Below, in pieces: positions 1-64,000 of a stretch of DNA of 64,000 bases (within the stretch, counting starts at the first letter, position 1; each line of letters starts with the position of its first letter). Origin of the DNA: Vulcanimicrobiota bacterium (GTDB lineage Bacteria > Vulcanimicrobiota > Xenobia > Xenobiales > JADMJV01); the NCBI GenBank assembly GCA_050250895.1, contig JBFWNU010000006.1, positions 183,513-247,512 of the forward strand. The letters are read 5' to 3'. The notes below the pieces were generated by a model. It was not told the DNA's origin. It did not search any database and saw only the letters and a list, made by a program, of their open reading frames with translations. The translations under genes and the position numbers were made by a program.

Positions 1-345
1 ATAAGAGCGTGTGTAGTAGGTCTGACCGGCAATCTCGACCTTCACCGGAGGAATGGTTAGCTGCCCGGCGCGGGTGGGCTGAATCAGATAGCCATACTCG
101 TCGCTGGCCGTCATCTGACCGTTGGTGGTGACATAGCTCTGTTGGCGGCTGATCAGGCGGACGTAGGCTCCTGGGATGGTCGGCTCCTCGATGTTGGCCG
201 AGCCCATCCCGCCCGAGACGCGGACCGTCAGGACGGCCGCTTCGCCAACGCCCAGGCTGGTGCGATCCAGGCTGGCGCTGACTTGCGGTCCCTGGGCTAG
301 AGCGGGCCAGCTAAACAGCAGGAGCAGCCACAGGACCCGCTTCAC
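1..345 (-). CDS. batD: BatD-family secreted protein, N-terminal part (runs off the window edge)
   Basis: GTG at 345 overlaps the batC stop (GTGA). Translates VKRVLWLLLFSWPALAQGPQVSASLDRTSLGVGEAAVLTVRV...YGYLIQPTRAGQLTIPPVKVEIAGQTYYT: signal peptide plus BatD-like Ig repeat. Last gene of the Bat operon; not in the ORF track. Confidence 0.8.
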   Translation of the reverse strand, partial: MKRVLWLLLLFSWPALAQGPQVSASLDRTSLGVGEAAVLTVRVSGGMGSANIEEPTIPGAYVRLISRQQSYVTTNGQMTASDEYGYLIQPTRAGQLTIPPVKVEIAGQTYYTRSY

Positions 346-1121
346 CAGGTCTCGGTTCCTTTGGGCGGTCTGGCCTGACGCACCCGCGCTTTGGGGGCGT
401 CTTTGTCTTCCTTCTGCTGGAAGTATTGCAGCAAGCGCTCGGCGTCTTGCTTGCTCATTTGCGGCTCTTGAGGCTGGGGCTGCTTGCTCTGGTCTTTGTC
501 CTTTTGGTCCTGGTCGTCCTTGTTCTGGTCCTTATCCTGGTCCTTGTTCTTATCCTGGTCCTTGTTTTTGTTCTTGTCTTTGTCTTTGTCTTTGTCTTGA
601 TTCTTGTCTTGCTTGTCCTGGTTCTTATCCTGATCGTCTTGCTGGTCTTTGTCTTTGTTCTTATCTTTATCTTTATCCTGATTCTTCTTGTCTTGGTCGT
701 TTTGATTCTGATTCTTCTGTTTGAGCAACTGTTCGATATTGTAGCGGGCGTCGTCATCGAGTTCGTTCCAGCGCAGGGCTATCTTATAGGCTTCGAGGGC
801 TTCGTCGTTCTTCTTTTGCTGGAACAGGGCGTTGCCCTCATTGTAGGCGGCTCGGCCCACGAATTCGGGATCGCGGGCCTCGACCAGCCGATGAAAGAGT
901 TCTCCGGCTTCTTTATATTGGCCCTGGCGATAGAGGCTGGTGGCCAGGTTGTAGGTGGCCCGGGCATCCTCTGGTCTCTCCTTGAGGGCCTGGCGATAGA
1001 ACTTCTCGGCTTCGGCCGGCTTATCCGAGCGCATGGCCTGGTCACCCTGCCATAGCTGGCTGGGATACCAGGCCAGGGCCGGCGAGCTGAGCAGCAACAA
1101 CACCAGCAGCAGGCGCGTCAT
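342..1121 (-). CDS. batC: BatC-like TPR protein with D/K/Q/N low-complexity linker
   Basis: Signal peptide, TPR motifs (YNLATSLYRQGQY, YNEGNALF), DKDKNKDQ tract, C-terminal MSKQDAERLL...ETW typical of BatC; operon position. Confidence 0.8.
   Translation of the reverse strand: MTRLLLVLLLLSSPALAWYPSQLWQGDQAMRSDKPAEAEKFYRQALKERPEDARATYNLATSLYRQGQYKEAGELFHRLVEARDPEFVGRAAYNEGNALFQQKKNDEALEAYKIALRWNELDDDARYNIEQLLKQKNQNQNDQDKKNQDKDKDKNKDKDQQDDQDKNQDKQDKNQDKDKDKDKNKNKDQDKNKDQDKDQNKDDQDQKDKDQSKQPQPQEPQMSKQDAERLLQYFQQKEDKDAPKARVRQARPPKGTETW
480..720 (-). repeat. Coding low-complexity short repeats encoding the (DK/DQ/NK)n linker of batC
   Basis: Repeated ttgtct, ttatcc and ttgttc hexamers on the + strand. 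Confidence 0.85.
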
Positions 1122-2113
1122 TGGGACACCAGCGTCTTTCTGCCGGCCAGGGCCTGGGCCAGCACGAATACGACCAGGGTCAGGGCCAGAAAGATCTGAA
1201 ATCGGTCTTGATAGCGCAGCATCATCTGGCTCTCGAGGGCCTGGCGCTCGGAGTTGTTGATGGCCTTGACGATGGGCGCCAGGGGCTCGGCCCGACCATC
1301 AGCTCGGGTAAACACGCCGCCGGTCAATTCGGCCATCTCGCGCAGGGTCTTCTCATCGAGCTTGCTGATCACGGTGTTGCCCTGGTCGTCGCGCACATAG
1401 CCGCCGTAAGGGGCAGGAATCTTGGCGCCCTCGGGGCTGCCGATGCCCACGCAGTAGAGGACGACCCCTTTACGAGCTGCCTCCTTGGCGGCCTCGATGG
1501 GTTCGCTGTGGTGGTCTTCTCCGTCGGTGAGCAAGACGATGGCCCGGGCGTGATCTCCATCCTGCGGAAAGCCCGTCAGAGCCAGCCTTACTGCGTCTCC
1601 GATGGCGGTGCCGGGCACCTGAACTGCTTGCTGGTCGAGTTGGCGCAAGAAGAGCTGGGTGGCTCCGACATCGAGGGTGAGGGGACAGAAGACGAAGGCC
1701 GAGCCGGCAAAGCCGATCAGGCCCATGCGGTTGCCCTGCAGCTGGTCACTCAGGCGCGAGAGCTCGCGTTTGGCCGATTCCATTCGGTCGGGGTCGAGAT
1801 CGCGGGCGGCCATGCTGGTCGAGCAGTCTACCACGAAGAAGATGTCGATAGCCTGGCGCTCGACCTTGACCATCTCCGAACCCCATTGGGGGCCGGCCAG
1901 GGTGAAGATCAGGCAGGCCAATCCGAGCAGCCGCAAGAGCAGCACCAGATAGGCCGTGCGGCGATCGTAGCCTTCGGCCAGCCGGGCCAGCATGGGGTGC
2001 TGCATGAACTGGGAAATGATGTTCTCGCGCTCACGCTCACGCAAGTAGAGAAACACTCCCAGGAAGGCCCAGGGAATCAGCAGCAGCAGAACCCACGGGG
2101 TGGCTAAATTCAC
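1118..2113 (-). CDS. batB: BatB-like VWA membrane protein
   Basis: N-terminal TM segments, AGPQWG, MIDAS DCSTS, LLTDGED. Confidence 0.85.
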   Translation of the reverse strand: MNLATPWVLLLLIPWAFLGVFLYLRERERENIISQFMQHPMLARLAEGYDRRTAYLVLLLRLLGLACLIFTLAGPQWGSEMVKVERQAIDIFFVVDCSTSMAARDLDPDRMESAKRELSRLSDQLQGNRMGLIGFAGSAFVFCPLTLDVGATQLFLRQLDQQAVQVPGTAIGDAVRLALTGFPQDGDHARAIVLLTDGEDHHSEPIEAAKEAARKGVVLYCVGIGSPEGAKIPAPYGGYVRDDQGNTVISKLDEKTLREMAELTGGVFTRADGRAEPLAPIVKAINNSERQALESQMMLRYQDRFQIFLALTLVVFVLAQALAGRKTLVSQ

Positions 2114-3099
2114 GGCACCTCCCGATAACGCGTGTAGGCCAGCAGCATCGCCCCTGCCAGCAGCAGGCCGCCGGGGCCCACCAGATAGACGAACAGTTCT
2201 CGATAGCGGGTGACCTTCTCACGCGGAGTCTCGGTCTTCTCGAGCTGGTCGATCTCACGATAGACGTTGGTGAGGCTACGGTTGTCGGTGGCCCGAAAAT
2301 ACTTGCCCCCGGTGGCCTGGGCAATGCGGGTAAGGGTTTCGTCGTCAATGTCGACCCGCACCGATTGCGAGGTCTGGATGCCGAGCGGGCCGGTCACCGT
2401 ATAGGGAGCTACCCCGGTCGTGCCCACCCCGATGGTATAGATGCGCAGGCCGAACTGGTTGGCCAGCTGAGCCGCCGAGATGGGGTCGATCTCGCCGGCA
2501 TTGTTGCGCCCGTCGGTGAGCAGGATGATGACCTTGCTCTTGCCGGGCACGTCCTTGAGGCGATTGACACAAGTCGCCAGGGCCGTGCCGATGGCCGTGC
2601 CGTCGACGCCCGTGATGCCCGGGGCGATGGAGTCGAGCAACAACCCCACCGTCGAGTGATCCGCGGTGAGCGGGCACTGGGTGTAGGCCACACCGGCATA
2701 GACCACTACTCCGATCCGATCATCGGGACGCGAGTTGACGAACGACTTGCTGACCTCCTTGGCCGCCGCCAGCCGGTTCGGCACCAGATCCTGCGCCTCC
2801 ATGCTCGAAGAGGTGTCGATGCAGAGCATGATGTCGATGCCCTCGGACGTGATGTTTTGAGTCCCCAGGCCGGCCTGGGGCCGGGCCAGACCCACGATCA
2901 AGAGAGCCATTCCCAGAGCCCCCAGGGCCAGGGGAATGTGCCCCTCCCAAACCGGGCGGGCGGCGCTCGACCAGTCGACCAGGCCCAGATCCGAGTAACC
3001 TACCGCTGGCTTGCGGCGCTTGGACTGGCGCACCTGGTGATAAAGCAAGGCCAGCAGCAGCGGCAACAACAACAGATAATAGGGATCAGCCAGGCGCAT
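2110..3099 (-). CDS. batA: BatA-like VWA membrane protein
   Basis: LARPQ, MIDAS DTSSS, GTAIG, LLTDG-NN, IYTIGVG. Confidence 0.88.
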   Translation of the reverse strand: MRLADPYYLLLLPLLLALLYHQVRQSKRRKPAVGYSDLGLVDWSSAARPVWEGHIPLALGALGMALLIVGLARPQAGLGTQNITSEGIDIMLCIDTSSSMEAQDLVPNRLAAAKEVSKSFVNSRPDDRIGVVVYAGVAYTQCPLTADHSTVGLLLDSIAPGITGVDGTAIGTALATCVNRLKDVPGKSKVIILLTDGRNNAGEIDPISAAQLANQFGLRIYTIGVGTTGVAPYTVTGPLGIQTSQSVRVDIDDETLTRIAQATGGKYFRATDNRSLTNVYREIDQLEKTETPREKVTRYRELFVYLVGPGGLLLAGAMLLAYTRYREVP

Positions 3100-4000
3100 C
3101 GGTGGGCTCCTCTATCTGGGTGCCGACGATGAGGGCGCGGGTGCGACGCAGTTCGGTGCGCCCCTCTTCCTGGTCGGGCTCGCGCTGGGCGAATTTGGCC
3201 AGGTCGGCCAGGCCCAGCACCGTCTTGACATCGCGCCGCAGCTCTTCGTCGTATTCGCCACGGCGCAGGTCGGCCAGCAACTCTGAGGTCGTCCGCTCGA
3301 GCACGGGGATCGAGAAACGGGCGGCCAGATACGAGCGCAGAATGGCCGATAGCCGGTCCGCAAATTCTTGACCCTGGCCGTTCTCGAGCAGGCGCTCTCG
3401 CTCGAGCTCTTCTAACCGGCGCAGGGCGATGACGTGGGCTGGCTCGGGCGGGGGAGTGGGCTTTTCCGCCTGACGCCGCGCCAACAGCTTGCCTAGCCGC
3501 CAGCCCAGCCCGAGCAAACCGGCCGCGACGGTCACCAGCAGCAGGTACACCCAGAGCGGAATTGGCATCGGGTCATAGGCTTTGAGATCGCGAATCTGGC
3601 CTGCTTTGTCTCCGGGTTTGGGCGTCGAGCCGGTCAGTTTGACAGGGAGTTCCCGGGTCGAGACGCTGGACTTGCCCAAACGAAAGGTCAGGGCCGGAAT
3701 CTTGAAGTCCCCCGGCTCGTAGCGGGCCAGTTTGAGGGTGTAACGGTAACGGTCGCGGCCTGCCTCTTTGGGCAAGGCGTTGAGCACCGCGTCGCGTACC
3801 TCGAACCCCTCGACCTTGAGCTTCTCGGGAGGCGGGGGCTCGAAGCTCTGGCCGGGCTCAACCGCCAGGTCGACCACCAGACGCAAGGTGGTGCCGAACG
3901 GAGCGGTCGAGGGAGAAACCTCGGCCTCCACCGACAAGGGGGCGGACCAGGCCGGTACGACCAACCACAGCCAGAGCAACAAAATCCCCAGCCGTCTCAT
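3086..4000 (-). CDS. Bat-operon membrane protein (BatD-like Ig domain, TM, DUF4381-like C-terminus)
   Basis: Signal peptide, Ig-like domain, TM, then ERTTSELL...ADLAKFA motif; lies between DUF58 and batA. Confidence 0.7.
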   Translation of the reverse strand: MRRLGILLLWLWLVVPAWSAPLSVEAEVSPSTAPFGTTLRLVVDLAVEPGQSFEPPPPEKLKVEGFEVRDAVLNALPKEAGRDRYRYTLKLARYEPGDFKIPALTFRLGKSSVSTRELPVKLTGSTPKPGDKAGQIRDLKAYDPMPIPLWVYLLLVTVAAGLLGLGWRLGKLLARRQAEKPTPPPEPAHVIALRRLEELERERLLENGQGQEFADRLSAILRSYLAARFSIPVLERTTSELLADLRRGEYDEELRRDVKTVLGLADLAKFAQREPDQEEGRTELRRTRALIVGTQIEEPTDAPG

Positions 4001-4914
4001 GCCCGGGCCTTTCGGCGCGCTTGTTTGCGGGCAAAGAACCTCACCAGGTTTTGGACCGGGGCCTGGTCCGTGGCGTACTCGGCATAGTCGACACGAGCGG
4101 CCTCGAAGACCTTGCGTAGACCCAGTTGGCGTTTATCCACCTGCTGTTGAAAATTCTGTTGAAAGCCGGGGTCGTTGGTGTCGAGCAACACCGTCTTGCC
4201 GCTCTCGAGGTCTTTGAGGCGGATGCGGCCCACCGCCGGAATTTGTTGCTCGCGAGGGTCGTAAAGGCGAAAGGCCGACAGGTCGTGGCGCCGGCCGGTG
4301 AGCCGCAGCATGCGCACGGCTGTGTCACGCTCCTTCTCCAAATCGGCAAACGGCGAGCCCAGAAAGTCCGAGAGCACGAACACCAGGGCTCGGCGTTTGT
4401 GCACGCGATTGAGCCGGGACAGCGCCTGGCCCAGGTTGGTGCCACGCCCCTCGGCCGGCGGCGCCAGAATCTCGCGAATCAGCCGCAAAACGTGACGCCG
4501 GCCTTTGCCGGGGGGGATGTACTCGTCGACCTCGTCAGAAAAGAGCATCAAGCCGATCTTGTCGTTGTTGACCAGGGCCGAGAAGGCCAGAATCGCTCCG
4601 ATCTCGCCGGCCAACTCGCGCTTGCTTTGCTGGCCGCTCCCGAAGGTGAGCGAGCCGCTGTTGTCGACCACCAGCATCATGGCCAGTTCGCGCTCTTCTT
4701 CATTGCGTTTGACGAAGGGGCGGCCAAAGCGGGCGGTGACGTTCCAATCGATGTTGCGCACATCGTCGCCGGGCAGATATTCGCGAAACTCGGCAAATTC
4801 GATACCGCGCCCTTTGAACAGGCTCTCGTACTGACCGGCAAAGACTTGCTCGACCAGCTTCGAGGTCACGATCTCGATGCGGCGGATTTTCTTGCGAATA
4901 TCCTCGGCCGACAT
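3997..4914 (-). CDS. DUF58 domain protein
   Basis: GRGIEFAEFREYLPGDDVRNIDWNVTAR signature; ATG at 4914 overlaps the moxR stop (TGATG). Confidence 0.92.
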   Translation of the reverse strand: MSAEDIRKKIRRIEIVTSKLVEQVFAGQYESLFKGRGIEFAEFREYLPGDDVRNIDWNVTARFGRPFVKRNEEERELAMMLVVDNSGSLTFGSGQQSKRELAGEIGAILAFSALVNNDKIGLMLFSDEVDEYIPPGKGRRHVLRLIREILAPPAEGRGTNLGQALSRLNRVHKRRALVFVLSDFLGSPFADLEKERDTAVRMLRLTGRRHDLSAFRLYDPREQQIPAVGRIRLKDLESGKTVLLDTNDPGFQQNFQQQVDKRQLGLRKVFEAARVDYAEYATDQAPVQNLVRFFARKQARRKARA

Positions 4915-5906
4915 CAAGGCACCTCGATCTTGTCGAAGACCTGCCAGAGAAGAGCTTCCGAGTCCATCTCTTCGGCCTCGGCTTCGTAGCTGGGGATGAC
5001 CCGGTGGCGCAGCACGTCAAATCCGATGGACTTGACATCGTCGGGAGTGGCGAAGGCTCGTCCCCGCAGCAGGGCGTAGGCACGCGCAGCCTTGGCCAGA
5101 CAGATGCTGGCTCGAGGCGAGGCCCCGCAGGAGATGAGCGGAGCCAGGCGAGCCATGTCGAATTTCTTGGGTTCTCGGGTCGCCAGCACCAGGTCCAGGA
5201 TATAGTTCTTCACCTTGTCGTCGAGATAGATGAAGGGCACCAGCGAGCGCAACTCGAGCAGTTGCTCTTTCTTGAGCACGGCCTCGGCGGTGGGGAGCTG
5301 ATGGCCCGTCATGCGGTCGATGATCTGAAACTCTTCTTCGCGACTGGGATAGCCCATCTTGATCTTGAGCATGAAGCGGTCCACCTGGGCTTCGGGTAGA
5401 GGATAGGTGCCCTCTTGTTCAATGGGGTTCTGGGTGGCCATGACCAGAAAAGGTTGGGGAAGCCGAAAAGTCTCTTCGCCGATGGTCACCTGCTGCTCTT
5501 GCATCGCCTCGAGCAAGGCGCTCTGGACCTTGGCCGGGGCCCGGTTGATCTCGTCGGCCAGCACCAGATTGGCAAAGACGGGACCCTTCTTGACCGAGAA
5601 TTCGCCCGAACGGGGATTGTAGATGGTGGTGCCGACCAGGTCGGCCGGCAGCAGGTCGGGAGTGAACTGAATCCGGGCAAATTCGGCCGAAAGGGTGTCG
5701 GCCAGTGTCTTGAAGGTGAGGGTCTTGGCCAGACCCGGCACACCTTCGAGCAACACGTGCCCCCCGGCTAGAAGCCCTACCAGTATGCGCTCGATGACCT
5801 CGGACTGACCCACGATGACTTTACCCAGCTCGCTTTGCAGCGCTCGGAAAAAAGTACCCGCGCGGTCGATGGTCTCCTGGATGTTGTCAACCTTGGTTCC
5901 AGACAT
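4914..5906 (-). CDS. moxR: MoxR-family AAA+ ATPase
   Basis: LLEGVPGLAKT, RIQFTPDLLPAD, LADEINRA, ATQNPIEQEGTYPLPEAQ.DRF. Confidence 0.96.
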   Translation of the reverse strand: MSGTKVDNIQETIDRAGTFFRALQSELGKVIVGQSEVIERILVGLLAGGHVLLEGVPGLAKTLTFKTLADTLSAEFARIQFTPDLLPADLVGTTIYNPRSGEFSVKKGPVFANLVLADEINRAPAKVQSALLEAMQEQQVTIGEETFRLPQPFLVMATQNPIEQEGTYPLPEAQVDRFMLKIKMGYPSREEEFQIIDRMTGHQLPTAEAVLKKEQLLELRSLVPFIYLDDKVKNYILDLVLATREPKKFDMARLAPLISCGASPRASICLAKAARAYALLRGRAFATPDDVKSIGFDVLRHRVIPSYEAEAEEMDSEALLWQVFDKIEVP

Positions 5907-6033
5907 GCGCCCCTATTCTAGTGCCGGACAGCCGGCCCTCCTCCTGAGATAGCCGGTTGGACCGTTAAAGCCGGAAAAGGTTTCCTGTCGTTTGCCCCTT
6001 GTGAGCCGGACGCACCTGGCATAAGATGGGCGG

Positions 6034-7362
6034 GTGAATCAGCTTCGCCTGGCCTTCGCCCCGCGCTTCGCGGGGCTTTTCTGGACCCAGTTCCTGGGGG
6101 CCTTGAACGACAACCTTTTCAAGAATGCCCTGGTCATCTTGCTGACCTTTCGCGGGTTGTCGCTGGGTGGGTATAATGCCGACCAGCTGGTGATCTTCTG
6201 CTCGGGGTTGTTCATCTTACCCTTTTTCCTCTTCTCGGCCAATGCCGGCCAGCTGGCCGACCGTTATGAAAAGAGCAGGACCATTCGCCGCCTGAAGGTG
6301 ATGGAGCTGGTCATCGCCGTGCTGGCCACCATCGGCTTGCTGACCACCCGGGTGGAGTTGTTGTTGCTGGTGCTGTTTGGATTTGCGCTACAATCGGCCT
6401 ATTTCAGCCCCCTAAAATACGGCATTCTGCCCCAGCTACTTCGCCCCAGCGAGCTGGTGGCTGGTAACGCCCTGATCGAGACGGCTACCAGTCTGGCCAT
6501 CCTGTTTGGGCTTTTGCTGGGGGGCGTGTTAGTCTGGTGGAACCCGGTGGCAGTTTGCGTGGCTGTCTGTGTGGTGGCTCTCCTGGGATTTCGCAGCAGC
6601 CGCACCATTCCGCGGGTGGCCATCGGCGCCCCCGACCTCGAGATCGATCCCCTCATTTGGCGACCCGCCTTCGAATGTCTGCGGCTGGCCCGCAAACGCC
6701 GTTCGGTTTTCACCTGCATCCTGGGCATCAGCTGGTTCTGGTTGTACGCCGGTAGCATCATCACCCTCTTGCCGCGTTATGGCAAAGAAGCCCTGGGAGC
6801 CAACGAACACGTGGTCACCTATTTGCTGGGCGTCTTTTCGGTGGGGGTGGCGATCGGCGCGCTGCTCTGCGAACGGTTCTCGAAGGGTCATATCAACCTT
6901 GGGCTGGCGCCCGTGGGTGCCTTCGGCATGTCGTTGTTTGGACTGGATTTGTGGTTGACCGGCCCCCTGGCCGGCGAAACCCCCATGCAGTTGGGTGATT
7001 TTCTCCATCTGGTCAGCGGCTATCGCGTGCAGTTCGATATGGTCGGCCTGGCCGTGGCCGCCGGTCTTTTTATCGTACCACTTTTTGCCCACATCCAGGG
7101 CCGGACCGACCGGGCCGTCCGGGCTCGGGTGGTAGCCGCCAACAACATTCTCAACGCCGGCTTCATGGTGGGCTCGGCCGTAGGACTGTTTTTTCTCGAG
7201 CGGGCCGGCCTGACCGTATGCCAGACGGTGGGTCTGCTGGCCGGGCTCAATCTAGTGGTGGCCGCCCTGGCAGCGCGCCTCGTTCCTTACCTGGATACAG
7301 GAGCTAGCTCTCCCGACGGGAATTCGTCCACTGATGGGCGAGGAGCTGGAGCGACTGCGTGA
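6034..7362 (+). CDS. MFS transporter, LplT/Aas-associated (lysophospholipid transporter-like) family
   Basis: FWTQFLGALNDNLFKNAL, PLKYGILPQ, RARVVAANNILNA motifs; many TM segments. Confidence 0.85.
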   Translation: MNQLRLAFAPRFAGLFWTQFLGALNDNLFKNALVILLTFRGLSLGGYNADQLVIFCSGLFILPFFLFSANAGQLADRYEKSRTIRRLKVMELVIAVLATIGLLTTRVELLLLVLFGFALQSAYFSPLKYGILPQLLRPSELVAGNALIETATSLAILFGLLLGGVLVWWNPVAVCVAVCVVALLGFRSSRTIPRVAIGAPDLEIDPLIWRPAFECLRLARKRRSVFTCILGISWFWLYAGSIITLLPRYGKEALGANEHVVTYLLGVFSVGVAIGALLCERFSKGHINLGLAPVGAFGMSLFGLDLWLTGPLAGETPMQLGDFLHLVSGYRVQFDMVGLAVAAGLFIVPLFAHIQGRTDRAVRARVVAANNILNAGFMVGSAVGLFFLERAGLTVCQTVGLLAGLNLVVAALAARLVPYLDTGASSPDGNSSTDGRGAGATA

Positions 7363-8512
7363 GGAGTTGGCGCGCGTAAGGGAGCATCGCGACGCCCTGG
7401 TGCGTCTCATTGATGCTTCGCCGGTGGCCATCCTGACCCTGGATACGCAGGGCAACGTGCGCAGCTGGAACCCGGCCGCCACTCGCATCTTCGGCTGGGA
7501 AAAGGACGAAGTGCTGGGAAAGCGCGCTCCCTTCGTGCCCGAAGACCGGGCTGCCGAGCACCAGGCCCACCACTCTACCCAGGTGGCCAGTGGCGCGCCG
7601 TTGCAAGAGCTCGAAGTGCGGCGGGCGCGCAAAGACGGACGCCTCATCGATGTCAGCGTGACCACCAGCCTGCTGCGCGACGCCAACGGTCAGGTGGTCG
7701 ACCTGATCGGCATCATCGCTGATATCACCCAGCGCAAGGAGGCCGAGAGGGCACTTTACGAGCTCAACGCGACCCTCGAGCAGAAAGTCGAGGAGCGCAC
7801 CCTCGAGCTGCGCGAGGCCATGGCCGACCTGGAATCGTTTTCCTATTCTGTCTCGCATGACTTGCGTTCACCCCTGCGAGCCCTGGATGGCTTCGCCCGG
7901 GCTTTGCAAGAGGATTATGAGGACAAGCTCGATGAGGATGGGTTGCATTATTTGAGTGTGATTGTGCGCAACGCGGCTCGCATGGGTACCCTGATCGATG
8001 ACCTGCTCGAGTTCTCGCGCACCTCGCGCCAGGAAATTCAGCGCTCCGAGGTGGACGTTAAAGCCCTGGTTCGCGAGATTTTCGACGACCTGCGTGAGCA
8101 GAACCGGCAAGAGGCCGAACTGGTGCTGGCCGAGTTGCCGCCCGCCAGGGTCGACCCTTCGCTTTTTCGTCAGGTCCTGATCAACCTCATCTCCAACGCC
8201 CTCAAATACAGCAGCAAGACCGACCTGCCCCGGGTAGAAGTCGGGTCCAAAGAAGAACCCGACCGCATTGTCTACCATGTGGCCGACAATGGGGTCGGGT
8301 TTGATCTCAAGTTCGCCGATAAGCTCTTCGGCGTCTTTCAGCGTCTGCACCGGGCCGACGAGTTCGAAGGCACCGGGGTCGGCCTGGCCATCGTAGCCCG
8401 GATCATCAAGCGCCACGGAGGCGAGATCTGGGCCGACGCCGAGCCCGGGCGCGGCGCGACCTTTTTCTTCTCGCTGCCGAGCGAGCCAGCAGCCAGCTCG
8501 AACCCAGCATAG
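7334..8512 (+). CDS. Cytoplasmic PAS-domain sensor histidine kinase
   Basis: PAS/PAC, H-box SVSHDLRSPL, NLISNALKY, DNGVG, GTGVGLAI. Confidence 0.93.
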   Translation: MGEELERLREELARVREHRDALVRLIDASPVAILTLDTQGNVRSWNPAATRIFGWEKDEVLGKRAPFVPEDRAAEHQAHHSTQVASGAPLQELEVRRARKDGRLIDVSVTTSLLRDANGQVVDLIGIIADITQRKEAERALYELNATLEQKVEERTLELREAMADLESFSYSVSHDLRSPLRALDGFARALQEDYEDKLDEDGLHYLSVIVRNAARMGTLIDDLLEFSRTSRQEIQRSEVDVKALVREIFDDLREQNRQEAELVLAELPPARVDPSLFRQVLINLISNALKYSSKTDLPRVEVGSKEEPDRIVYHVADNGVGFDLKFADKLFGVFQRLHRADEFEGTGVGLAIVARIIKRHGGEIWADAEPGRGATFFFSLPSEPAASSNPA

Positions 8513-9650
8513 CCAGTCCGAACAGGCCGAATGACGGTCCCGCGCCCAGGTGGTCGATGAACATCGGGGTCGACATCGAGCCGCCAAAGGCGGCCAGACA
8601 GGTGATCAAGTTCCAGGCTGCCTGCACTCGACCCATGGCTTCAGGGGGAGTGTTGGCCACCAGTCGTTGCTCGAGCTTGACCACCAGTACCCCCACCGCC
8701 CAGCCTCGCAACATCCACAGAGGCACCAGTTGCCAGAATTCGGTGGCCACGGCCGCGCCCAGGTACGAGACGGCCATGGCCGTCGATAACCAGGCCAGGG
8801 CGCCTTGATGGTGACCAAACCTCCAGGCCAGCCGCGTACCAATCGCTCCCGCCAGGCCGTTGGCGGCCATCAACCAGCCATTGTAGCGGGCCGGAACCCC
8901 TACCTGCTACTCGAGTAGGGCCAGCATGGTGGCAAAGCCGGCCATCGACAGAAAGGTCAGCATGAAGTCCATCACCGCCAGGCTGCGCAACTCGGTCGAG
9001 CCCAGCACCCGCTGCCAGCCCAGCCGCCAGTCCGGGCCCTGCAAGCCCTGCAGTCCTGGCCCCGGCCTGACCCAGGCCGGGGCCAGGATGATCAATACGA
9101 TGCCATAGGCCAGCAGATCGCAGACCAAAGCATGGCCCGGTGAGATGAAGGCCAACAAGACCCCCATCAACGCGGGCACGAACATCCGGATCAGGAAAGC
9201 CGCGGTGCCGGCGGCCGCCACCGCGGCCGTTAGTTCTGCCCCCTCCAGCAAGCGTCTGGTGAAGGCCGCCCGGGCCGGAGTAAAGAAGGCTCCGGCTACT
9301 CCGAGCAGCAGGGACAGTCCGAGAAATTGAGCCAGGCTGCCCTGGTGGGAACCTACCCACAGCAGAGCCACCAGGACCGCTTGCCTGGCCAGGGCGCAAG
9401 CCCGCAACTGGCGCTCGGGCGCGCCCCGGTCGGCCAGGCTGCCGGCCAGGGGGCTCAAGAGCCCGACCGCCAGGATCTCGCCGGCCATGGCCGCTCCCGC
9501 GTGGGCGACCTCTCCGGTTTGTTCATAGACGAACAGCGGAAAGGCAACCCACAGCGAAACCTCGCCGGCCTGAGCCAGGCAATCGGCCCAGAAGACGCGG
9601 GCAAAGATCGGGTTGTTACGCAACAAATGACAAAAGGAAATCTCGCTCAT
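8406..9650 (-). pseudogene. MFS transporter interrupted by one in-frame TAG at 8907-8909
   Basis: ORFs 8907..9662 and 8406..8873 are in the same frame: ...ATMLALLE*QVGVPARYNGWLMAANG... Motif A (AGSLADRG) and C-terminal MGRVQA; GAGG RBS before ATG 9650. Confidence 0.8.
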
Positions 9651-9713
9651 GACACACCTCAAGCGATAAAAAGACGGGGGGGCGGTCGCCCAGGCGACCG
9701 GGACGGTGTGGGG

Positions 9714-9779
9714 CTACAAACTAACGCGAAGTCGCTGCGGCCCGGGAGTCATCGTTGGGAAAGCTTTGTAATCAGACAT
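9714..9779 (-). CDS. Putative 21-aa leader or small peptide MSDYKAFPTMTPGPQRLRVSL
   Basis: GAGGAG 7 nt before ATG 9779; lies downstream of a near-consensus promoter and upstream of a hairpin and the MFS gene. Confidence 0.55.
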   Translation of the reverse strand: MSDYKAFPTMTPGPQRLRVSL

Positions 9780-9856
9780 TCTATGACTCCTCTCGAGCGA
9801 GGGCCCGCCGCCAGCCACGATTGGGCCTGGTGAGCGGACGCCCTGTTGGTCTCAAG

Positions 9857-9885
9857 ATGATATTATACCAACCAATATTTGTCAA
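9857..9885 (-). promoter_or_regulatory. sigma70-type promoter TTGACA-N17-TATCAT
   Basis: Perfect -35, 17-nt spacer, 5/6 match at -10, in an AT-rich patch. Confidence 0.75.
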
Positions 9886-9888
9886 GGC

Positions 9889-9908
9889 TGTGGACAACCT
9901 GGGGAAAA
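9889..9908. promoter_or_regulatory. Possible tandem DnaA-box pair
   Basis: TGTGGACAA-cc-TGGGGAAAA: 1 and 2 mismatches to TGTGGATAA, abutting the -35. Confidence 0.4.
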
Positions 9909-9992
9909 GTCTAAGAACTTTGACAAAGGTTGGACGTTTGTCCTATAGGAAAGGCGAACCCTGGACACGCCTGGATCATTCGAAAGCCCCGA

Positions 9993-11741
9993 CTAAGGCC
10001 GGCTGTCGCAGTGCTCGAGCAGGGCTTCGAACTCGGTGCTTTCCAGTACCTCGCGGCGCAGGAGTTCACCACTGATGCGCTCGAGGGCCTCGCGCCGACT
10101 CTCGAGGATGGCGGTCGCCTCGGCGTGAATGGTCTCGAGCAGGCGTCGGGCCTCTTCATCGACCCGGGCCAGGGAGGCAGCACTGGCGGGGGTATCCTGC
10201 CCGGTGTGGAGCAGGCCGGTCTCACCGCCCATGCCAAAGTGGGCAGCCATCCGGCGCGCGATTTGCGAGCAGCGCTCGAGATCGTTTTCGGCCCCGGTCG
10301 AGATTTCGTCAAAGATCAGCCGCTCGGCGGCCATGCCGCCAAGCAGCACGCGGATGCGATCGCGCAGCTCGGTTTCGGTCATGAGATAGGAGTCGTTGCT
10401 GGGCAGTTGCAGGGTATAGCCCAGGGCGGCCTTGCCGCGGGGAACGATGCTGATCTTGTGGACCGGGTCGGCGGTGGGGCTAAAGTGAGCTACCAGGGCG
10501 TGGCCTACCTCGTGATAGGCCACCCGACGCTTGAGTTGTTTGTCCAGGACGCGGCTGGTGCGTATCGGGCCGGCCAGAATCTTTTCCATGGCTTCGGCCA
10601 GGTGGGCCTGGCTGATGCAGCCGGCCTCTTCCGAGGTGGCGATGAGAGCCGCCTCGTTGAGCAGGTTGGCCAGGTCGGCCCCGCTCATGCCGGCGCTCGA
10701 ACGGGCAAGCTTTTCGAGCGAGACTCCACTACAGAGCTTCTTGGAGCGGGCATGGACACCGAGAATGGCCAGGCGGCCTTCGCGGTCGGGGGCGTCGACC
10801 ACGATCTGATGGTCGAAGCGGCCGGGGCGCAGCAGGGCCGGGTCGATGACTTCGGGTCGGTTGGTAGCTCCGATCAGCAAGACTCGAGACTGTTCGTCGA
10901 AACCATCGAGTTCGACCAGCAACTGGTTGAGGGTCTGCTCGCGTTCGTCGTGGGATTGATCTTGATGGCCCCGTTTCTTCCCGAGAGCATCCAGTTCGTC
11001 GATGAAGACGATGCTGGGAGCATTCTTGCGGGCTTCGGCAAACAGGCTGCGCACGCGGGCCGCGCCAACGCCCACATACATCTCGACAAAGTCGCTACCA
11101 GAAAGGGAGTAGAAGTTGACCCCCGCTTCCGCGGCCAGGGCCCGGGCCAGCAGGGTCTTGCCCGTGCCAGGCGGGCCGGTTAGCAGAAGGCCACGAGGCA
11201 GGGTGGCGCCCATGGCGTGATAGCGCTCGGGGTGGGTGAGAAAGTGGACCACTCGCTCCATCTCGCGCTTGGCTTCGTCGCAACCGGCCACATCCTCGAA
11301 TCCTACCCCCGGGCGCTGGGCGACCAGCAGCTTCTGACCCCGACCGCCAAACTTGTTGAGGGTCGAGCCAGATTGGCGATAGAAGAGATAGCCGGCAGCA
11401 GCCAGGGCCAGCATCGGATACAACATTCCATACACGACCCCTCGCCAGGCGGGCACGGCGGTGTAGCCGACTCCGGCCTGATGCAGGGCATCCACCAGAC
11501 CCGGGTCATCGAGTCTGGTGGCGCGGAAGGCGACGCCTGAGGCCAGGGTGCCCTCCAATGAATCGGGGCCTACTGTCACCGCCTCGACTTCTCCCCGCGA
11601 CACGGCGCCGCGAAATTCGCTGTAAGGTAAAACCCTACGCTGAAATCGCAGCCCCAAGTCGCCGAGGACGAAGAGTGTGGCGATGACCAGCAGGCCCGTG
11701 AGAGACAGCTCTAGCTGTCGCTTTTTGCGAGTAGCTTGCAA
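9993..11741 (-). CDS. ftsH: FtsH-family ATP-dependent zinc metalloprotease (probably a paralogue)
   Basis: Two TMs, Walker [43 protein letters not shown]; start codon uncertain. Confidence 0.92.
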
Positions 11742-11757
11742 AGCGCTGTCTCAAGCT

Positions 11758-11925
11758 CTAGACTCGGCCGCGAAATCCGTTGGTGATCAGCGCGACGATG
11801 AGCAGCACCACGGCGACCAGGAAGATGAACTTACCGATTCCGGCGGCGGCTCCGGCGATTCCACCGAATCCGAACAGGGCGGCGATGAGGGCGATGATAA
11901 AGAATGTAAGAGCCCATTGTAACAT
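11758..11925 (-). CDS. DUF1328 (UPF0391/YtjA-like) small membrane protein, copy 1
   Basis: [35 protein letters not shown]...; AGGAGG RBS. Confidence 0.9.
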   Translation of the reverse strand: MLQWALTFFIIALIAALFGFGGIAGAAAGIGKFIFLVAVVLLIVALITNGFRGRV

Positions 11926-12039
11926 TGTATGATTCCTCCTTGGGAAGTTGTTTGCTGATTTCATTTTCTCGCGAGTGCGACGGGAGAACAGCCTTCGTGG
12001 GCATAGTTTGGGCCCTATCCGAATGGACCGTCCGGCACC

Positions 12040-12074
12040 AAAGCAAAAGCCCCGGGGGTTGACCCGGGGCTCTG
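12040..12074 (-). terminator. Intrinsic terminator after DUF1328 copy 2
   Basis: Minus strand agagccccggg-tcaac-ccccggggc followed by ttttgcttt. Confidence 0.7.
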
Positions 12075-12096
12075 TGCGGGGTTGGAGGTAGCTAAG

Positions 12097-12264
12097 CTAG
12101 ACCCTGGTCCGGAATCCGCCGGCCACCAACGAGACAATCAAGAGAACGACGGCTACCAGGAATATGAACTTACCGATTCCTGCAGCGGCACCGGCGATTC
12201 CACCGAAGCCGAAGAGCGCGGCGATCAGGGCGATGATAAAGAAGGTCAGGGCCCATTGTAACAT
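12097..12264 (-). CDS. DUF1328 small membrane protein, copy 2 (absent from the ORF track)
   Basis: [55 protein letters not shown]; AGGAGG RBS; first 44 aa identical to copy 1. Confidence 0.9.
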
Positions 12265-12443
12265 TGTGAGTTCCTCCTAAGGAATTTGATTTCTGCCCTC
12301 ATCATGCCGCATCTCGATCGGTCGAACAGTCTCTGCTGGCATACTTTGGCCCCTATCCGATAAGGCTGATAGGGTCGAGGGATGGGTGGGGCGCACCCTT
12401 TGGGGAGGGAGCCAGGTCTGATGCTGGCCAGTATCATAGACCC

Positions 12444-13427
12444 ATGACCGTAGGATTTACGCGGGCCCGCTGGGGACGGGGCTTCACTTATCGCACCACT
12501 CAGGGTGAAACCGTGACCGACATCGAAACTCGGGCCTGGCTCAAAAGCCTGGCCATCCCACCGGCCTGGGAAGAGGTCGAGATCGCGGCCGACCCCGACT
12601 CTGAAGTATTGGCCACGGGACGAGATTCTGCCGGCCGCAAGCAATACATCTATCACCCCGACTTTCGCGCCCGCCAGGAAGAAGAGAAGTTTGCGCGGAT
12701 CGTCGGGTTTGCCGAGCGACTCGAGACCATGCGGCGAGTCACTGGCCAGCACCTCCGGCGCGAAGCCGGAGACCGCAAATTGGCTCTAGCTTGCATGGTG
12801 CGGCTGCTGGACCTGGCCTATTTTCGGCCAGGCAATTCCCACTACGAAAAGGAGAATCACAGCTATGGCCTGACCACCATGCGCAGCCGCCACCTCACCA
12901 TCGAGGAGGACGAACTGATCTTCCATTATCAGGGCAAGGGCGGCCGTGAACAGGAGCGTCACGTGGTCGACGCCCGTCTGGCGCGGGTGGTGGCCGAGCT
13001 TGACGCCATTCCCGGCTATCGCATCTTCAAGTATTTCGATGAGGATGGTCAAAAGGTCACCGTCGAGAGCCAGGATCTCAACGCCTATATCAAGGAGGTG
13101 ATGGGGGAGGAATACAGCGCCAAGGACTTTCGCACCTGGGCTGGCACCTTGTTGGCGGCCGTGGCCCTCGACGAAATGGGCCTGGCCGACGACGAAAACC
13201 AGGCTCAGGCTCGCATCCGCCAGGCCGTCGACCAGGTCGCTCAAAGGTTGGGCAACACTCCGGCCGTGGCTCGCAGCAGCTATATCGACCCACGGGTGAT
13301 CGTGAGCTACCTCGATGGCCGCACCGCCAGTTACTTTGTCGAGCAGATCGAACAGGAACTCGAACGTCCAGAGGAGTTGTCGGTGGAGGAAATCGGCGTG
13401 TTAGCGCTTTTGAAAGCGACGCTCTAG
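12444..13427 (+). CDS. Bacterial DNA topoisomerase IB
   Basis: LAIPPAW, GRKQYIYH, FRPGN, GKGG, KDFRTW, LGNTPAVARSSY (catalytic Tyr). Confidence 0.93.
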   Translation: MTVGFTRARWGRGFTYRTTQGETVTDIETRAWLKSLAIPPAWEEVEIAADPDSEVLATGRDSAGRKQYIYHPDFRARQEEEKFARIVGFAERLETMRRVTGQHLRREAGDRKLALACMVRLLDLAYFRPGNSHYEKENHSYGLTTMRSRHLTIEEDELIFHYQGKGGREQERHVVDARLARVVAELDAIPGYRIFKYFDEDGQKVTVESQDLNAYIKEVMGEEYSAKDFRTWAGTLLAAVALDEMGLADDENQAQARIRQAVDQVAQRLGNTPAVARSSYIDPRVIVSYLDGRTASYFVEQIEQELERPEELSVEEIGVLALLKATL

Positions 13428-14185
13428 TACATCGGGTAGCCGCTGGTGCTGATGGGCATTCCGTTGGCGCCGGTGAGAGCGCCGGGCGGCGGTGGCATGC
13501 CGTTGGGTCCCATCGGCATACCGCCGGGTCCCATCGGCCCGACGCCGTTGAAGTTGCCCATATTGTAAGGGAAACCCTGATAATTCATGCTGTTGTAGCC
13601 GTTGTATGCCCCGTAAGTGCCGTAATTGCCGTAGTTGGTGTAGCCACCGTAGCCACCATACTGGTTGCCGATGCCACAGGCGCGGGCCAGAGAGACGCGG
13701 CTATCCCAGGCCTCTCGTGACTTGCGGCTCTGGTCGGCCTGCATCTGCGAGACATCTTGCCGAGTCTGGCTCGAAAGGCTATGCAGCTGCTGCTCGGTTT
13801 CGGTGCCGCTGCGCTGCATTTCGTGATAAATCCTGACCAGTTCCTGGTATTCGGGGCCGTTGGGGTCGGCCTTCTCGATGAGACCCGCGACCACCGCCAT
13901 CGGATCCTGACCGTGGGTTGCATCGACCATCATCGGGCCATTCATGCCCGGTTGGGCGGGCGGGGTAGGCGTGGGAGCCTTGGCCTTTTCAGGAGTGCCA
14001 AAGAAGAGTTCTTCTTCAGGCGCAGCCTGAACCGGGGCCGGCTGGGCATTGATGGTGGCGTGATCTTGCGGAGCCGGCTGGGCGGGTTGGGCCGCTGGAG
14101 CCTCGGCCTTGGGACCGGTCTTGGGGGTCACAAAGGTTGCCCCCATTAACTCGCGTCCTGCTCTTAGGCTGGTGACTTCACGCAC
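13424..14185 (-). CDS. Hypothetical protein: P/A/Q-rich N-terminus, coiled coil, G/N/Y/M-rich tail
   Basis: 253-aa ORF 24 nt downstream of 14210..15442; no recognisable domain. Confidence 0.65.
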   Translation of the reverse strand: MREVTSLRAGRELMGATFVTPKTGPKAEAPAAQPAQPAPQDHATINAQPAPVQAAPEEELFFGTPEKAKAPTPTPPAQPGMNGPMMVDATHGQDPMAVVAGLIEKADPNGPEYQELVRIYHEMQRSGTETEQQLHSLSSQTRQDVSQMQADQSRKSREAWDSRVSLARACGIGNQYGGYGGYTNYGNYGTYGAYNGYNSMNYQGFPYNMGNFNGVGPMGPGGMPMGPNGMPPPPGALTGANGMPISTSGYPMY

Positions 14186-14209
14186 AATGTTACCTTCAAC
14201 GCTTCCTGG

Positions 14210-15442
14210 CTAGTAGCCTTCTACAATGATGGTTTTGGTCGGATGCTGATGAATCGCATCGCCAGCCACCACCGAAGTTTCTTGTCCGAAATGCTGGTGG
14301 GTGTGGTAGCTACGGTTGTCGACAATCACCACCCGCGGAGGCTCGGGCTCCTTTTTCTCTTCCTTCTTTTCCTCTTTCGGCAACTCGGCCTGGCTCTGCA
14401 TGTAGTAGAAGGTCTCGAGCTCTTCAGCCGACTGGATCGTCGAGGCTTTGCCGTTGTCGACGTACCACGACAAACGCTTGAGGATTGGAACGTCAAATCC
14501 CCAGGCCTTGGATTCTTGAAAGTGGACCGGTTGACCATCGAGCACGCGCTCGAGCGCCTCGACCGCGTTGATGCCCTTGCCCTTCGAGGCTGTCCGGACG
14601 GCGTCGTAAGCCCCACCGACTCCACTGATGACGGCGCCCGCGGCGGCGAAACCTCCCAGCACTTCCCAGCTGCGGGCCAACCAGGCAAAGACGCCACCCA
14701 TAGCGGCTCCGGCTACGGCTCCCAGAGCGATGGCGTAGGGGGTCTTCTTGAACACTTCGCGAGTGACTCGCCAGGCGACGTTAGACTTGTCGTCGACATA
14801 GAATCGCCAGGGCCGGGTGCTGTTGGCCGTTCCCTGGGTGAAGAAGGCGATCCGGTGGGCGGATTTGGCGATGTCGCTGTTGCCTTTGATCTTCTCGTCG
14901 GGGTTGTACATCTGGAAAAGAAGCTTGAGTTCGGCCACATTCTGGACCACCACGGGCTCTCCGAACCGGACTTCAAAGCCCTGAGTGCCGCCGGATACCT
15001 GGGCATTCTTGCTGAAGGTAGCCACCTTGCTGATGGATTCGTTGCCGACCAGCGAGCCGGCGGTGGCCAGACCGGTCAAGCTGCCGGTGCTGAGGTCGAA
15101 CTGCATGTTGCGCATCGGCTGGAGCATGATGGGCGTGCCCTGCTGCAACGCGCTCAGAGCCTCCATTTCACCGATCTCCGAGCCCCGTTTGAACTGGCCG
15201 TTCGACGAGGGGACGGCCGCGTGGACCCGCCAGGGAAAGCCTGCATTTTCGAGGGTCTGGGTGAAATAGCCCAGCATCTGGGCCGACTCGAGGCGCTGGA
15301 TGTTCTTGTAGTCGTCGCCTTGAAGGTGGATGTCGATGCGGTCGTGGCCCCCGGGCAGCACTCCCAGAAGGTTTTCGAGCGGGCGCGAAGCAGGCGCAAC
15401 CGCCGGCGTGTTGGTCCTTATGTGGGGATTTCCGATTCGCAT
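14210..15442 (-). CDS. Hypothetical protein with a two-fold internal repeat and a glycine-zipper hydrophobic hairpin
   Basis: FTQ..PWR...EAL...G.P...Q...EL occurs twice; GAVAGAAMGG and AGAVISGVGG hairpin; GAGG RBS. Confidence 0.75.
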   Translation of the reverse strand: MRIGNPHIRTNTPAVAPASRPLENLLGVLPGGHDRIDIHLQGDDYKNIQRLESAQMLGYFTQTLENAGFPWRVHAAVPSSNGQFKRGSEIGEMEALSALQQGTPIMLQPMRNMQFDLSTGSLTGLATAGSLVGNESISKVATFSKNAQVSGGTQGFEVRFGEPVVVQNVAELKLLFQMYNPDEKIKGNSDIAKSAHRIAFFTQGTANSTRPWRFYVDDKSNVAWRVTREVFKKTPYAIALGAVAGAAMGGVFAWLARSWEVLGGFAAAGAVISGVGGAYDAVRTASKGKGINAVEALERVLDGQPVHFQESKAWGFDVPILKRLSWYVDNGKASTIQSAEELETFYYMQSQAELPKEEKKEEKKEPEPPRVVIVDNRSYHTHQHFGQETSVVAGDAIHQHPTKTIIVEGY

Positions 15443-15493
15443 GATCTGGCCTCGGTCCTCAGCATAGGCCGAGAAGCTGAAAAAAATGTGAAA

Positions 15494-16120
15494 TTACTCG
15501 AGAAAAGGCTGATGGCCAAAGCGATCGAGATGAAAGCTGTGGCCCGCCGGTTGACGCCGGTTGGTCCCGAACTCTCGGGCCGGCCATCCCAGTGGGACGA
15601 GGGCGCATGGCACCACCCCCCAGGGCAGCTCGAGCAGTCGTGACAGAGCCCAGCTGTTCCAGAGCGGGATGGTGATGAGGGTCGTGCCCAGGCCGGCTGC
15701 GCGCGCGGCCAGCAAGAAGTTTTGCACGGCCGGGAAGATCGAGGCAAAGAAGCTAGCCGAATACAGCAGCGGCCCGGGCAGATACCACCCCCGCTGGCAG
15801 GCCACCATCACTACGGGAATCTCTTTGAAGTGTTCGGCCTGGTGCAAGAAGCTGCGGGCCATCGGGCTGCTCTGGTCGCGGTTGAGCCAGCGATAGAGGC
15901 AGGCTCCCCGACGATTGAGGGTGGCCAACCTGGCCAGCTTGGAACGGTCTTTGAGGAAGACGAAGTGCCAGTTCTGCGCGTTGCGGCCGCTGGGAGCCCG
16001 GATGGCCAGGTCGACCAGTTGCAGCAGCAGTTCGTCATCGACCGGGTCGGGTTGCAGGTAGCGCATGGCCCGCTGAGAGCGCATGGCCTCGTCTAGCGGC
16101 ATCGAGAACGGATTTTCCAT
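15494..16120 (-). CDS. Nitroreductase-family protein
   Basis: QRAMR, RAPSGRNAQNWHF, AVQNFLLAARAAGLGT, PLGWP. Confidence 0.9.
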   Translation of the reverse strand: MENPFSMPLDEAMRSQRAMRYLQPDPVDDELLLQLVDLAIRAPSGRNAQNWHFVFLKDRSKLARLATLNRRGACLYRWLNRDQSSPMARSFLHQAEHFKEIPVVMVACQRGWYLPGPLLYSASFFASIFPAVQNFLLAARAAGLGTTLITIPLWNSWALSRLLELPWGVVPCALVPLGWPAREFGTNRRQPAGHSFHLDRFGHQPFLE

Positions 16121-16173
16121 GATTGGCCCTTCGACGTGGCAGGGCTTTGCCCGCCCCGGAGAAAGGGCCCGTT

Positions 16174-16938
16174 ATGCTTTTTGTCCTGCGCCAGTTCGTC
16201 AAGGCGTTGCTGGTGCCACCCGGCACGTTCTTCGTGTTGGCCGGCCTGGGTGTTCTGCTGTTGAAGAAGCGACCGGTTTGGGGAAAGGCCTTTTTGGCGG
16301 GGCTGGCCCTGCTGATCTACTTCTGTTCTACGTTCTCGGGTAGCGTTCTCCTGACGCGTCTGGCCGCCAGCGAGCCCTACCTCGTCCCGGCTCAAGCCGC
16401 CAGCGTGCCGGCACAAGCCATCGTCGTGTTGGGCGGTGGGCGCTCTCACTTTCACGGAGAATTTCCGGACTCGGTGCAGCCTGCCGCTGCGAGCATGGCC
16501 AGAGTCAGTTATGCCGCCTATTTGCGCGAGCTAACCGGGCTACCGGTGCTGGTTTCGGGCGGCGGCGATCCGGCCCTCGAGTACACCGAGGCCTACGGTA
16601 TGGCTCGCCTGTTGCATCGCCTGGGCGTGGACGAAGTGTGGCTGGAAACCGCCTCGACCAACACCTGGGACAACGCAGAGCAGACGGCCAGAATTCTGCT
16701 TCCGCGCGGAATTCGCCGGCTGTTGGTGGTGACCGACCCGGTTCACGCAGGCAGAGCCCGCCGATGTTTCGAGTCGCACGGGTTCGAGGTCACCATGGCC
16801 CCGACCGGCGAAACCGAAGCTCCCGTCTTCGGTCTGGGCCTGGTATCGCTCAAGCCTGACTCGGGCTGTCTATTGGAGTCGACGCGCGCCTGGACGGCCA
16901 TCCAGGCCAATCTCGTCTATGGGTTGTTATACTACTGA
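16174..16938 (+). CDS. YdcF/DUF218 (ElyC-like) membrane protein
   Basis: AIVVLGGG, VLVSGG, E..STNTWDNA, LVVTDPVH; two N-terminal TMs. Confidence 0.88.
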   Translation: MLFVLRQFVKALLVPPGTFFVLAGLGVLLLKKRPVWGKAFLAGLALLIYFCSTFSGSVLLTRLAASEPYLVPAQAASVPAQAIVVLGGGRSHFHGEFPDSVQPAAASMARVSYAAYLRELTGLPVLVSGGGDPALEYTEAYGMARLLHRLGVDEVWLETASTNTWDNAEQTARILLPRGIRRLLVVTDPVHAGRARRCFESHGFEVTMAPTGETEAPVFGLGLVSLKPDSGCLLESTRAWTAIQANLVYGLLYY

Positions 16939-16952
16939 TGGTTGGGCTAGAC

Positions 16953-16981
16953 TTGCACGTTGCCAAGATATGAGCTAGTAT
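16953..16981 (+). promoter_or_regulatory. sigma70-type promoter for infA (TTGCAC-N17-TAGTAT)
   Basis: 17-nt spacing, upstream of the AGGAGGTGA RBS. Confidence 0.55.
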
Positions 16982-17008
16982 AGGCCGTCAAAAAAAGGAG
17001 GTGAGATT

Positions 17009-17230
17009 TTGTCAAAAAAGGAAGAGGCCATTGAGGTTGAAGGCACTGTTGTCCAGGCCTTCCCCAACGCTCGATTCTCAGTCGAGCTGCCCAACGGACA
17101 CACCATTCTGGCCCACGTGTCCGGAAAGATTCGCCGCCACTTCATTCGAATTTTGCCCGGCGACAAGGTCACGGTCGAGCTTTCCCCCTACGACCTGACC
17201 AGGGGACGGATTACATACCGTTACAAGTAA
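17009..17230 (+). CDS. infA: Translation initiation factor IF-1
   Basis: EVEGTV...[22 protein letters not shown]...[26 protein letters not shown]; TTG start with strong SD. Confidence 0.98.
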
Positions 17231-17240
17231 AGATTTGAGG

Positions 17241-17283
17241 AAGAGTCCGGCCCGCTTCGAGCGAAACGGCCGGTCTTTTTATT
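17241..17283 (+). terminator. Intrinsic terminator after infA
   Basis: ccggcc...ggccgg stem enclosing a cgct-tcg-agcg hairpin, followed by tctttttatt. Confidence 0.65.
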
Positions 17284-17305
17284 AGTGAAGCCAGAGGTTG
17301 AAGAA

Positions 17306-18517
17306 ATGCGTATTCTGCTTGCCGACAAGTTGGATTCTCAAGCCATCGAAGGGTTCAAGGCCCTGCCCGGAGCCCAGGTAGAGAATCGTCCTGAACTCAG
17401 TGACGCGGATCTGCCGGCTCACCTGGGCGGGGTGGATATTCTGGTGGTGCGCTCTACCAAGGTCACCGCCCAGGCCCTGGGTTCAGCCGATCGCCTCGGC
17501 CTCATTATTCGAGCCGGGGCCGGGGTCAACACCATCGACGTCAAGACCGCCTCGGAACGGGGTATCTATGTGGCCAATTGTCCCGGCAAGAACGCCGTGG
17601 CGGTGGCCGAGCTGGCCCTGGGATTGATGCTGGCGCTGGACCGGCATCTCGCTTGCGGAGTCGCCGAGCTGCGGGCCGGACGCTGGAACAAGAAGCGCTT
17701 TTCCAAAGCCCGAGGCATCAAAGGGTCGACGGTGGGCGTGATCGGCACCGGTTCCATCGGACAAGCCGTCATTGACCGCCTCAAGGGCTTCGAAGTGAAC
17801 ATCCTGGCCTGGTCGCGGTCGCTGACCGCCGAGCGAGCCACCGAGATGGGCGTCGAAGCCGTCACCGACTTGCTCGAACTGGCTCGTCGTTGCGACATCG
17901 TGACGATCCACGTAGCCCTGACCCCCGACACCCGGGGCATGCTGGGAGAGAACTTTTTCGAGCACCTCAACCCGGGTGACTATTTCATCAACACCTCCCG
18001 CGCCGAAGTGGTCGACAGCCAGGCGCTGCTGGCGGCGCTCGAACGCGGGGTTCGCGCCGGGCTCGATGTCTTCGACAATGAGCCCGGGGGCGGTCCGGTC
18101 GACTTTGACGATCCCATCGCCCGGCACGCCAATTGCTATGGCTCCCACCACGTCGGGGCTTCGACCACCGAGTCCGAAACCGCCACCGGCGCGGAAGCGG
18201 TGCGGGTGGCGGCCGCCTTCGTGGCCGGCGACACGGTGCCTAATTGCGTCAATCTACGGGCGACTCCCCCCGACTGCCATGCCGTGGTGGTGCGTCACCA
18301 GGATCGCGTTGGTGTTCTGGCCGGCATTTTCAAAGCTCTCAAAGAGGCGGGTCTCAACGTGCAAGAGATGGAGAACAAAGTCTTCGAGGGTGCCAAAGCG
18401 GCCTCGGCCCGCATCCTTCTCGATAATCCCCCCAGCGAAGCTGTACTCGGCCGGTTGGCCCAATGTGACGGAGTTCTCCACGTGAGCGGTTCGGCCCCTT
18501 CGCCGGCCGGAGTCTAG
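17306..18517 (+). CDS. serA: D-3-phosphoglycerate dehydrogenase-like D-2-hydroxyacid dehydrogenase with C-terminal ACT domain
   Basis: RAGAGVNTID, NAVAVAEL, GTGSIG, INTSRA, LDVF..EP, HVGAST, ACT motif HQDRVGVL. Confidence 0.8.
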   Translation: MRILLADKLDSQAIEGFKALPGAQVENRPELSDADLPAHLGGVDILVVRSTKVTAQALGSADRLGLIIRAGAGVNTIDVKTASERGIYVANCPGKNAVAVAELALGLMLALDRHLACGVAELRAGRWNKKRFSKARGIKGSTVGVIGTGSIGQAVIDRLKGFEVNILAWSRSLTAERATEMGVEAVTDLLELARRCDIVTIHVALTPDTRGMLGENFFEHLNPGDYFINTSRAEVVDSQALLAALERGVRAGLDVFDNEPGGGPVDFDDPIARHANCYGSHHVGASTTESETATGAEAVRVAAAFVAGDTVPNCVNLRATPPDCHAVVVRHQDRVGVLAGIFKALKEAGLNVQEMENKVFEGAKAASARILLDNPPSEAVLGRLAQCDGVLHVSGSAPSPAGV

Positions 18518-18786
18518 ACAGACAGCTGCTCGACCCGGCCCTTGCACCAACTCCTGCGTGGTAGCCATCGGCTGCAGGAGGGGGACCGGCTCGAGAAGAA
18601 ACGGCTCGGGCAATCCGCCAGCCGCATTCGCGTGTTGGTGCGGGCCGGTCTCGAAGAACGCCTCTTGAGCGACCCCGAGACCGGGCGGGCCCTGCGTTGT
18701 CCCGGCTCGTCGCTCGATTCGATTGTCGAGTTTTTCGTGGCGAGATCCCCAATATTGCGGGAGAAAAACAAGAGAGGTAGCTGTCT

Positions 18787-19920
18787 ATGATTATCCACGA
18801 GTACCAGGGCAAAGAGCTCCTGGCCAAGATGGGGGTCCCGATTCCCGGCGGCAAGGTCGCCCATACACCCGAAGAGGCCGAGGCCATCACCGCCAAACTC
18901 GGCAAGAAAGTGGCCATCAAAGCCCAGGTCCACGTCGGAGGCCGCGGCAAAGCCGGCGGGATCAAATTGGCCGACTCGGCCGCCGAAGCCCGCCAGAAGG
19001 CTGGCGAGATCATCGGCATGGACATCAAAGGTCTGAAGGTCCACAAGGTGCTGGTAGAAGAGGCCATCGAGATCGAGAAAGAATACTATCTAGGCATCAC
19101 CCTCGACCGCTCCAAAGGCGCCCACGTCATCATGTTCAGTCCGATGGGGGGGGTCGACATCGAGCAGGTCGCTGAAGAGCACCCCGATCAGATCGCTCGC
19201 ATTCACACCTCTCCCCAGCGCGGTTTGCTCGACCACCACGTGCGGGCCGTGATGTACGCCTTCGATGTGCCCGATCAACAGCGTAAGGATCTGGGTCGAT
19301 TCGTCAAGACCCTGTACGCACTCTATACCAGCTATGATTGCACCATCGCCGAGATCAACCCGCTGGTGGTGACCAAAGACGGCCGCATGCTGGCCGCTGA
19401 CGCGAAGGTCAACTTCGACGCCAATGCCCTCTTCCGGCATCCGGACCTCGAGGCCATGGCCGAGGTCGCTGAGGAAGATCCCCTCGAGGTCAAAGCCAAG
19501 GAGCACGGTCTGGCCTACGTTCGCCTGGACGGCGAAGTCGGGATTATCGGAAATGGCGCCGGTCTGGTGATGGGCACTCTCGACATGGTCAGCCGGGTCG
19601 GCGGCAAGCCGGCCAATTTCCTCGACGTAGGAGGCGGCGCCTCGGCCAAGGTGGTCACCACCTCTCTGGATCTGGTGATGTCAGACCCCAACGTCAAAGG
19701 CGTTCTCTTTAATATCTTCGGTGGCATCACACGCGGAGATGAAGTCGCCAAAGGCATCGTAGAAGGCACTCGGGTCCTCAAGCTAGAGAAGCCGCTGGTC
19801 ATCCGCCTGGCGGGCACCAACGAGGAAGAAGGCCGAGCCATCCTTAACGAGGCCGGCATCCAGACCGCCGCCACCATGGAAGAGGCGGCCCGCAAAATCG
19901 TGGAATTGACCAGGGCTTAG
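18787..19920 (+). CDS. sucC: Succinyl-CoA ligase beta subunit
   Basis: [49 protein letters not shown]. Confidence 0.97.
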
Positions 19921-19933
19921 GAGATACGCAGAC

Positions 19934-20812
19934 ATGAGCATCATTATCGACAAAAACACTAAAGTTATCGTCCAGGGCATCACCGGCAAGGAAGGGGCTT
20001 TCCATACCCGCCAGATGCTCGACTACGGCACCAAAGTGGTGGGCGGAGTGACGCCCGGCAAGGGAGGCCAGCAGGTTCACGGTCTACCGGTGTTCAACAC
20101 CGTTCGCCAGGCCGTCAAGCAGACCGGCGCCACCGCCTCGGTCATCTTCGTGCCCGCTGCCTTTGCGGCCGATGCCGTCTCGGAGGCTGCCAACGCCGGC
20201 GTCGAGACGGTGGTTTGCATCACCGAAGGCGTGCCGATCAACGACATGGTGATCGTTCGCGACGAAGTCGTGCGGATGGGCGTGCGCCTGATCGGTCCCA
20301 ATTGCCCGGGAATCATCACCCCCGGCGAATGCAAGATCGGCATCATGCCGGGCAACATCTTCTCTTCTGGCCCGGTGGGCCTGATCTCGCGCAGCGGCAC
20401 CCTGACCTATCAGGCCGTCGACGAACTAACCCGCGCCGGTCTGGGCCAGTCCACCTGCGTCGGCATCGGCGGTGACCCGGTGCTGGGGACCTACTTCCGG
20501 GACGTGCTCGAGATGTTCGCTGCGGATCCCAAGACCAAAGGCGTGGTGCTCATCGGCGAGATCGGCGGCAGCGCCGAGGAAGAAGCGGCCGCGCTACTGG
20601 CCGACCTCAAGCTGCCCACGGTGGCCATGATCGCCGGCCGCACCGCCCCTCCTGGTAAGCGCATGGGCCACGCCGGCGCCATCGTGTCGGGCTCGAGCGG
20701 CACGGCCGCGGCCAAAGTGGCGGCTTTCGAAGCCGTCGGCATCGCCGTGCCCGAGACCACCGAGGGCATGGTAGCCGAAATCAAAAAGATCCTCCAAGCC
20801 GCCGCCGTCTAG
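19934..20812 (+). CDS. sucD: Succinyl-CoA ligase alpha subunit
   Basis: [32 protein letters not shown] (phospho-His). Confidence 0.98.
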
Positions 20813-21026
20813 GGGGCGGCCTTCGGCCGGGAGAAGCTCTCGCTTTGCTCGCGGGAAAAGGAGCGGCCCTGCGGGCCGGGGGAAGGAGCGAACTGAGCTG
20901 TCGCTCAGTTCGGGAGGAGCTATGCCGCTCTTCTCCGCGCGGAGCGCACGGCTCCTTCTCCAGCGGCGTCAGCCGCTCTCCTTGTCGACGCGCAGCGTCG
21001 AAGTCTCAGCCGTAGGGCTGCTCCCT
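20811..21026. other. Highly structured intergenic element (rod with paired side hairpins); ncRNA, MITE-like element or bidirectional terminator
   Basis: Nested stems, e.g. 20879-20889/20951-20961 and 20912-20920/20927-20935, plus at least 7 side hairpins. Confidence 0.65.
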
Positions 21027-21027
21027 G

Positions 21028-21798
21028 TCAGCGGCGTGAGCCGCCCAGCTTCTCCCAGGCCAACAAAGCCGTCAGGGTCACTGCCAGGGTCAGCGTCGAA
21101 ATGGCGTTGAGCTCGGGGGTGACCCCGAACTTTAGCATGGAGTAGATCTCCAGCGGTAGCGTGCCCGAGCCGATGCCGGCGGTGAAGAAGGTGACCACGA
21201 AGTCGTCGAACGACAGAGTGAAGGCCAACAGCCCTCCCGAGAGCACGCCAGGCAGGATGCGGGGAAAGGTGACCAGCCAGAAGACCTGCCAGGGAGTGGC
21301 TCCCAGGTCGGCCGCCGCTTCCTCTACCGAGAGGTCCATTCCGGCCAGGCGGCTGCGGATGGCGGCCGTGGCGTAGCCGATCGAGAGCGCAATGTGGGCG
21401 GCGATGACGGTGCCGATCGAGAGCTGGACCCCCAGCCCTACAAAGAAGGTTAGCAGCGAGGTACCCATTACGATCTCGGGGATGGCCAGGGGCAGATAGA
21501 TCAGGGTGCTCACGGCCCGCTGGCCCTGGAAGCGATAGCGAGTCAGTGCCATGGCGGCCAGGGTGGCGAAGATGGTGGCCACCAGGCTCGAGATGAGGCC
21601 GACCTTGAGGCTGTTGAGCAGGGCCCGCTGGAGTTCGATGTTGTCCAGCAGGCTGCCGTACCACTTGAAAGTGAAGCCTTTCCAGACGACATTGCGTTTG
21701 TCGTCATTGAAGCTAAACGCCACCAGCACCAGCACCGGCAGATACAAGAAAAGATAGACCAGGCCGCAATGGATTTTGAGATAGGCCGGAGTCTTCAC
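21028..21798 (-). CDS. potC: Spermidine/putrescine ABC transporter permease PotC
   Basis: FLYLP, EEAAADLGA (EAA loop), FTLSFDDF, TLPLEIY. Confidence 0.92.
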   Translation of the reverse strand: MKTPAYLKIHCGLVYLFLYLPVLVLVAFSFNDDKRNVVWKGFTFKWYGSLLDNIELQRALLNSLKVGLISSLVATIFATLAAMALTRYRFQGQRAVSTLIYLPLAIPEIVMGTSLLTFFVGLGVQLSIGTVIAAHIALSIGYATAAIRSRLAGMDLSVEEAAADLGATPWQVFWLVTFPRILPGVLSGGLLAFTLSFDDFVVTFFTAGIGSGTLPLEIYSMLKFGVTPELNAISTLTLAVTLTALLAWEKLGGSRR

Positions 21799-22637
21799 GC
21801 GTCGAGTTCTCCCAGCGTGTTATAGGCCATCACCCCGACCGCCATCAGAACGATCAATACTAGCGAAAGGGCCGAGCCGAAAGGCCAGTCGAAGAGGCCC
21901 AGATACTGCTGCTGGATGAGATTGCCGATCATCTGGGTGTCGGGGCCACCTAGCAGGTCGGGGGTGACGAAGTCGCCCATGGCCGGCACGAAGGTCAGCA
22001 GGCTGCCGGCCACCACTCCCGGCAGGGATAGAGGCAGAATGACGGTCCAGAAAGTCTTGAAGCTGGAGGCTCCGAGGTCTACGGCAGCATCGAGCAGGCT
22101 GCGATCAAGATGCTCGAGAGCTACGTAGATGGGCAGGGTGGCAAAAGGGAGCAAAGCATAGGTCAGACCGAGCACCACTGCGCCCGGGGTGTTGAGCATC
22201 TGGATCGGTTCTGTGACCAGTCCGAGGCTCAGCAACAGGCTGTTGAGCAGGCCCTCGGTTTGAAGCAAAGTCATCCAGGCGTAGGTGCGCACCAGATATG
22301 AGGTCCAGAAAGGCAGCATGATCAAGATCAACAGGGTCGAGCGTCGTTTGCCTCCGTAGAGGGCGATGGTGTAGGCCAGCGGATAACCTAGCAGTAGACA
22401 GAGCACGGTGGTGAGGCCGGCGTAGAGGACCGAGCGCAGCAAAGTGGGCAGATAGTCGACGGAAAGGGCACGCTGGTAGTTGCTGAGGGTCCAGCTCGAA
22501 AGAATCTCGTATTCGTCCGACATCGGGTGTAGACTCTGCAGAACCACGGTCAAGAGCGGACCCAGCACGAAGCAGACGTTCCACAGCAAAAATGGCGCCA
22601 GGAGCAGCCAGGGAGCCCAACGTTTGGTGATCTTCAC
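21795..22637 (-). CDS. potB: Spermidine/putrescine ABC transporter permease PotB
   Basis: LGYPLAY, PFWTSYLVRTYAW, DAAVDLGA, DWPFGSA; GTG 22637 overlaps the potD stop. Confidence 0.92.
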   Translation of the reverse strand: MKITKRWAPWLLLAPFLLWNVCFVLGPLLTVVLQSLHPMSDEYEILSSWTLSNYQRALSVDYLPTLLRSVLYAGLTTVLCLLLGYPLAYTIALYGGKRRSTLLILIMLPFWTSYLVRTYAWMTLLQTEGLLNSLLLSLGLVTEPIQMLNTPGAVVLGLTYALLPFATLPIYVALEHLDRSLLDAAVDLGASSFKTFWTVILPLSLPGVVAGSLLTFVPAMGDFVTPDLLGGPDTQMIGNLIQQQYLGLFDWPFGSALSLVLIVLMAVGVMAYNTLGELDA

Positions 22638-23662
22638 AGCTTCACCTCGCCCCAGATACGGTCCCACTGTCGCTCCGCCGGTCCGATGTCGGCCTGATAG
22701 GCCAGGCGCTCGATGAGGTCGGTTGGAGGAAAGCCCAGCGGCGAGTCGATAAGTTCGGGCCGCACCAACGCTTTGGAGGCCACGACAGGGTTGGCGTAGC
22801 CCACTTTGTCGGTGATGGCGGCGGCCACCTGGGGCTCGGCCAGATAGGCCAGAAACTGATGGGCCGCCTCGGGATGCGGGGCGGTCTTGGGGATCACCAG
22901 GCTGTCGACGAAGAGAAAGCTGCCCTCTTTAGGCACGAAGTAGTCGATATCAGGGTTGGCGTCGCGCGCTTGCGAGACGTCACCGCTCCAGCCCAGAGCG
23001 GCCCACGTCTCGCCCCGGACCAGGTCGTCGGTGAAGTCCGAGGTGTAGCGTCGCACCAGCGGGCGCTGCTCGAGCAGGGCTCGTTTCGCTTGCTCGAGTT
23101 CTTTCGGCTCGGTGCTGTTGCCCGAGAAGCCCTCGCGAAAGAGCGCCATGCCGATGGCGTCACGCTTCTCGTCGAGAATGGTGATGCGTCGGCGCAGGCT
23201 CTCGTCCCAGAGCAAGTTCCAGGAGGTCCCCGGATTCTTGATCTTGCTCTTGTTGTAGGCGATCCCGGTCGTGCCCCAGAGATAAGGAACGCAGTAGCGC
23301 TGCTCGGGATCCCAGGGCGGGGCCAGCAGGCCGGGCATATAACCCGAGAGGTCGGGCTTGGGGTCGATTTCGGCCAACAAGCCCTGGCGGATCATTCTCC
23401 GGACCATATAGTCGGGCGCCACCACCAGGTCATAGCCGGTCACACCGATTTTGAGCTTGGCATACATCACATCGGCTGACGAGAATTCCTCGTAATTGAC
23501 GCGGATGCCGGTCCGCTGCTCGAAATCGGGAATGGTCGAGTCGGCCACAAACTTGGACCAGTTATAGAAATTGAGAACCTTGCTCTGGGAATCAAGGCAG
23601 GCAAGGGTGCTCAGCCCGGCCCCGCAGACCAGGAACTTGAGAAAGCTACGTCTGCGGATCAT
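22634..23662 (-). CDS. potD: Polyamine ABC substrate-binding protein PotD/PotF with Tat-type lipoprotein signal
   Basis: RRRSFLK...LAC; YNWS.F, GYDLV.P.DY, PYLWGTTGIAYN, WSGD, PKEGS. Confidence 0.9.
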   Translation of the reverse strand: MIRRRSFLKFLVCGAGLSTLACLDSQSKVLNFYNWSKFVADSTIPDFEQRTGIRVNYEEFSSADVMYAKLKIGVTGYDLVVAPDYMVRRMIRQGLLAEIDPKPDLSGYMPGLLAPPWDPEQRYCVPYLWGTTGIAYNKSKIKNPGTSWNLLWDESLRRRITILDEKRDAIGMALFREGFSGNSTEPKELEQAKRALLEQRPLVRRYTSDFTDDLVRGETWAALGWSGDVSQARDANPDIDYFVPKEGSFLFVDSLVIPKTAPHPEAAHQFLAYLAEPQVAAAITDKVGYANPVVASKALVRPELIDSPLGFPPTDLIERLAYQADIGPAERQWDRIWGEVKL

Positions 23663-24738
23663 TCGTCGCCGTGGAGTAGAGAACCGCTGGTGGGATCCCA
23701 GGAGATATAGACTTCACCGTCGCCGGGACCGGCGTCGCTGGAGAGGTGTTCGGCCACGATGGTCTGACCACCCTCGATCTCGACCGTCTGGCGAGTCACG
23801 GGGCCAAGAAAGGACGTCTCGAGAACCCGGCCTTTGAGGTGATTGGACGCCTCTGGGCCGGGCTTTTCGGCCAGGGTCACGCGTTCGGGTCTCAGGGCCA
23901 GTTCACAGTGGTCGCCACGGGTAAACCCGTTGCGTAAGGGGACACGTAACTGGCCGCCAGCGAAGTCGACGGTGGCCTGGCCATTGTCGACCGCCAGGAT
24001 CCTGACCGGCAGCAGGTTCACCTCTCCGATGAACTCGGCCACGAAGCGGTTCTCAGGGTTGTCGTAGAGGTCGCGGGGAGAGCACACCTGCTGAAGTTTG
24101 CCCGCGCGGAGCACCGCCACCCGGTCAGACATGGTCAGGGCCTCTTCCTGGTCATGGGTGACCAGTACGAAAGTGATGCCGACCTCGCGTTGGAGCTGCT
24201 TGAGTTCGCGCCGCATGTCTTTGCGTAGTTGGGAATCGAGAGCGCCCATCGGTTCGTCGAGCAACAACACCTCGGGACGGTTCACCAGGGCTCGGGCTAG
24301 CGCGACCCGTTGCTTTTGGCCGCCCGAGAGCTGGCTGATGCGGCGTTTACCATATTCCTCCAGGCGCACCAGGCCCAGGGCTTCGGTGGTGCGCCGATTC
24401 AATTCGGAGGCTTTGACGCCCTGGCGACGCAACCCGAAGGCGACATTCTCGAAGACGTTCAGGTGAGGAAACAGGGCGTAGTTCTGGAAGACGGTGTTGA
24501 CATTGCGTCGATAGGCGGGCACGCCACTCATCTTCTCGCCAGCAATGTAGATCTCGCCCTCGCTGGGTTCTTCGAACCCGGCGATCATTCTGAGGGTGGT
24601 CGTCTTGCCGCAGCCCGACGGCCCGAGCAAAGAAAAAAACTCTCCTCGGCCGATCTCGAGGTTGAGCTTGGAAACAGCGATGGTATTCTGGTCGAAGCGC
24701 TTGACGATGCCGTCAAGACGGACAGCCGGTTTGTCCAA
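23659..24738 (-). CDS. potA: Polyamine ABC transporter ATPase PotA
   Basis: GPSGCGKTT, VFQNYALFPH, LSGGQ, LLDEP, VTHDQEEA, TOBE tail. Confidence 0.93.
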   Translation of the reverse strand: MDKPAVRLDGIVKRFDQNTIAVSKLNLEIGRGEFFSLLGPSGCGKTTTLRMIAGFEEPSEGEIYIAGEKMSGVPAYRRNVNTVFQNYALFPHLNVFENVAFGLRRQGVKASELNRRTTEALGLVRLEEYGKRRISQLSGGQKQRVALARALVNRPEVLLLDEPMGALDSQLRKDMRRELKQLQREVGITFVLVTHDQEEALTMSDRVAVLRAGKLQQVCSPRDLYDNPENRFVAEFIGEVNLLPVRILAVDNGQATVDFAGGQLRVPLRNGFTRGDHCELALRPERVTLAEKPGPEASNHLKGRVLETSFLGPVTRQTVEIEGGQTIVAEHLSSDAGPGDGEVYISWDPTSGSLLHGDE

Positions 24739-24776
24739 TCATTCGTCCTCCTACGGTTCGATGGCGACGTTCTTTG

Positions 24777-26525
24777 TCAGGAAAGTCGCTTCCTGGCAAA
24801 TTCCGCCAGAGGCTTCGGCAATTTCCGAGAATCTTCCCAGAACGCCGCCAGCATCTCTTCGAAATGCTGCTTCAACCATAGAATTCTCAAATGAAACTGA
24901 CGGTCCTCCAGGATTTCGAAACGAGCTGGATCGCAGGTCAGGCCGCTGGCCGAGACGACCGCCACCGCACCGGGGCAACCCAGGTCCACGATCTTGGATT
25001 TCATGAGCACTCCCGACTTCACGAAGACGACTCGACCAGGTCCGCTGAGGCTGGCGGGAATGGTCAGAATGGCAAAACAAGCTAAAGGATGAGATTGATC
25101 GAGTCTGGGTAGTTCGAAACTCAGGTGGGGGAGGCGGCTTTTGGACACCACCAGGCCGCTGGACAGATCGAGATTACCGGGACGCTCCACTTGAACAATG
25201 AACGACTTCCCGGCCGTGCCGGGAGGGCTCGGCGGGAGGCTGCTCAGTCCGCCCAGATAATAGATAGTGGCGCGTCGCTCGGAGGGGGCTGGACCCATCA
25301 GCAGATCGGCGTGCGCGGCCCGCGGAACCAGATAGCGTTCCACCAGGCTAAAGCGCCTGGAGACTGACAGCGACAAGATGTCGTCGAGATAGCCGTCGGG
25401 CGAGAATTGTTCGACCGTGGGCGAGAAGAGGTGGCGGCCGTCGAAGCGGATACGAAGGGGCGCGAAGCGACAGCGTTCCGCCGCCCGATATTCGAGAGCC
25501 GCATGGTCGAGGCTGCGTCGGCTTCGCCCCAGGCTGGCCAGCAGTGAGCGGTCGGGCTGGCGCCGCACTGTCAGTCGACAGCCTTCGGGGATGGAACGGG
25601 GAGGGCGGTTGGCCTCGCCCATTCGCTCTTCTCCATTGGCGAAAAGCTGCAGGCTAGAAGAATGCTTGCGGTCCCAGCGCGTCCATTCAACGCAGAAGGG
25701 CTTCTCGGCGTGGGCTCCCCTGAGGCTCAGGATCAGGTCTCGCAGCGTGTCGGGCAGGTCGGTGAGTTCTCGCTTGGAGGGGCCGTCGTGGACCCACTCT
25801 CGCAGTTTGAGCAAGTGGACGGCGTTGAGGTCGGTGCTGTCGACGGTGAGTTCGAAGGCGTCGCGAGTGATCGACCAGTTGACCTGAGTGGCCTGGCCTT
25901 GATAGGCGGCCTGGACCAACTTGAGGGGATAGAGGGCAGGCTCCATGAGTTCGGTCCAGCTCGGGGTGTAGCTCAGAGGGCGTTCCTCGGCCAGCAACTC
26001 GGCTCGGTGCGTGGGGGGCAGTTTGCCGAAGTAGGCCTGACGAGAGCCCACCCCTTTGAGTTCGACCATCCCCGGTGGGCCAAAGTCGAGTTTGCAAGGC
26101 TGCCCCTCGAGTTCGTGGAAGAGTTCGCTGGTCATGGCCACTCCTTCGGGCGGGGCGGCCTCTTGCAGGCGCCTGGCCACCGAGAGAGTGTGACCTAGAA
26201 TGTCTCCGGCCGGAGTGATGCGCACCCGGCCGATGTGAGCCCCGTAGCGCAAACGCACCGCCCCGCTGGGGGCGTCGTTCTGGCGGGGGCACAGCTCGAG
26301 CAGGGCCACCACTGCCCGCAAGCAGTTGGCGGGATGTTCGAAGCTGCACCAGATGCAATCACCCTCTTTGCGGAAGAGGACCCCACCCAGTCGCGTAACG
26401 ATTGCGTCGACCTGGGCATAGAAGTCGATCAGAAAATCGATGAGAGCTTCCTGGTCTTGTCGCAATTTGCTCGAAAAGCCCACGATATCGCCGGTTAGTA
26501 TCGTTCGGGTCAGCCACTCGCCCAT
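24777..26525 (-). CDS. Class III nucleotidyl cyclase domain fused to an uncharacterised C-terminal region
   Basis: GDIVGFS, KEGD, RYGAHIG, DILGHTLSVARRLQ, ELKG. Confidence 0.8.
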   Translation of the reverse strand: MGEWLTRTILTGDIVGFSSKLRQDQEALIDFLIDFYAQVDAIVTRLGGVLFRKEGDCIWCSFEHPANCLRAVVALLELCPRQNDAPSGAVRLRYGAHIGRVRITPAGDILGHTLSVARRLQEAAPPEGVAMTSELFHELEGQPCKLDFGPPGMVELKGVGSRQAYFGKLPPTHRAELLAEERPLSYTPSWTELMEPALYPLKLVQAAYQGQATQVNWSITRDAFELTVDSTDLNAVHLLKLREWVHDGPSKRELTDLPDTLRDLILSLRGAHAEKPFCVEWTRWDRKHSSSLQLFANGEERMGEANRPPRSIPEGCRLTVRRQPDRSLLASLGRSRRSLDHAALEYRAAERCRFAPLRIRFDGRHLFSPTVEQFSPDGYLDDILSLSVSRRFSLVERYLVPRAAHADLLMGPAPSERRATIYYLGGLSSLPPSPPGTAGKSFIVQVERPGNLDLSSGLVVSKSRLPHLSFELPRLDQSHPLACFAILTIPASLSGPGRVVFVKSGVLMKSKIVDLGCPGAVAVVSASGLTCDPARFEILEDRQFHLRILWLKQHFEEMLAAFWEDSRKLPKPLAEFARKRLS

Positions 26526-26654
26526 CGGAAGTAGTGTTCGATACCGCCGGGTGGGGCCCTGTCCGCTGCGCCGGCCCGAGAGATTGAAAATCCTTCAATC
26601 CCGCTTGAATACGATTCTTGGGCGGTCACCCTGAAGGAATCCTGAAAACAGGGG

Positions 26655-26683
26655 TTGTCAGCCCCAAAACGATGTGTTATACT
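26655..26683 (+). promoter_or_regulatory. sigma70 promoter TTGTCA-N17-TATACT with extended -10 TG
   Basis: Near-consensus hexamers, 17-nt spacer, TGnTATACT. Confidence 0.75.
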
Positions 26684-26816
26684 GCGGTCGTTAAGCACGC
26701 TTAACAAGTCCTTCGTGGCGCGGCTGCGCTCTCCGATGTTGGCACGGGGGTGTTAGGGCCGAAGTTGAAGCGTGTGGCCTACATAGTCCAGTATCTTACT
26801 ACAGGAGGCTTAGCCT

Positions 26817-26915
26817 ATGAGCACGAGTTTGGACCTTTTTTGGGAACTTTTCAAAAACACCGGTTCCCCCGAAGCGTATCTTCTCTACAGAGAGACACTG
26901 GACACCGCCGAGTAA
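26817..26915 (+). CDS. YqzL-like 32-aa protein MSTSLDLFWELFKNTGSPEAYLLYRETLDTAE (absent from the ORF track)
   Basis: AGGAGG RBS; W..F..TG..(D/E).YLL pattern as in the YqzL family; own promoter and terminator. Confidence 0.8.
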   Translation: MSTSLDLFWELFKNTGSPEAYLLYRETLDTAE

Positions 26916-26936
26916 CACTGAACAACTAAAGATTTT

Positions 26937-26967
26937 GGCCCCGTCTTCGGGGCCTTTTCATTTTCTT
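26937..26967 (+). terminator. Intrinsic terminator after the YqzL-like gene
   Basis: ggccccg-tctt-cggggcc followed by ttttcattttctt. Confidence 0.85.
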
Positions 26968-27726
26968 ATGCGAAAAACAATTCTGCTTCTAATCCTGATG
27001 ATGTTGGGCGCGCCTTCTCTGGCCGCGCCGGCCCGTGAGTTGAAGTTTTCAGCCGATAAGCTCGACTATGACGAGTCTAAGAAGATTGTCCGGTTGATCG
27101 GACAAGTTCGCATCGAGTCCGAAGGGACCATCATGACGGCCCCTTACGCCGAGTTCAACACCGAGACTCAAGTGGGTGACTTCGAGGGCGGCGTCAAGAT
27201 TGTCGGTCGCGGCACCACTGCTACGGGCAATCGGATGAGAGTTTGGTACGGCGACGAGCGCGGGCTACTCAAGGGCAATGTGCGGGTCGTGTCCGAGTCT
27301 GCTCCTGGCAGTGACCAGACCACGCCCACCGTGCTGCTCACGGACGAACTCGACTATTTCTGGGAGAAGGGCGAAGGTTATGCCCGCGGGCGCGTCAAGG
27401 TGCGCCAGGGTGACCGGCGCGGGTATTCTGATCGGGCCACCTATGATCAGAAGCGCCAGCTCGTCGTGATGTATGATAACGTGCGCTTCGAGCGAGGTGG
27501 AGAGGATTGGTTGACGGCGTCGGTGGCCACCATGAATCTAGCCGATGAAACGGTGGTGGCCGAAGGCCGAGTGGTGGCTCGGACCCGACTCGAGTCGACC
27601 AAAGAAGAGCCGGCTCAAGAGGAACAAGCCAAGCCTCTGCCCCGTCCCGACGTGGTCGAACCCGACTACGACCTCAAGCCGATCGACTCTTCCAAGCCGA
27701 TTCTTTTGCCCGGCCTCGACGACTGA
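26968..27726 (+). CDS. LptA/OstA-like beta-jellyroll periplasmic protein
   Basis: Signal peptide; repeated ADxLxY...L.G.V.I units. Confidence 0.8.
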   Translation: MRKTILLLILMMLGAPSLAAPARELKFSADKLDYDESKKIVRLIGQVRIESEGTIMTAPYAEFNTETQVGDFEGGVKIVGRGTTATGNRMRVWYGDERGLLKGNVRVVSESAPGSDQTTPTVLLTDELDYFWEKGEGYARGRVKVRQGDRRGYSDRATYDQKRQLVVMYDNVRFERGGEDWLTASVATMNLADETVVAEGRVVARTRLESTKEEPAQEEQAKPLPRPDVVEPDYDLKPIDSSKPILLPGLDD

Positions 27727-27776
27727 CCGGCCGCTTTACGGCAGGAGGCGTTGGGGCGAACGAGAACGGGCCGCGT

Positions 27777-29414
27777 ATGATTTTCAGGCGCTTGCTCTGC
27801 TGCCTTTTGCTGTTGATTTGCGTGGGTTCGGCCGGGGCCCAGGACCAAACCGAACTCGCCTGGAAGACCCGGGCCAATCTGGCTGCCGGCCATTGGGACC
27901 AGGCCCGGGCTGGACTGGAAGCCCTGGCTCGAGGGCACCACGGCGCCGCCGACCCCTTCGAGCAAGCCTTCGCGGCCAGGGCCCTGGCCGAGGGTGCCAG
28001 ACGCTTCCAGGGACGGGATTCGCGTCTGGCCGACCAGAGCTATCGGGCCGCCGCTGAGCGCCTCAAAAGCTTTGAGGGTTGGCTCTCGGAATATCCCAAT
28101 CTCATCGATGTGCATGGCTTTCAAGAGCCCGCCTGGATTCACGGTCAGGCCGAGGCGGTCAGCCAGGCCATCCTGGCCTGGTGCGAGTTGACCGAACTCG
28201 ACAAAGAGACGGGTCGCCGCGAACTCGTCGAGAAGTTTTGCGAGGGACTGCTGGCCCTTGACCGCAAGGACTCTTCTCGTTATCCGTTCGGGGCCCACAC
28301 GTCGTTTGCGGCCATCGGGCGCGGTTATGTGCCGGTCGAAGGTGGACCCGACGCCTCGGGAGCCGAGTGGGTGACCTCGCGAGCCTATCAGGTGGCCGCT
28401 CTGGCCCGAGCCGGGCAGCTCTATAATCGTAGCGAGTGGTTGGCGGCAGCCGAGAAAGAGGCCCTGGGCATGACTGCCCACCTCGTCGTAGCCGATCGAC
28501 CGGTGTTGGGCTTTGCGCCCCGCCCGATGGCCACCATCGACCCCCTGGCGGCTGCCGCCCTGGTCGAGAACCTGGTGGCCGTCTATCAGGCCAGCGGCAA
28601 GGATGTCTATGCGGTGTTGGCGGGCATCGGGGGAATTTGGGTCCGCCATCCCGAGGTCAGCAAGCGTCCCGAGGCAGTGGACCTGTTGAAGGCGGCTGTG
28701 GCCAATTTACCCGGTGACCGCTACCAGAACGGCGCGGATGTGGGCCGGCCGTCTGCCTATCAAGTGATGGACGCAGAGCGGGGCCGAGCCGTCAAAAAGG
28801 CTTTCGACATTCAAGACATCACCTATCCTGACGGCGAGGCCGGCCAGATCGTGACGGTCGGACGCGAGCAGATGTTTTGGATGCGCTTTGATGTCGATCG
28901 CGAAGACGATTACTTCTTCTACATGATTTTCCTCAAAAGCGAGGTCGGCGGCGGTCTGGTCTCGGTCATGATGCGAATCGACGGGGACAAGATCTTTCAG
29001 GTCAACCTGGGCGGGGCCTCGGGTGTGCCGTTCATGGATATCGAACTGGTCGAGGGGCCCCGTCACCTGCGCCAGGGCCCCCACTCGTTCGGCATTCGCT
29101 TCTCGGGACTCTTGATGACTCGTCCGGCGGTGCTGGACGCGGTGGTGGTGCAACCCGTGCTTGAACGTCGCACTCTCGATTTGCCGGGCGGCCGGCGCAT
29201 GATCGTCCTCAAGAACATGGCCACGACTCCGGCTCGGACCACCTACGAAGAGGTTCACCCCTGGCCCGCTTCGCGGATCGAGGTGGTCGATGGGACGGGC
29301 CAAACCGCCCAACTGAGCTACGAGACCGACCCGCGCCGGCGCAAAGACTATCTGGTCGTGCCGGCCGGCGGAGTGGCGATTCTCGAGTGGACCCCGGGTC
29401 CGGGAACGGAGTGA
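27777..29414 (+). CDS. Secreted hypothetical protein (helical N-region, beta-rich C-region)
   Basis: Signal peptide; 545-aa ORF ending 4 nt before murQ. Confidence 0.7.
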   Translation: MIFRRLLCCLLLLICVGSAGAQDQTELAWKTRANLAAGHWDQARAGLEALARGHHGAADPFEQAFAARALAEGARRFQGRDSRLADQSYRAAAERLKSFEGWLSEYPNLIDVHGFQEPAWIHGQAEAVSQAILAWCELTELDKETGRRELVEKFCEGLLALDRKDSSRYPFGAHTSFAAIGRGYVPVEGGPDASGAEWVTSRAYQVAALARAGQLYNRSEWLAAAEKEALGMTAHLVVADRPVLGFAPRPMATIDPLAAAALVENLVAVYQASGKDVYAVLAGIGGIWVRHPEVSKRPEAVDLLKAAVANLPGDRYQNGADVGRPSAYQVMDAERGRAVKKAFDIQDITYPDGEAGQIVTVGREQMFWMRFDVDREDDYFFYMIFLKSEVGGGLVSVMMRIDGDKIFQVNLGGASGVPFMDIELVEGPRHLRQGPHSFGIRFSGLLMTRPAVLDAVVVQPVLERRTLDLPGGRRMIVLKNMATTPARTTYEEVHPWPASRIEVVDGTGQTAQLSYETDPRRRKDYLVVPAGGVAILEWTPGPGTE

Positions 29415-29418
29415 TTGC

Positions 29419-30318
29419 ATGGATCTCGGCAAAGCCTTGACCGAAACGGCCAACCCGGCCAGTCTGAACCTCGACCAGATGTCGAGTCTGGAGATCATCC
29501 AGCTGATGAATACCGAAGACCTGCGGGTCCTCGAGGCGGCCGCAGCCGCGGCCCCCGTCACCGCCCGCCTGGTCGATGCCCTGGTCGAACGCTTTCGACG
29601 GGGTGGACGGCTTTTCTACATCGGAGCCGGCACCTCGGGACGGCTGGGCGTGTTGGACGCTTCGGAATGCCCACCCACCTTCGGCACCCCACCCGAACTC
29701 GTTCAGGGCATCATTGCGGGCGGCATGAAAGCCTTCTCTCAGGCGGTCGAGAAGGCCGAGGACAACCCCGCCGCCGGCGCCGAAGAGCTGCGCGCCCGCG
29801 GCTTTGGCGCCGATGACGTGCTGGTCGGGATCTCGGCTTCGGGGCGGACACCATTCGTCATGGGCGCCGTGGCCTACGCCCGCGAAGTCGGCGCCGTTAC
29901 GGGCGGCATCTTCTGTAATCCGGGGAGTCCCCTCGAAACGGCTGTGGACTTTCCGCTGCTGCTGGAAGTCGGACCCGAGATCGTGACCGGCTCGACCCGT
30001 CTCAAGGCGGGGACCGCTACCAAGCTGGTGCTCAACCAGATTACCACCGCCGCCATGGTGCGCTCGGGTCGGGTGCTGGGCAACCTCATGGTCGACTTGA
30101 TGCCGGCCTGCGAGAAACTCGAGGGACGTTCCCTGCGCATTCTCACTCAGGCCACCGGACTGTCCGAGGTGGAGGCCGGCGGGGTGCTGACTCGAGCCGA
30201 CGGCGATCTGAAAGTGGCCATCGTGATGGCGGCGGGCGGCCTCGATGCCGTCCAGGCCCGCCGGCTTCTGGAAGAGACCGGAGACTTGCGCCTGGCCATC
30301 GAGCGAGCCCGCCCTTGA
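29419..30318 (+). CDS. murQ: N-acetylmuramic acid 6-phosphate etherase
   Basis: GAGTSGRLGVLDASECPPTFG, GISASGRTP, GPEIVTGSTRLKAGTA, GNLMVD. Confidence 0.97.
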   Translation: MDLGKALTETANPASLNLDQMSSLEIIQLMNTEDLRVLEAAAAAAPVTARLVDALVERFRRGGRLFYIGAGTSGRLGVLDASECPPTFGTPPELVQGIIAGGMKAFSQAVEKAEDNPAAGAEELRARGFGADDVLVGISASGRTPFVMGAVAYAREVGAVTGGIFCNPGSPLETAVDFPLLLEVGPEIVTGSTRLKAGTATKLVLNQITTAAMVRSGRVLGNLMVDLMPACEKLEGRSLRILTQATGLSEVEAGGVLTRADGDLKVAIVMAAGGLDAVQARRLLEETGDLRLAIERARP

Positions 30319-32264
30319 GGTGGTGGTATTCGCTGCTGTTCCTGGTGCTAGCAGCCTGCGCGCGAAGCCCTCAGGTGGCCCAGACCGGCGACCCGCTGCC
30401 GATTCCTACCCCCCGGCTCGAACAACTGGCTGCGCCGGTGGGCTTGCTCAAGAGCGAACCGACCTTTGAAGCACTGGGCTGGCGCTCCCGCTGGGAGTGG
30501 CAGGGAGCCGAAGAAGTGCTCAAGAGCCTGGATGTGCCCTATGTAGTGGTCACTCCCGAGCAACTCGGTCACTGGCAGGGCCAGATCCTGGTGCTGCCCA
30601 ACGTGCGCAACACGTCGCCCCAGACCGTAGGCCGCATCAAGACGCTGGCGGATTCGGGGGTCAAGTTGCTGGGCACTTCCATGGTCAGCTACCGCAAGGC
30701 CGATAACAGTCCCTGGGCGCCGAACAACTTCGCCCTCTCGAAGGCTTTCGGAGTCGACTTTCACCGTTGGGTCGGCGCCCCTCCCCAGGCCGCCGCTCTT
30801 CAGCTAGAGCAACCGCTGGGGGGCGGCCGCGTGCTGTTGGGCCGCTATCAGGCGATGCTGGTCAAAGTCCACCCCAAGGCCAGCGTGCTGGCCACCTGGG
30901 AAGACGGCCAGGCAGCCATCGTCGAGGGGCCGGCCGGAATTTACGTGGGCGAGGACCTCTTTTGCTTCGAGAATTCGACCAGTCCTCAGGTCCTCAAGCT
31001 CATTTCTAGCCTGTTGCTGCGGCTTGACCCGAGTCTTGAGCTCAACCCCAAGCCCAAGTTGACTGTGCGCGCCCCCCACCCCCCCGTGGTGCCCATCCCC
31101 GACAGCCAGCGTCCGGTGCGCATCGGTCTGGGGCAAGTCAGCTCTGAGGTGGTCTTTCGAGCCCCGTCGGGCCTGAAAGTCGACGACCGGGTCCACTCCC
31201 AATACCGCCTCAAGCCCGACGATCCGCAGCCTCACAAGATCTCGGCCAAGCCTTACCTCGAGGTGCTGTGGACTCGCCCCAACGGCACCTACACCTGGTC
31301 GGCCTACCGCGGGACCCTCGAGTTCGTCCCTGGCGCATCGCCTCAGCTGCTCAACCTGGTGGACCTCGAGAGCTATCTGGCCGGCGTCGTTCCCAGCGAG
31401 GTTCCATCTTACTTTCCCGACGAGTCACTCAAGGCCATGGCGGTGGTGGCCCGCACCTTTGCGCTGTCGCACCTGCACCGACACGCCGCCTTTGACCTGT
31501 GCAGCGAGGTGCACTGCCAGGTCTATCGCGGGCTGGCCAAAGAAGCCTCGTCGACCAGTCGGGCCATCGCCGCCACCAGTGGCCAGACCCTCCGCTTCGA
31601 TCAGAAGCCGGCCGACGCTACCTTTCACGCCGTGTGCGGCGGCCATACCGCTGATGTGGCCAAGATCTGGCCCCGCGGCACGGCCGTGGCCTATCTCGCC
31701 GGCGCCCCCGACCAGAGCGAGACTGTGCGCTTTGACCTGAGCAAAGAAGACGACCTGCGCCTGTTTTTAGGGGCTGACTTCAGCAGCGCCTATTGCTCGG
31801 GGGCCGGTCGCTTTCGCTGGCGCGAGAGCTATGCCTGGCCCGAGCTGCGCAAGAAGCTAGAGGAGGGCCTGAAGGTCAACCAGGGAGCCGACTTTCAGGG
31901 TCTGTCGGCCCTGACTTCGCTGCGCGTTTCGGGGCGAAGCCCCAGCGGACGCGTGGCGGAACTGATCGTCACCTCGCCTGAGCGAAGCTACACCGTCCGT
32001 GGTGACGCCATCCGCTGGCTGTTCTCGGCTGGCCAGGTGGGCGGGGCCGGCGGGCTTAACAGCACGCTTTTCTATCTGCGCACCACCGGCGAGGGCGACC
32101 AACGGGTGCTCGAGGTGGTCGGCGGCGGCTGGGGGCACGGGGTGGGAATGTGCCAGGAGGGCGCGGCCGGCCGGGCTCGAGGAGGTCAGAAATACCCCGA
32201 GATTCTGACCCATTACTACCCCGGCACTCGTCTCGAGGGAGCCGCCCCGGCCATCATCCGCTAG
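30315..32264 (+). CDS. SpoIID/LytB-domain lipoprotein with an extra N-terminal alpha/beta domain
   Basis: Lipobox LAAC; LESYLAGVVPSE, LKAMAVVARTF, HCQVY.G, GWGHGVGMCQ.GA, ILTHYYPG. Confidence 0.9.
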   Translation: MRWWYSLLFLVLAACARSPQVAQTGDPLPIPTPRLEQLAAPVGLLKSEPTFEALGWRSRWEWQGAEEVLKSLDVPYVVVTPEQLGHWQGQILVLPNVRNTSPQTVGRIKTLADSGVKLLGTSMVSYRKADNSPWAPNNFALSKAFGVDFHRWVGAPPQAAALQLEQPLGGGRVLLGRYQAMLVKVHPKASVLATWEDGQAAIVEGPAGIYVGEDLFCFENSTSPQVLKLISSLLLRLDPSLELNPKPKLTVRAPHPPVVPIPDSQRPVRIGLGQVSSEVVFRAPSGLKVDDRVHSQYRLKPDDPQPHKISAKPYLEVLWTRPNGTYTWSAYRGTLEFVPGASPQLLNLVDLESYLAGVVPSEVPSYFPDESLKAMAVVARTFALSHLHRHAAFDLCSEVHCQVYRGLAKEASSTSRAIAATSGQTLRFDQKPADATFHAVCGGHTADVAKIWPRGTAVAYLAGAPDQSETVRFDLSKEDDLRLFLGADFSSAYCSGAGRFRWRESYAWPELRKKLEEGLKVNQGADFQGLSALTSLRVSGRSPSGRVAELIVTSPERSYTVRGDAIRWLFSAGQVGGAGGLNSTLFYLRTTGEGDQRVLEVVGGGWGHGVGMCQEGAAGRARGGQKYPEILTHYYPGTRLEGAAPAIIR

Positions 32265-32343
32265 GCACCGGTTTGGGCTCGCGAGATAGAAACCGCCCAG
32301 ACGCGAAGGCGTCGAGGGTTGGTGTGCGAGCGATATGCGACGG

Positions 32344-32660
32344 CTAGCTCCCTGGCTGAGTGAGTGTGAAACCACCCTCTATCCGCTTCCGGTCTCTCGA
32401 CACATCCACTGCCAGGCCCATTCGAACATACACAAAGGTCAGCGAGTGGGCCGGGGAATGATCTTGGTCAAGAACAACGTCGGGGGCACCGCAAATTTCC
32501 TGCAAAGACTGCACGCCATCCTGACTGCTTAGCCCTCCCCGCGGGGTGGACAAACTCAAGCCGTAGATTCCTACCACATGTCCTGCCTCGACATCGAGGG
32601 TGATCAGGCAGCCTCCGTTGCCAAAGACAGACGAGAGATCGACCCGCGCGCAGTGACATC
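32344..32660 (-). pseudogene. Possible degraded gene remnant of unknown function
   Basis: ORF 32344..32577 reads open upstream to an in-frame TGA near 32660 without a good start; lower-GC codon usage. Confidence 0.3.
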
Positions 32661-32729
32661 ATGGCACCCCCAGCCCGTCCATCAGACCATCGGTCGTCAT
32701 CCTCATGGGCTCGTTACGCCGGGCTCGGC

Positions 32730-33116
32730 CTATCTCAGTCTGGCCTTGAGATACTCCAGGTCGGCGCTGGCTTCGGTTAAGGGCAGAACCCGGTTGAGGT
32801 AGCTGTCGGCTCGCAAGTCGTCGTTGAGATAGAAGAGCAGTTGTTGGCCTTCCTTAAAGAGCCGGGCCGGATAAGTGGGGCCACCGTGGCCGTCGACCTT
32901 GACCTTGCCCTTGAGCTTGCCTTTGTAGAGCTGGTCGACCTGAACGGTGGCCAGCGAAGGATAGCCGTACTTGTCTTTGTTTACCGCCACCACCGTACCC
33001 ACGAAGACCTGCGACGAACGGGCGAAGGCGGCCGGGGCGTCGGCAGGGGGAGTGCCGGTTGGGACTTCGGCCAGGGCGGGGAGCAGCAGGAGTAAGACGA
33101 GCAAGAAGGGTTTCAT
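32730..33116 (-). CDS. Small secreted hypothetical protein (TIMP/NTR-like beta fold possible)
   Basis: Signal peptide MKPFLLVLLLLLPALA; VFVGTVV...V..LYKG...F.EGQ..LFYL pattern. Confidence 0.65.
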   Translation of the reverse strand: MKPFLLVLLLLLPALAEVPTGTPPADAPAAFARSSQVFVGTVVAVNKDKYGYPSLATVQVDQLYKGKLKGKVKVDGHGGPTYPARLFKEGQQLLFYLNDDLRADSYLNRVLPLTEASADLEYLKARLR

Positions 33117-33264
33117 TTCCAAAGCTTGGCCGGACCATCGCCATTCCCCTTCGTCGCTGGCCCGCCTAACTAGCCCAACCAGACAGGGCCTCCATTCTGC
33201 TCATCGTCCCTCGCTGCGTCTCGAGAGGACCCCGCGCTTCGCCTTAGCGACCAGCCACCACCCG

Positions 33265-33714
33265 TCAGGTCTTGTTGTAGTTGAAGGTGACCCGGTTGGA
33301 CTTGGTCAGGTAGCGGCCCTCGGTGTAGATGCCCAACTCGAAGGATAGGTCGGTGTTGCCGCTGGCCATGTGCAGCTGGTCGTACGGCATGAAAAGGGTC
33401 AAGTCGTTGAAACGAGCGCTGGGGTAGGCGGGCACGAAGTCGCGATTGATGCTGACGTAGCCGTCGACGTCCTTGTATTGTCCGTCGAAATCCTTCAGGG
33501 CCTGTCCGTTGGCGTAGTAGAAGTGCGAGGTCAGCAGGCAGGGCACGTTGAGGTGGTTGTTGACCGTGAAGCGAGCGTGAATCTTGAGTCCTTTCACGCC
33601 GTTTTCCCAGACGTTGTGTTCCAACCAGACGTTTTCGAAGTTGGCCTGAGGTTGCGCCTGGGCGCCCGCCGCCAGCAGCAGCATCAGGGCAACGAAGATG
33701 AGTTTTCGGTTCAT
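33265..33714 (-). CDS. Secreted beta-rich hypothetical protein
   Basis: Signal peptide (AQA), GGAGG RBS, own TATACT -10 and upstream repeat boxes. Confidence 0.8.
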   Translation of the reverse strand: MNRKLIFVALMLLLAAGAQAQPQANFENVWLEHNVWENGVKGLKIHARFTVNNHLNVPCLLTSHFYYANGQALKDFDGQYKDVDGYVSINRDFVPAYPSARFNDLTLFMPYDQLHMASGNTDLSFELGIYTEGRYLTKSNRVTFNYNKT

Positions 33715-33740
33715 GATACCCTCCAGATCTCAGTCTCTAG

Positions 33741-33808
33741 AGTATAGCCGGCAACCCGCCGATTCCGCGTCGTTAGCGACAAGCGGCAATCCGCGGGCGA
33801 TGAACGGC
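33741..33808 (-). promoter_or_regulatory. LytTR-type direct repeats (GCCGTTCATCG / GCCGCTTGTCG, 21-bp period) with -10 TATACT
   Basis: Boxes at 33798-33808 and 33777-33787; 30 nt between the proximal box and the -10 at 33741-33746. Confidence 0.75.
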
Positions 33809-33809
33809 T

Positions 33810-35744
33810 CTATTTGAGGTCCACCCAGAGAACCTCGCGGGCCACGTAGGCCTGGGGCTCTTTGATGGTAGGCCGGCCAGCACGGGTGCCCTGCATGACA
33901 TTCTCCATCAACTTGCCGAAGGGACCCGCCACGGTGGCCGAAGGGTCCGACGACGAGCGCTGTTTGCCCTGGCTCTCGAGAAAGAGCAGATCGACCTCTT
34001 GCGACGTGCCGATGACTTTGAAGCCTTCTCGACCGCTACCCCCGTCGAAGGCCAGATCGACCGTCAGGGTCTGGCCGGGAGAGACCTTTTTCTGGGCCTC
34101 GATGCCATAGGGATACAGCACCTTGACGCCGCCGTCAGCCAGGAAGTTGAGGACCGAGACATAGAGCGGGGATTGGCTTTTGTTGGTGATCTTGAGCAGT
34201 GCCTCCTGGCCTTTGGCGAAGGCGAACAGACCATTGGGCCCGGCCGTGTGAGACGGGTCGGGCTGGAAGCTCTCGATGCTGCCCGAGAATTTGCCGGGCA
34301 CCATTTCCACCTCGAGGCTCTGCGGCTGGTTGACCATGCGCTGCAGGTAGAGACGACGCGCCTCGCCTTTGAGGGCGCGGTGAATCAAGGCCGGTTCCCT
34401 GGTGGGGGAGAGGATGACCTCACCGGTGGCCCGCTCGAGCCGCAGATTGCCATTGTCGTTCCAGGCCAGCACCTCGGCTCCGGCCCCACGCTCGACTTTC
34501 TTGACCACGGGATCGTTCAGGAGCCCCAGCGCTTCGGCCTGAGGATCGACGAAGACCTCTACGGCCACCTCGCCGAAATTTTGTTCCATGACGAAACCCA
34601 CCGCCGAGCGCAGGTCCTCGAGCGAGGCCGAGCCCTGCAGGGCGGCGTTGGCGCGATAGAGGTCGGTGCCGGTTTCGCCGACCACGGCCTCGCAAAGCTT
34701 CTTGGATTGGTCGTCCGGACTGCGGGTGCCGACTCGATAGAGAGCCACGCGGCTGCCGGGGGTCACTCCCAGCAGCCGACCGCGGTCGAGGATGACCGAT
34801 GTGGGGGTAGCGCTCACCACCGACAGAGTTTCTTGGCGAGGGATGGCTTTGCCGCCTAGCAGCGAGAGCTTGAGATCGCCTTCGCCCATCGGGGTCTGGT
34901 CGTAGAAGAAGGTGTTGGCGCCCACCAGACGCAGCAGGTCGAGATAAGAGGAGTCGGGTCCCAGGCGAGGGTCTTCCAGGCCACTGACCAGGGCGTGCGT
35001 GAAGTCTCCGCCGTGGGTGGGATCTTCTTTGGCGGTCTGATGGGCCTGGCAGGCCGAGAGGACGACCCAACCCTGGCCGCCCGCGGCGTGACGCGAGGCG
35101 GTCAGAGTGGCGTCGCTACGGGCCTGTTGCCGGCAGCTGCCGCCGGTGCGAATTTTCTTGCCCAGGGTGCTGGCCGAGCGACTGATCGTGCCCGAATGGC
35201 AGCTATCAAAGATAAAGACTACCGAGCCCTGCTGGCCGCCCGAGCGAACTTTGGCGATGAGTTGCTGCAAAGCCGTCTCGATAAAGTCGTCGCGCACCAC
35301 GCTGTCGGCGAAGGTCGGGTCGTTGGGGCCGGGGGCATCGATGGGGATGATGCACTCGTCGAGGCCGTCGTCCTCGGGGTCGTTCTTTTCCCAGCTATCA
35401 GCGTTAGGGGGCTCGCGATTGGGAACGGCGCAGCCGTGACCGGCGTAGAAGAAGATGACCGTCTCGCCCGGCTGGGCCTCGGTGACGAGCTTCTTCATGG
35501 CGCCTTCGAGGCCGGCTCGGGTGGCCTGCTCCTGGGTGACGATGGTGAGCTTGGCCGGGTCGGCCTTGAACCGGTCCACGAGCGCCTTCTTGATCTTTTC
35601 GACATCACCCGGAGGACCCTCGAGAGGTTCCCAGGCCCCGGTGTTTTGATAGGCCCCCACTCCGACCATCACAGCCCGGATGTCGGGGCCGTCGGCCCAG
35701 CCCAGGCTGCTGAGCATGAGGGCCAAGAGAAGCAGTTTCTTCAT
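33810..35744 (-). CDS. Secreted caspase-like (peptidase C14) protease with C-terminal DUF4384-like domain
   Basis: Signal peptide MKKLLLLALMLSSLGWA; FFYAGHG (His) and FIFDSCHSG (Cys); LSACQAHQTAKE, GDFT; ATG overlaps the CHAT stop (ATGA). Confidence 0.9.
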   Translation of the reverse strand: MKKLLLLALMLSSLGWADGPDIRAVMVGVGAYQNTGAWEPLEGPPGDVEKIKKALVDRFKADPAKLTIVTQEQATRAGLEGAMKKLVTEAQPGETVIFFYAGHGCAVPNREPPNADSWEKNDPEDDGLDECIIPIDAPGPNDPTFADSVVRDDFIETALQQLIAKVRSGGQQGSVVFIFDSCHSGTISRSASTLGKKIRTGGSCRQQARSDATLTASRHAAGGQGWVVLSACQAHQTAKEDPTHGGDFTHALVSGLEDPRLGPDSSYLDLLRLVGANTFFYDQTPMGEGDLKLSLLGGKAIPRQETLSVVSATPTSVILDRGRLLGVTPGSRVALYRVGTRSPDDQSKKLCEAVVGETGTDLYRANAALQGSASLEDLRSAVGFVMEQNFGEVAVEVFVDPQAEALGLLNDPVVKKVERGAGAEVLAWNDNGNLRLERATGEVILSPTREPALIHRALKGEARRLYLQRMVNQPQSLEVEMVPGKFSGSIESFQPDPSHTAGPNGLFAFAKGQEALLKITNKSQSPLYVSVLNFLADGGVKVLYPYGIEAQKKVSPGQTLTVDLAFDGGSGREGFKVIGTSQEVDLLFLESQGKQRSSSDPSATVAGPFGKLMENVMQGTRAGRPTIKEPQAYVAREVLWVDLK

Positions 35745-38700
35745 CGCCAGTCTCCTATCATGGTAAAGGCAGCCCAGTGGAAGGGATGCCGGGTTGCGGG
35801 GTCGGCCAGCAGAGCCTGCTGGGCTTCTTGCAGGGCCTGGGCGGGGGACTTCTTGGCCAGCAGGCCGGTGTAGAACTTCTCCATCAGCGAACGAGTCGAG
35901 TCGTCCGAGACCTTCCACAGGCTGGCCACCACGGTTGGGCAACCGGCAAAGCCGAAGGCATCGGCCAGGCTGGTCAATTCGGAAGTGTCCTGGGCCGACT
36001 CGCCCAGAGCGGTCTCACAGGCCGACAGGGACACCAGCCGGGTCTGGTCGAGTTGCAGACCGGCGATGTCGCTGATGGCCAGCTTTTGCTGGTTGGCCAG
36101 CACCAGAAAGCTCGAGTTGGGGTCACGAGCATTGAGCACACCGTGAGTAGCCAGGTGGATATATTCGTTGTCGGCGAGTGATTGTAGCCGATCCAGGGTG
36201 GCTTCACCGCCCAGCAGCACCGTGGCTTCGGGAAACTGCCGGCCGATGCTTTTGGCTTCTTCGGCCGCGGCTGGTAGCGAGCCGTCGGGATTGCCGATCG
36301 CGAACAGACGGCGGTTGCCGGTCGGGATGGCCGAGGCCAGGTGCTCGAGGTCACTCGACTTGAGCAGACTCACCACTTGCTTGCGTTCGATGAGAAACTC
36401 GAGCCGGTCGTCTTTGAGGCGGGCCACGCAACTCAGCGGCAGAGTCATCAGGCTGCCCGAGGGGATGAAGGCCAGCACTTTCTTGTCGGCGATGTCTGGC
36501 TCGACCGGGTCGATCAATAGCTTGTGCAGGTGCAGCAAGGCCTCTTCCAAGCCTTCGACCGGATTGGAAGGGGCCTGGGCCACGGCCCGACCGGCCCGCA
36601 CCATCTGGCTAGCCTGGGTGGCCAACAGAGCCCGCCGGGTTTGCTTGACCAGGCTGTCCAGTTCGTTGCGGCTGACGGCAACCTGCCGAATCTTGAGTGA
36701 TTCTCGGGTCAGTACGAACAAATAGAGCGAGTCTTTGGTCGGCAGGGTCTGCAGCACGACCGCATCGGCCGGAACCTGGGATTGAATGCGGGCGAAGTTG
36801 ACCGGTCGAATCGACAAGAACTGGCCATAACCGGGATGCTGGCGCCGGATTTCGCCCAGGGCGGTGTAGAATTCTTGGCGATTGGCGGCTACCAGGCCTT
36901 CGGCCTTTTTGCCGCCCCGGGTTTGTTCGCTTTGCAGCGCCTGGCCCCGATCGCGCAGTTCGTCGAGGGCGCGCGTCGCCGAGCGCAGCTTGGGATCCGA
37001 CTGAGCCAGGGCCTCGGCCTGGCCGCTCATCAAGCTCTCGGCCTGGCCCAGGCGGGCCAGGGTCTCGAAGGCTTCTGGCTGTTTGCCGGCCTCGAGCAAC
37101 AGCTCGGCCTGAAGCTCATAGGCCCGGCGAAAGCGCTGGCGCAGATGAGCTGAGCCGCCGGCCTCGGTGAGGTAGTCCTCGACCAGGGTGACGGCTCGCT
37201 GACATGCCTTGAGGGCTCGTTCTTTTTGGCCCAGGGCCCGATCGACCTCGGCCAGTCGGATCAAAGCCACGATGATGCCGGGGCGATGATGGTGGGACTC
37301 GCTCTCTTTGAGAAGGGTCGCCGCCGTCGGGCGGGCGAGCTTTGCCCAGCCGGCCGGCTGTTTGGCGGCGAGCCGTTCCAGCTGGGTGAAGCGAGCGTCC
37401 TCCAGTCCCAGGTAGCCGACTCCAGAACGGGCGTCGTTCTGATAGACGAGCGCTTCTTCCAGGGCTTGCTCGTCATCTTCCAGTTGGGCCTTCTCGAGCT
37501 TGTAGAGGGCCACCACCCGAGCCACGTCACCCTGGGTCCAGGGGAACTCGTTGGGACTGCCCATATTGGCCAGTTGATAGGCCAGACCGGTCTCGCGAAT
37601 GGCTTGCCAGGTGGCCTCGACCGGGGCAGCCAGCTCGCGCAGCAGAAGCAGCGCCTCGGCTTTGCGACCCTGCAACCGCCAGGTGCGCACGACTTGCAGC
37701 TCGAGGGCCTGGCTGGCCAACAAGAACTCGGGGTTCCAGACCCTGACGAAGGTGGCCAGGTCGGTCGGGTGCAGGCTCATGTCCATCTGCCCGGCCGCCA
37801 GGCGACGCAGGCGGCGCAGGTCTTCCCACACCACATAGTAGAGCTGGGCGTAGACCGGGAATTCGTTGGTCTCCGACGACATCTGGCGCAGCGCCGCGCT
37901 AATCCAGACGCTGGCCCCTTCACCAACCCAGCGGCCCAGACCGCCCTCGAGCGGTTGGCGCTCGAGGTTGTCGAGCTTGGACCAGGTAGCAGTGTGGCGG
38001 GCTAGCCATTGAGCTGGCGGCAAGTCGGGATTCTTCTGCAGTTCGCGTTCCAGGGCCAGGCTTTCGACCACGAATCCCTCCAGGGGGGCGGTCGGAAGTT
38101 GGGCCAGAGCGACTAGTTGGCGGTCGAGCACTTCGGGTCGTTCGGCTTTGTGGGCGGCAGTCGCCACGGCCAGTCTCACGAAGACCTCATCGCGGGGGGA
38201 GAGACCGGTCACCATTGTTTCGCCGCGCTCGATGGCTTCATCCCAGAGTCCGCCGCCTTCGAGGGCAACCAGTTCGAGCTTGGCCACCTGGAGGGGGTCG
38301 TGGGACTCGGCCTTCAACCGGGCGAGCAGGCCAGGCAAATAGGTCTGGTTGCCCACCCGAATGGCCAGGGTGGCGGCCGCCAGGCCCTGTTGCGCCGGCG
38401 GAGCGGCGGGCTGAGCCGGCATGACCGTGGCCATCGTTCCTCGGGTATCGATCGCCTCGTCCGCTTCGAACAGGGTGCCCCGCCAGCGGGTCACGGCCCA
38501 AAGCATACCCTTCTCCTTTAGCAACTGCTCGGGTTCGCCATAGCCTTCCATGCGAAAGGCCCGGGCGATGGTGTTGAGCCACTCGACCCGGTCGGGCTGC
38601 TGGGCCAGCACCTGGTCAAAGGCGGGGCGGGCCACCTCGGGATAGAGGCGAACCCCCTGCACGATCTTGATCAATTCGCCTGCTTGGCGCCACTGTTCGG

Positions 38701-38797
38701 TGCGGTTGAGGAACGTCTCGACATCGACCGGCTGGGCCCAGAGCGGGGCGGTGAGCAGCATCAGCCAGACGGCCAGAGCTTTCGGGATAGAAATCAT
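35741..38797 (-). CDS. Secreted CHAT-domain protease with helical/TPR-like N-region
   Basis: Signal peptide after ATG 38797 (GGAG RBS; alternative start 38863); FIPSGSL..LP, IHLATHG, LSACETALG, VVASLWKV.D, HPFHWAAF..IG. Confidence 0.92.
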   Translation of the reverse strand: MISIPKALAVWLMLLTAPLWAQPVDVETFLNRTEQWRQAGELIKIVQGVRLYPEVARPAFDQVLAQQPDRVEWLNTIARAFRMEGYGEPEQLLKEKGMLWAVTRWRGTLFEADEAIDTRGTMATVMPAQPAAPPAQQGLAAATLAIRVGNQTYLPGLLARLKAESHDPLQVAKLELVALEGGGLWDEAIERGETMVTGLSPRDEVFVRLAVATAAHKAERPEVLDRQLVALAQLPTAPLEGFVVESLALERELQKNPDLPPAQWLARHTATWSKLDNLERQPLEGGLGRWVGEGASVWISAALRQMSSETNEFPVYAQLYYVVWEDLRRLRRLAAGQMDMSLHPTDLATFVRVWNPEFLLASQALELQVVRTWRLQGRKAEALLLLRELAAPVEATWQAIRETGLAYQLANMGSPNEFPWTQGDVARVVALYKLEKAQLEDDEQALEEALVYQNDARSGVGYLGLEDARFTQLERLAAKQPAGWAKLARPTAATLLKESESHHHRPGIIVALIRLAEVDRALGQKERALKACQRAVTLVEDYLTEAGGSAHLRQRFRRAYELQAELLLEAGKQPEAFETLARLGQAESLMSGQAEALAQSDPKLRSATRALDELRDRGQALQSEQTRGGKKAEGLVAANRQEFYTALGEIRRQHPGYGQFLSIRPVNFARIQSQVPADAVVLQTLPTKDSLYLFVLTRESLKIRQVAVSRNELDSLVKQTRRALLATQASQMVRAGRAVAQAPSNPVEGLEEALLHLHKLLIDPVEPDIADKKVLAFIPSGSLMTLPLSCVARLKDDRLEFLIERKQVVSLLKSSDLEHLASAIPTGNRRLFAIGNPDGSLPAAAEEAKSIGRQFPEATVLLGGEATLDRLQSLADNEYIHLATHGVLNARDPNSSFLVLANQQKLAISDIAGLQLDQTRLVSLSACETALGESAQDTSELTSLADAFGFAGCPTVVASLWKVSDDSTRSLMEKFYTGLLAKKSPAQALQEAQQALLADPATRHPFHWAAFTMIGDWR

Positions 38798-38856
38798 GAC
38801 CCGTCTTCTCCCAATTCGGAAAGGGGCGTTCGAAAGGGCGGCCTTTGGATCCTGGC

Positions 38857-39588
38857 TCACCATCCGGTAGCCTCCTTAAACCCTGGCACGAAGCGTCTCG
38901 AGAGGGGCACCTGAGAACCGTCTTCCAACACCAGGGTGTAGGAACCCGAAAACCACGAATTGACCTCGCGGATCTTCTGAAGGTTGACCAAAAAGGCTTT
39001 GTGGATTCTCAGAAAGCCGTGCTCGGCCAGCCGCTCTTCGAGCTCTTTGAGAGTGTGCCGGACCCGCAGGGGTGGGTGTTCCTGGGTGTGTAGATAGACC
39101 TTCTTCTCGCGAGCCTGGACCGACTGCAGTTGGGAGTAGTCGAGCAGAATCCAGCGTTCTTCGGCGGCCTCGCCCCAGAGCTTGGTGGCCTGCTGATGCC
39201 AGAGAAGCTTGCCCACGGACTCGTGCTGGTTGACCGGAATCTTGAGCCGGGCGACGGTCTGGGCTAGCCGGTCCTCGCGAAAAGGCTTGACCACATAGTC
39301 GACGGCGCTCAGCCGGAAGGCTTCGGCGGCGTGCTCGGAATAGGCCGTCGCAAAGACGATGCGCGGGGCCCCGCCGCGCTCGAGCAGGCGGGCGGCCACG
39401 GTCAGGCCGTCGTCACCCGGCATGTTGATGTCGAGGAACACTACGTCGAAGCTGTCGTTGGCCGTGCGCTCGAGCACATCGATTCCGTTTTCGGCCTCGG
39501 CAAATTCGGCGCTGGGCAGTAGCTCGTTGAGCATGTAGCGCAGTTCCTGGCGGGCAGGTCTCTCATCGTCGGCGATCAGGATCTTCAT
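38857..39588 (-). CDS. LytTR-family response regulator
   Basis: REC (IADDE, FLDINMP, FATAY, DYVVKP) plus LytTR (LKELEERL, FLRIHKAFLVN, VPLSRR). Confidence 0.95.
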   Translation of the reverse strand: MKILIADDERPARQELRYMLNELLPSAEFAEAENGIDVLERTANDSFDVVFLDINMPGDDGLTVAARLLERGGAPRIVFATAYSEHAAEAFRLSAVDYVVKPFREDRLAQTVARLKIPVNQHESVGKLLWHQQATKLWGEAAEERWILLDYSQLQSVQAREKKVYLHTQEHPPLRVRHTLKELEERLAEHGFLRIHKAFLVNLQKIREVNSWFSGSYTLVLEDGSQVPLSRRFVPGFKEATGW

Positions 39589-40184
39589 GGCGTCAGTTTC
39601 CATTCATAGCTGGTGGTCTCGCCCCGGCCGCAGGTCAAACCGGCCACCTGATGTGAGAGTTGGGCGGGGGCGCCATCGGCTTCGATGAGCAGCCGTCCGG
39701 GTTCCAGCGTGAGCAAGATGGTTCCACCCTGGGCGCGAGCGGCCAGTTCGCGGACTACACCACGCAGCAGCGCGCCGATCACCCTGGCCTCGACGATGCC
39801 ATCCAGGCCTCGTTCATCGATGCGCTCGATGACCTCGAGGCGTTCGCCCAAACGGGCTTGCTCCAGGCGCAGATAGGCTCGAGCGGCCTCGATCTCTTCG
39901 CGCAGGCGCGCTTCGGTCTCGCTACCGAGGGCCGATTGGAGAACGGTAGACAGGTCGAGCAGAAGCTCTCGGGCCATCGCAGGCTCGGTGCGCACGAAAT
40001 AGCGCACCGTGTTGATGGCGTTAAACAGAAAGTGGGGGTTGAGTTGGTGGCGCAGTTGGTCGGCCTGGACCTGCACTCGGTCGAGTTCGGTTCGCAATAG
40101 TTGCTCTCGTTGAAGAGCCGCTTTGGTAGAGCCTTTCCATTTTAGGTAAAGGGCCACGACCAGGCCCAGCAGGATCCAGTTCAC
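39585..40184 (-). CDS. LytS/YehU-family histidine kinase with degenerate ATP-binding domain and no sensor domain
   Basis: H-box QLNPHFLFNAIN and YLRLEQARLG intact; N-box and G boxes not recognisable; one N-terminal TM. Confidence 0.85.
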   Translation of the reverse strand: MNWILLGLVVALYLKWKGSTKAALQREQLLRTELDRVQVQADQLRHQLNPHFLFNAINTVRYFVRTEPAMARELLLDLSTVLQSALGSETEARLREEIEAARAYLRLEQARLGERLEVIERIDERGLDGIVEARVIGALLRGVVRELAARAQGGTILLTLEPGRLLIEADGAPAQLSHQVAGLTCGRGETTSYEWKLTP

Positions 40185-40191
40185 AGGCCCT

Positions 40192-40332
40192 ATTTTGTCA
40201 TATTCGCGCGCCTTCCCGCCTGCTCGCACGATAAGTGGTCGAATCCGCCCGACAAGCGGTCGCGGCCCCTCGTCGGGGGTTCGTGACCGCTTGTCGGGAC
40301 TCGAGGGCAGAACCGGTTACAGGTGCTAGGAT
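40192..40332. promoter_or_regulatory. Bidirectional LytTR-box promoter region
   Basis: Minus strand: ACCGCTTGTCG (40250-40260) and ACCACTTATCG (40229-40239) with -10 CAAAAT. Plus strand: GCCCCTCGTCG (40265-40275) and ACCGCTTGTCG (40286-40296) with -10 TAGGAT (40327-40332). Confidence 0.8.
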
Positions 40333-40350
40333 GAGGCCCGGGGAGGAGCG

Positions 40351-40677
40351 ATGCGCAAGTTTGCCGTGGTGATGATCTTGATGGGGTGCTTGACCGCGCT
40401 GGGTTGGTCGCGCCAGGTCAGCGTCTGGCGCTCTTCTTCGGGCTCGACCGTCAAGCTCGACGGAACCGAAAAGGAACAGTTCGCGGTGATCATGGTCGGG
40501 CCGGACGGAAGTCGTCGGGTCTTTCCCGGGCAGTGGGTCGAGGTCAGGAATTCGTTCACCTATTTCGTGGCCGGTCGGAGCCACTATTGCACCTTTTCGA
40601 GAGGCGGCTATTCCATCCAGGTCCGCAGCCCGGTAGGCAGCGACGAATGGAGTTTCGTGGGTTGGGAATCTCGCTAG
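40351..40677 (+). CDS. Small secreted beta-rich hypothetical protein
   Basis: GGAGGAG RBS, signal peptide, W.SSSG motif. Confidence 0.75.
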   Translation: MRKFAVVMILMGCLTALGWSRQVSVWRSSSGSTVKLDGTEKEQFAVIMVGPDGSRRVFPGQWVEVRNSFTYFVAGRSHYCTFSRGGYSIQVRSPVGSDEWSFVGWESR

Positions 40678-40704
40678 AAGGATTCGAGGGAATGCCGCGC
40701 TGGA

Positions 40705-43383
40705 TTGACGAAAGCCGCGAGCGACTTGAAAGGGCACTCGGTCAATACGCTGGCCTTTCTGCTGGGGGCGGTTCTGGTGCTGGTCGTGGTGGCCGACTAT
40801 CGCGCCTCGCTGCTCCAGGCGCGCCAGAATTTCTGGAACGAGAGTCACAACCTGGCCCGGGGCGACAGCCAGAGAATGCGCCAGTCGTTGGGTTGGATCA
40901 CCGCCACCCTCGACCTGGTGAAAAGCGATCAGATCCTCTCCACCTTCGTAGCCGCCGACGTTGCCCTTCCGCGTTCGAGTCGGGCTCGGGTCGAGCCGGC
41001 CTTTCGCTTGTTGGCTCAGCGAGCCGATGTGGTCAGCCTGCAGTTGCTCAGCAACTCGGGGCCCAAGCCTCGCGTCTTGATGAGCTTCGAGACGGGCACC
41101 GACCAGCCCGCCGAGGTCGGGCAGGCCGAGACTCGACTGGCAGGGTTGGCCGAACTCTTCAAGGCGAACCAGGCACCTTATCTAGTCAGCCCAACGTTGC
41201 CCATGGCCAGTAGGCGGCAGGCTTTCTACTATGCGGCCCCGCTTTATCATCGAGAGTTGCCTCTGGGCATGGTAACCTGCCTGGTCCTTTCCCAGGAGTT
41301 GCGCCGGGGGACCTCGCCCCAATTCGACCGCGTCCGCGAGGTTCGCTCGGGGCTGCTCATCGAGAGCGTGCCGCCCGCTCGCGAGGCTGGCAGCTATTAT
41401 CACGAAGTGCTCGACCTGGGGCAGGGTTGGAAGCTCGAAGAGAGCCGCCCCGACAGCGACTATTGGGCTCGTCACGACGTCAGGAGCGCTCATCGCTCGT
41501 TAGCCCTGGGGCTGACCGCCGTGGTGTTGGCTATGTTGGCCGCCTGGAGTTTGGCGCTGCGCCGTTCGGCCCAGGCCGCCAGCCGGGCCAAGAGCGAATT
41601 CATGGCTAGCGTGAGTCATGAGATCCGGACCCCGCTCAATGGAATTCTGGGCATGACCAACCTGGCCCTCAAGACCCGCTTGAGCGTGGTGCAGAGCGAG
41701 TATCTGCGCACCGCCTCTTCGTCGGCCGAGTCGGTGCTCGGTCTGATCAACGATATCCTCGACTTTGCCAAGATCGAGGCCGGAGCGCTCGATATCTCGC
41801 CCATTCCCGTCGAGCTTCGCCAGTTACTGCACCAGGCACTCAAAACGCTGGCGCACAAGGCCGCCGAAAAGGAGGTCGAACTGGTGCTCTGGGTCGACCC
41901 GCGCGTGCCGCGCCGGGTATTGGCCGACCCTGTGCGCCTGCGTCAAGTCGTGTTGAATTTGGTTTCGAACGCGGTCAAGTTCACGGCCGAAGGAGAGATC
42001 CTGGTCAAAGTCCGACCACGCCTGGACAAGCTGCACTTTTCGGTCCGAGACACCGGCATCGGCATCGCCGCCGACCGCCAGCGGGCCATCTTCGAGCTTT
42101 TCACCCAGGCCGATTCTACCACCACCCGTCGCTACGGAGGGACCGGCCTGGGTCTATCGATCAGTCGCGAGCTGGTCGGTCGAATGGGGGGCGAGATCTG
42201 GGTCGAGAGCGAGCCCGAGCGCGGCAGCGTGTTTCATTTTACGGCCGACCTTTCCACGCTCGAGCCCATGCCCGAACCGGCGGATTTCAAGGGCCGGCAG
42301 GCCCTCGTGGTCGAGCCCAATCCTACCGCGCGGGGCCTGCTCGAGATGTTGCTTTCCGAGTGGAATTTTCGGGTCGAATCGTTGAGTGAAGCCGAAGTCT
42401 ACGAGCGGGTTCGTCCGGGGGCAGTGGTGCTGATTCCCGCCGCCCGGGTCGAGGATTTTCGTCAACTCCAGGGGGTGAGGCTGATCGGTTTGGCTTCGCG
42501 CACGGAAGAGCTCGAGGTGGAAGGGGCCGATGCGGTGGTGGCCAAGCCGATTCTGCCCAGCGAGCTGTTGGCCCGCCTGGCCGGTGAGGAACCGTCCCAG
42601 ACGCGATTGACTACCCTGCCGAGCCTGAAGTTGTTGCTGGCTGACGATAGCCCCATCAATCGCAAGATTGGCACCCTGATGCTCGAAGAGCAGGGCCATT
42701 CGGTGGTGGTGGCGCGGGACGGGGCCGAGGCGGTCGAACTGGCTCTGGGCGATGCCTATGACCTGATTCTGATGGACATGCAGATGCCCGGAGTCGACGG
42801 ATTGGAGGCCTGTCGCCAGTTGCGCCGGCGGGGCTCGAAGGTACCCATCATCGCCCTCACCGGCAACGCTCTGCGCGAAGACCAGAAGCGTTGTCTCGAG
42901 GCTGGCATGAACGGGCACGTGGTCAAGCCCATCGACGAGCGTCGCCTGAATCTGGCCATGGAGCGGGTTTTGACCGGCCGAAAGCTGGCCGCGCCCCGGG
43001 TGCCCGGGGATCGCCGGTCTTCTCGGCCCTGGGACGGCCGGGTGTTTCGCGCCGACGTGAGCCTGGAGCGGGTGGGCGGCGACCCGCGGAACCTGAACAC
43101 CGTGATGGTGATGTTTCTCGAACTCGCCGACCAGCATGTCGAGGCCGTTCGAGGCGCCCTCAAGGCGTGTGACCCGGAGGGTTTATCCCTGGCCGTCCAC
43201 GCGCTCAAAGGCACCGTGGCGGCCTTTGACGCGCTGGCCGTGGTGCGCGTGCTCAGACGCCTGAGCGAGCGCGCCCGGGCGGGGGTGGCCGAGCCCCACG
43301 ATCCCCTCCTGGAAGAACTCGAACTAGAAGTAGAGAAGCTAAAGGACGCCTTTCGGCAGTTTATTTCGGAGCCCGAAAAATGA
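40705..43383 (+). CDS. Membrane hybrid histidine kinase (periplasmic sensor, HisKA, HATPase, degenerate REC, REC, HPt)
   Basis: SHEIRTPLNG, NAVKFT, DTGIG, GGTGLGL, LMDMQMP, HALKG; start uncertain. Confidence 0.92.
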   Translation: MTKAASDLKGHSVNTLAFLLGAVLVLVVVADYRASLLQARQNFWNESHNLARGDSQRMRQSLGWITATLDLVKSDQILSTFVAADVALPRSSRARVEPAFRLLAQRADVVSLQLLSNSGPKPRVLMSFETGTDQPAEVGQAETRLAGLAELFKANQAPYLVSPTLPMASRRQAFYYAAPLYHRELPLGMVTCLVLSQELRRGTSPQFDRVREVRSGLLIESVPPAREAGSYYHEVLDLGQGWKLEESRPDSDYWARHDVRSAHRSLALGLTAVVLAMLAAWSLALRRSAQAASRAKSEFMASVSHEIRTPLNGILGMTNLALKTRLSVVQSEYLRTASSSAESVLGLINDILDFAKIEAGALDISPIPVELRQLLHQALKTLAHKAAEKEVELVLWVDPRVPRRVLADPVRLRQVVLNLVSNAVKFTAEGEILVKVRPRLDKLHFSVRDTGIGIAADRQRAIFELFTQADSTTTRRYGGTGLGLSISRELVGRMGGEIWVESEPERGSVFHFTADLSTLEPMPEPADFKGRQALVVEPNPTARGLLEMLLSEWNFRVESLSEAEVYERVRPGAVVLIPAARVEDFRQLQGVRLIGLASRTEELEVEGADAVVAKPILPSELLARLAGEEPSQTRLTTLPSLKLLLADDSPINRKIGTLMLEEQGHSVVVARDGAEAVELALGDAYDLILMDMQMPGVDGLEACRQLRRRGSKVPIIALTGNALREDQKRCLEAGMNGHVVKPIDERRLNLAMERVLTGRKLAAPRVPGDRRSSRPWDGRVFRADVSLERVGGDPRNLNTVMVMFLELADQHVEAVRGALKACDPEGLSLAVHALKGTVAAFDALAVVRVLRRLSERARAGVAEPHDPLLEELELEVEKLKDAFRQFISEPEK

Positions 43384-43961
43384 AGAAGATAGCGATTCTA
43401 TTGGTTTTGCTCTGTGCCCTGGCCCAGGCCGACGATGATTGGCGCCGGGGCAAGGCGCTCTCGCGTCAAGACGCCGAGCAGCTGCATGCCTTTCTCCTCT
43501 CGGGAGAACTGCTGGACTTCGCCCATCGCTGTGGGTCGGCTCGCTCCTACCTGCTGGCCGCCCAATTGCGTCTGGATTATCCCACCAAACCGTTCGAGCC
43601 GGGGCCTGTGCTTGAACTATGTCGCCAGGCGCGGGCGGTCATGGGTGACGACAGTCTGGCTCGGGGTTGGGCCGAGGAACTCGAGAATCGGGCCCGCAAG
43701 CACCCTCGAGGCGCGGCCGGTCCCCTCGAGGCTCGCGAAGGGGAGCTGCCGGCCGGCGGGTCCCTGACGCTGGCGGCTCAGTGGATGGCTGTCCGCGGCG
43801 ACGGGAACTTTCAGCTCGAGCGTCTAGACCCCGCGGGAAAGGTGTTGGAGCGCACAGCGATCGGCGGAGAACTGTTTCTCACCACCGAGCCGGGTCAGCG
43901 AATTCGCCTGGTCAATCGCGGCGAAGGTGCCGGGTACTGGTTGCTGTGGCGGGGTCCCTAA
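43380..43961 (+). CDS. Secreted hypothetical protein (helical N-part, PRG linker, PPC-like beta C-part)
   Basis: Signal peptide; ATGA overlap with the kinase gene. Confidence 0.7.
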   Translation: MKKIAILLVLLCALAQADDDWRRGKALSRQDAEQLHAFLLSGELLDFAHRCGSARSYLLAAQLRLDYPTKPFEPGPVLELCRQARAVMGDDSLARGWAEELENRARKHPRGAAGPLEAREGELPAGGSLTLAAQWMAVRGDGNFQLERLDPAGKVLERTAIGGELFLTTEPGQRIRLVNRGEGAGYWLLWRGP

Positions 43962-44287
43962 AGGCAGAACCAGACCAGGGCCGTGGAGAGGGTGGCCAAC
44001 ACCAGGGACACCAAGACGATACGCACGGACTTGCGCTGCAGTTGAGCCTTGATGCGTTCATCGAGCCGGGCCCCCGTGGCCACCAGGAATACGCAAGTCT
44101 CTTCCTGGGCCTGGAGGATCCCGATGTAGCCGAAGAAAAACGGAAAGAAGGTCATCAGACGGACCCAGTCCGGCGGGTGCGTCGTGCGGATCATGACCAC
44201 CATTAGCAAGGCCGCCGCGAACCCGATGACTCCGCCCAGACGGCGTCTAGCAATCTCCTTTTCGTCTAGATTGCCGCACTGGCTCAT
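43958..44287 (-). CDS. Small membrane protein
   Basis: Three hydrophobic segments; ATGA overlap with the upstream gene. Confidence 0.7.
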   Translation of the reverse strand: MSQCGNLDEKEIARRRLGGVIGFAAALLMVVMIRTTHPPDWVRLMTFFPFFFGYIGILQAQEETCVFLVATGARLDERIKAQLQRKSVRIVLVSLVLATLSTALVWFCL

Positions 44288-44955
44288 CGCCACATTCTTC
44301 CGCTGCCGCTACAGGCCTGACATTTCTTGCTGCCGTCGCAAACCACGCACAGCATGATGTAGCCGGCCCCACCGCAACTGCCGCATTTGCCCCGGCCGCA
44401 CAGGTTGCAGCCGGCTCCGGAGCAGTTGGTGCAGAGCTTGCCGCCGTGGCAGTTACCGCAGATTTTCTTGCCCAACCCCTGGCAGCCCTGACAGACTCCC
44501 GAGCCGTTGCACACTCGGCAGGCCACGCCCTCGGGTGGGGGTGGCTCGGCGGGTGCCGCCTGAGCTGGGGCCGCCTGAGCCTTTGGCACCATGGCGCCCT
44601 TGAGGATGACGCTGAACTTTCGCTGCTGGATGGCAAAACTGTAGGCAGGCGGAGGAGAGCCGGGCGCGACTTTCATCGTTTCTGAGCTCAGGGCCTGATA
44701 GCCGGTTACCTGGTCGAGCAACTTGTGGTCGATGACCAGGGTGCGGTCAGGCTCGAGATGGGCCGCGACCGAGAGTCGCAGGCCGTGGGCCTCGTACGGG
44801 ATTGGCTGCGCGTCTACCCAGAGCTTGACGGTCTCGGCATGATGCACGCCAGCATCGTCCTCGACGCAAAGTAGTTCGAGAAAAAATCGGTCCGAGGCCT
44901 GGGCGCTTAGCGCCCCCAAAAAAAGGAGAATGAAAATGGCGCGAGCTAGTCTCAC
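44284..44955 (-). CDS. Exported-looking protein with C-terminal DnaJ-type CxxCxGxG zinc-finger repeats
   Basis: Eight CxxC motifs; signal-like N-terminus; GTG 44955 lies 6 nt after TATGGT. Confidence 0.75.
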   Translation of the reverse strand: MRLARAIFILLFLGALSAQASDRFFLELLCVEDDAGVHHAETVKLWVDAQPIPYEAHGLRLSVAAHLEPDRTLVIDHKLLDQVTGYQALSSETMKVAPGSPPPAYSFAIQQRKFSVILKGAMVPKAQAAPAQAAPAEPPPPEGVACRVCNGSGVCQGCQGLGKKICGNCHGGKLCTNCSGAGCNLCGRGKCGSCGGAGYIMLCVVCDGSKKCQACSGSGRMWR

Positions 44956-44988
44956 TCCTTCACCATAGCCCGTGACGACGCAAAAGAT

Positions 44989-46026
44989 GTGAACAAGCCG
45001 TTTCAATTCGATAGTGAGGCCCGTTTTGACTGTTCTGGCTGCACCAAGTGTTGCCGGGCACGCTGGAATATCCGGGTCGATGAAGAGCGGTTCGAGCGCC
45101 TCAAGGGCAGCCGATTAGCCCTGGAACTCGAGCTTCGGGACGGACGTTCGCCCTTCTACGAGAAAGCCAGCGGAGCGGTGGTCACCCACCGTCGCCAGGG
45201 AGCCTGCGCCTTTCTCGAGGAGAACCTCTGCTCGATCCACGCCCGCCACGGGGGATTGGCCAAGCCGCTCACCTGCCAGCTCTTTCCCTTCGTCATTCAA
45301 GAGACGCCCGAAGCCCTGGTGGTCGGGGTGTCGCACTACTGCAGCGCCGTGGCGCGGGGGGAGGGAAGGCCCCTGGCAGCTCATCTCGATGGTCTCGAAC
45401 GCCTGCGGCCAGAACTCGAGATGACCCCCCTCGGGGGAGCCCCTATCGTGGTGGCCGTCCAGCTGAGGCTAGATTGGAGCGGCTACCTCCAGTTAGAGGC
45501 GGGACTGATAGAACGGCTAGGAAAGGGTCCGGCCGAGGCCGTTCTGCTGGGGCTGATCGAAGGCCTCGGCCAGTGGCTCGAAACGGGCCAGCAGCCCCCT
45601 TTGGAGCATCTTCTGGTGGGCGGGCGACCCTGGCTTGACGAGGCGATGCTCGAGGCTGGCGCGGTGGCCCTGGTGACCTGGGCCGAGAGCCGCAAGAGCG
45701 AGCAGCGGCTGGAGTTGTCGGCTCAGCTGCGTCGACGTGAGGCTGTCCTTTTACCCAGTAGCGGGGTGGCGGTTGATTATCAGGGCAAAGCCCCCCAACC
45801 GGAGTTGCTCGCCTATCTACGCAGTTTGATTTTTCGCAAGTTTCTGGTGCGTCGCGAGCCGCTCTTGACAGCCCTGATTGCGCTGGCCTGTCTGGAGCGG
45901 GCACTGGGCTATTACGGAACCGCTTTCTCGGCCGGATTGGATGCGCTCGAGCTGCTCCTGAGCCACGGAGACGGCGGGCACGAGGCGCTCACTCCCCTTA
46001 CCGAGTTAGCCCTGGCTCAATCGTAG
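44989..46026 (+). CDS. YkgJ-family (CxxCxxCC) cysteine-cluster protein
   Basis: FDCSGCTKCC, CAFL...CSIH, KPLTCQLFPF, later C. Confidence 0.85.
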   Translation: MNKPFQFDSEARFDCSGCTKCCRARWNIRVDEERFERLKGSRLALELELRDGRSPFYEKASGAVVTHRRQGACAFLEENLCSIHARHGGLAKPLTCQLFPFVIQETPEALVVGVSHYCSAVARGEGRPLAAHLDGLERLRPELEMTPLGGAPIVVAVQLRLDWSGYLQLEAGLIERLGKGPAEAVLLGLIEGLGQWLETGQQPPLEHLLVGGRPWLDEAMLEAGAVALVTWAESRKSEQRLELSAQLRRREAVLLPSSGVAVDYQGKAPQPELLAYLRSLIFRKFLVRREPLLTALIALACLERALGYYGTAFSAGLDALELLLSHGDGGHEALTPLTELALAQS

Positions 46027-47747
46027 ACGAGTTCGGCTCCGGCCTCGGCGATGGCCCCCCAGTTCTGGTCGGGTCGGGCCAGGATGCGCACTTTCAGTTG
46101 GCCCGAGGCGATGGCCTGGGCAAAACCGGGAAGGCGCTCCGAGGTGTAGGCGTGGCTGCCGGTTCGGCGCAGGGCCGGCGCGCCGGGCATGAACACGAAG
46201 GCTTGGCGAGCATCCACCTCGAGTTCGGGCAGTTTGCGTTCCAGCGCCAGGCCAGCCGCCCACACCACCAGGTGCCACTGGTGGCGCAGCCAGTTGCGGT
46301 TCTGGATGGTCAGTTTGAGTTGGCGCGGAAAGTAGCGCAGCCCCTGCTGGGCTCGATTCTGGGCCCACTGGTCGAAGGTCGCTTTGAGGCGGCTGGTGAG
46401 ACGGTGAAAATCGTGGTAGACGCGATCAGGGCGCTGATGGGTCTGATGGCAACCGTACGGGTGAGGCAGGTTGGGATCGTAGGTCTGATTGTGAATGCGC
46501 TCACGGCTGTGAAACGAACTGCGGGTGAAGGCCAGGTAGTCGTCAAAGGTCTTGCGCGTCACCACCATGCCGTATTTGTCGGGGTCCCGGTCCATCAGAG
46601 CGCCGGGCTCGATCGAGAGGGGCGTCACGGCCAGTTCGCCGATGGCCGGTCCGAAAGTGCTGAGTAGATGGCCGATCCAGGCCTCCGCTTCGAGCACGTG
46701 CTGGGGCTCTTCAGTAGGTAGACCGAGAATGCCGTACAGGCCGGCGTCGAGGTTGGGATGCGAGGCGATGGCGGCCAGGACTTCTTCGAAGGCCGAATTG
46801 GGGGCATAGGGCTTTAGCTGGCGACGCTCGGCCAGCCGCTGGCGAACTTCCTGGCTCAAGGACTGGGCGTCGAGCGAAATAAAAGCGCTGGCGAAACGGT
46901 CCGCCAGAAAGTGCACGAACTCGACTTCGGGCAGTGACCAGAAATAGAAGGCCACGTGGTAGCGACCTCGAGGCAGTTGCTCGAAGAGCTGGCGGTAATA
47001 GTCGCCTTTGCCCGGGTCGGCGATGGGGTCGAAGTCGAACAGGTAGGTCCCTTTCGACCACGGTTCGAGCACCTGCATGTCGTGGAGCACATCGTCGAAG
47101 GGTCGATAGAGATACCCTTTGCGGCCAAACATTCGCTTGTGGCCCAGAGCGCTGCCGGCGCAGAACATGCAGGTACAGCGGCAGCCCTTGCCGGTCCAGA
47201 TGAAGGGAGCGTTAAAACCGATCATCTCGAGCACGTCAGGGTCGGCGAGGGCGGTCAGGTCGTCGGCCAGACGCAGGTTTTGGCCGTCATCGTTTTGCTG
47301 GACATAGGTGGTGGGCAGCACTGCTTCGGCGCTGGTCAGGTTGCAGCTGGGGGCTCCCAGAGCATAATCGAGCAACGGTTTCTCTCCATCACCCCGGACT
47401 ACGGCGTCGAACTGGGTTCGGGCCACCAGTTCGGGAGCGAACGAGGTGGCCGTCTGGCCGCCGCTCACCAGCCGGGCCGGGGGGTGGTAGCGCCGCACCA
47501 ACCGGGCCACCTCGGTGGCTCCATAGAGGGTATCCCACCATTTGCAACTGACGGCCACCGTGTCGGGCCGATAGTCCTCGAGTACCTGGATCATCTTGTC
47601 GATCCAGTAGGGGCCGTCGAGAGGCTCGGTGCGAGCCTCGACCCCCCCTCGTTGCAAGAAGCTCGCCAGGGTCAGGGTGGCGTTGTTGAACAACGTCTGA
47701 GCTCCATCGGCTCGGCGAGGAGGGTTAAAGAACATGACTTTGGCCAC
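46017..47747 (-). CDS. Cobalamin-binding-domain radical SAM enzyme
   Basis: N-terminal B12-binding-like domain (GGQTAT, RGDGE), GKGCRCTCMFC (CxxxCxxC), ILGLPTE, EPGA. Confidence 0.88.
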   Translation of the reverse strand: MAKVMFFNPPRRADGAQTLFNNATLTLASFLQRGGVEARTEPLDGPYWIDKMIQVLEDYRPDTVAVSCKWWDTLYGATEVARLVRRYHPPARLVSGGQTATSFAPELVARTQFDAVVRGDGEKPLLDYALGAPSCNLTSAEAVLPTTYVQQNDDGQNLRLADDLTALADPDVLEMIGFNAPFIWTGKGCRCTCMFCAGSALGHKRMFGRKGYLYRPFDDVLHDMQVLEPWSKGTYLFDFDPIADPGKGDYYRQLFEQLPRGRYHVAFYFWSLPEVEFVHFLADRFASAFISLDAQSLSQEVRQRLAERRQLKPYAPNSAFEEVLAAIASHPNLDAGLYGILGLPTEEPQHVLEAEAWIGHLLSTFGPAIGELAVTPLSIEPGALMDRDPDKYGMVVTRKTFDDYLAFTRSSFHSRERIHNQTYDPNLPHPYGCHQTHQRPDRVYHDFHRLTSRLKATFDQWAQNRAQQGLRYFPRQLKLTIQNRNWLRHQWHLVVWAAGLALERKLPELEVDARQAFVFMPGAPALRRTGSHAYTSERLPGFAQAIASGQLKVRILARPDQNWGAIAEAGAELVYD

Positions 47748-47816
47748 GCCCCAATGTAACACACCGAGGGGGAAAAAATCACGGCGAGCGGCAGCCGGTT
47801 CGGTTACGATCAGGCC

Positions 47817-48386
47817 ATGAACAAACCGATCGTCGTGATGCTGTGGGGAGCCCCCGCCTCTGGAAAGACTACTATCGCCGCCGGATTACGGCCGCGGCTC
47901 GAGCAAGAGTACGGGCTGCCCGTCTGCCATCTGAGCCCCGACACCCTCAACCAGGCCATCGTCGGAGACCGCTTCCTGGCCTCGATTCGCGAGGCACTCT
48001 ACCAGGGCGCCATGGCCATGCTCGAGGCGATGCTCAACAGCCAGCACCTGGTTTTGCTCGACGGCACCTTTCTCTCGAGAGACCTGCGCCAGCGCGTGGC
48101 CGGCCTGGCCAGGGAGCGGGGAGCCACGCTGGTGTCGGTCCATATCACTTGCTCGTATCCGTCGCGGGCGGCCCGCAATGCCGGCCGGCCCGACAGCGCG
48201 CGGGTGCGAGCGGAATGGATGCGCAAGGCCCACTATCAGGCGCTGGCCGCCCGGGCCGAGGCCGATCTCGTCATCGACACCGAGCGGTGCCCGGCCCCCG
48301 AGGCCGTCGAATCGGTGTTGAACTATCTGGTTCACCGGCTGGAGTTGAATGAAGGGGTTTATCAAGGAAGTTGGGTTCTCGTATAA
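47817..48386 (+). CDS. P-loop kinase (AAA_33 family)
   Basis: GAPASGKTT, LLDGT, R...R lid, IDT. Confidence 0.8.
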   Translation: MNKPIVVMLWGAPASGKTTIAAGLRPRLEQEYGLPVCHLSPDTLNQAIVGDRFLASIREALYQGAMAMLEAMLNSQHLVLLDGTFLSRDLRQRVAGLARERGATLVSVHITCSYPSRAARNAGRPDSARVRAEWMRKAHYQALAARAEADLVIDTERCPAPEAVESVLNYLVHRLELNEGVYQGSWVLV

Positions 48387-48393
48387 TGGGTGG

Positions 48394-48927
48394 ATGGAGA
48401 TCGAGCGCCAGGAAGGTTGGCCGCGCCAGTTCGCAATTTTGTTGTTGCTCCTGAGCCTTGGCGCTATCCCGCTCACGGCTTGGAAGGTCGGCCTCGACGG
48501 TGTCTGGCCGGGATGGTGGGGGGCGGCCCTGACCCTCAGTCTGCCCTTGCTGATGTGGCGCCGCGGCGTTCGCATCGACCCCCAGGCTCGTTTGTTGTGG
48601 CCCTGGTGGGGATTGAGGTGTCCCGGTCTGGGTCTTTGGAAGTTTCGCGAAGGAGAGTCGCGAAGCACGGCCGGCTTCGAACACGTCGAGGTCGAGGCCC
48701 TCGACCGCGGAGAGCACTATAAGAACAAGCCCATGGCGCGGGTTTTGCTGGGATGCGCCGGGCATCCTCTCCAGCGAGAGATTGTCGACGACGAGTATGC
48801 CGACATCGAGGCGGCCAGGCGTTGCGCCGAGCGGGTTTCTCAATGCCTGGGGTTGGAGCTACAGGGCTTTTGCCCACCGGAGAGAATCGGGTGCGATGGC
48901 CACGGGCAAGACGCAGACAGCCGCTAA
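48394..48927 (+). CDS. Hypothetical membrane protein
   Basis: Two TMs; ATG 48394 lies 6 nt after TATAAT. Confidence 0.6.
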   Translation: MEIERQEGWPRQFAILLLLLSLGAIPLTAWKVGLDGVWPGWWGAALTLSLPLLMWRRGVRIDPQARLLWPWWGLRCPGLGLWKFREGESRSTAGFEHVEVEALDRGEHYKNKPMARVLLGCAGHPLQREIVDDEYADIEAARRCAERVSQCLGLELQGFCPPERIGCDGHGQDADSR

Positions 48928-51274
48928 GAGCCTGCTGATGGTTGGATTTTCTCCCGAGGTACGCGGAGAGATCGAGCCGCTTGTGCCGGGCCTGGTGGTG
49001 GAGGTGTGTCCCCGCTCGCAGGCAGTGGCGCTGGTGAGCGCGGGTGTGTATTCGTTCGTTCTGTTCGAGGGGAAGGACCACTCCAGCGAGCTACCCGAGT
49101 TGGTAAACGACGTTCGTAAGCACGCCCAGGCTCCGCCGCCCGTCATGGCTGCCATCCTGGCCTATCAGGATAAGGCCTTTCTGTTCGAGCTGGTCAGTCG
49201 CGGTATCGCCAGGCTGTTCTACCAGCCGATCGAGATCGACGAACTGGGGCGGCAGCTGTCCTGGATGTTGGGCCTCGAGAAGCCGTCCTTGCGGCTATTC
49301 GCACCGACCGCCGAGCCCAAGGAGGGCTCGGACACGCTGCGCCAGGCCCTGGTGGCTGAGGCCACCCGCCAACTGCAGGAGATGGCGCGCTCGGTGCGCG
49401 AGCACAGTTTCGAGCCCCGCCGCGCCGAGCACCGCGAGCGCCTACGAAAGCTGGTGGGCAGTCTGGGGTCGTTCGGCTTCGTCGATTGCTCGGCCCTGGT
49501 TCGCCGTCTCGAGAATCTATTGCGTCTGGAGCGCGCACTCACGGCCGAGCAAGACGAGCATTTCTTGTCTTTGACCGCAGAAGTGTTGGAATTGTTGGTG
49601 GCGCCCACCCCCGACAATCCTATCGTGGCGCAGGCATCGTCGCTACCCACCATTCTGGTGAGCTCGCACGACACCAGCTTGCGGACGCAGCTGGCGGCCG
49701 AGGCCTCGTCGCATCGCCTGCGGGTGCTCGACGTGCCGCCCGCCCAGTTGGAAGGGGTGTTGGCCGGGACGGCTCCGGACGGTCTGATTGTGGATTTTAG
49801 CCGCTTCTCGTCTCAAGAGGTGGCGGACATCGGTCCCCGCCTCAAGGCAGCCGGGTGCCCTATTCTCGGCCTGGCCGAGCAACCCCGGCTGCAAGAGCGG
49901 GCCGAGATCGCCTCGGCCGGCGTGACCGCCCTGCTGGAGAAGCCGGTGGAAGCCAGCCATCTGCTCGAGAAGCTTCAAGAGCTCCTGACCATTCCGGCTT
50001 TCACCCGCATCGTGGCCATGGACGATGACCCCGTTTTTCTGGCCAGCCTCGAAGCCATGCTGATGCCGCTGCGGGCCCACTTTACGCCGGTGTCGACCGA
50101 CCAGGCTCTGTGGGAGGCAGTCGAAACCAAGAACCCCGACCTGGTCATTTTGGACATCGGCGTACCCGGGACCGACGGCATCAAGCTCTGCCGCACGCTG
50201 CGAGCCGACCCTCGTTTTGCCGAACTAGCGGTCATCTTGATTTCGGCCAACGTCACGGCCGAGGCCCGGCGCCGCACCTACGAGGCCGGAGCCGACGATT
50301 GCGTCTCGAAGTCGATCGGCACGGTCGAACTCCGGACCCGCATCGCTACCCGGTTGCGGCGGGCCAAAGCCAGCCGCAAGCTCGAAGTCGATGAGTTGAC
50401 CCAGGTCATGACCCGAGCCCCGGCCATCAAGGCCTTGCGGCACCTCTTGACTTTAGGCCGCCGCCGGATGTTTCCGGTGTCGCTTGCGATCATCGACCTC
50501 GATCACTTCAAGCAGGTCAACGATACCCACGGGCATCCGGTGGGTGACCAGGTGCTGCGCGGCACCGCCCGGATTCTCAAGCAATCTTTCCGGGCCGAGG
50601 ATGTGGTCTCTCGCTGGGGAGGCGAAGAGTTCGTGGTGGGCATGCTGATGATGACCCGAGCCCAGGCGGCCCGCCGCATGCGAGACGTGCTCGAGCGATT
50701 GCAGCTAGAGAATTTTCACGGCCAGGACGGTAGCGAATTCAAGGTCAGTTTCAGTTGCGGAGTGGCCCAGTTTCCAGAAGACGGTATGGAGTTGGAAAGC
50801 CTTTATCGAGAGGCCGATCGCGGCCTTTATCTGGCCAAGGAAGGCGGTCGTTGTCAGGTGGTCGAGTCGATGCCTGAACAGCCACTGCCGACCACCGACC
50901 GCTTTGACGTCGTGCTGGTCGAAGAGGACCATCCCCTGGGCACCGTGGTCGCCGACTCCCTCGAGGGCCTGGGCTTGAGTGTTCACTGGATTCGCGAAGG
51001 TCGAGCCGTGCTCGAGTCGTTAGCCGGGCCCATTCCCAAGGTGCGCGGTAGGGTGATCGTGCTCGATAACGACCTGGCCGACGGGGGTGGGCTGGAGTTG
51101 CTGGCCAAACTGGCCCAGGATCAGGTGGTCGAGCAGTCGCAGGTGATCACCCTCAGCGGACAGATGAATGAAAAAGATGTGGTGGCGGCTTTCGAGATGG
51201 GCGTCCAGGACCATGTGTCCAAGCCGTTCATCCTACCCGTGCTGGTGCGGCGCATCGAGCGTGCTCTCGGCTAA
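48896..51274 (+). CDS. Multi-receiver diguanylate cyclase
   Basis: DLDHFKQVND.HGH, SRWGGEEF, REC motifs (ILDIGVP, SKPF). Confidence 0.9.
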   Translation: MATGKTQTAAKSLLMVGFSPEVRGEIEPLVPGLVVEVCPRSQAVALVSAGVYSFVLFEGKDHSSELPELVNDVRKHAQAPPPVMAAILAYQDKAFLFELVSRGIARLFYQPIEIDELGRQLSWMLGLEKPSLRLFAPTAEPKEGSDTLRQALVAEATRQLQEMARSVREHSFEPRRAEHRERLRKLVGSLGSFGFVDCSALVRRLENLLRLERALTAEQDEHFLSLTAEVLELLVAPTPDNPIVAQASSLPTILVSSHDTSLRTQLAAEASSHRLRVLDVPPAQLEGVLAGTAPDGLIVDFSRFSSQEVADIGPRLKAAGCPILGLAEQPRLQERAEIASAGVTALLEKPVEASHLLEKLQELLTIPAFTRIVAMDDDPVFLASLEAMLMPLRAHFTPVSTDQALWEAVETKNPDLVILDIGVPGTDGIKLCRTLRADPRFAELAVILISANVTAEARRRTYEAGADDCVSKSIGTVELRTRIATRLRRAKASRKLEVDELTQVMTRAPAIKALRHLLTLGRRRMFPVSLAIIDLDHFKQVNDTHGHPVGDQVLRGTARILKQSFRAEDVVSRWGGEEFVVGMLMMTRAQAARRMRDVLERLQLENFHGQDGSEFKVSFSCGVAQFPEDGMELESLYREADRGLYLAKEGGRCQVVESMPEQPLPTTDRFDVVLVEEDHPLGTVVADSLEGLGLSVHWIREGRAVLESLAGPIPKVRGRVIVLDNDLADGGGLELLAKLAQDQVVEQSQVITLSGQMNEKDVVAAFEMGVQDHVSKPFILPVLVRRIERALG

Positions 51275-51952
51275 GGAGTTGAGCAAGTTCTGTTCGGCGC
51301 CCAGCCTGGCCAGCATGCCCCTCAATCGCCCCGGCAAGGCAGCTGTGAATTGGCGGACTCGCTGGCGATAGGGCAGCTCGAGTCGCCAGGAATGGAGCAG
51401 CAGTCGCGATATTCCCAGGTGCGTCTCGAAGAGCCGGTTGTGCTCCTTGTCGCCGTGTTGGCCGTCACCCAGGACGGGGAAGCCGGCACTTCTGAGGTGG
51501 CGACGGATTTGGTGATGGATCCCGCGTTCGGGATAGGCCACGATCAGGGCGTAGCGAGCCGTGGCGAACCGCTGGTTAGGCCACGGCTGTTCGAACCTGG
51601 CCAGCGTTTCGGTGCGAGTTACGGCGGTTTTTTGGTCGAGCAGAGCGTCGATGCTGAGGGGCTCGGGCCAACCTCGAACCAGCGCTAAATAGGTCTTGGT
51701 TACCTGTTGATTCTGGAAAGCCAGGCTCAGTTCGCGAGCAGCCTCACGAGTGCGGCCGAGTACGATTACCCCGGAAGTGCCGCGGTCAAGACGGTTGACC
51801 GGGAAGACCGGGCCGTGTAGTTGCTGCTTGAGGCAGTCTAAGAGGGTGTAAGAGTCGCGGGCTTGTTGGGAGCGGTGAATGACCAGCCCCGAAGGCTTAT
51901 CCACCACCAGCAGGTCGTCGGTCGAGCAGAGAATCTTGATGGTTCTCGGCAT
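51233..51952 (-). CDS. RluA/TruC-family pseudouridine synthase
   Basis: DKPSGL..H, NRLDRGTSG (catalytic Asp), KTYLA, HQIRRH, LGD, LLH. Confidence 0.9.
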   Translation of the reverse strand: MPRTIKILCSTDDLLVVDKPSGLVIHRSQQARDSYTLLDCLKQQLHGPVFPVNRLDRGTSGVIVLGRTREAARELSLAFQNQQVTKTYLALVRGWPEPLSIDALLDQKTAVTRTETLARFEQPWPNQRFATARYALIVAYPERGIHHQIRRHLRSAGFPVLGDGQHGDKEHNRLFETHLGISRLLLHSWRLELPYRQRVRQFTAALPGRLRGMLARLGAEQNLLNSLAESTLDAPHQHG

Positions 51953-51983
51953 GCTCGCTCAAGCCCGCCGAACAGCCGGACGA

Positions 51984-52097
51984 TCAGGCCTCGAGCGGTT
52001 TCCAGCCGGCGGCTTCGAGCACACAAAGAGCGTCGGGGGTGACGAACCGGAAAACTTTCACCAGTCCGCTGAGGTTCTTCATCGTCAAATCTCTCAT
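51984..52097 (-). CDS. Putative 37-aa small protein MRDLTMKNLSGLVKVFRFVTPDALCVLEAAGWKPLEA
   Basis: Fills the gap between two same-strand genes; TAGAGT 6 nt before ATG. Confidence 0.4.
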   Translation of the reverse strand: MRDLTMKNLSGLVKVFRFVTPDALCVLEAAGWKPLEA

Positions 52098-52106
52098 GGC
52101 TCGACT

Positions 52107-53879
52107 CTATGTCGCTGCCCGCGCGCTCGGGTTTCCGTTTTGTAAACAGGTGTCGGATCGGCTATGACCGTCGAGCTGCTCGGCCAGTTCCAGGACGTCG
52201 CACGGCCAGAGAAAGCGCGGGCGCGGGTGCACGATTCCACTGGCTTTGGAGTGGGCTCGACTGGTGAGCACGGCCGACAACCAGCCCGGGGCCACCGCTT
52301 GGCGGCCACCGAACGCCCCTAGCAAAGCCCCGGCGATGGCCGCATTGGTGTCGGCGTCGCCACCTTGGCGGGCGGTGTCGACGAGGGCCTCCATCAGAGG
52401 GCGACCACTCATCAACTGATAGAAGGCGTTGTGAAACGCGATTTTGATCCAACCGGCCTGGTGGAGATAGGTGGGCGGGGGGCCGACCAGGGCCGCGTCG
52501 AGCAGTTCGCGCACGGGGTAATCGGCCACCCCGTAGGCTTGGTCTAGAGCCTGCGCAGGGTTGGCCCCCTCGAGGCCCGCCGCCAGCGCCGTCAGGTAGG
52601 CCGCGCAGCACTCTCCACAGAGCGGATTGGCGTGGGTCAAGGCCGAGTCGAGGCGGGCTTGCTGGCCCAGTTGGTCGCCGCGATAAGCCAGGGCCAGCGG
52701 GCTACAGCGCATCAGCGAGCCGTTGGCCTGAGAATCGACGCTGACGAGGCCCAGCTTCAAAGCCGAATAGGTCGTACGTCCGATGTCGAAGGGGCGCGAC
52801 TCATACCAGTATTGATAAGCAAGCGAGGCCGTGGTTCCCCCAATGAGGGCGCGGGCCAGGCACAGAGCCATCTCGGAGTCGTCGGTGGGTTGCCCCGCCA
52901 GCAGAGAGAAGGGACCTTTGCCGTCCACTGGACGGCCCGGCCCGTCGGGAAAATCGCGGGCAATCTGCTGGGGGGTGGAGAATTCGGTTTGAGAGCCCAG
53001 CGAGTCGCCGACCAGTTGACCCAGCATTGCCCCCTGGAGCCGCGAGAGACGGTCGGGATCGCTGACCCGATGATGGGCCCGCACCGGGTAGGGTAGGGGA
53101 GACTGGTTGGGCCGGGTTTGGAAGACCGTTGTCCAGGGGCGGCGGGAGAGTTCTTGGCGGCCCGCAAACAACCAGCCGGATCGCGAACGGGCTTGAGTGT
53201 CGTAGCTGACGACCTGGCCGTCCTGGTTGTAGAGTTCGAGCCCGGCGGCCCGCAGTAGCGCGTGGCAAGCGGCGTAGTCGTGGGCCTGAGTCGGGCTCAG
53301 CGAGACCCCGGCGGTGCCCTCGCCAGCGGCCACCAGGGCGAAACGATAGGCTACGCTCGGCATGGTGCGGTAGCGTCCTCCATCGAGGCAGTCGAGATTG
53401 GCCTCGACGTTCTCGTCGCCTGCCTGCGAGATCAGGGTGACCGAGTGCGGAGGGCGCACCAGCGGGCCGGGCCACCGCTGCAACTGCTGGCCCCGAGCCC
53501 AGCTGATGAGGTCGCCGCGGTCGTCGGGGTAGGTGGGCGAGAAGACCACGCCCAGAACCGGCTCTCGATCCTCGATCAGGGCCACGGCCACCGAGCTGCC
53601 GCGATAGCCGGCCAGGAAGGCGGCCGTCCCGTCTTGCGGGTCGATGACCCACCAGCGCTTGGGGTGGCGAGGATTGCACAGCTCCCCAAGCTCCTCGCCC
53701 CGGAGGCTGCAATCGCCATCGAGCTCCAGCAGGCGGTCGCGCAGAAAGCGTTCCACCTCGACATCGATGGCGGCTTTGTCGCCGCTGCCGCGAGGGCCCC
53801 CCGGGCGGTGAAACTCGGCTCGGATCATGGCGCCCGCCTGGCGGACTGCCTCGATAACTCCATCCAGTAGTGGTTTCAT
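52107..53879 (-). CDS. Inositol-monophosphatase-family / ADP-ribosylglycohydrolase (ARH/DraG) fusion
   Basis: IMPase: GEE, WVIDPQDGT, HDYAA. ARH: VGDSLG, PTDDSEM, NGSLMR, GGDADTNAAIAGALLGA. Confidence 0.92.
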   Translation of the reverse strand: MKPLLDGVIEAVRQAGAMIRAEFHRPGGPRGSGDKAAIDVEVERFLRDRLLELDGDCSLRGEELGELCNPRHPKRWWVIDPQDGTAAFLAGYRGSSVAVALIEDREPVLGVVFSPTYPDDRGDLISWARGQQLQRWPGPLVRPPHSVTLISQAGDENVEANLDCLDGGRYRTMPSVAYRFALVAAGEGTAGVSLSPTQAHDYAACHALLRAAGLELYNQDGQVVSYDTQARSRSGWLFAGRQELSRRPWTTVFQTRPNQSPLPYPVRAHHRVSDPDRLSRLQGAMLGQLVGDSLGSQTEFSTPQQIARDFPDGPGRPVDGKGPFSLLAGQPTDDSEMALCLARALIGGTTASLAYQYWYESRPFDIGRTTYSALKLGLVSVDSQANGSLMRCSPLALAYRGDQLGQQARLDSALTHANPLCGECCAAYLTALAAGLEGANPAQALDQAYGVADYPVRELLDAALVGPPPTYLHQAGWIKIAFHNAFYQLMSGRPLMEALVDTARQGGDADTNAAIAGALLGAFGGRQAVAPGWLSAVLTSRAHSKASGIVHPRPRFLWPCDVLELAEQLDGHSRSDTCLQNGNPSARAAT

Positions 53880-54421
53880 AGCTTCCTCACATAGGCCACC
53901 GGAACCCGGTCGGTTAGATACACATTGTTTTCGGAACGATAAAAGACGAAGCCCTGAGCGTGCATCCGCCCGGCGTCGACTGCCAGCACCAGCAGCGTCT
54001 CGCGACGGTGGCGACTGCCCACGTTGCGGGCGGTAGCCACCTCGGTCGAAAGGTGGACGTGGTGGCGAGCCATCGGTAAGAGGGCGCCGCTTTGTTGAAT
54101 CCGCTCGAAGCGTTGCTCGGTGGTGCCGTGATAAAGGCTTGGGGGCGGGATGACCGGGGTGGGGTCGAAGGCCCTCACCTCGACCGAATGACCCTGATTG
54201 GCTCGGATTTTCCCCTCTCGTAGCGAATAACGGCCTTTGTCGTCAGCTTCCACCAGCTGTTCCAAGCCGCGGCGGTCGAGTTCCCATCCTTTGACCACTT
54301 TGAGTTGCTCGAGCAGATAGGCCGCGTCGGTCCAACCGTGCTCGTCGAGTTCGATTCCCAGGTCATCGGGTCGGTGACGCAGAGCGTAAGCGAGATATTT
54401 AGCGAGGGCGTGGCGAGTCAT
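53876..54421 (-). CDS. kptA: RNA 2'-phosphotransferase (Tpt1/KptA)
   Basis: LRH.P, D.HGW, DDKGRY, IRANQGHS, LYHGT, M.RHHVHLS, SENNVYL. Confidence 0.96.
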   Translation of the reverse strand: MTRHALAKYLAYALRHRPDDLGIELDEHGWTDAAYLLEQLKVVKGWELDRRGLEQLVEADDKGRYSLREGKIRANQGHSVEVRAFDPTPVIPPPSLYHGTTEQRFERIQQSGALLPMARHHVHLSTEVATARNVGSRHRRETLLVLAVDAGRMHAQGFVFYRSENNVYLTDRVPVAYVRKL

Positions 54422-54572
54422 GGTGTATATGATACACTATTTGGAAATCCATGGCAACCCGTTGGAGATTTACATCAAGTTCATACTCCCTGCCTGCTTC
54501 CATCATACGTTGAGGGCGACCCAAGACGCCAAACATCGTCGGGCCGACGATTTCACCGAGGAGATAGAACCC

Positions 54573-56267
54573 ATGCAGGCTTTGCAGTCCGTCCAGCCTT
54601 CGCTCGCTTTCACCAGTCACCGCGCGGTGGCCCCCGCCCGGGTAGAAACCCCTGCCGAGAACGGCGACACCTTCCGTCCCGCCGACGATCAGCAGCCCCC
54701 GCCACCCCCTCCGCCGCCGGCGAACATCAGTCACTATTACTACAGCCAGGACAGCCTGGCCGAGCAGCTCAAGACCGACCAGTTCCCGGCCGCCGGTATC
54801 GAAGCCGGGCCGTCCAACTCGCGCCTGCGAGTGGTCGACAGCGAGCACGAGACGGCTGCCCCTGATGAGCAGGGCAACATGCTTTATCTGCCCAACGACC
54901 CGCGCTTCAACCAGGTGCAGAGCTTCGTAGCTGCCAATCGCGCCCAGAGCTTCTTCACCGAGATGCTGGGCCGCGAGCCCGAGTGGGCTTTCGGCTCGCC
55001 GCAGCTCGATATCAACCCCTTTGGCGGCGATATGCTCAACGCCTACTACAGTCGGAGTGACGGCTCGGTCAACTTCTTCCAGCATTTCGACGCTCGCATG
55101 AACAAGACGGTCGACTCTGGCCTATCGGCCGAGGTCGTCTACCACGAGCTGGGCCACGCTTTGCTCGACGCCGTCCGTCCGGGCTGGATCAGCTCCTACC
55201 GTGGCGCCACCGGCGGCATTCATGAGGGCTTCGGCGATATGCTGAGCATCATGGTCGGCTTGCGTGACGAGCGCAACCTCGACAAGGTCATCGCCGAGAC
55301 CGGCGGCGACCTGTGGAAAGACAACTCCATTTCGCGTCTGGCTGAAGAGCTGGGCCGCGCCATCTGGGATGAGACCGGCACCGAGCGCCCCCACCACGAC
55401 TATCTGCGCAACGCTCGCAACGGCCTCATCAACGCCGATCCCTCCACCTTGCCCTGGCGTCCGCCCGCCGAAGATCAACTGGGCGCCGAGCCGCACAACT
55501 ATTCACGAGTGGCTTCCGCCGCCGTCTACGACGTGCTGGCTTCGCTCAACCAGCAGTTCCAGGCTCAGGGCTTCGGAGTCCGCGAGTCGATCGAAAAGGC
55601 CCGGGACATCACCGCCAAGATGGTGATCAAAGGCTTCGAATTCTGCCCGCCCGGCAGTCTTCCCAGCTACGGTCACTTTGCAGCCGGAATGCTGGCCGTT
55701 GACGCCAGCGAGTTCGGGGGCAAATACCACGACACCGTGGCCAACATGATGGCCGCTCGTAACATCATTCCTCCCGCTCCCGAGCCCCCGCCGCAGGGCA
55801 TCGCCCTGCCCGAGAACGTCAACGCTGCCAGCGCCCAGGCGCTGCTCGAGGACAAGCGCGAGGCGCTGGGCGTGCCGGCCGGCTTGAACCTGGCGGTGGA
55901 GAAGATCAAGACCAACGAAGAGGGCCAGACCTTCGTGACCTACACCTACTCCAAAGACATCGATGTGGCTGAGGCCTCTGGGGTCGAGAACGCCATCGTC
56001 AAAGAGCAGGGGGGATTGACCCTGGCCTTCGACGCCGACGGCAAGCTCTTCTTCAAGACCCTCAACGAGATCAAGCCTCAAGATGAAGCCGAGATCCGCG
56101 AGTCGGTCAAGAAGAACGTCGAAGAGGGTGCCATCCACACCCACTCGATCTTCAATTCGCTGCCCGGCACCAGCAAGCTCTTCAAGAGCCAGCACGTTCC
56201 TTTCCGCGGCTATGTTGCCCACGAGAACGGCCAGGTCGTGCTCAAGAAGTCGCCTATTATCGACTAG
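54573..56267 (+). CDS. M4/M36-like zinc metallopeptidase without signal peptide
   Basis: NAYY, HELGH, HEGFGD (third Zn ligand), EPH; GAGGAG RBS. Confidence 0.88.
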   Translation: MQALQSVQPSLAFTSHRAVAPARVETPAENGDTFRPADDQQPPPPPPPPANISHYYYSQDSLAEQLKTDQFPAAGIEAGPSNSRLRVVDSEHETAAPDEQGNMLYLPNDPRFNQVQSFVAANRAQSFFTEMLGREPEWAFGSPQLDINPFGGDMLNAYYSRSDGSVNFFQHFDARMNKTVDSGLSAEVVYHELGHALLDAVRPGWISSYRGATGGIHEGFGDMLSIMVGLRDERNLDKVIAETGGDLWKDNSISRLAEELGRAIWDETGTERPHHDYLRNARNGLINADPSTLPWRPPAEDQLGAEPHNYSRVASAAVYDVLASLNQQFQAQGFGVRESIEKARDITAKMVIKGFEFCPPGSLPSYGHFAAGMLAVDASEFGGKYHDTVANMMAARNIIPPAPEPPPQGIALPENVNAASAQALLEDKREALGVPAGLNLAVEKIKTNEEGQTFVTYTYSKDIDVAEASGVENAIVKEQGGLTLAFDADGKLFFKTLNEIKPQDEAEIRESVKKNVEEGAIHTHSIFNSLPGTSKLFKSQHVPFRGYVAHENGQVVLKKSPIID

Positions 56268-56272
56268 TCGTC

Positions 56273-56340
56273 AGACGGTAGTCTAGAGACGGTAGACGGT
56301 TAGGGAAGGTGCCAGTCCTCGGACTGGCGCCTTTCTTTTT
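56273..56340 (+). terminator. Intrinsic terminator preceded by three AGACGGT heptamers
   Basis: aaggtgccagtcc-tc-ggactggcgcctt plus tcttttt; AGACGGT at 56273, 56287 and 56294. Confidence 0.8.
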
Positions 56341-56609
56341 GGACGGTGCCCTGGCGCGTGATAGATACCGCCGAGATCGCCAAGCGCCCACTGGCGAGCC
56401 ACCTCGAGCCGCCTCACGACAGGCCACCCAACCTCAAAGATGCCCCCGCCCAGCGACTCATACAACCTCGGCGCCTCGGCGCCTTTGCGGTTTTCCAAAA
56501 GGCGCCACCGAACGCCCGGAGCACGATTCTATAGGAAAATCCTAACCGTGCGTTTACACGGGCGGGGACGACTTGTAACAAGTTTGTAATGTTTCCAAGC
56601 AGCCCTCCA

Positions 56610-56637
56610 TAAACGATTCCAACTTGCGGGCCGACAA
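56610..56637 (+). promoter_or_regulatory. sigma28 (FliA/SigD)-like promoter TAAA-N16-GCCGACAA
   Basis: One mismatch to TAAA-N15/16-GCCGATAA; 34 nt before the likely start of the transglycosylase gene. Confidence 0.6.
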
Positions 56638-56671
56638 TGGAATTAATAATAACGCGAGCGGAGTGATCGGT

Positions 56672-57403
56672 TTGAACTTTGGAATGAACAACATCGGGGG
56701 CGGCTTCATGCCCCAGATGAATGGAATGAATAACAATCCCTTCGGCCAGATGTTCCAACTGGTGATGGGCCTCTTGATGGGGATGCTCACCGGCGGACTG
56801 ATGGGCGGATTGATGGACCCCCGTAACGGCGGGGCCTTTGCCCCGGGGATGAACCCTGGATTTGGGGGGCCGGGCGGCTGCGGTTGCCCCGGCTCGGGAG
56901 GCCTGGGCAACAACCTGGGCTCGTTTCTGGGTGGGCCTGGCGGCAACTTCGGGGGGCCGGGCGGCAACTACGGCGGCCCCGGCGGCAACTACGGCGCACC
57001 CAACGCCAACCCCAATACCCAGATCCCGAACTACGGACCCAATGCGTCCAAGCAGCAGATTGGCCAGATGCTCGATGCGGCCGCGGCCAAGTACGGCATC
57101 CCTCCTAACATCCTCAAAGCGGTCGCCTATCAAGAAAGTGGCTGGCGAACCAACGCTCGTTCGTTCGATGGGGGTCACGGTAAGGGAGTGATGCAGATCG
57201 ACGACCGCTTCCACCAGTTTGCCCGGACCAATGCGGTCTTCGACCCGGCCCAGAACATCGATTACGGCGCCAAGTTCCTGCGCAGCCTGTACGACAAGAC
57301 CGGTTCGTGGGAGGCTGCTCTCAAGCGCTACAACGGCGGCTCGTCCTATCCGCCCAAGATCATGTCGCTGGCCCAGCGGCAGCCCTGGCGTCAGTGGGGC
57401 TAA
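56672..57403 (+). CDS. Lytic transglycosylase (SLT domain) with G/N/M-rich N-terminus
   Basis: AVAYQESG (catalytic Glu), GVMQI, DPAQNIDYGA.FL, YNGG; TTG 56672 with GGAG RBS (alternative ATG 56684). Confidence 0.9.
   Translation: MNFGMNNIGGGFMPQMNGMNNNPFGQMFQLVMGLLMGMLTGGLMGGLMDPRNGGAFAPGMNPGFGGPGGCGCPGSGGLGNNLGSFLGGPGGNFGGPGGNYGGPGGNYGAPNANPNTQIPNYGPNASKQQIGQMLDAAAAKYGIPPNILKAVAYQESGWRTNARSFDGGHGKGVMQIDDRFHQFARTNAVFDPAQNIDYGAKFLRSLYDKTGSWEAALKRYNGGSSYPPKIMSLAQRQPWRQWG
56930..56992 (+). repeat. 3 x 21-bp coding tandem repeat (GGPGGNF/Y)
   Basis: ggNggNccNggcggcaactWc three times. Confidence 0.85.
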
Positions 57404-58839
57404 GGTCCCGATTTCAGCCAGGGTCGAATCTTGCGCATCAGAGTCAGCCTCAGGTCGACGCGGCCGGCCAGGTCGAACTGGGATTCCACCACGTAGCGTC
57501 GGGCTGAACCCAGGTGACGAAGCGCGCAAGAGTAGCTGATCTCGACCCCGTCTGCGTCGAGCAGGCGCAACCCGTCTAAAGCCGGCTCGAGCAGGCGGGG
57601 GTGAGCTTCGAGGCCCTCGATCAGGATCGACACGGCCCGATCCGGGCAGTCAGCGTCGTCAGGCTCGACTCGGGTGATGACGACGTTTTCTTCAGCTAAC
57701 CGAAGGTTGCCGAGAGGCTGGTCCAGCGAGCAAGCCAGCACATCCTCGAACAGATAGGTTTCGGGCTCGAGTTCGGCGTCCTCCAGCTCGAGTTCGCCAC
57801 TGCCCAGACGCTGGTAAAGCTGTTCGAGATAGGCGGCCAGTCCCGAGGCCATGACCCGCCGATGAGAGCAGTCGAAGTCGACCTCGATCACCTGGCCCAC
57901 GGTTCCCTCCGGGGTGGGGTCGAGGTCCAGGCAGATCAGATTGCCGCTGTGATCGTGGGCGATGGGCAGCCAGAGAGGGCTGGCGTAGAGCGGTTTGACC
58001 GGCCCCTCGCATTCGAGCCAGTCCAGTCGGACCTCGCCCAGGCGAGCCGTGTCGAGCATCGTTTCATAGTGGGACGCGATTTCGTCCAGATTTAGCAAGC
58101 TCCAGCCCTCGAGCAGGCCGCAGGGCGAGCTGTCATCCTGGCCCCCCTGCCAGCCAAAGAATTCCCGGACAGCCGGCGGTGGCTCCAGCCCGAGTTGGCG
58201 AAAGAACAACCTCAGCCGCGCCTCCGGGGCTCCCGGCGACAGGCTCTGGTGGACTCGCGGCGAGTTATGCTCGAGCCACTCGACCAGTCTCTCCCAGGCG
58301 GCTAAGGCGGAGGGCAGGTCTGGCCCCGATGGCAAAGGCCGTTGGTCCATCAGTTCAACCAGGAAGTCCTCCAGACTGGCGGCCACCACCTTGCGAGTGC
58401 TGCCACTTAGATCGACCTCGACCAGTTGGCCTTCAACCCCACCCTCGGCTGGCTCGAGGTCAAAGCAAAGTAGACGCGAGATGCCGTGGCGAGCCATCGG
58501 AACCCAGCCTCTAAGACCGAGCGCCGGCCGCAGAGGGCCCTGGCACTCGAGCTGCTCCCGAGGTAGGGCCTGGCCCGAGGCCAGGTTGCCCATGCGTGTC
58601 CAACATTCGAGGCTCTCTTGAAAAGAAAGCGACCACCAGTCGCCGAGCAGAGGTTGGCTGGCCGTCTCGGCCTGGCCCTGTTGCAGCGAGAAAAATTCTC
58701 GCATGGTCGGGGGAAAGCGAAAGCCGAAGCCGTTCTCCATGTATTCGATTTCGTCCGGCCTGGCCCCGGGACGCAGCTGAAGCCGCTCGCTGGAGGAGTT
58801 TTCGAGTAATCGATTCCACAGCTGCGAGAACCCGGTCAT
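57400..58839 (-). CDS. Tandem SMI1/KNR4 (SUKH) domain protein
   Basis: Two copies of L.PGA...P..REFF....GQ...W.P.A......C.DL.P...G..GQ..E......V.A..L..(F/Y)L. Confidence 0.9.
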   Translation of the reverse strand: MTGFSQLWNRLLENSSSERLQLRPGARPDEIEYMENGFGFRFPPTMREFFSLQQGQAETASQPLLGDWWSLSFQESLECWTRMGNLASGQALPREQLECQGPLRPALGLRGWVPMARHGISRLLCFDLEPAEGGVEGQLVEVDLSGSTRKVVAASLEDFLVELMDQRPLPSGPDLPSALAAWERLVEWLEHNSPRVHQSLSPGAPEARLRLFFRQLGLEPPPAVREFFGWQGGQDDSSPCGLLEGWSLLNLDEIASHYETMLDTARLGEVRLDWLECEGPVKPLYASPLWLPIAHDHSGNLICLDLDPTPEGTVGQVIEVDFDCSHRRVMASGLAAYLEQLYQRLGSGELELEDAELEPETYLFEDVLACSLDQPLGNLRLAEENVVITRVEPDDADCPDRAVSILIEGLEAHPRLLEPALDGLRLLDADGVEISYSCALRHLGSARRYVVESQFDLAGRVDLRLTLMRKIRPWLKSGP

Positions 58840-58872
58840 CCGGGCAGCTTCGCGATTAACGCTTGTGATCCC

Positions 58873-59907
58873 TCAGTCGGGCCGCCACTCGAAGAAGCTG
58901 ACCATCTCGCGGTAGACATCCGAGTCGTTGGGCAGATTGCCGTGGTGCTTGTAGCCTTTGCCCGGCAGCAATTTGACCGGCACCCCCGGCATCTCGAGGC
59001 TGGAGGCCTCGACCATCCCGTCGCCGCCGGCCATTGGCCACCAACCGGCCGAGGCGGTGGGCAGGTCTTTGCCACCCACGATTTCGAGCGACTCGGTCTG
59101 GGCTACCTGGTGGGACCAGTGGTCGTTGAGCGCGGCCAGGTGAGGATTGTCACGACCGTCGCGGTCCGAGGCCCCCATCCATTCCATGGCCGGCAGATGA
59201 GCGGGGGTGAGCCCGGCCATGCCCATGGCCCACTGGATATCCCGGGCGATCAAGCGGGCTCCCAATTTGCCCAGGCGCGAGCCTTTGTTGCCGGTTCCCA
59301 GCAGCATGACCTTGCCCACGCGTTCGGGATACTCGTCTAGATAGACGCGGGTGGCCAGTCCTCCCATGCTATAGCCTAAGAGGTCGAGGCGTTCGCTGCC
59401 GGTGGCCTGGCGAACCGCTCGGAAGGCCCTATCGAGTTGGGGAGCCGTGCGGTCGGGCGGCGAGAGGACATCGTCGAAAACGACCACGAAGACCCTGGCC
59501 TGGGCATCGACGTGAGCGGCCGGTTGGCTGCACTCTTTGTCGACAAAGATGGAGCCGTCTTTGACATAGTAGGCGTGCCCACCGTTGCGACCGTCGCTGG
59601 TCAAGCGAGCCACCAGCGCGTCGAACTTTTCGGGGCGGGTGGTCCAACCCGGCACAATCACATAAGGACGGTCGATCAACACGTTGCCCACGTCTTGCAG
59701 GGGGGGTCGTTCGGCTTTCAGGCGGGCCGCTTCGGCCGCGCCCATCTCGTAGAGCTTGCCGGCACCCAAGATTTGGCTGACATTGACCATGTCGTCGACC
59801 CAGGGACCGAGCGGGCCGGACTCGACGGTCGATTCGCTGATGACCTGGCGTCGCACGCGGCCCGGGTCGTAGTTGTTTGTCGCGCTAGCTCGCATCGGGC
59901 TAACCAT
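58873..59907 (-). CDS. Alpha/beta hydrolase (lipase/PGAP1-like) without signal peptide
   Basis: VPGW, GYSMGG nucleophile elbow, GDGMV, HGNL. Confidence 0.88.
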   Translation of the reverse strand: MVSPMRASATNNYDPGRVRRQVISESTVESGPLGPWVDDMVNVSQILGAGKLYEMGAAEAARLKAERPPLQDVGNVLIDRPYVIVPGWTTRPEKFDALVARLTSDGRNGGHAYYVKDGSIFVDKECSQPAAHVDAQARVFVVVFDDVLSPPDRTAPQLDRAFRAVRQATGSERLDLLGYSMGGLATRVYLDEYPERVGKVMLLGTGNKGSRLGKLGARLIARDIQWAMGMAGLTPAHLPAMEWMGASDRDGRDNPHLAALNDHWSHQVAQTESLEIVGGKDLPTASAGWWPMAGGDGMVEASSLEMPGVPVKLLPGKGYKHHGNLPNDSDVYREMVSFFEWRPD

Positions 59908-59952
59908 GAGACTAGCATAAGGCCAGCTCGGGACCCACTTGCTACAGCCAGG

Positions 59953-62076
59953 TTAATTGGTCGTCGCCGTCAGGGCCCGATACCTGCCTTGACTGATGAC
60001 CACCACGTAGGCTTTGCGCGCGTTGAGGTTCTTGCTGGGTGCAAAGGTGCCGCCCACCCCGGAGTAGGGCGGTCGCGTGCGCCCGAACGAATCCAGGTAG
60101 TCGCGCATGGCGTCTCGCGTCCGGCACTCGGCCAGTCCATCGACCACCAGGTTGGTGGCGTCATAGGCGTCGGCGATGACGTGGGAGGGAAACTCTTGCT
60201 CGAAGGTACGCCGATAACGGTCGATGAATTGGACCACCCGGGGGTCCCGAGAGTCGGCCGGAAAATAGCCGGAAAGGACCATCCCGTCGACGGCCTGGGC
60301 ATCTTGGCCGAGCAGTTCGGGCGTGAAGGGCACCGCCTGCGAGGCCAGAGCCACCTTGACCCCGGCTGCCCGCAGTCTGGTGGCCAGGCCGGTCACCACC
60401 GAGGGACGGAAGTCGGCGATAAAGATGAAGTCGAGGTTGCTAGCCAGGATCTCGCTCGGCTCCCAATTTTTGATCGGAGTGGAGTAGGCCTGGCTGCTCA
60501 CCAGCTCACCGCCTTTCTCCTCGAGCTGCCGCGCCATGACCCGCATCATCGACTCGGAAAGGATGATTTTGTCGTCGTAGAGGACCCCGGCCTTGAGCTT
60601 GCCTTCGGACGCGAAGTGATTCACCAGCACCTGCAATCGTCCGGTCTGGGTGTCGGCCCCCGAGAATAGATACGAGCTGGCCTCGAACACCCGCGGGTCC
60701 GAGGCCGTGGGAGCCAACAACGGGAACTTGGTGTCGCTCAGGCGGGGTACCAGGCTCAAAGCGGATTGGGAAGTGAGCGGACCGATGGCCACCAGAATCT
60801 CGGAGTCATGAGAGAATTGGTCGAAGGCGGCCTGGCAACCCTCAGAAGTAGAGTGGTCGTCGTAGACGTCAAGAATCAGGTTGCGACCCTCGACCCCGGG
60901 GCCCTGGTTGAGTTCTTGCTGGGCCAGCACGATGCCGGCCAGCATGTCCTTGCCGTTCGAGGCGTCGATGCCGGTGAGCGAGGTAACCACGGCCAGTTTG
61001 AGCGTGGGTGCGTTGACCAGGTGGGCCAGGCAGTTCTGTCTGAGCACGTGGGCTTCGGGGTCGTCCGGGTGGCGGGTGACCAGGTCGTCGAGCAGGCTGA
61101 TCGCCTCGGTCCACTTCTGTCGCTCCATCAAGCTTCGGGCCTTGATCTTCGGGTCGGATCCGATAGGATCGAAATGCAGGTCGGCCGGCAGGAAGACCAC
61201 CATGACCCCGGCCATGAAGAAGAGGGTTGCGAGAGTCATCAGCCAACCTAGCCAGGCGCGGGCCGCTGGGGCCGCTGGAGTCACCCCCTCGTCGACTCGC
61301 TGGCGGGGCGACAGGGCTTCGAGCCGGGCCGCCAGTCGCTCGGCCGCTTCGTGCGAGGTTTTGACCCTTTGATCGGGGTCAGGATTCATGAGGTCGCGGA
61401 GCAGGTCCTTGCTTGGCGCCGACAGGCTGTCCGGCAGGGGCGCCTCGGCCTGGTTACGATAGATAGCCCGGGGATGCTGGCCGGTGAAGAGAAAATATAG
61501 CGTCGCGCCCAGGCCGTAGACATCGGTGCTCTCGGTATCGGGCAGGTCCGAGCGCCATTGTTCCGGGGGGGCGTAGCCGATGGAACCGGCGCCTTCCTCG
61601 TCGGTGGCGTCGGCGGCTCGGCGAGCCAGGCCAAAATCGATCAGCTTGAGTTCACCGCTTTCGTCGACCAGCATATTGTCGGGCTTGAGGTCTCGGAACA
61701 AGACCTGCTGGGCGTGAAGATACTCGAGCACGCGGGCGATGCTCAAGCCCCATTTGAGCGATTTGACCTCTTGCGGGGGTCCGTTCTCTTCCACAAAGGC
61801 AGTGAGGGTTGGTCCGGGAACATACTCCATGACCAGAAAGAGGCCGTCCTCCTGATGGAAGTAGTCGATGATCAAGGGCAGGTTGGGGTGGCGCAGCCCG
61901 GCCAGGATCGAAGCCTCGCGCTGGAAGTCCTCCGCGCTGCCCGAATGGAGTTGCTTGACCGCCCGCTGCTGACCCCCCACCCGCCGGTCGAAGCACAGAT
62001 AGACCGAACTGGCACCGCCACGACCTAATAGACTGACCACCTCATAGCGGTCTTTGAGAACCCGCCCCCGGTCCAT
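59953..62076 (-). CDS. Hanks-type Ser/Thr kinase with TM, TPR and extracellular LivJ-like solute-binding domain
   Basis: GRGGASSVY, AVK, FRDLKPDN, DFG, APPE; TM; G..LA..ELN...G.EGR...YDD, IGP..S, AYDA. Confidence 0.92.
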   Translation of the reverse strand: MDRGRVLKDRYEVVSLLGRGGASSVYLCFDRRVGGQQRAVKQLHSGSAEDFQREASILAGLRHPNLPLIIDYFHQEDGLFLVMEYVPGPTLTAFVEENGPPQEVKSLKWGLSIARVLEYLHAQQVLFRDLKPDNMLVDESGELKLIDFGLARRAADATDEEGAGSIGYAPPEQWRSDLPDTESTDVYGLGATLYFLFTGQHPRAIYRNQAEAPLPDSLSAPSKDLLRDLMNPDPDQRVKTSHEAAERLAARLEALSPRQRVDEGVTPAAPAARAWLGWLMTLATLFFMAGVMVVFLPADLHFDPIGSDPKIKARSLMERQKWTEAISLLDDLVTRHPDDPEAHVLRQNCLAHLVNAPTLKLAVVTSLTGIDASNGKDMLAGIVLAQQELNQGPGVEGRNLILDVYDDHSTSEGCQAAFDQFSHDSEILVAIGPLTSQSALSLVPRLSDTKFPLLAPTASDPRVFEASSYLFSGADTQTGRLQVLVNHFASEGKLKAGVLYDDKIILSESMMRVMARQLEEKGGELVSSQAYSTPIKNWEPSEILASNLDFIFIADFRPSVVTGLATRLRAAGVKVALASQAVPFTPELLGQDAQAVDGMVLSGYFPADSRDPRVVQFIDRYRRTFEQEFPSHVIADAYDATNLVVDGLAECRTRDAMRDYLDSFGRTRPPYSGVGGTFAPSKNLNARKAYVVVISQGRYRALTATTN

Positions 62077-62080
62077 CGAC

Positions 62081-63421
62081 TTAAGTCCGCGCTTCTTCGG
62101 CCACCGGCGCCTTCAGCTCGATGGTGAACTTGGCTCCGCCTTCCTCGCTTTCACCGATGGAGACGTTGCCTTGATGCTTGCGCACCACTTCCTTGCAGAT
62201 GGCCAACCCTAAGCCGGTGCCGTGGCCCACATCTTTGGTCGTGAAGAACGGCTCGAAGATACGAGCCCGGATGTCCTTGGGAATACCGGGGCCGTTATCG
62301 CTGACCTCGACTTTGATCATGTCGTCATGACAGCCGGAGCGAATCTTGATGGTGGGACGGTTCACCCCGGTGTTTCGTAGCGCATCGCGGGCGTTGACCA
62401 GCAGATTGTTGAATACGTGTGACCACTGGGTCGAGTTGGCCCTGAAGGTAGGCAGAGGAGAAAGGTCGGTCTCGATGGCGATCTCGTCTTGCGCAAAGCT
62501 TTCGCGTAGCAATTCGACGGTGTTCTCGATGACCTTGTTGAGGTCGGTCTCGGAGCGCACGAAACGCGAGAAGGTCAGGCCCTGTTCGGTTTCGACCGGG
62601 GCCCTCGAGTAGACCAGCAGCTTCTGGATGATGGCCTTGCACTTCTCCACCGCCTCTTTGACGATGTTCATGCGCTTGGCCTTGTCGGCGCTGTCCTCTT
62701 TGCGCAACAGGCTGGAGACCATGGCCAGAACCGCGCCCAGAGGAGTGTTGAGTTCGTGGGCGACACCGGCCGCCAGGCGGCCGACGCTGGCCAGATGGCT
62801 CTCTTCGCCGAGTTCGGCTTGTAGCGTCTGGATCTCTGCTCGGGCCTGGGCTTGTAGGCGCTCGATTTCCGCCTGGGCCTCGGCCAGCGCCCCCTGTCCA
62901 TAGAATCTCGGGGCCAGCACCGAGGCGGCCGTAGCCACCACATCGATCAACCCCCGCTGGGCGGCCCCCGGAGGCGCGAGCTCGTCCCAGAAGAGCAAGA
63001 GGGCTCCGCCCCCTTCATGTCCCGACCACACCGGCACGGCCATGATGAAACGCCCGCCGTGGCTGGCTTCGGTGGGCTCGCTGTTGCGATACGCCTGTTC
63101 TAGCAGGTCTTTGACCACGCCCGGTCCGGTGGCTTCGGCCGAGAGACCGGTCTGAGCCGCCCGCCGAAAGCCGCTCTCTTCACCGCCCGGCTGGAGATAG
63201 AGGGACACGCCCTGGGCGCCCGTCTCGGCAGCGCAGGTCTGACATAGACCCAGAGCCTGAGCTTCGACCTCGGTCTGCTCGGGGATCGATTGAAGAATAC
63301 GAAGCAGGCTGTCGATATGACGGTCGCGCTGGCGTAGCTGATAATAGCACGCCCACCCCCCCGCCAGCGCCAACCCCGTACTGACCGCCCAGAGCCCATA
63401 GACCAAGCTGGATGTGTCCAC
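62081..63421 (-). CDS. Membrane-anchored GAF-like sensor histidine kinase
   Basis: [38 protein letters not shown]. Confidence 0.92.
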
Positions 63422-63538
63422 CGGTGGGCATTTTGCACGGCGGCGGGGGTATCCTCCCGGGGCCTGCCTCTAACCTTGAAGGACATTAGAATTCTTCAGG
63501 GAAGTCTGCGCCAAAGTAAGGGGAGGTCAGGGTGTTAC

Positions 63539-64000
63539 GTGCCTGAAAACATACTGGTAGTCGAAGACGATCCTTTGATGCTGGCAGCCCTGGAGATTCT
63601 GCTCGAGGACGAAGGTTACAACGTGACCACGGCTTCGTCGGGTCTCGAGGCGATTGAACGCGCAAAGGAAACGGAGTTCGATCTGGTGGTCAGCGATGTG
63701 CGGATGGCCGAGATGGATGGTATCGAGACCATCTCCAACGTCAAGCAACAGCAGCCTGATACCCGTTCGATCGTGATCACGGGTTACGCCAGTCCCGACG
63801 TTCCCATCCAGGCCATCAAGATGGGCGTCGACGACTATATCATGAAGCCGTTCGACGACCGCCAGTTCGTCGCCAGCGTCAAGCGCTGCCTCGAGAGTTT
63901 CAAGCTGCAGAAGGCCTACACTTCGGGTCTACAAGCCCAATGGCGCGATTTCGCCTCGATCATCAAGCTGCTTTCAGAAGGGGTAGAAGAGCGAGACCCC
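63539..64000 (+). CDS. Response regulator, probably with an HD-GYP-like output domain (truncated by the window end)
   Basis: ILVVEDD, VSDVRM, ITGY, DYIMKPF, ending ...EGVEERDP; GGAGG RBS; not in the ORF track. Confidence 0.85.
   Translation, partial: MPENILVVEDDPLMLAALEILLEDEGYNVTTASSGLEAIERAKETEFDLVVSDVRMAEMDGIETISNVKQQQPDTRSIVITGYASPDVPIQAIKMGVDDYIMKPFDDRQFVASVKRCLESFKLQKAYTSGLQAQWRDFASIIKLLSEGVEERDP

Follow-up and report, generated by a model that had tools for sequence, protein, structure and literature searches.

KptA beside an IMPase–ADP-ribosylhydrolase fusion protein in a Vulcanimicrobiota genome: a candidate lineage-specific operon

Introduction

What does it mean that a kptA gene overlaps the gene for a protein in which a phosphatase of the inositol monophosphatase (IMPase) superfamily is joined to an ADP-ribosylhydrolase (ARH)? 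Clues to the cellular role of bacterial KptA/Tpt1 are few, and natural gene pairings are one source of them. Tpt1 in operons of NAD+/ADP-ribose metabolism, together with macrodomains, ARHs and NADAR, is described in PMC8120803, which credits KptA-containing operons of this kind to de Souza and Aravind 2012. The present pair lies in a stretch of 64,000 nucleotides of a Vulcanimicrobiota genome (G000); the whole stretch was analyzed and is called the window below. From the sequence alone, the pair had been read as a candidate write/erase or clean-up operon for RNA ADP-ribose. We weigh here whether it may be a lineage-specific operon handling the ADP-ribose products of KptA, two co-transcribed passengers without a shared pathway, or one instance of a conserved write/erase system.

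Results

Layout of the locus

The features of the locus are as follows.

54429–54457, minus strand: sigma-70-like promoter match (TTGCCA, 17 nt, TATCAT; 10/12 consensus positions)
53876–54421, minus strand: kptA/Tpt1, 181 aa, predicted NAD+-dependent RNA 2′-phosphotransferase with a PF01885 match
53888–53882, minus strand: Shine-Dalgarno-like GAGGAAG, read from the sequence, inside the kptA 3′ end and just upstream of the fusion start
52107–53879, minus strand: IMPase-ARH fusion gene, 590 aa
53130–53879, minus strand: IMPase-superfamily phosphatase domain of the fusion, about residues 1–250 (PF00459 on residues 3–222)
52200–53054, minus strand: DraG/Tri1-like ARH domain of the fusion, about residues 276–560 (PF03747 on residues 283–529)
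51953–52106, minus strand: spacer of 154 nt from the fusion stop to the pseudouridine synthase start
51233–51952, minus strand: RluA/TruC-like pseudouridine synthase (PF00849, E 9.6e-27)

At the junction, the letters ATGA (53876–53879, minus strand) are shared by the kptA stop TGA (53878–53876) and the fusion start ATG (53879–53877). This overlap with a fusion whose IMPase and ARH motifs are intact, already described in the sequence-only reading, was confirmed by profiles and alignments. The promoter-like match, a consensus match only, is the sole one in positions 50800–55000, against a mean of 0.5 in shuffled sequence. It stops 7 nt short of the kptA ATG and, if it is used, the kptA transcript would be leaderless or near-leaderless.

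The site was compared with that in G001, a genome of the same genus, to which synteny of the site is confined. At the syntenic site G001 has an MsrA-like gene, and kptA and the fusion are absent from its whole genome; in this comparison the two genes are thus present or absent together. The pseudouridine synthase, whose top NCBIfam model is TruC with a score under the TruC cut-off, had been noted to follow on the same strand. It does so, but it is no part of the pair: because G001 retains it next to the same GGDEF gene although both members of the pair are absent there, it is an older same-strand neighbor.

Neither a minus-strand terminator-like site nor an Rfam match was found in the spacer, and Rfam at permissive thresholds gave zero matches in 50500–55500. 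A repeat search of 50800–55000 returned short chance-like pairs only, with no direct repeats or mobile-element ends flanking the pair. By tblastn (E 1e-3), representatives of NrtR, NAMPT, Prs, NADAR, Metallophos, Macro and cREC found no relative in the window, and the locus is not an NrtR-type NAD-salvage/ADP-ribose cluster. Elsewhere, G000 has 5 Macro, 2 2H-phosphoesterase and 1 NADAR matches.

The kptA product

The kptA product matches PF01885 with E 1.1e-41 (143.2 bits, cut-off 26) over profile positions 4–176 of 177, and it scores 192 bits on NCBIfam equivalog models, under their cut-offs of 231–279. Among solved structures, 7kw8 (E 1.7e-37) and 6e3a are closest to it. The catalytic residues of Clostridium thermocellum Tpt1 are listed in PMC8120803 as R18, H19, R68 and R121 and, from this list and the 6e3a alignment, they correspond to R15, H16, R64 and R119 of the window protein. 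This Arg-His-Arg-Arg tetrad is invariant in 20/20 aligned KptA sequences. By profile and alignment the product belongs to the Tpt1/KptA family, and its catalytic activity is predicted. A genome-wide search found a single kptA copy in G000.

The two domains of the fusion

Both domains of the fusion are well matched by Pfam: the IMPase domain by PF00459 (E 3.4e-23, 82.9 bits, cut-off 27) and the ARH domain by PF03747 (E 1.3e-52, 179.7 bits, cut-off 26.2). When 30 family members were aligned, E62, E63, D80, P81, D83, G84 and T85 of the IMPase domain were invariant and D201 nearly so; the residue before D201 is His in the window fusion and Trp in the family consensus. We take the Glu pair, the DPxDGT motif and the later Asp motif to be the IMPase metal-binding motifs. 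In the ARH domain, T332, D333, D334, D365, D510 and T511 were invariant and D508 nearly so in the same alignment. They align with the DraG blocks, and D365 is the position altered in the DraG D97N crystal variant 2woe. These acidic and threonine residues are presumably ligands of a two-metal site, which, as predicted from the alignment, is complete.

An AlphaFold2 model of the fusion (mean pLDDT 89.8, pTM 0.91) was searched with Foldseek. The IMPase domain matched SuhB 2qfl, HisN 5eq9, CysQ 3b8b and IMPase chains at probability 1.00, and the ARH domain matched DraG 3o5t, 3g9d and 2woc at probability 1.00 with target-normalized TM-scores of 0.80–0.84; over DraG and Thermus ARH chains, the range was 0.80–0.85, normalized to those chains. 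The ARH domain also matches DraG 2woc with E 8.7e-25.

Assignment to a subfamily was more restricted. The IMPase domain is under every subfamily cut-off (CysQ 79 vs 229 bits, HisN 45 vs 275, SuhB 30 vs 332), and all 30 family members match several of these models; by score it is nearest to CysQ, HisN and SuhB, and by the equivalog scores it is a member of none. Similarly, the fusion is far under the equivalog cut-offs of DraG (TIGR02662, 102.2 vs 337 bits) and Tri1 (NF041672, 64 vs 490 bits), which marks its ARH domain as a relative, not an orthologue, of either. The best-scoring models for this domain are nevertheless those of the arginine-ADP-ribose hydrolases DraG and Tri1 in 30/30 family members, so that it is classed by profile as DraG/Tri1-like, i.e., arginine-type, and unlike ARH3.

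The type of the ARH domain matters for its possible substrate. According to PMC6582358 and PMC11833690, ARH3-type hydrolases can remove Tpt1-made 5′-phosphate ADP-ribose caps. In PMC6582358, ARH3 reversed TRPT1-made RNA ADP-ribosylation and human arginine-specific ARH1 failed to do so. By analogy, the arginine-type ARH domain together with this inactivity of ARH1 counts against the idea of the fusion as a cap eraser.

Distribution of the fusion family

The IMPase-ARH fusion family has at least 1852 proteins and at least 596 genome matches. Its members come from many phyla, Acidobacteriota, Planctomycetota, Myxococcota and Chloroflexota among them, and some are from cultured species. Fusion loci were found by a profile search of genome contigs from the 30-sequence alignment, and the best 80 of at least 596 loci were examined. 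None of these 80, from many phyla, has kptA within 6 kb (E 1e-5), with upstream flanks of 700 bp or more at 67; one has a marginal kptA fragment 3.6 kb off. The two genes are adjacent in none of the 8 same-phylum genomes possessing both, an IMPase of the fusion's type occurs at none of 80 metagenomic kptA loci (found with a 9-sequence KptA alignment), and the fusion occurs at none of 30 kptA loci from relatives and fusion-bearing genomes. One genome has both genes on a single contig, 8.7 kb apart and on opposite strands, and its kptA adjoins a cREC gene. Among the first 50 of the 80 fusion-bearing genomes, 38 have no PF01885 match.

The sequence-only reading had proposed co-occurrence as a check and had named rare adjacency as evidence against its idea; adjacency was indeed rare, being absent from every set searched (0/80, 0/8, 0/80 and 0/30). 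The pairing in the window is not conserved and, among the genomes examined, is a one-off local arrangement. Because kptA is so rarely beside the fusion in these sets, the pair is not a conserved write/erase system, and the main job of the fusion family cannot depend on KptA.

The fusion is usually solitary, and clustering of all ORFs at the 80 loci gave no conserved neighbor. Its close same-strand neighbors vary (TPR, Nudix, HerA-like ATPase, EVE and Mrr domains, a kinase), and 15 of the 32 such ORFs scanned have no Pfam family.

The largest neighbor cluster, a SpoIIE/PP2C phosphatase family at 15/80 loci, lies on mixed strands and about 2.8 kb away; it was taken as a promiscuous family and rejected as a partner. 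Neighbors of the fusion sometimes resemble conflict systems.

KptA and ADP-ribose enzymes elsewhere

Among the 80 metagenomic kptA loci, ARH was found at 8, Metallophos at 11, NADAR at 7, Macro at 3, NAMPT at 9 and NrtR at 6, and 23 loci have at least one of these or of Prs, cREC and small unnamed ORFs. The stand-alone ARHs and calcineurin-like phosphoesterases near kptA are mostly within NrtR/NAD-salvage clusters. Among the best 120 long KptA forms, microbial PARG (PF10021) is fused in 74, Nudix in 4, Macro in 1 and ARH in 1; none has an IMPase domain, and the only ARH is a partial one (P0234). The logic behind the pairing, KptA with an ADP-ribose hydrolase and a phosphoesterase, is already established, and the window pair is a local variant of it. 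Owing to the ARH and Metallophos counts, the PARG fusions and the operons described in PMC8120803, the general logic of the write/erase or clean-up proposal survives, although as a conserved write/erase system it fails on distribution.

Four kinds of known system can be compared with the pair. In NrtR-type KptA clusters (e.g., L214, L183, L198, L219, L227, L173), kptA is packed closely, in the same orientation, with genes for an ARH and a phosphoesterase, and the likeness implies processing of a KptA-made ADP-ribose derivative. However, their ARH is stand-alone and 23–24% identical to the window ARH domain, their phosphoesterase is calcineurin-like where the window pair has an IMPase, and they usually add NrtR, NAMPT, a Prs-like gene, NADAR or Macro, none of which is in the window. 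KptA-PARG fusions and the rarer KptA-Macro, KptA-Nudix and ARH-KptA fusions also make a transferase and an ADP-ribose hydrolase one expression unit, but those of KptA-PARG type are single polypeptides with macrodomain-fold hydrolases, unlike the two genes of the window. ARH-phosphatase systems without a transferase are described in section 3.8 of PMC9503650 (Iyer et al. 2022), where ARH domains are either joined to phosphatases in a single protein or encoded beside them. The fusion is like the former and, in most genomes, also solitary, with no partner transferase and with variable neighbors. The phosphatases in that section are rhodanese-phosphatase, calcineurin-like, HD and HAD, whereas the window fusion has an IMPase (“Inositol monophosphatase” and “IMPase” have 0 occurrences in the main text of that paper) and adjoins a transferase-fold KptA. 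Finally, DraT-DraG and Tre1-Tri1 (ART toxin/ARH immunity) place an ADP-ribosyltransferase-fold gene beside a DraG-like ARH gene, and DraG and Tri1 are the nearest characterized relatives of the fusion's ARH domain. KptA is not a protein transferase of the DraT/Tre1 type, however, and the fusion has the additional IMPase domain.

Discussion

We give an even chance to a lineage-specific two-gene operon in which the adjoining fusion clears or reverses the ADP-ribose products of KptA. Two widespread, otherwise unlinked genes would have been brought side by side into an operon, with translation of the fusion coupled to kptA and its product bifunctional. The ARH domain would cleave an ADP-ribose conjugate at its ribose C1″ bond, the IMPase-type domain would take off the leftover sugar phosphate, and plain ADP-ribose would go back to metabolism. 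By analogy, the same logic would hold for the known partners of KptA, i.e., the microbial PARG/Macro fusions and the NrtR clusters with an ARH and a calcineurin-like phosphoesterase; the predicted difference is that both partner activities are in a single polypeptide.

An operon is suggested by the shared strand, the ATGA overlap and the ribosome-binding stretch inside the kptA 3′ end, by the sole promoter-like site just upstream of kptA, and by the presence of both genes in G000 and the absence of both from G001. We infer co-transcription, the substrates and the link itself, and regard a functional link between KptA and the fusion as plausible, with the case about evenly poised. In its favor are the conserved catalytic residues in KptA and in both fusion domains, and the ties of KptA to ARH, Metallophos and PARG in loci and fusions, the operons described in PMC8120803 and the ARH-phosphatase couplings of PMC9503650. 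Against it, the fusion family is independent of KptA, its ARH domain is DraG/Tri1-like and distant from the ARHs of KptA/NrtR clusters, and an arginine-type enzyme, human ARH1, was inactive on the TRPT1 product (PMC6582358, as above). The window also lacks NrtR, NAMPT, NADAR, Macro and Metallophos relatives, the Macro, 2H-phosphoesterase and NADAR genes elsewhere in G000 could handle KptA by-products, and when a very large scan is made, a thematically matched pair can arise by chance.

Quite possible, if somewhat short of an even chance, is that the two genes are co-transcribed passengers without a shared pathway. The fusion would then be an orphan eraser of arginine-linked protein ADP-ribose that also dephosphorylates a product, acting for example on proteins modified by foreign ADP-ribosyltransferases, and KptA would act independently on RNA. 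The solitary habit of the fusion, its heterogeneous neighbors, the lack of kptA in most fusion-bearing genomes scanned and the arginine-type models in all 30 members agree with this, as do the ARHs with phosphatases but no coupled transferase in section 3.8 of PMC9503650. However, the 4-nt same-strand overlap suggests a single operon, the genes are present together in G000 and absent together from G001, and KptA is linked to ADP-ribose hydrolases and phosphoesterases far above chance. Moreover, plain ADP-ribose is without a phosphomonoester, so the IMPase domain would be left without an obvious substrate.

It is very improbable that the pair represents a conserved system dedicated to writing and erasing RNA ADP-ribose, with the fusion evolved as the cognate eraser of KptA. 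Such a system would suit the local ATGA overlap and the removal of Tpt1-made caps by ARH3-type hydrolases, but the ARH domain is not ARH3-like, adjacency is absent from all the fusion and kptA loci surveyed, and the genes are apart and on opposite strands where one contig holds both. An assembly artefact or mis-join is hardly credible, since the window is interior to one of the 17 contigs of a 9.5-Mb assembly with a completeness rating of 99.6%, the junction has a clean in-frame overlap with a ribosome-binding site and smooth base composition across it, and a 92% identical fusion occurs on an independent 6.3-kb contig (P0001; fusion gene alone compared).

Returning to the lineage-specific operon, a narrower form of it is that the fusion is a bifunctional enzyme for phosphorylated ADP-ribose derivatives, whose ARH domain acts first and whose IMPase domain then removes the remaining 2″-phosphate, and which was captured into a KptA operon in this lineage. 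We consider this unlikely. The order of ARH and then IMPase would be a chemical analogue of the known two-step disposal of the Tpt1 by-product to ADP-ribose, but the folds and bond specificities differ. In the literature examined, no ARH or IMPase was shown to act on this by-product, and a full-text search found no paper on the IMPase-ARH family.

The window pair adds to the cases in which KptA is accompanied by an ADP-ribose hydrolase along with a phosphatase, which in this case form a single polypeptide; as an isolated occurrence, it tells us little about KptA in general. The more useful by-product of this analysis is the IMPase-ARH family itself, which is large, occurs in many phyla and has both active sites invariant; its substrate would be worth determining. 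If the fusion does act on phosphorylated ADP-ribose derivatives, it would be a second disposal route for the Tpt1 by-product without Macro or 2H enzymes, and if such a route was captured into a KptA operon, the pair would offer a natural handle on the role of bacterial KptA.

Gene Arrangement and History of the Site

The kptA gene and the gene for the IMPase-ADP-ribosylhydrolase (ARH) fusion protein are followed on the same strand by a pseudouridine synthase gene:

53876-54421, minus: kptA, 181 aa; PF01885 (Tpt1/KptA), E 1.1e-41
52107-53879, minus: fusion gene, 590 aa; PF00459 at residues 3-222, E 3.4e-23, and PF03747 at residues 283-529, E 1.3e-52
51233-51952, minus: RluA-type pseudouridine synthase gene, 239 aa; PF00849, E 9.6e-27

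At 53876-53879, kptA stops and the fusion gene starts within one shared ATGA; 5 nt ahead of the fusion ATG is a GAGGAAG stretch, and the pseudouridine synthase gene follows the fusion after a gap of 154 nt. Within 50800-55000 there is a single promoter-like match, whose end lies 7 nt before the start of kptA. Thus, the gene arrangement noted in the sequence-only reading, namely the overlap and the pseudouridine synthase next on the same strand, is confirmed in every detail. In the kptA/fusion region, Rfam gave no match and a repeat search found no flanking repeats of mobile-element type. Pfam identifies the plus-strand flanking genes as those of an 830-aa response-regulator/GGDEF protein and of an M36-like peptidase. 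As listed, the peptidase ORF (54420-56267, plus) overlaps the kptA start, and its N-terminal part is proline-rich; its orthologue in a same-genus genome (G001) resembles it only from residue 98 onward, so translation probably begins farther downstream. Elsewhere in the window, a B12-binding radical SAM protein (46017-47762, minus) is divergent from a small P-loop kinase-like protein (47817-48386; AAA_33, weak Zeta-toxin match).

The site differs within the genus. G001, which is 98% complete, lacks both genes: PF01885 matched nothing in it, and the best match to the fusion query is a lone IMPase (E 1.4e-12). One of its contigs carries the GGDEF and pseudouridine synthase genes and another the M36-like peptidase gene; the ends of these contigs share a 33-nt overlap (94% identity). 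The DNA between the pseudouridine synthase and peptidase sides encodes an MsrA-like ORF (PF01625, E 9.5e-19), whose paralogues in the genome holding the window (G000) are found only elsewhere, at 39-44% identity. The site therefore carries kptA plus the fusion in G000 and msrA in G001. Between these genomes kptA and the fusion behave as a single unit, and the pseudouridine synthase is an older neighbor. Synteny of the site is confined to the genus.

Integrity of the Enzymes

Both enzymes retain their catalytic residues. The closest solved structures to the window KptA are Tpt1 7kw8 and 6e3a. A passage of PMC8120803 gives R18, H19, R68, and R121 as catalytic in Clostridium thermocellum Tpt1; in the 6e3a alignment these correspond to R15, H16, R64, and R119 of the window KptA, which are invariant among 20 KptA sequences from relatives. 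The intact IMPase-family and ARH motifs that had been read from the fusion sequence also hold, as the catalytic positions are kept across 30 aligned family members: E62, E63, D80, P81, D83, G84, and T85 of the IMPase part are invariant and D201 nearly so, and T332, D333, D334, D365, D510, and T511 of the ARH part are invariant and D508 nearly so. By alignment, D365 corresponds to the residue changed in DraG D97N, a crystallized variant. An AlphaFold2 model of the fusion from this 30-member alignment has a mean pLDDT of 89.8 and a pTM of 0.91, and Foldseek matched one half of it to DraG, Tri1, and Thermus ARH and the other half to SuhB, HisN, and CysQ. The fusion falls below the cut-offs of the individual subfamilies (DraG, 102 against 337 bits; Tri1, 64 against 490; CysQ, 79 against 229), and the same set of subfamily models is matched by all 30 members.

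Usual Company of KptA

Association of KptA with NAD+/ADP-ribose metabolism, in operons that also hold macrodomains, ARHs, and NADAR, has already been published (PMC8120803, in a passage citing de Souza and Aravind, 2012). From at least 563 metagenomic kptA loci we took the best 80, of which 50 span 4 kb or more, and counted neighbors there by searches with representative proteins. Calcineurin-like phosphoesterase was found in 11 of the 80 loci, NAMPT in nine, stand-alone ARH in eight, NADAR and Prs-like in seven each, NrtR in six, Macro in three, and cREC in one; 23 loci have at least one of these families or small unnamed ORFs. The cluster in one kptA locus (L214) runs in the order NrtR, Prs-like, NADAR, ARH, small ORF, KptA, phosphoesterase, and NAMPT, and nrtR-draG clusters are recorded in Streptomyces in part of PMC2330246. 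Two distinct Pfam-less small ORFs of 137-156 aa recur directly upstream of kptA in NrtR-type clusters (L214:4491-4961, L227:926-1396; L219:394-807, L173:3991-4416), and a joint search with both types matched 10/80 loci. Among relatives, kptA overlaps a Macro gene in one locus (L121) and comes after a cREC gene in another (L130). In L232:10305-12799 (genome G054) a cREC gene is followed by kptA and then by a reverse-transcriptase gene, and in three related genomes of genus g4 (L122, L124, L125) a pfkB-family sugar kinase gene adjoins kptA in convergent or opposite-strand orientation.

The same tendency is visible in long KptA forms, for which we took the best 120 of 320 homologues of more than 318 residues and checked four proteins. 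The commonest partner is the microbial PARG catalytic domain PF10021 (74/120; e.g., P0121), followed by WYL-type regulators (8/120), Nudix, metallo-beta-lactamase fold, and PF10237 (4/120 each), and Macro, SIR2, and partial ARH (1/120 each); none of the 120 is fused to an IMPase. According to section 3.8 of PMC9503650, >55% of ARH domains have a coupled phosphatase, either within one polypeptide or encoded by the gene beside them. The phosphatases named there are rhodanese-phosphatase, calcineurin-like, HD, and HAD, and IMPase is not named in the main text.

The Fusion Family

At E 0.001, at least 1852 proteins are homologous to the fusion (8000 candidates scored), and all 120 of the homologues listed have both domains. 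The closest are 92 and 86% identical, the others at most 51% among the matches listed; the 92% identical one (P0001) is encoded on a 6.3-kb contig. The nearest relatives in the databases bear the names Candidatus Eremiobacteraeota, Vulcanimicrobiota, and Candidatus Xenobia. Of 601 candidate stretches in a collection of species-level genomes, 596 code for a relative. Some relatives of about 1000 aa have an ARH-IMPase-ARH form with an extra ARH in front; all five that were scanned (P0019, P0045, P0060, P0090, P0105) show two ARH stretches. A full-text search of the literature outside subscription journals and de Souza and Aravind (2012) returned no paper on the IMPase-ARH family, ARH-IMPase-ARH forms included.

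Of at least 596 fusion loci, the best 80 were taken together with flanks of up to 6 kb; they span Acidobacteriota, Planctomycetota, Myxococcota, Chloroflexota, Krumholzibacteria, Vulcanimicrobiota/Xenobia, Alphaproteobacteria, and further taxa. Clustering of all ORFs in these 80 loci gave no conserved neighbor. At most 150 nt from the fusion there are 41 same-strand ORFs, 32 of which were scanned, nine of at most 122 aa being set aside. They are a mixed company (one Nudix, one ARH, a HerA-like ATPase, an EVE domain, an Mrr-like nuclease, a kinase), and 15/32 have no Pfam family. TPR proteins adjoin the fusion in its two nearest relatives. SpoIIE/PP2C-type phosphatase genes lie about 3 kb or less from the fusion, on mixed strands, in 15/80 loci (e.g., L018:11779-13188), a recurrence that may reflect mere abundance of that family in these phyla.

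A Possible Role of the Pair

The pair in the window probably forms a local operon, one in which the known triad of KptA, ADP-ribose hydrolase, and phosphoesterase is put together anew. It differs from that triad in that the hydrolase/phosphoesterase part is a fusion protein, whose family normally occurs without KptA. In a chemically plausible path, inferred at every substrate step, the ARH domain would cut the KptA-derived ADP-ribose product at C1'', and the IMPase domain would then take off the remaining sugar phosphate. We consider the chance of a real functional link between the two genes to be about even.

Several observations count against this path. The fusion ARH is of the DraG/Tri1 kind and shares just 23-24% identity with the ARHs found in KptA clusters. 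Human arginine-specific ARH1 left TRPT1-made RNA ADP-ribosylation in place whereas ARH3 reversed it, as stated in parts of PMC6582358 and PMC11833690, and we count this failure of ARH1 against the path. G000 has five Macro, two 2H, and one NADAR matches elsewhere, and the NrtR-cluster genes are absent from the 64-kb window. That kptA and the fusion are co-transcribed but unrelated is an alternative to which we give somewhat less than an even chance.

Occurrence of the Pair and Its Meaning

The sequence-only reading took kptA and the fusion for a candidate RNA ADP-ribose write/erase or clean-up operon, to be checked by co-occurrence, and on that check the pairing is not conserved. The window KptA had no match in the 80 fusion loci (tblastn, E 1e-5). 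In 67 of them, 700 bp or more of upstream sequence precedes the fusion, on the side that kptA takes in the window. The one hit gained at a relaxed threshold is a 69-residue KptA fragment in L029 (E 2e-5), which lies 3.6 kb from the fusion on its downstream side. When the first 50 fusion-bearing genomes were searched throughout, 12 had a PF01885 match, three of the 12 being identical to relatives of G000 (G005, G018, G020). Of 40 relatives of G000, 13 have a full-length fusion, 16 have kptA, and five have both, on different contigs every time. In a phylum sample of 301 genomes, the fusion is present in 17 besides G000 and kptA in eight of these 17, adjacent in none: seven have the two genes on separate contigs, and in the remaining one 36 kb lies between them. 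One genome, from an alphaproteobacterium, has both on a single contig, 8.7 kb apart on opposite strands, with a cREC gene ahead of kptA. The kptA side likewise yielded no fusion partner, with no fusion-family IMPase or ARH within 1.5 kb in 30 kptA loci of relatives and fusion-bearing genomes, and no IMPase of the fusion type in the 80 metagenomic kptA loci. A conserved, dedicated kptA-fusion system is thus very improbable.

The pairing itself is a new version of the published theme of KptA with an ADP-ribose hydrolase. As a one-off occurrence, it adds little on the role of bacterial KptA.
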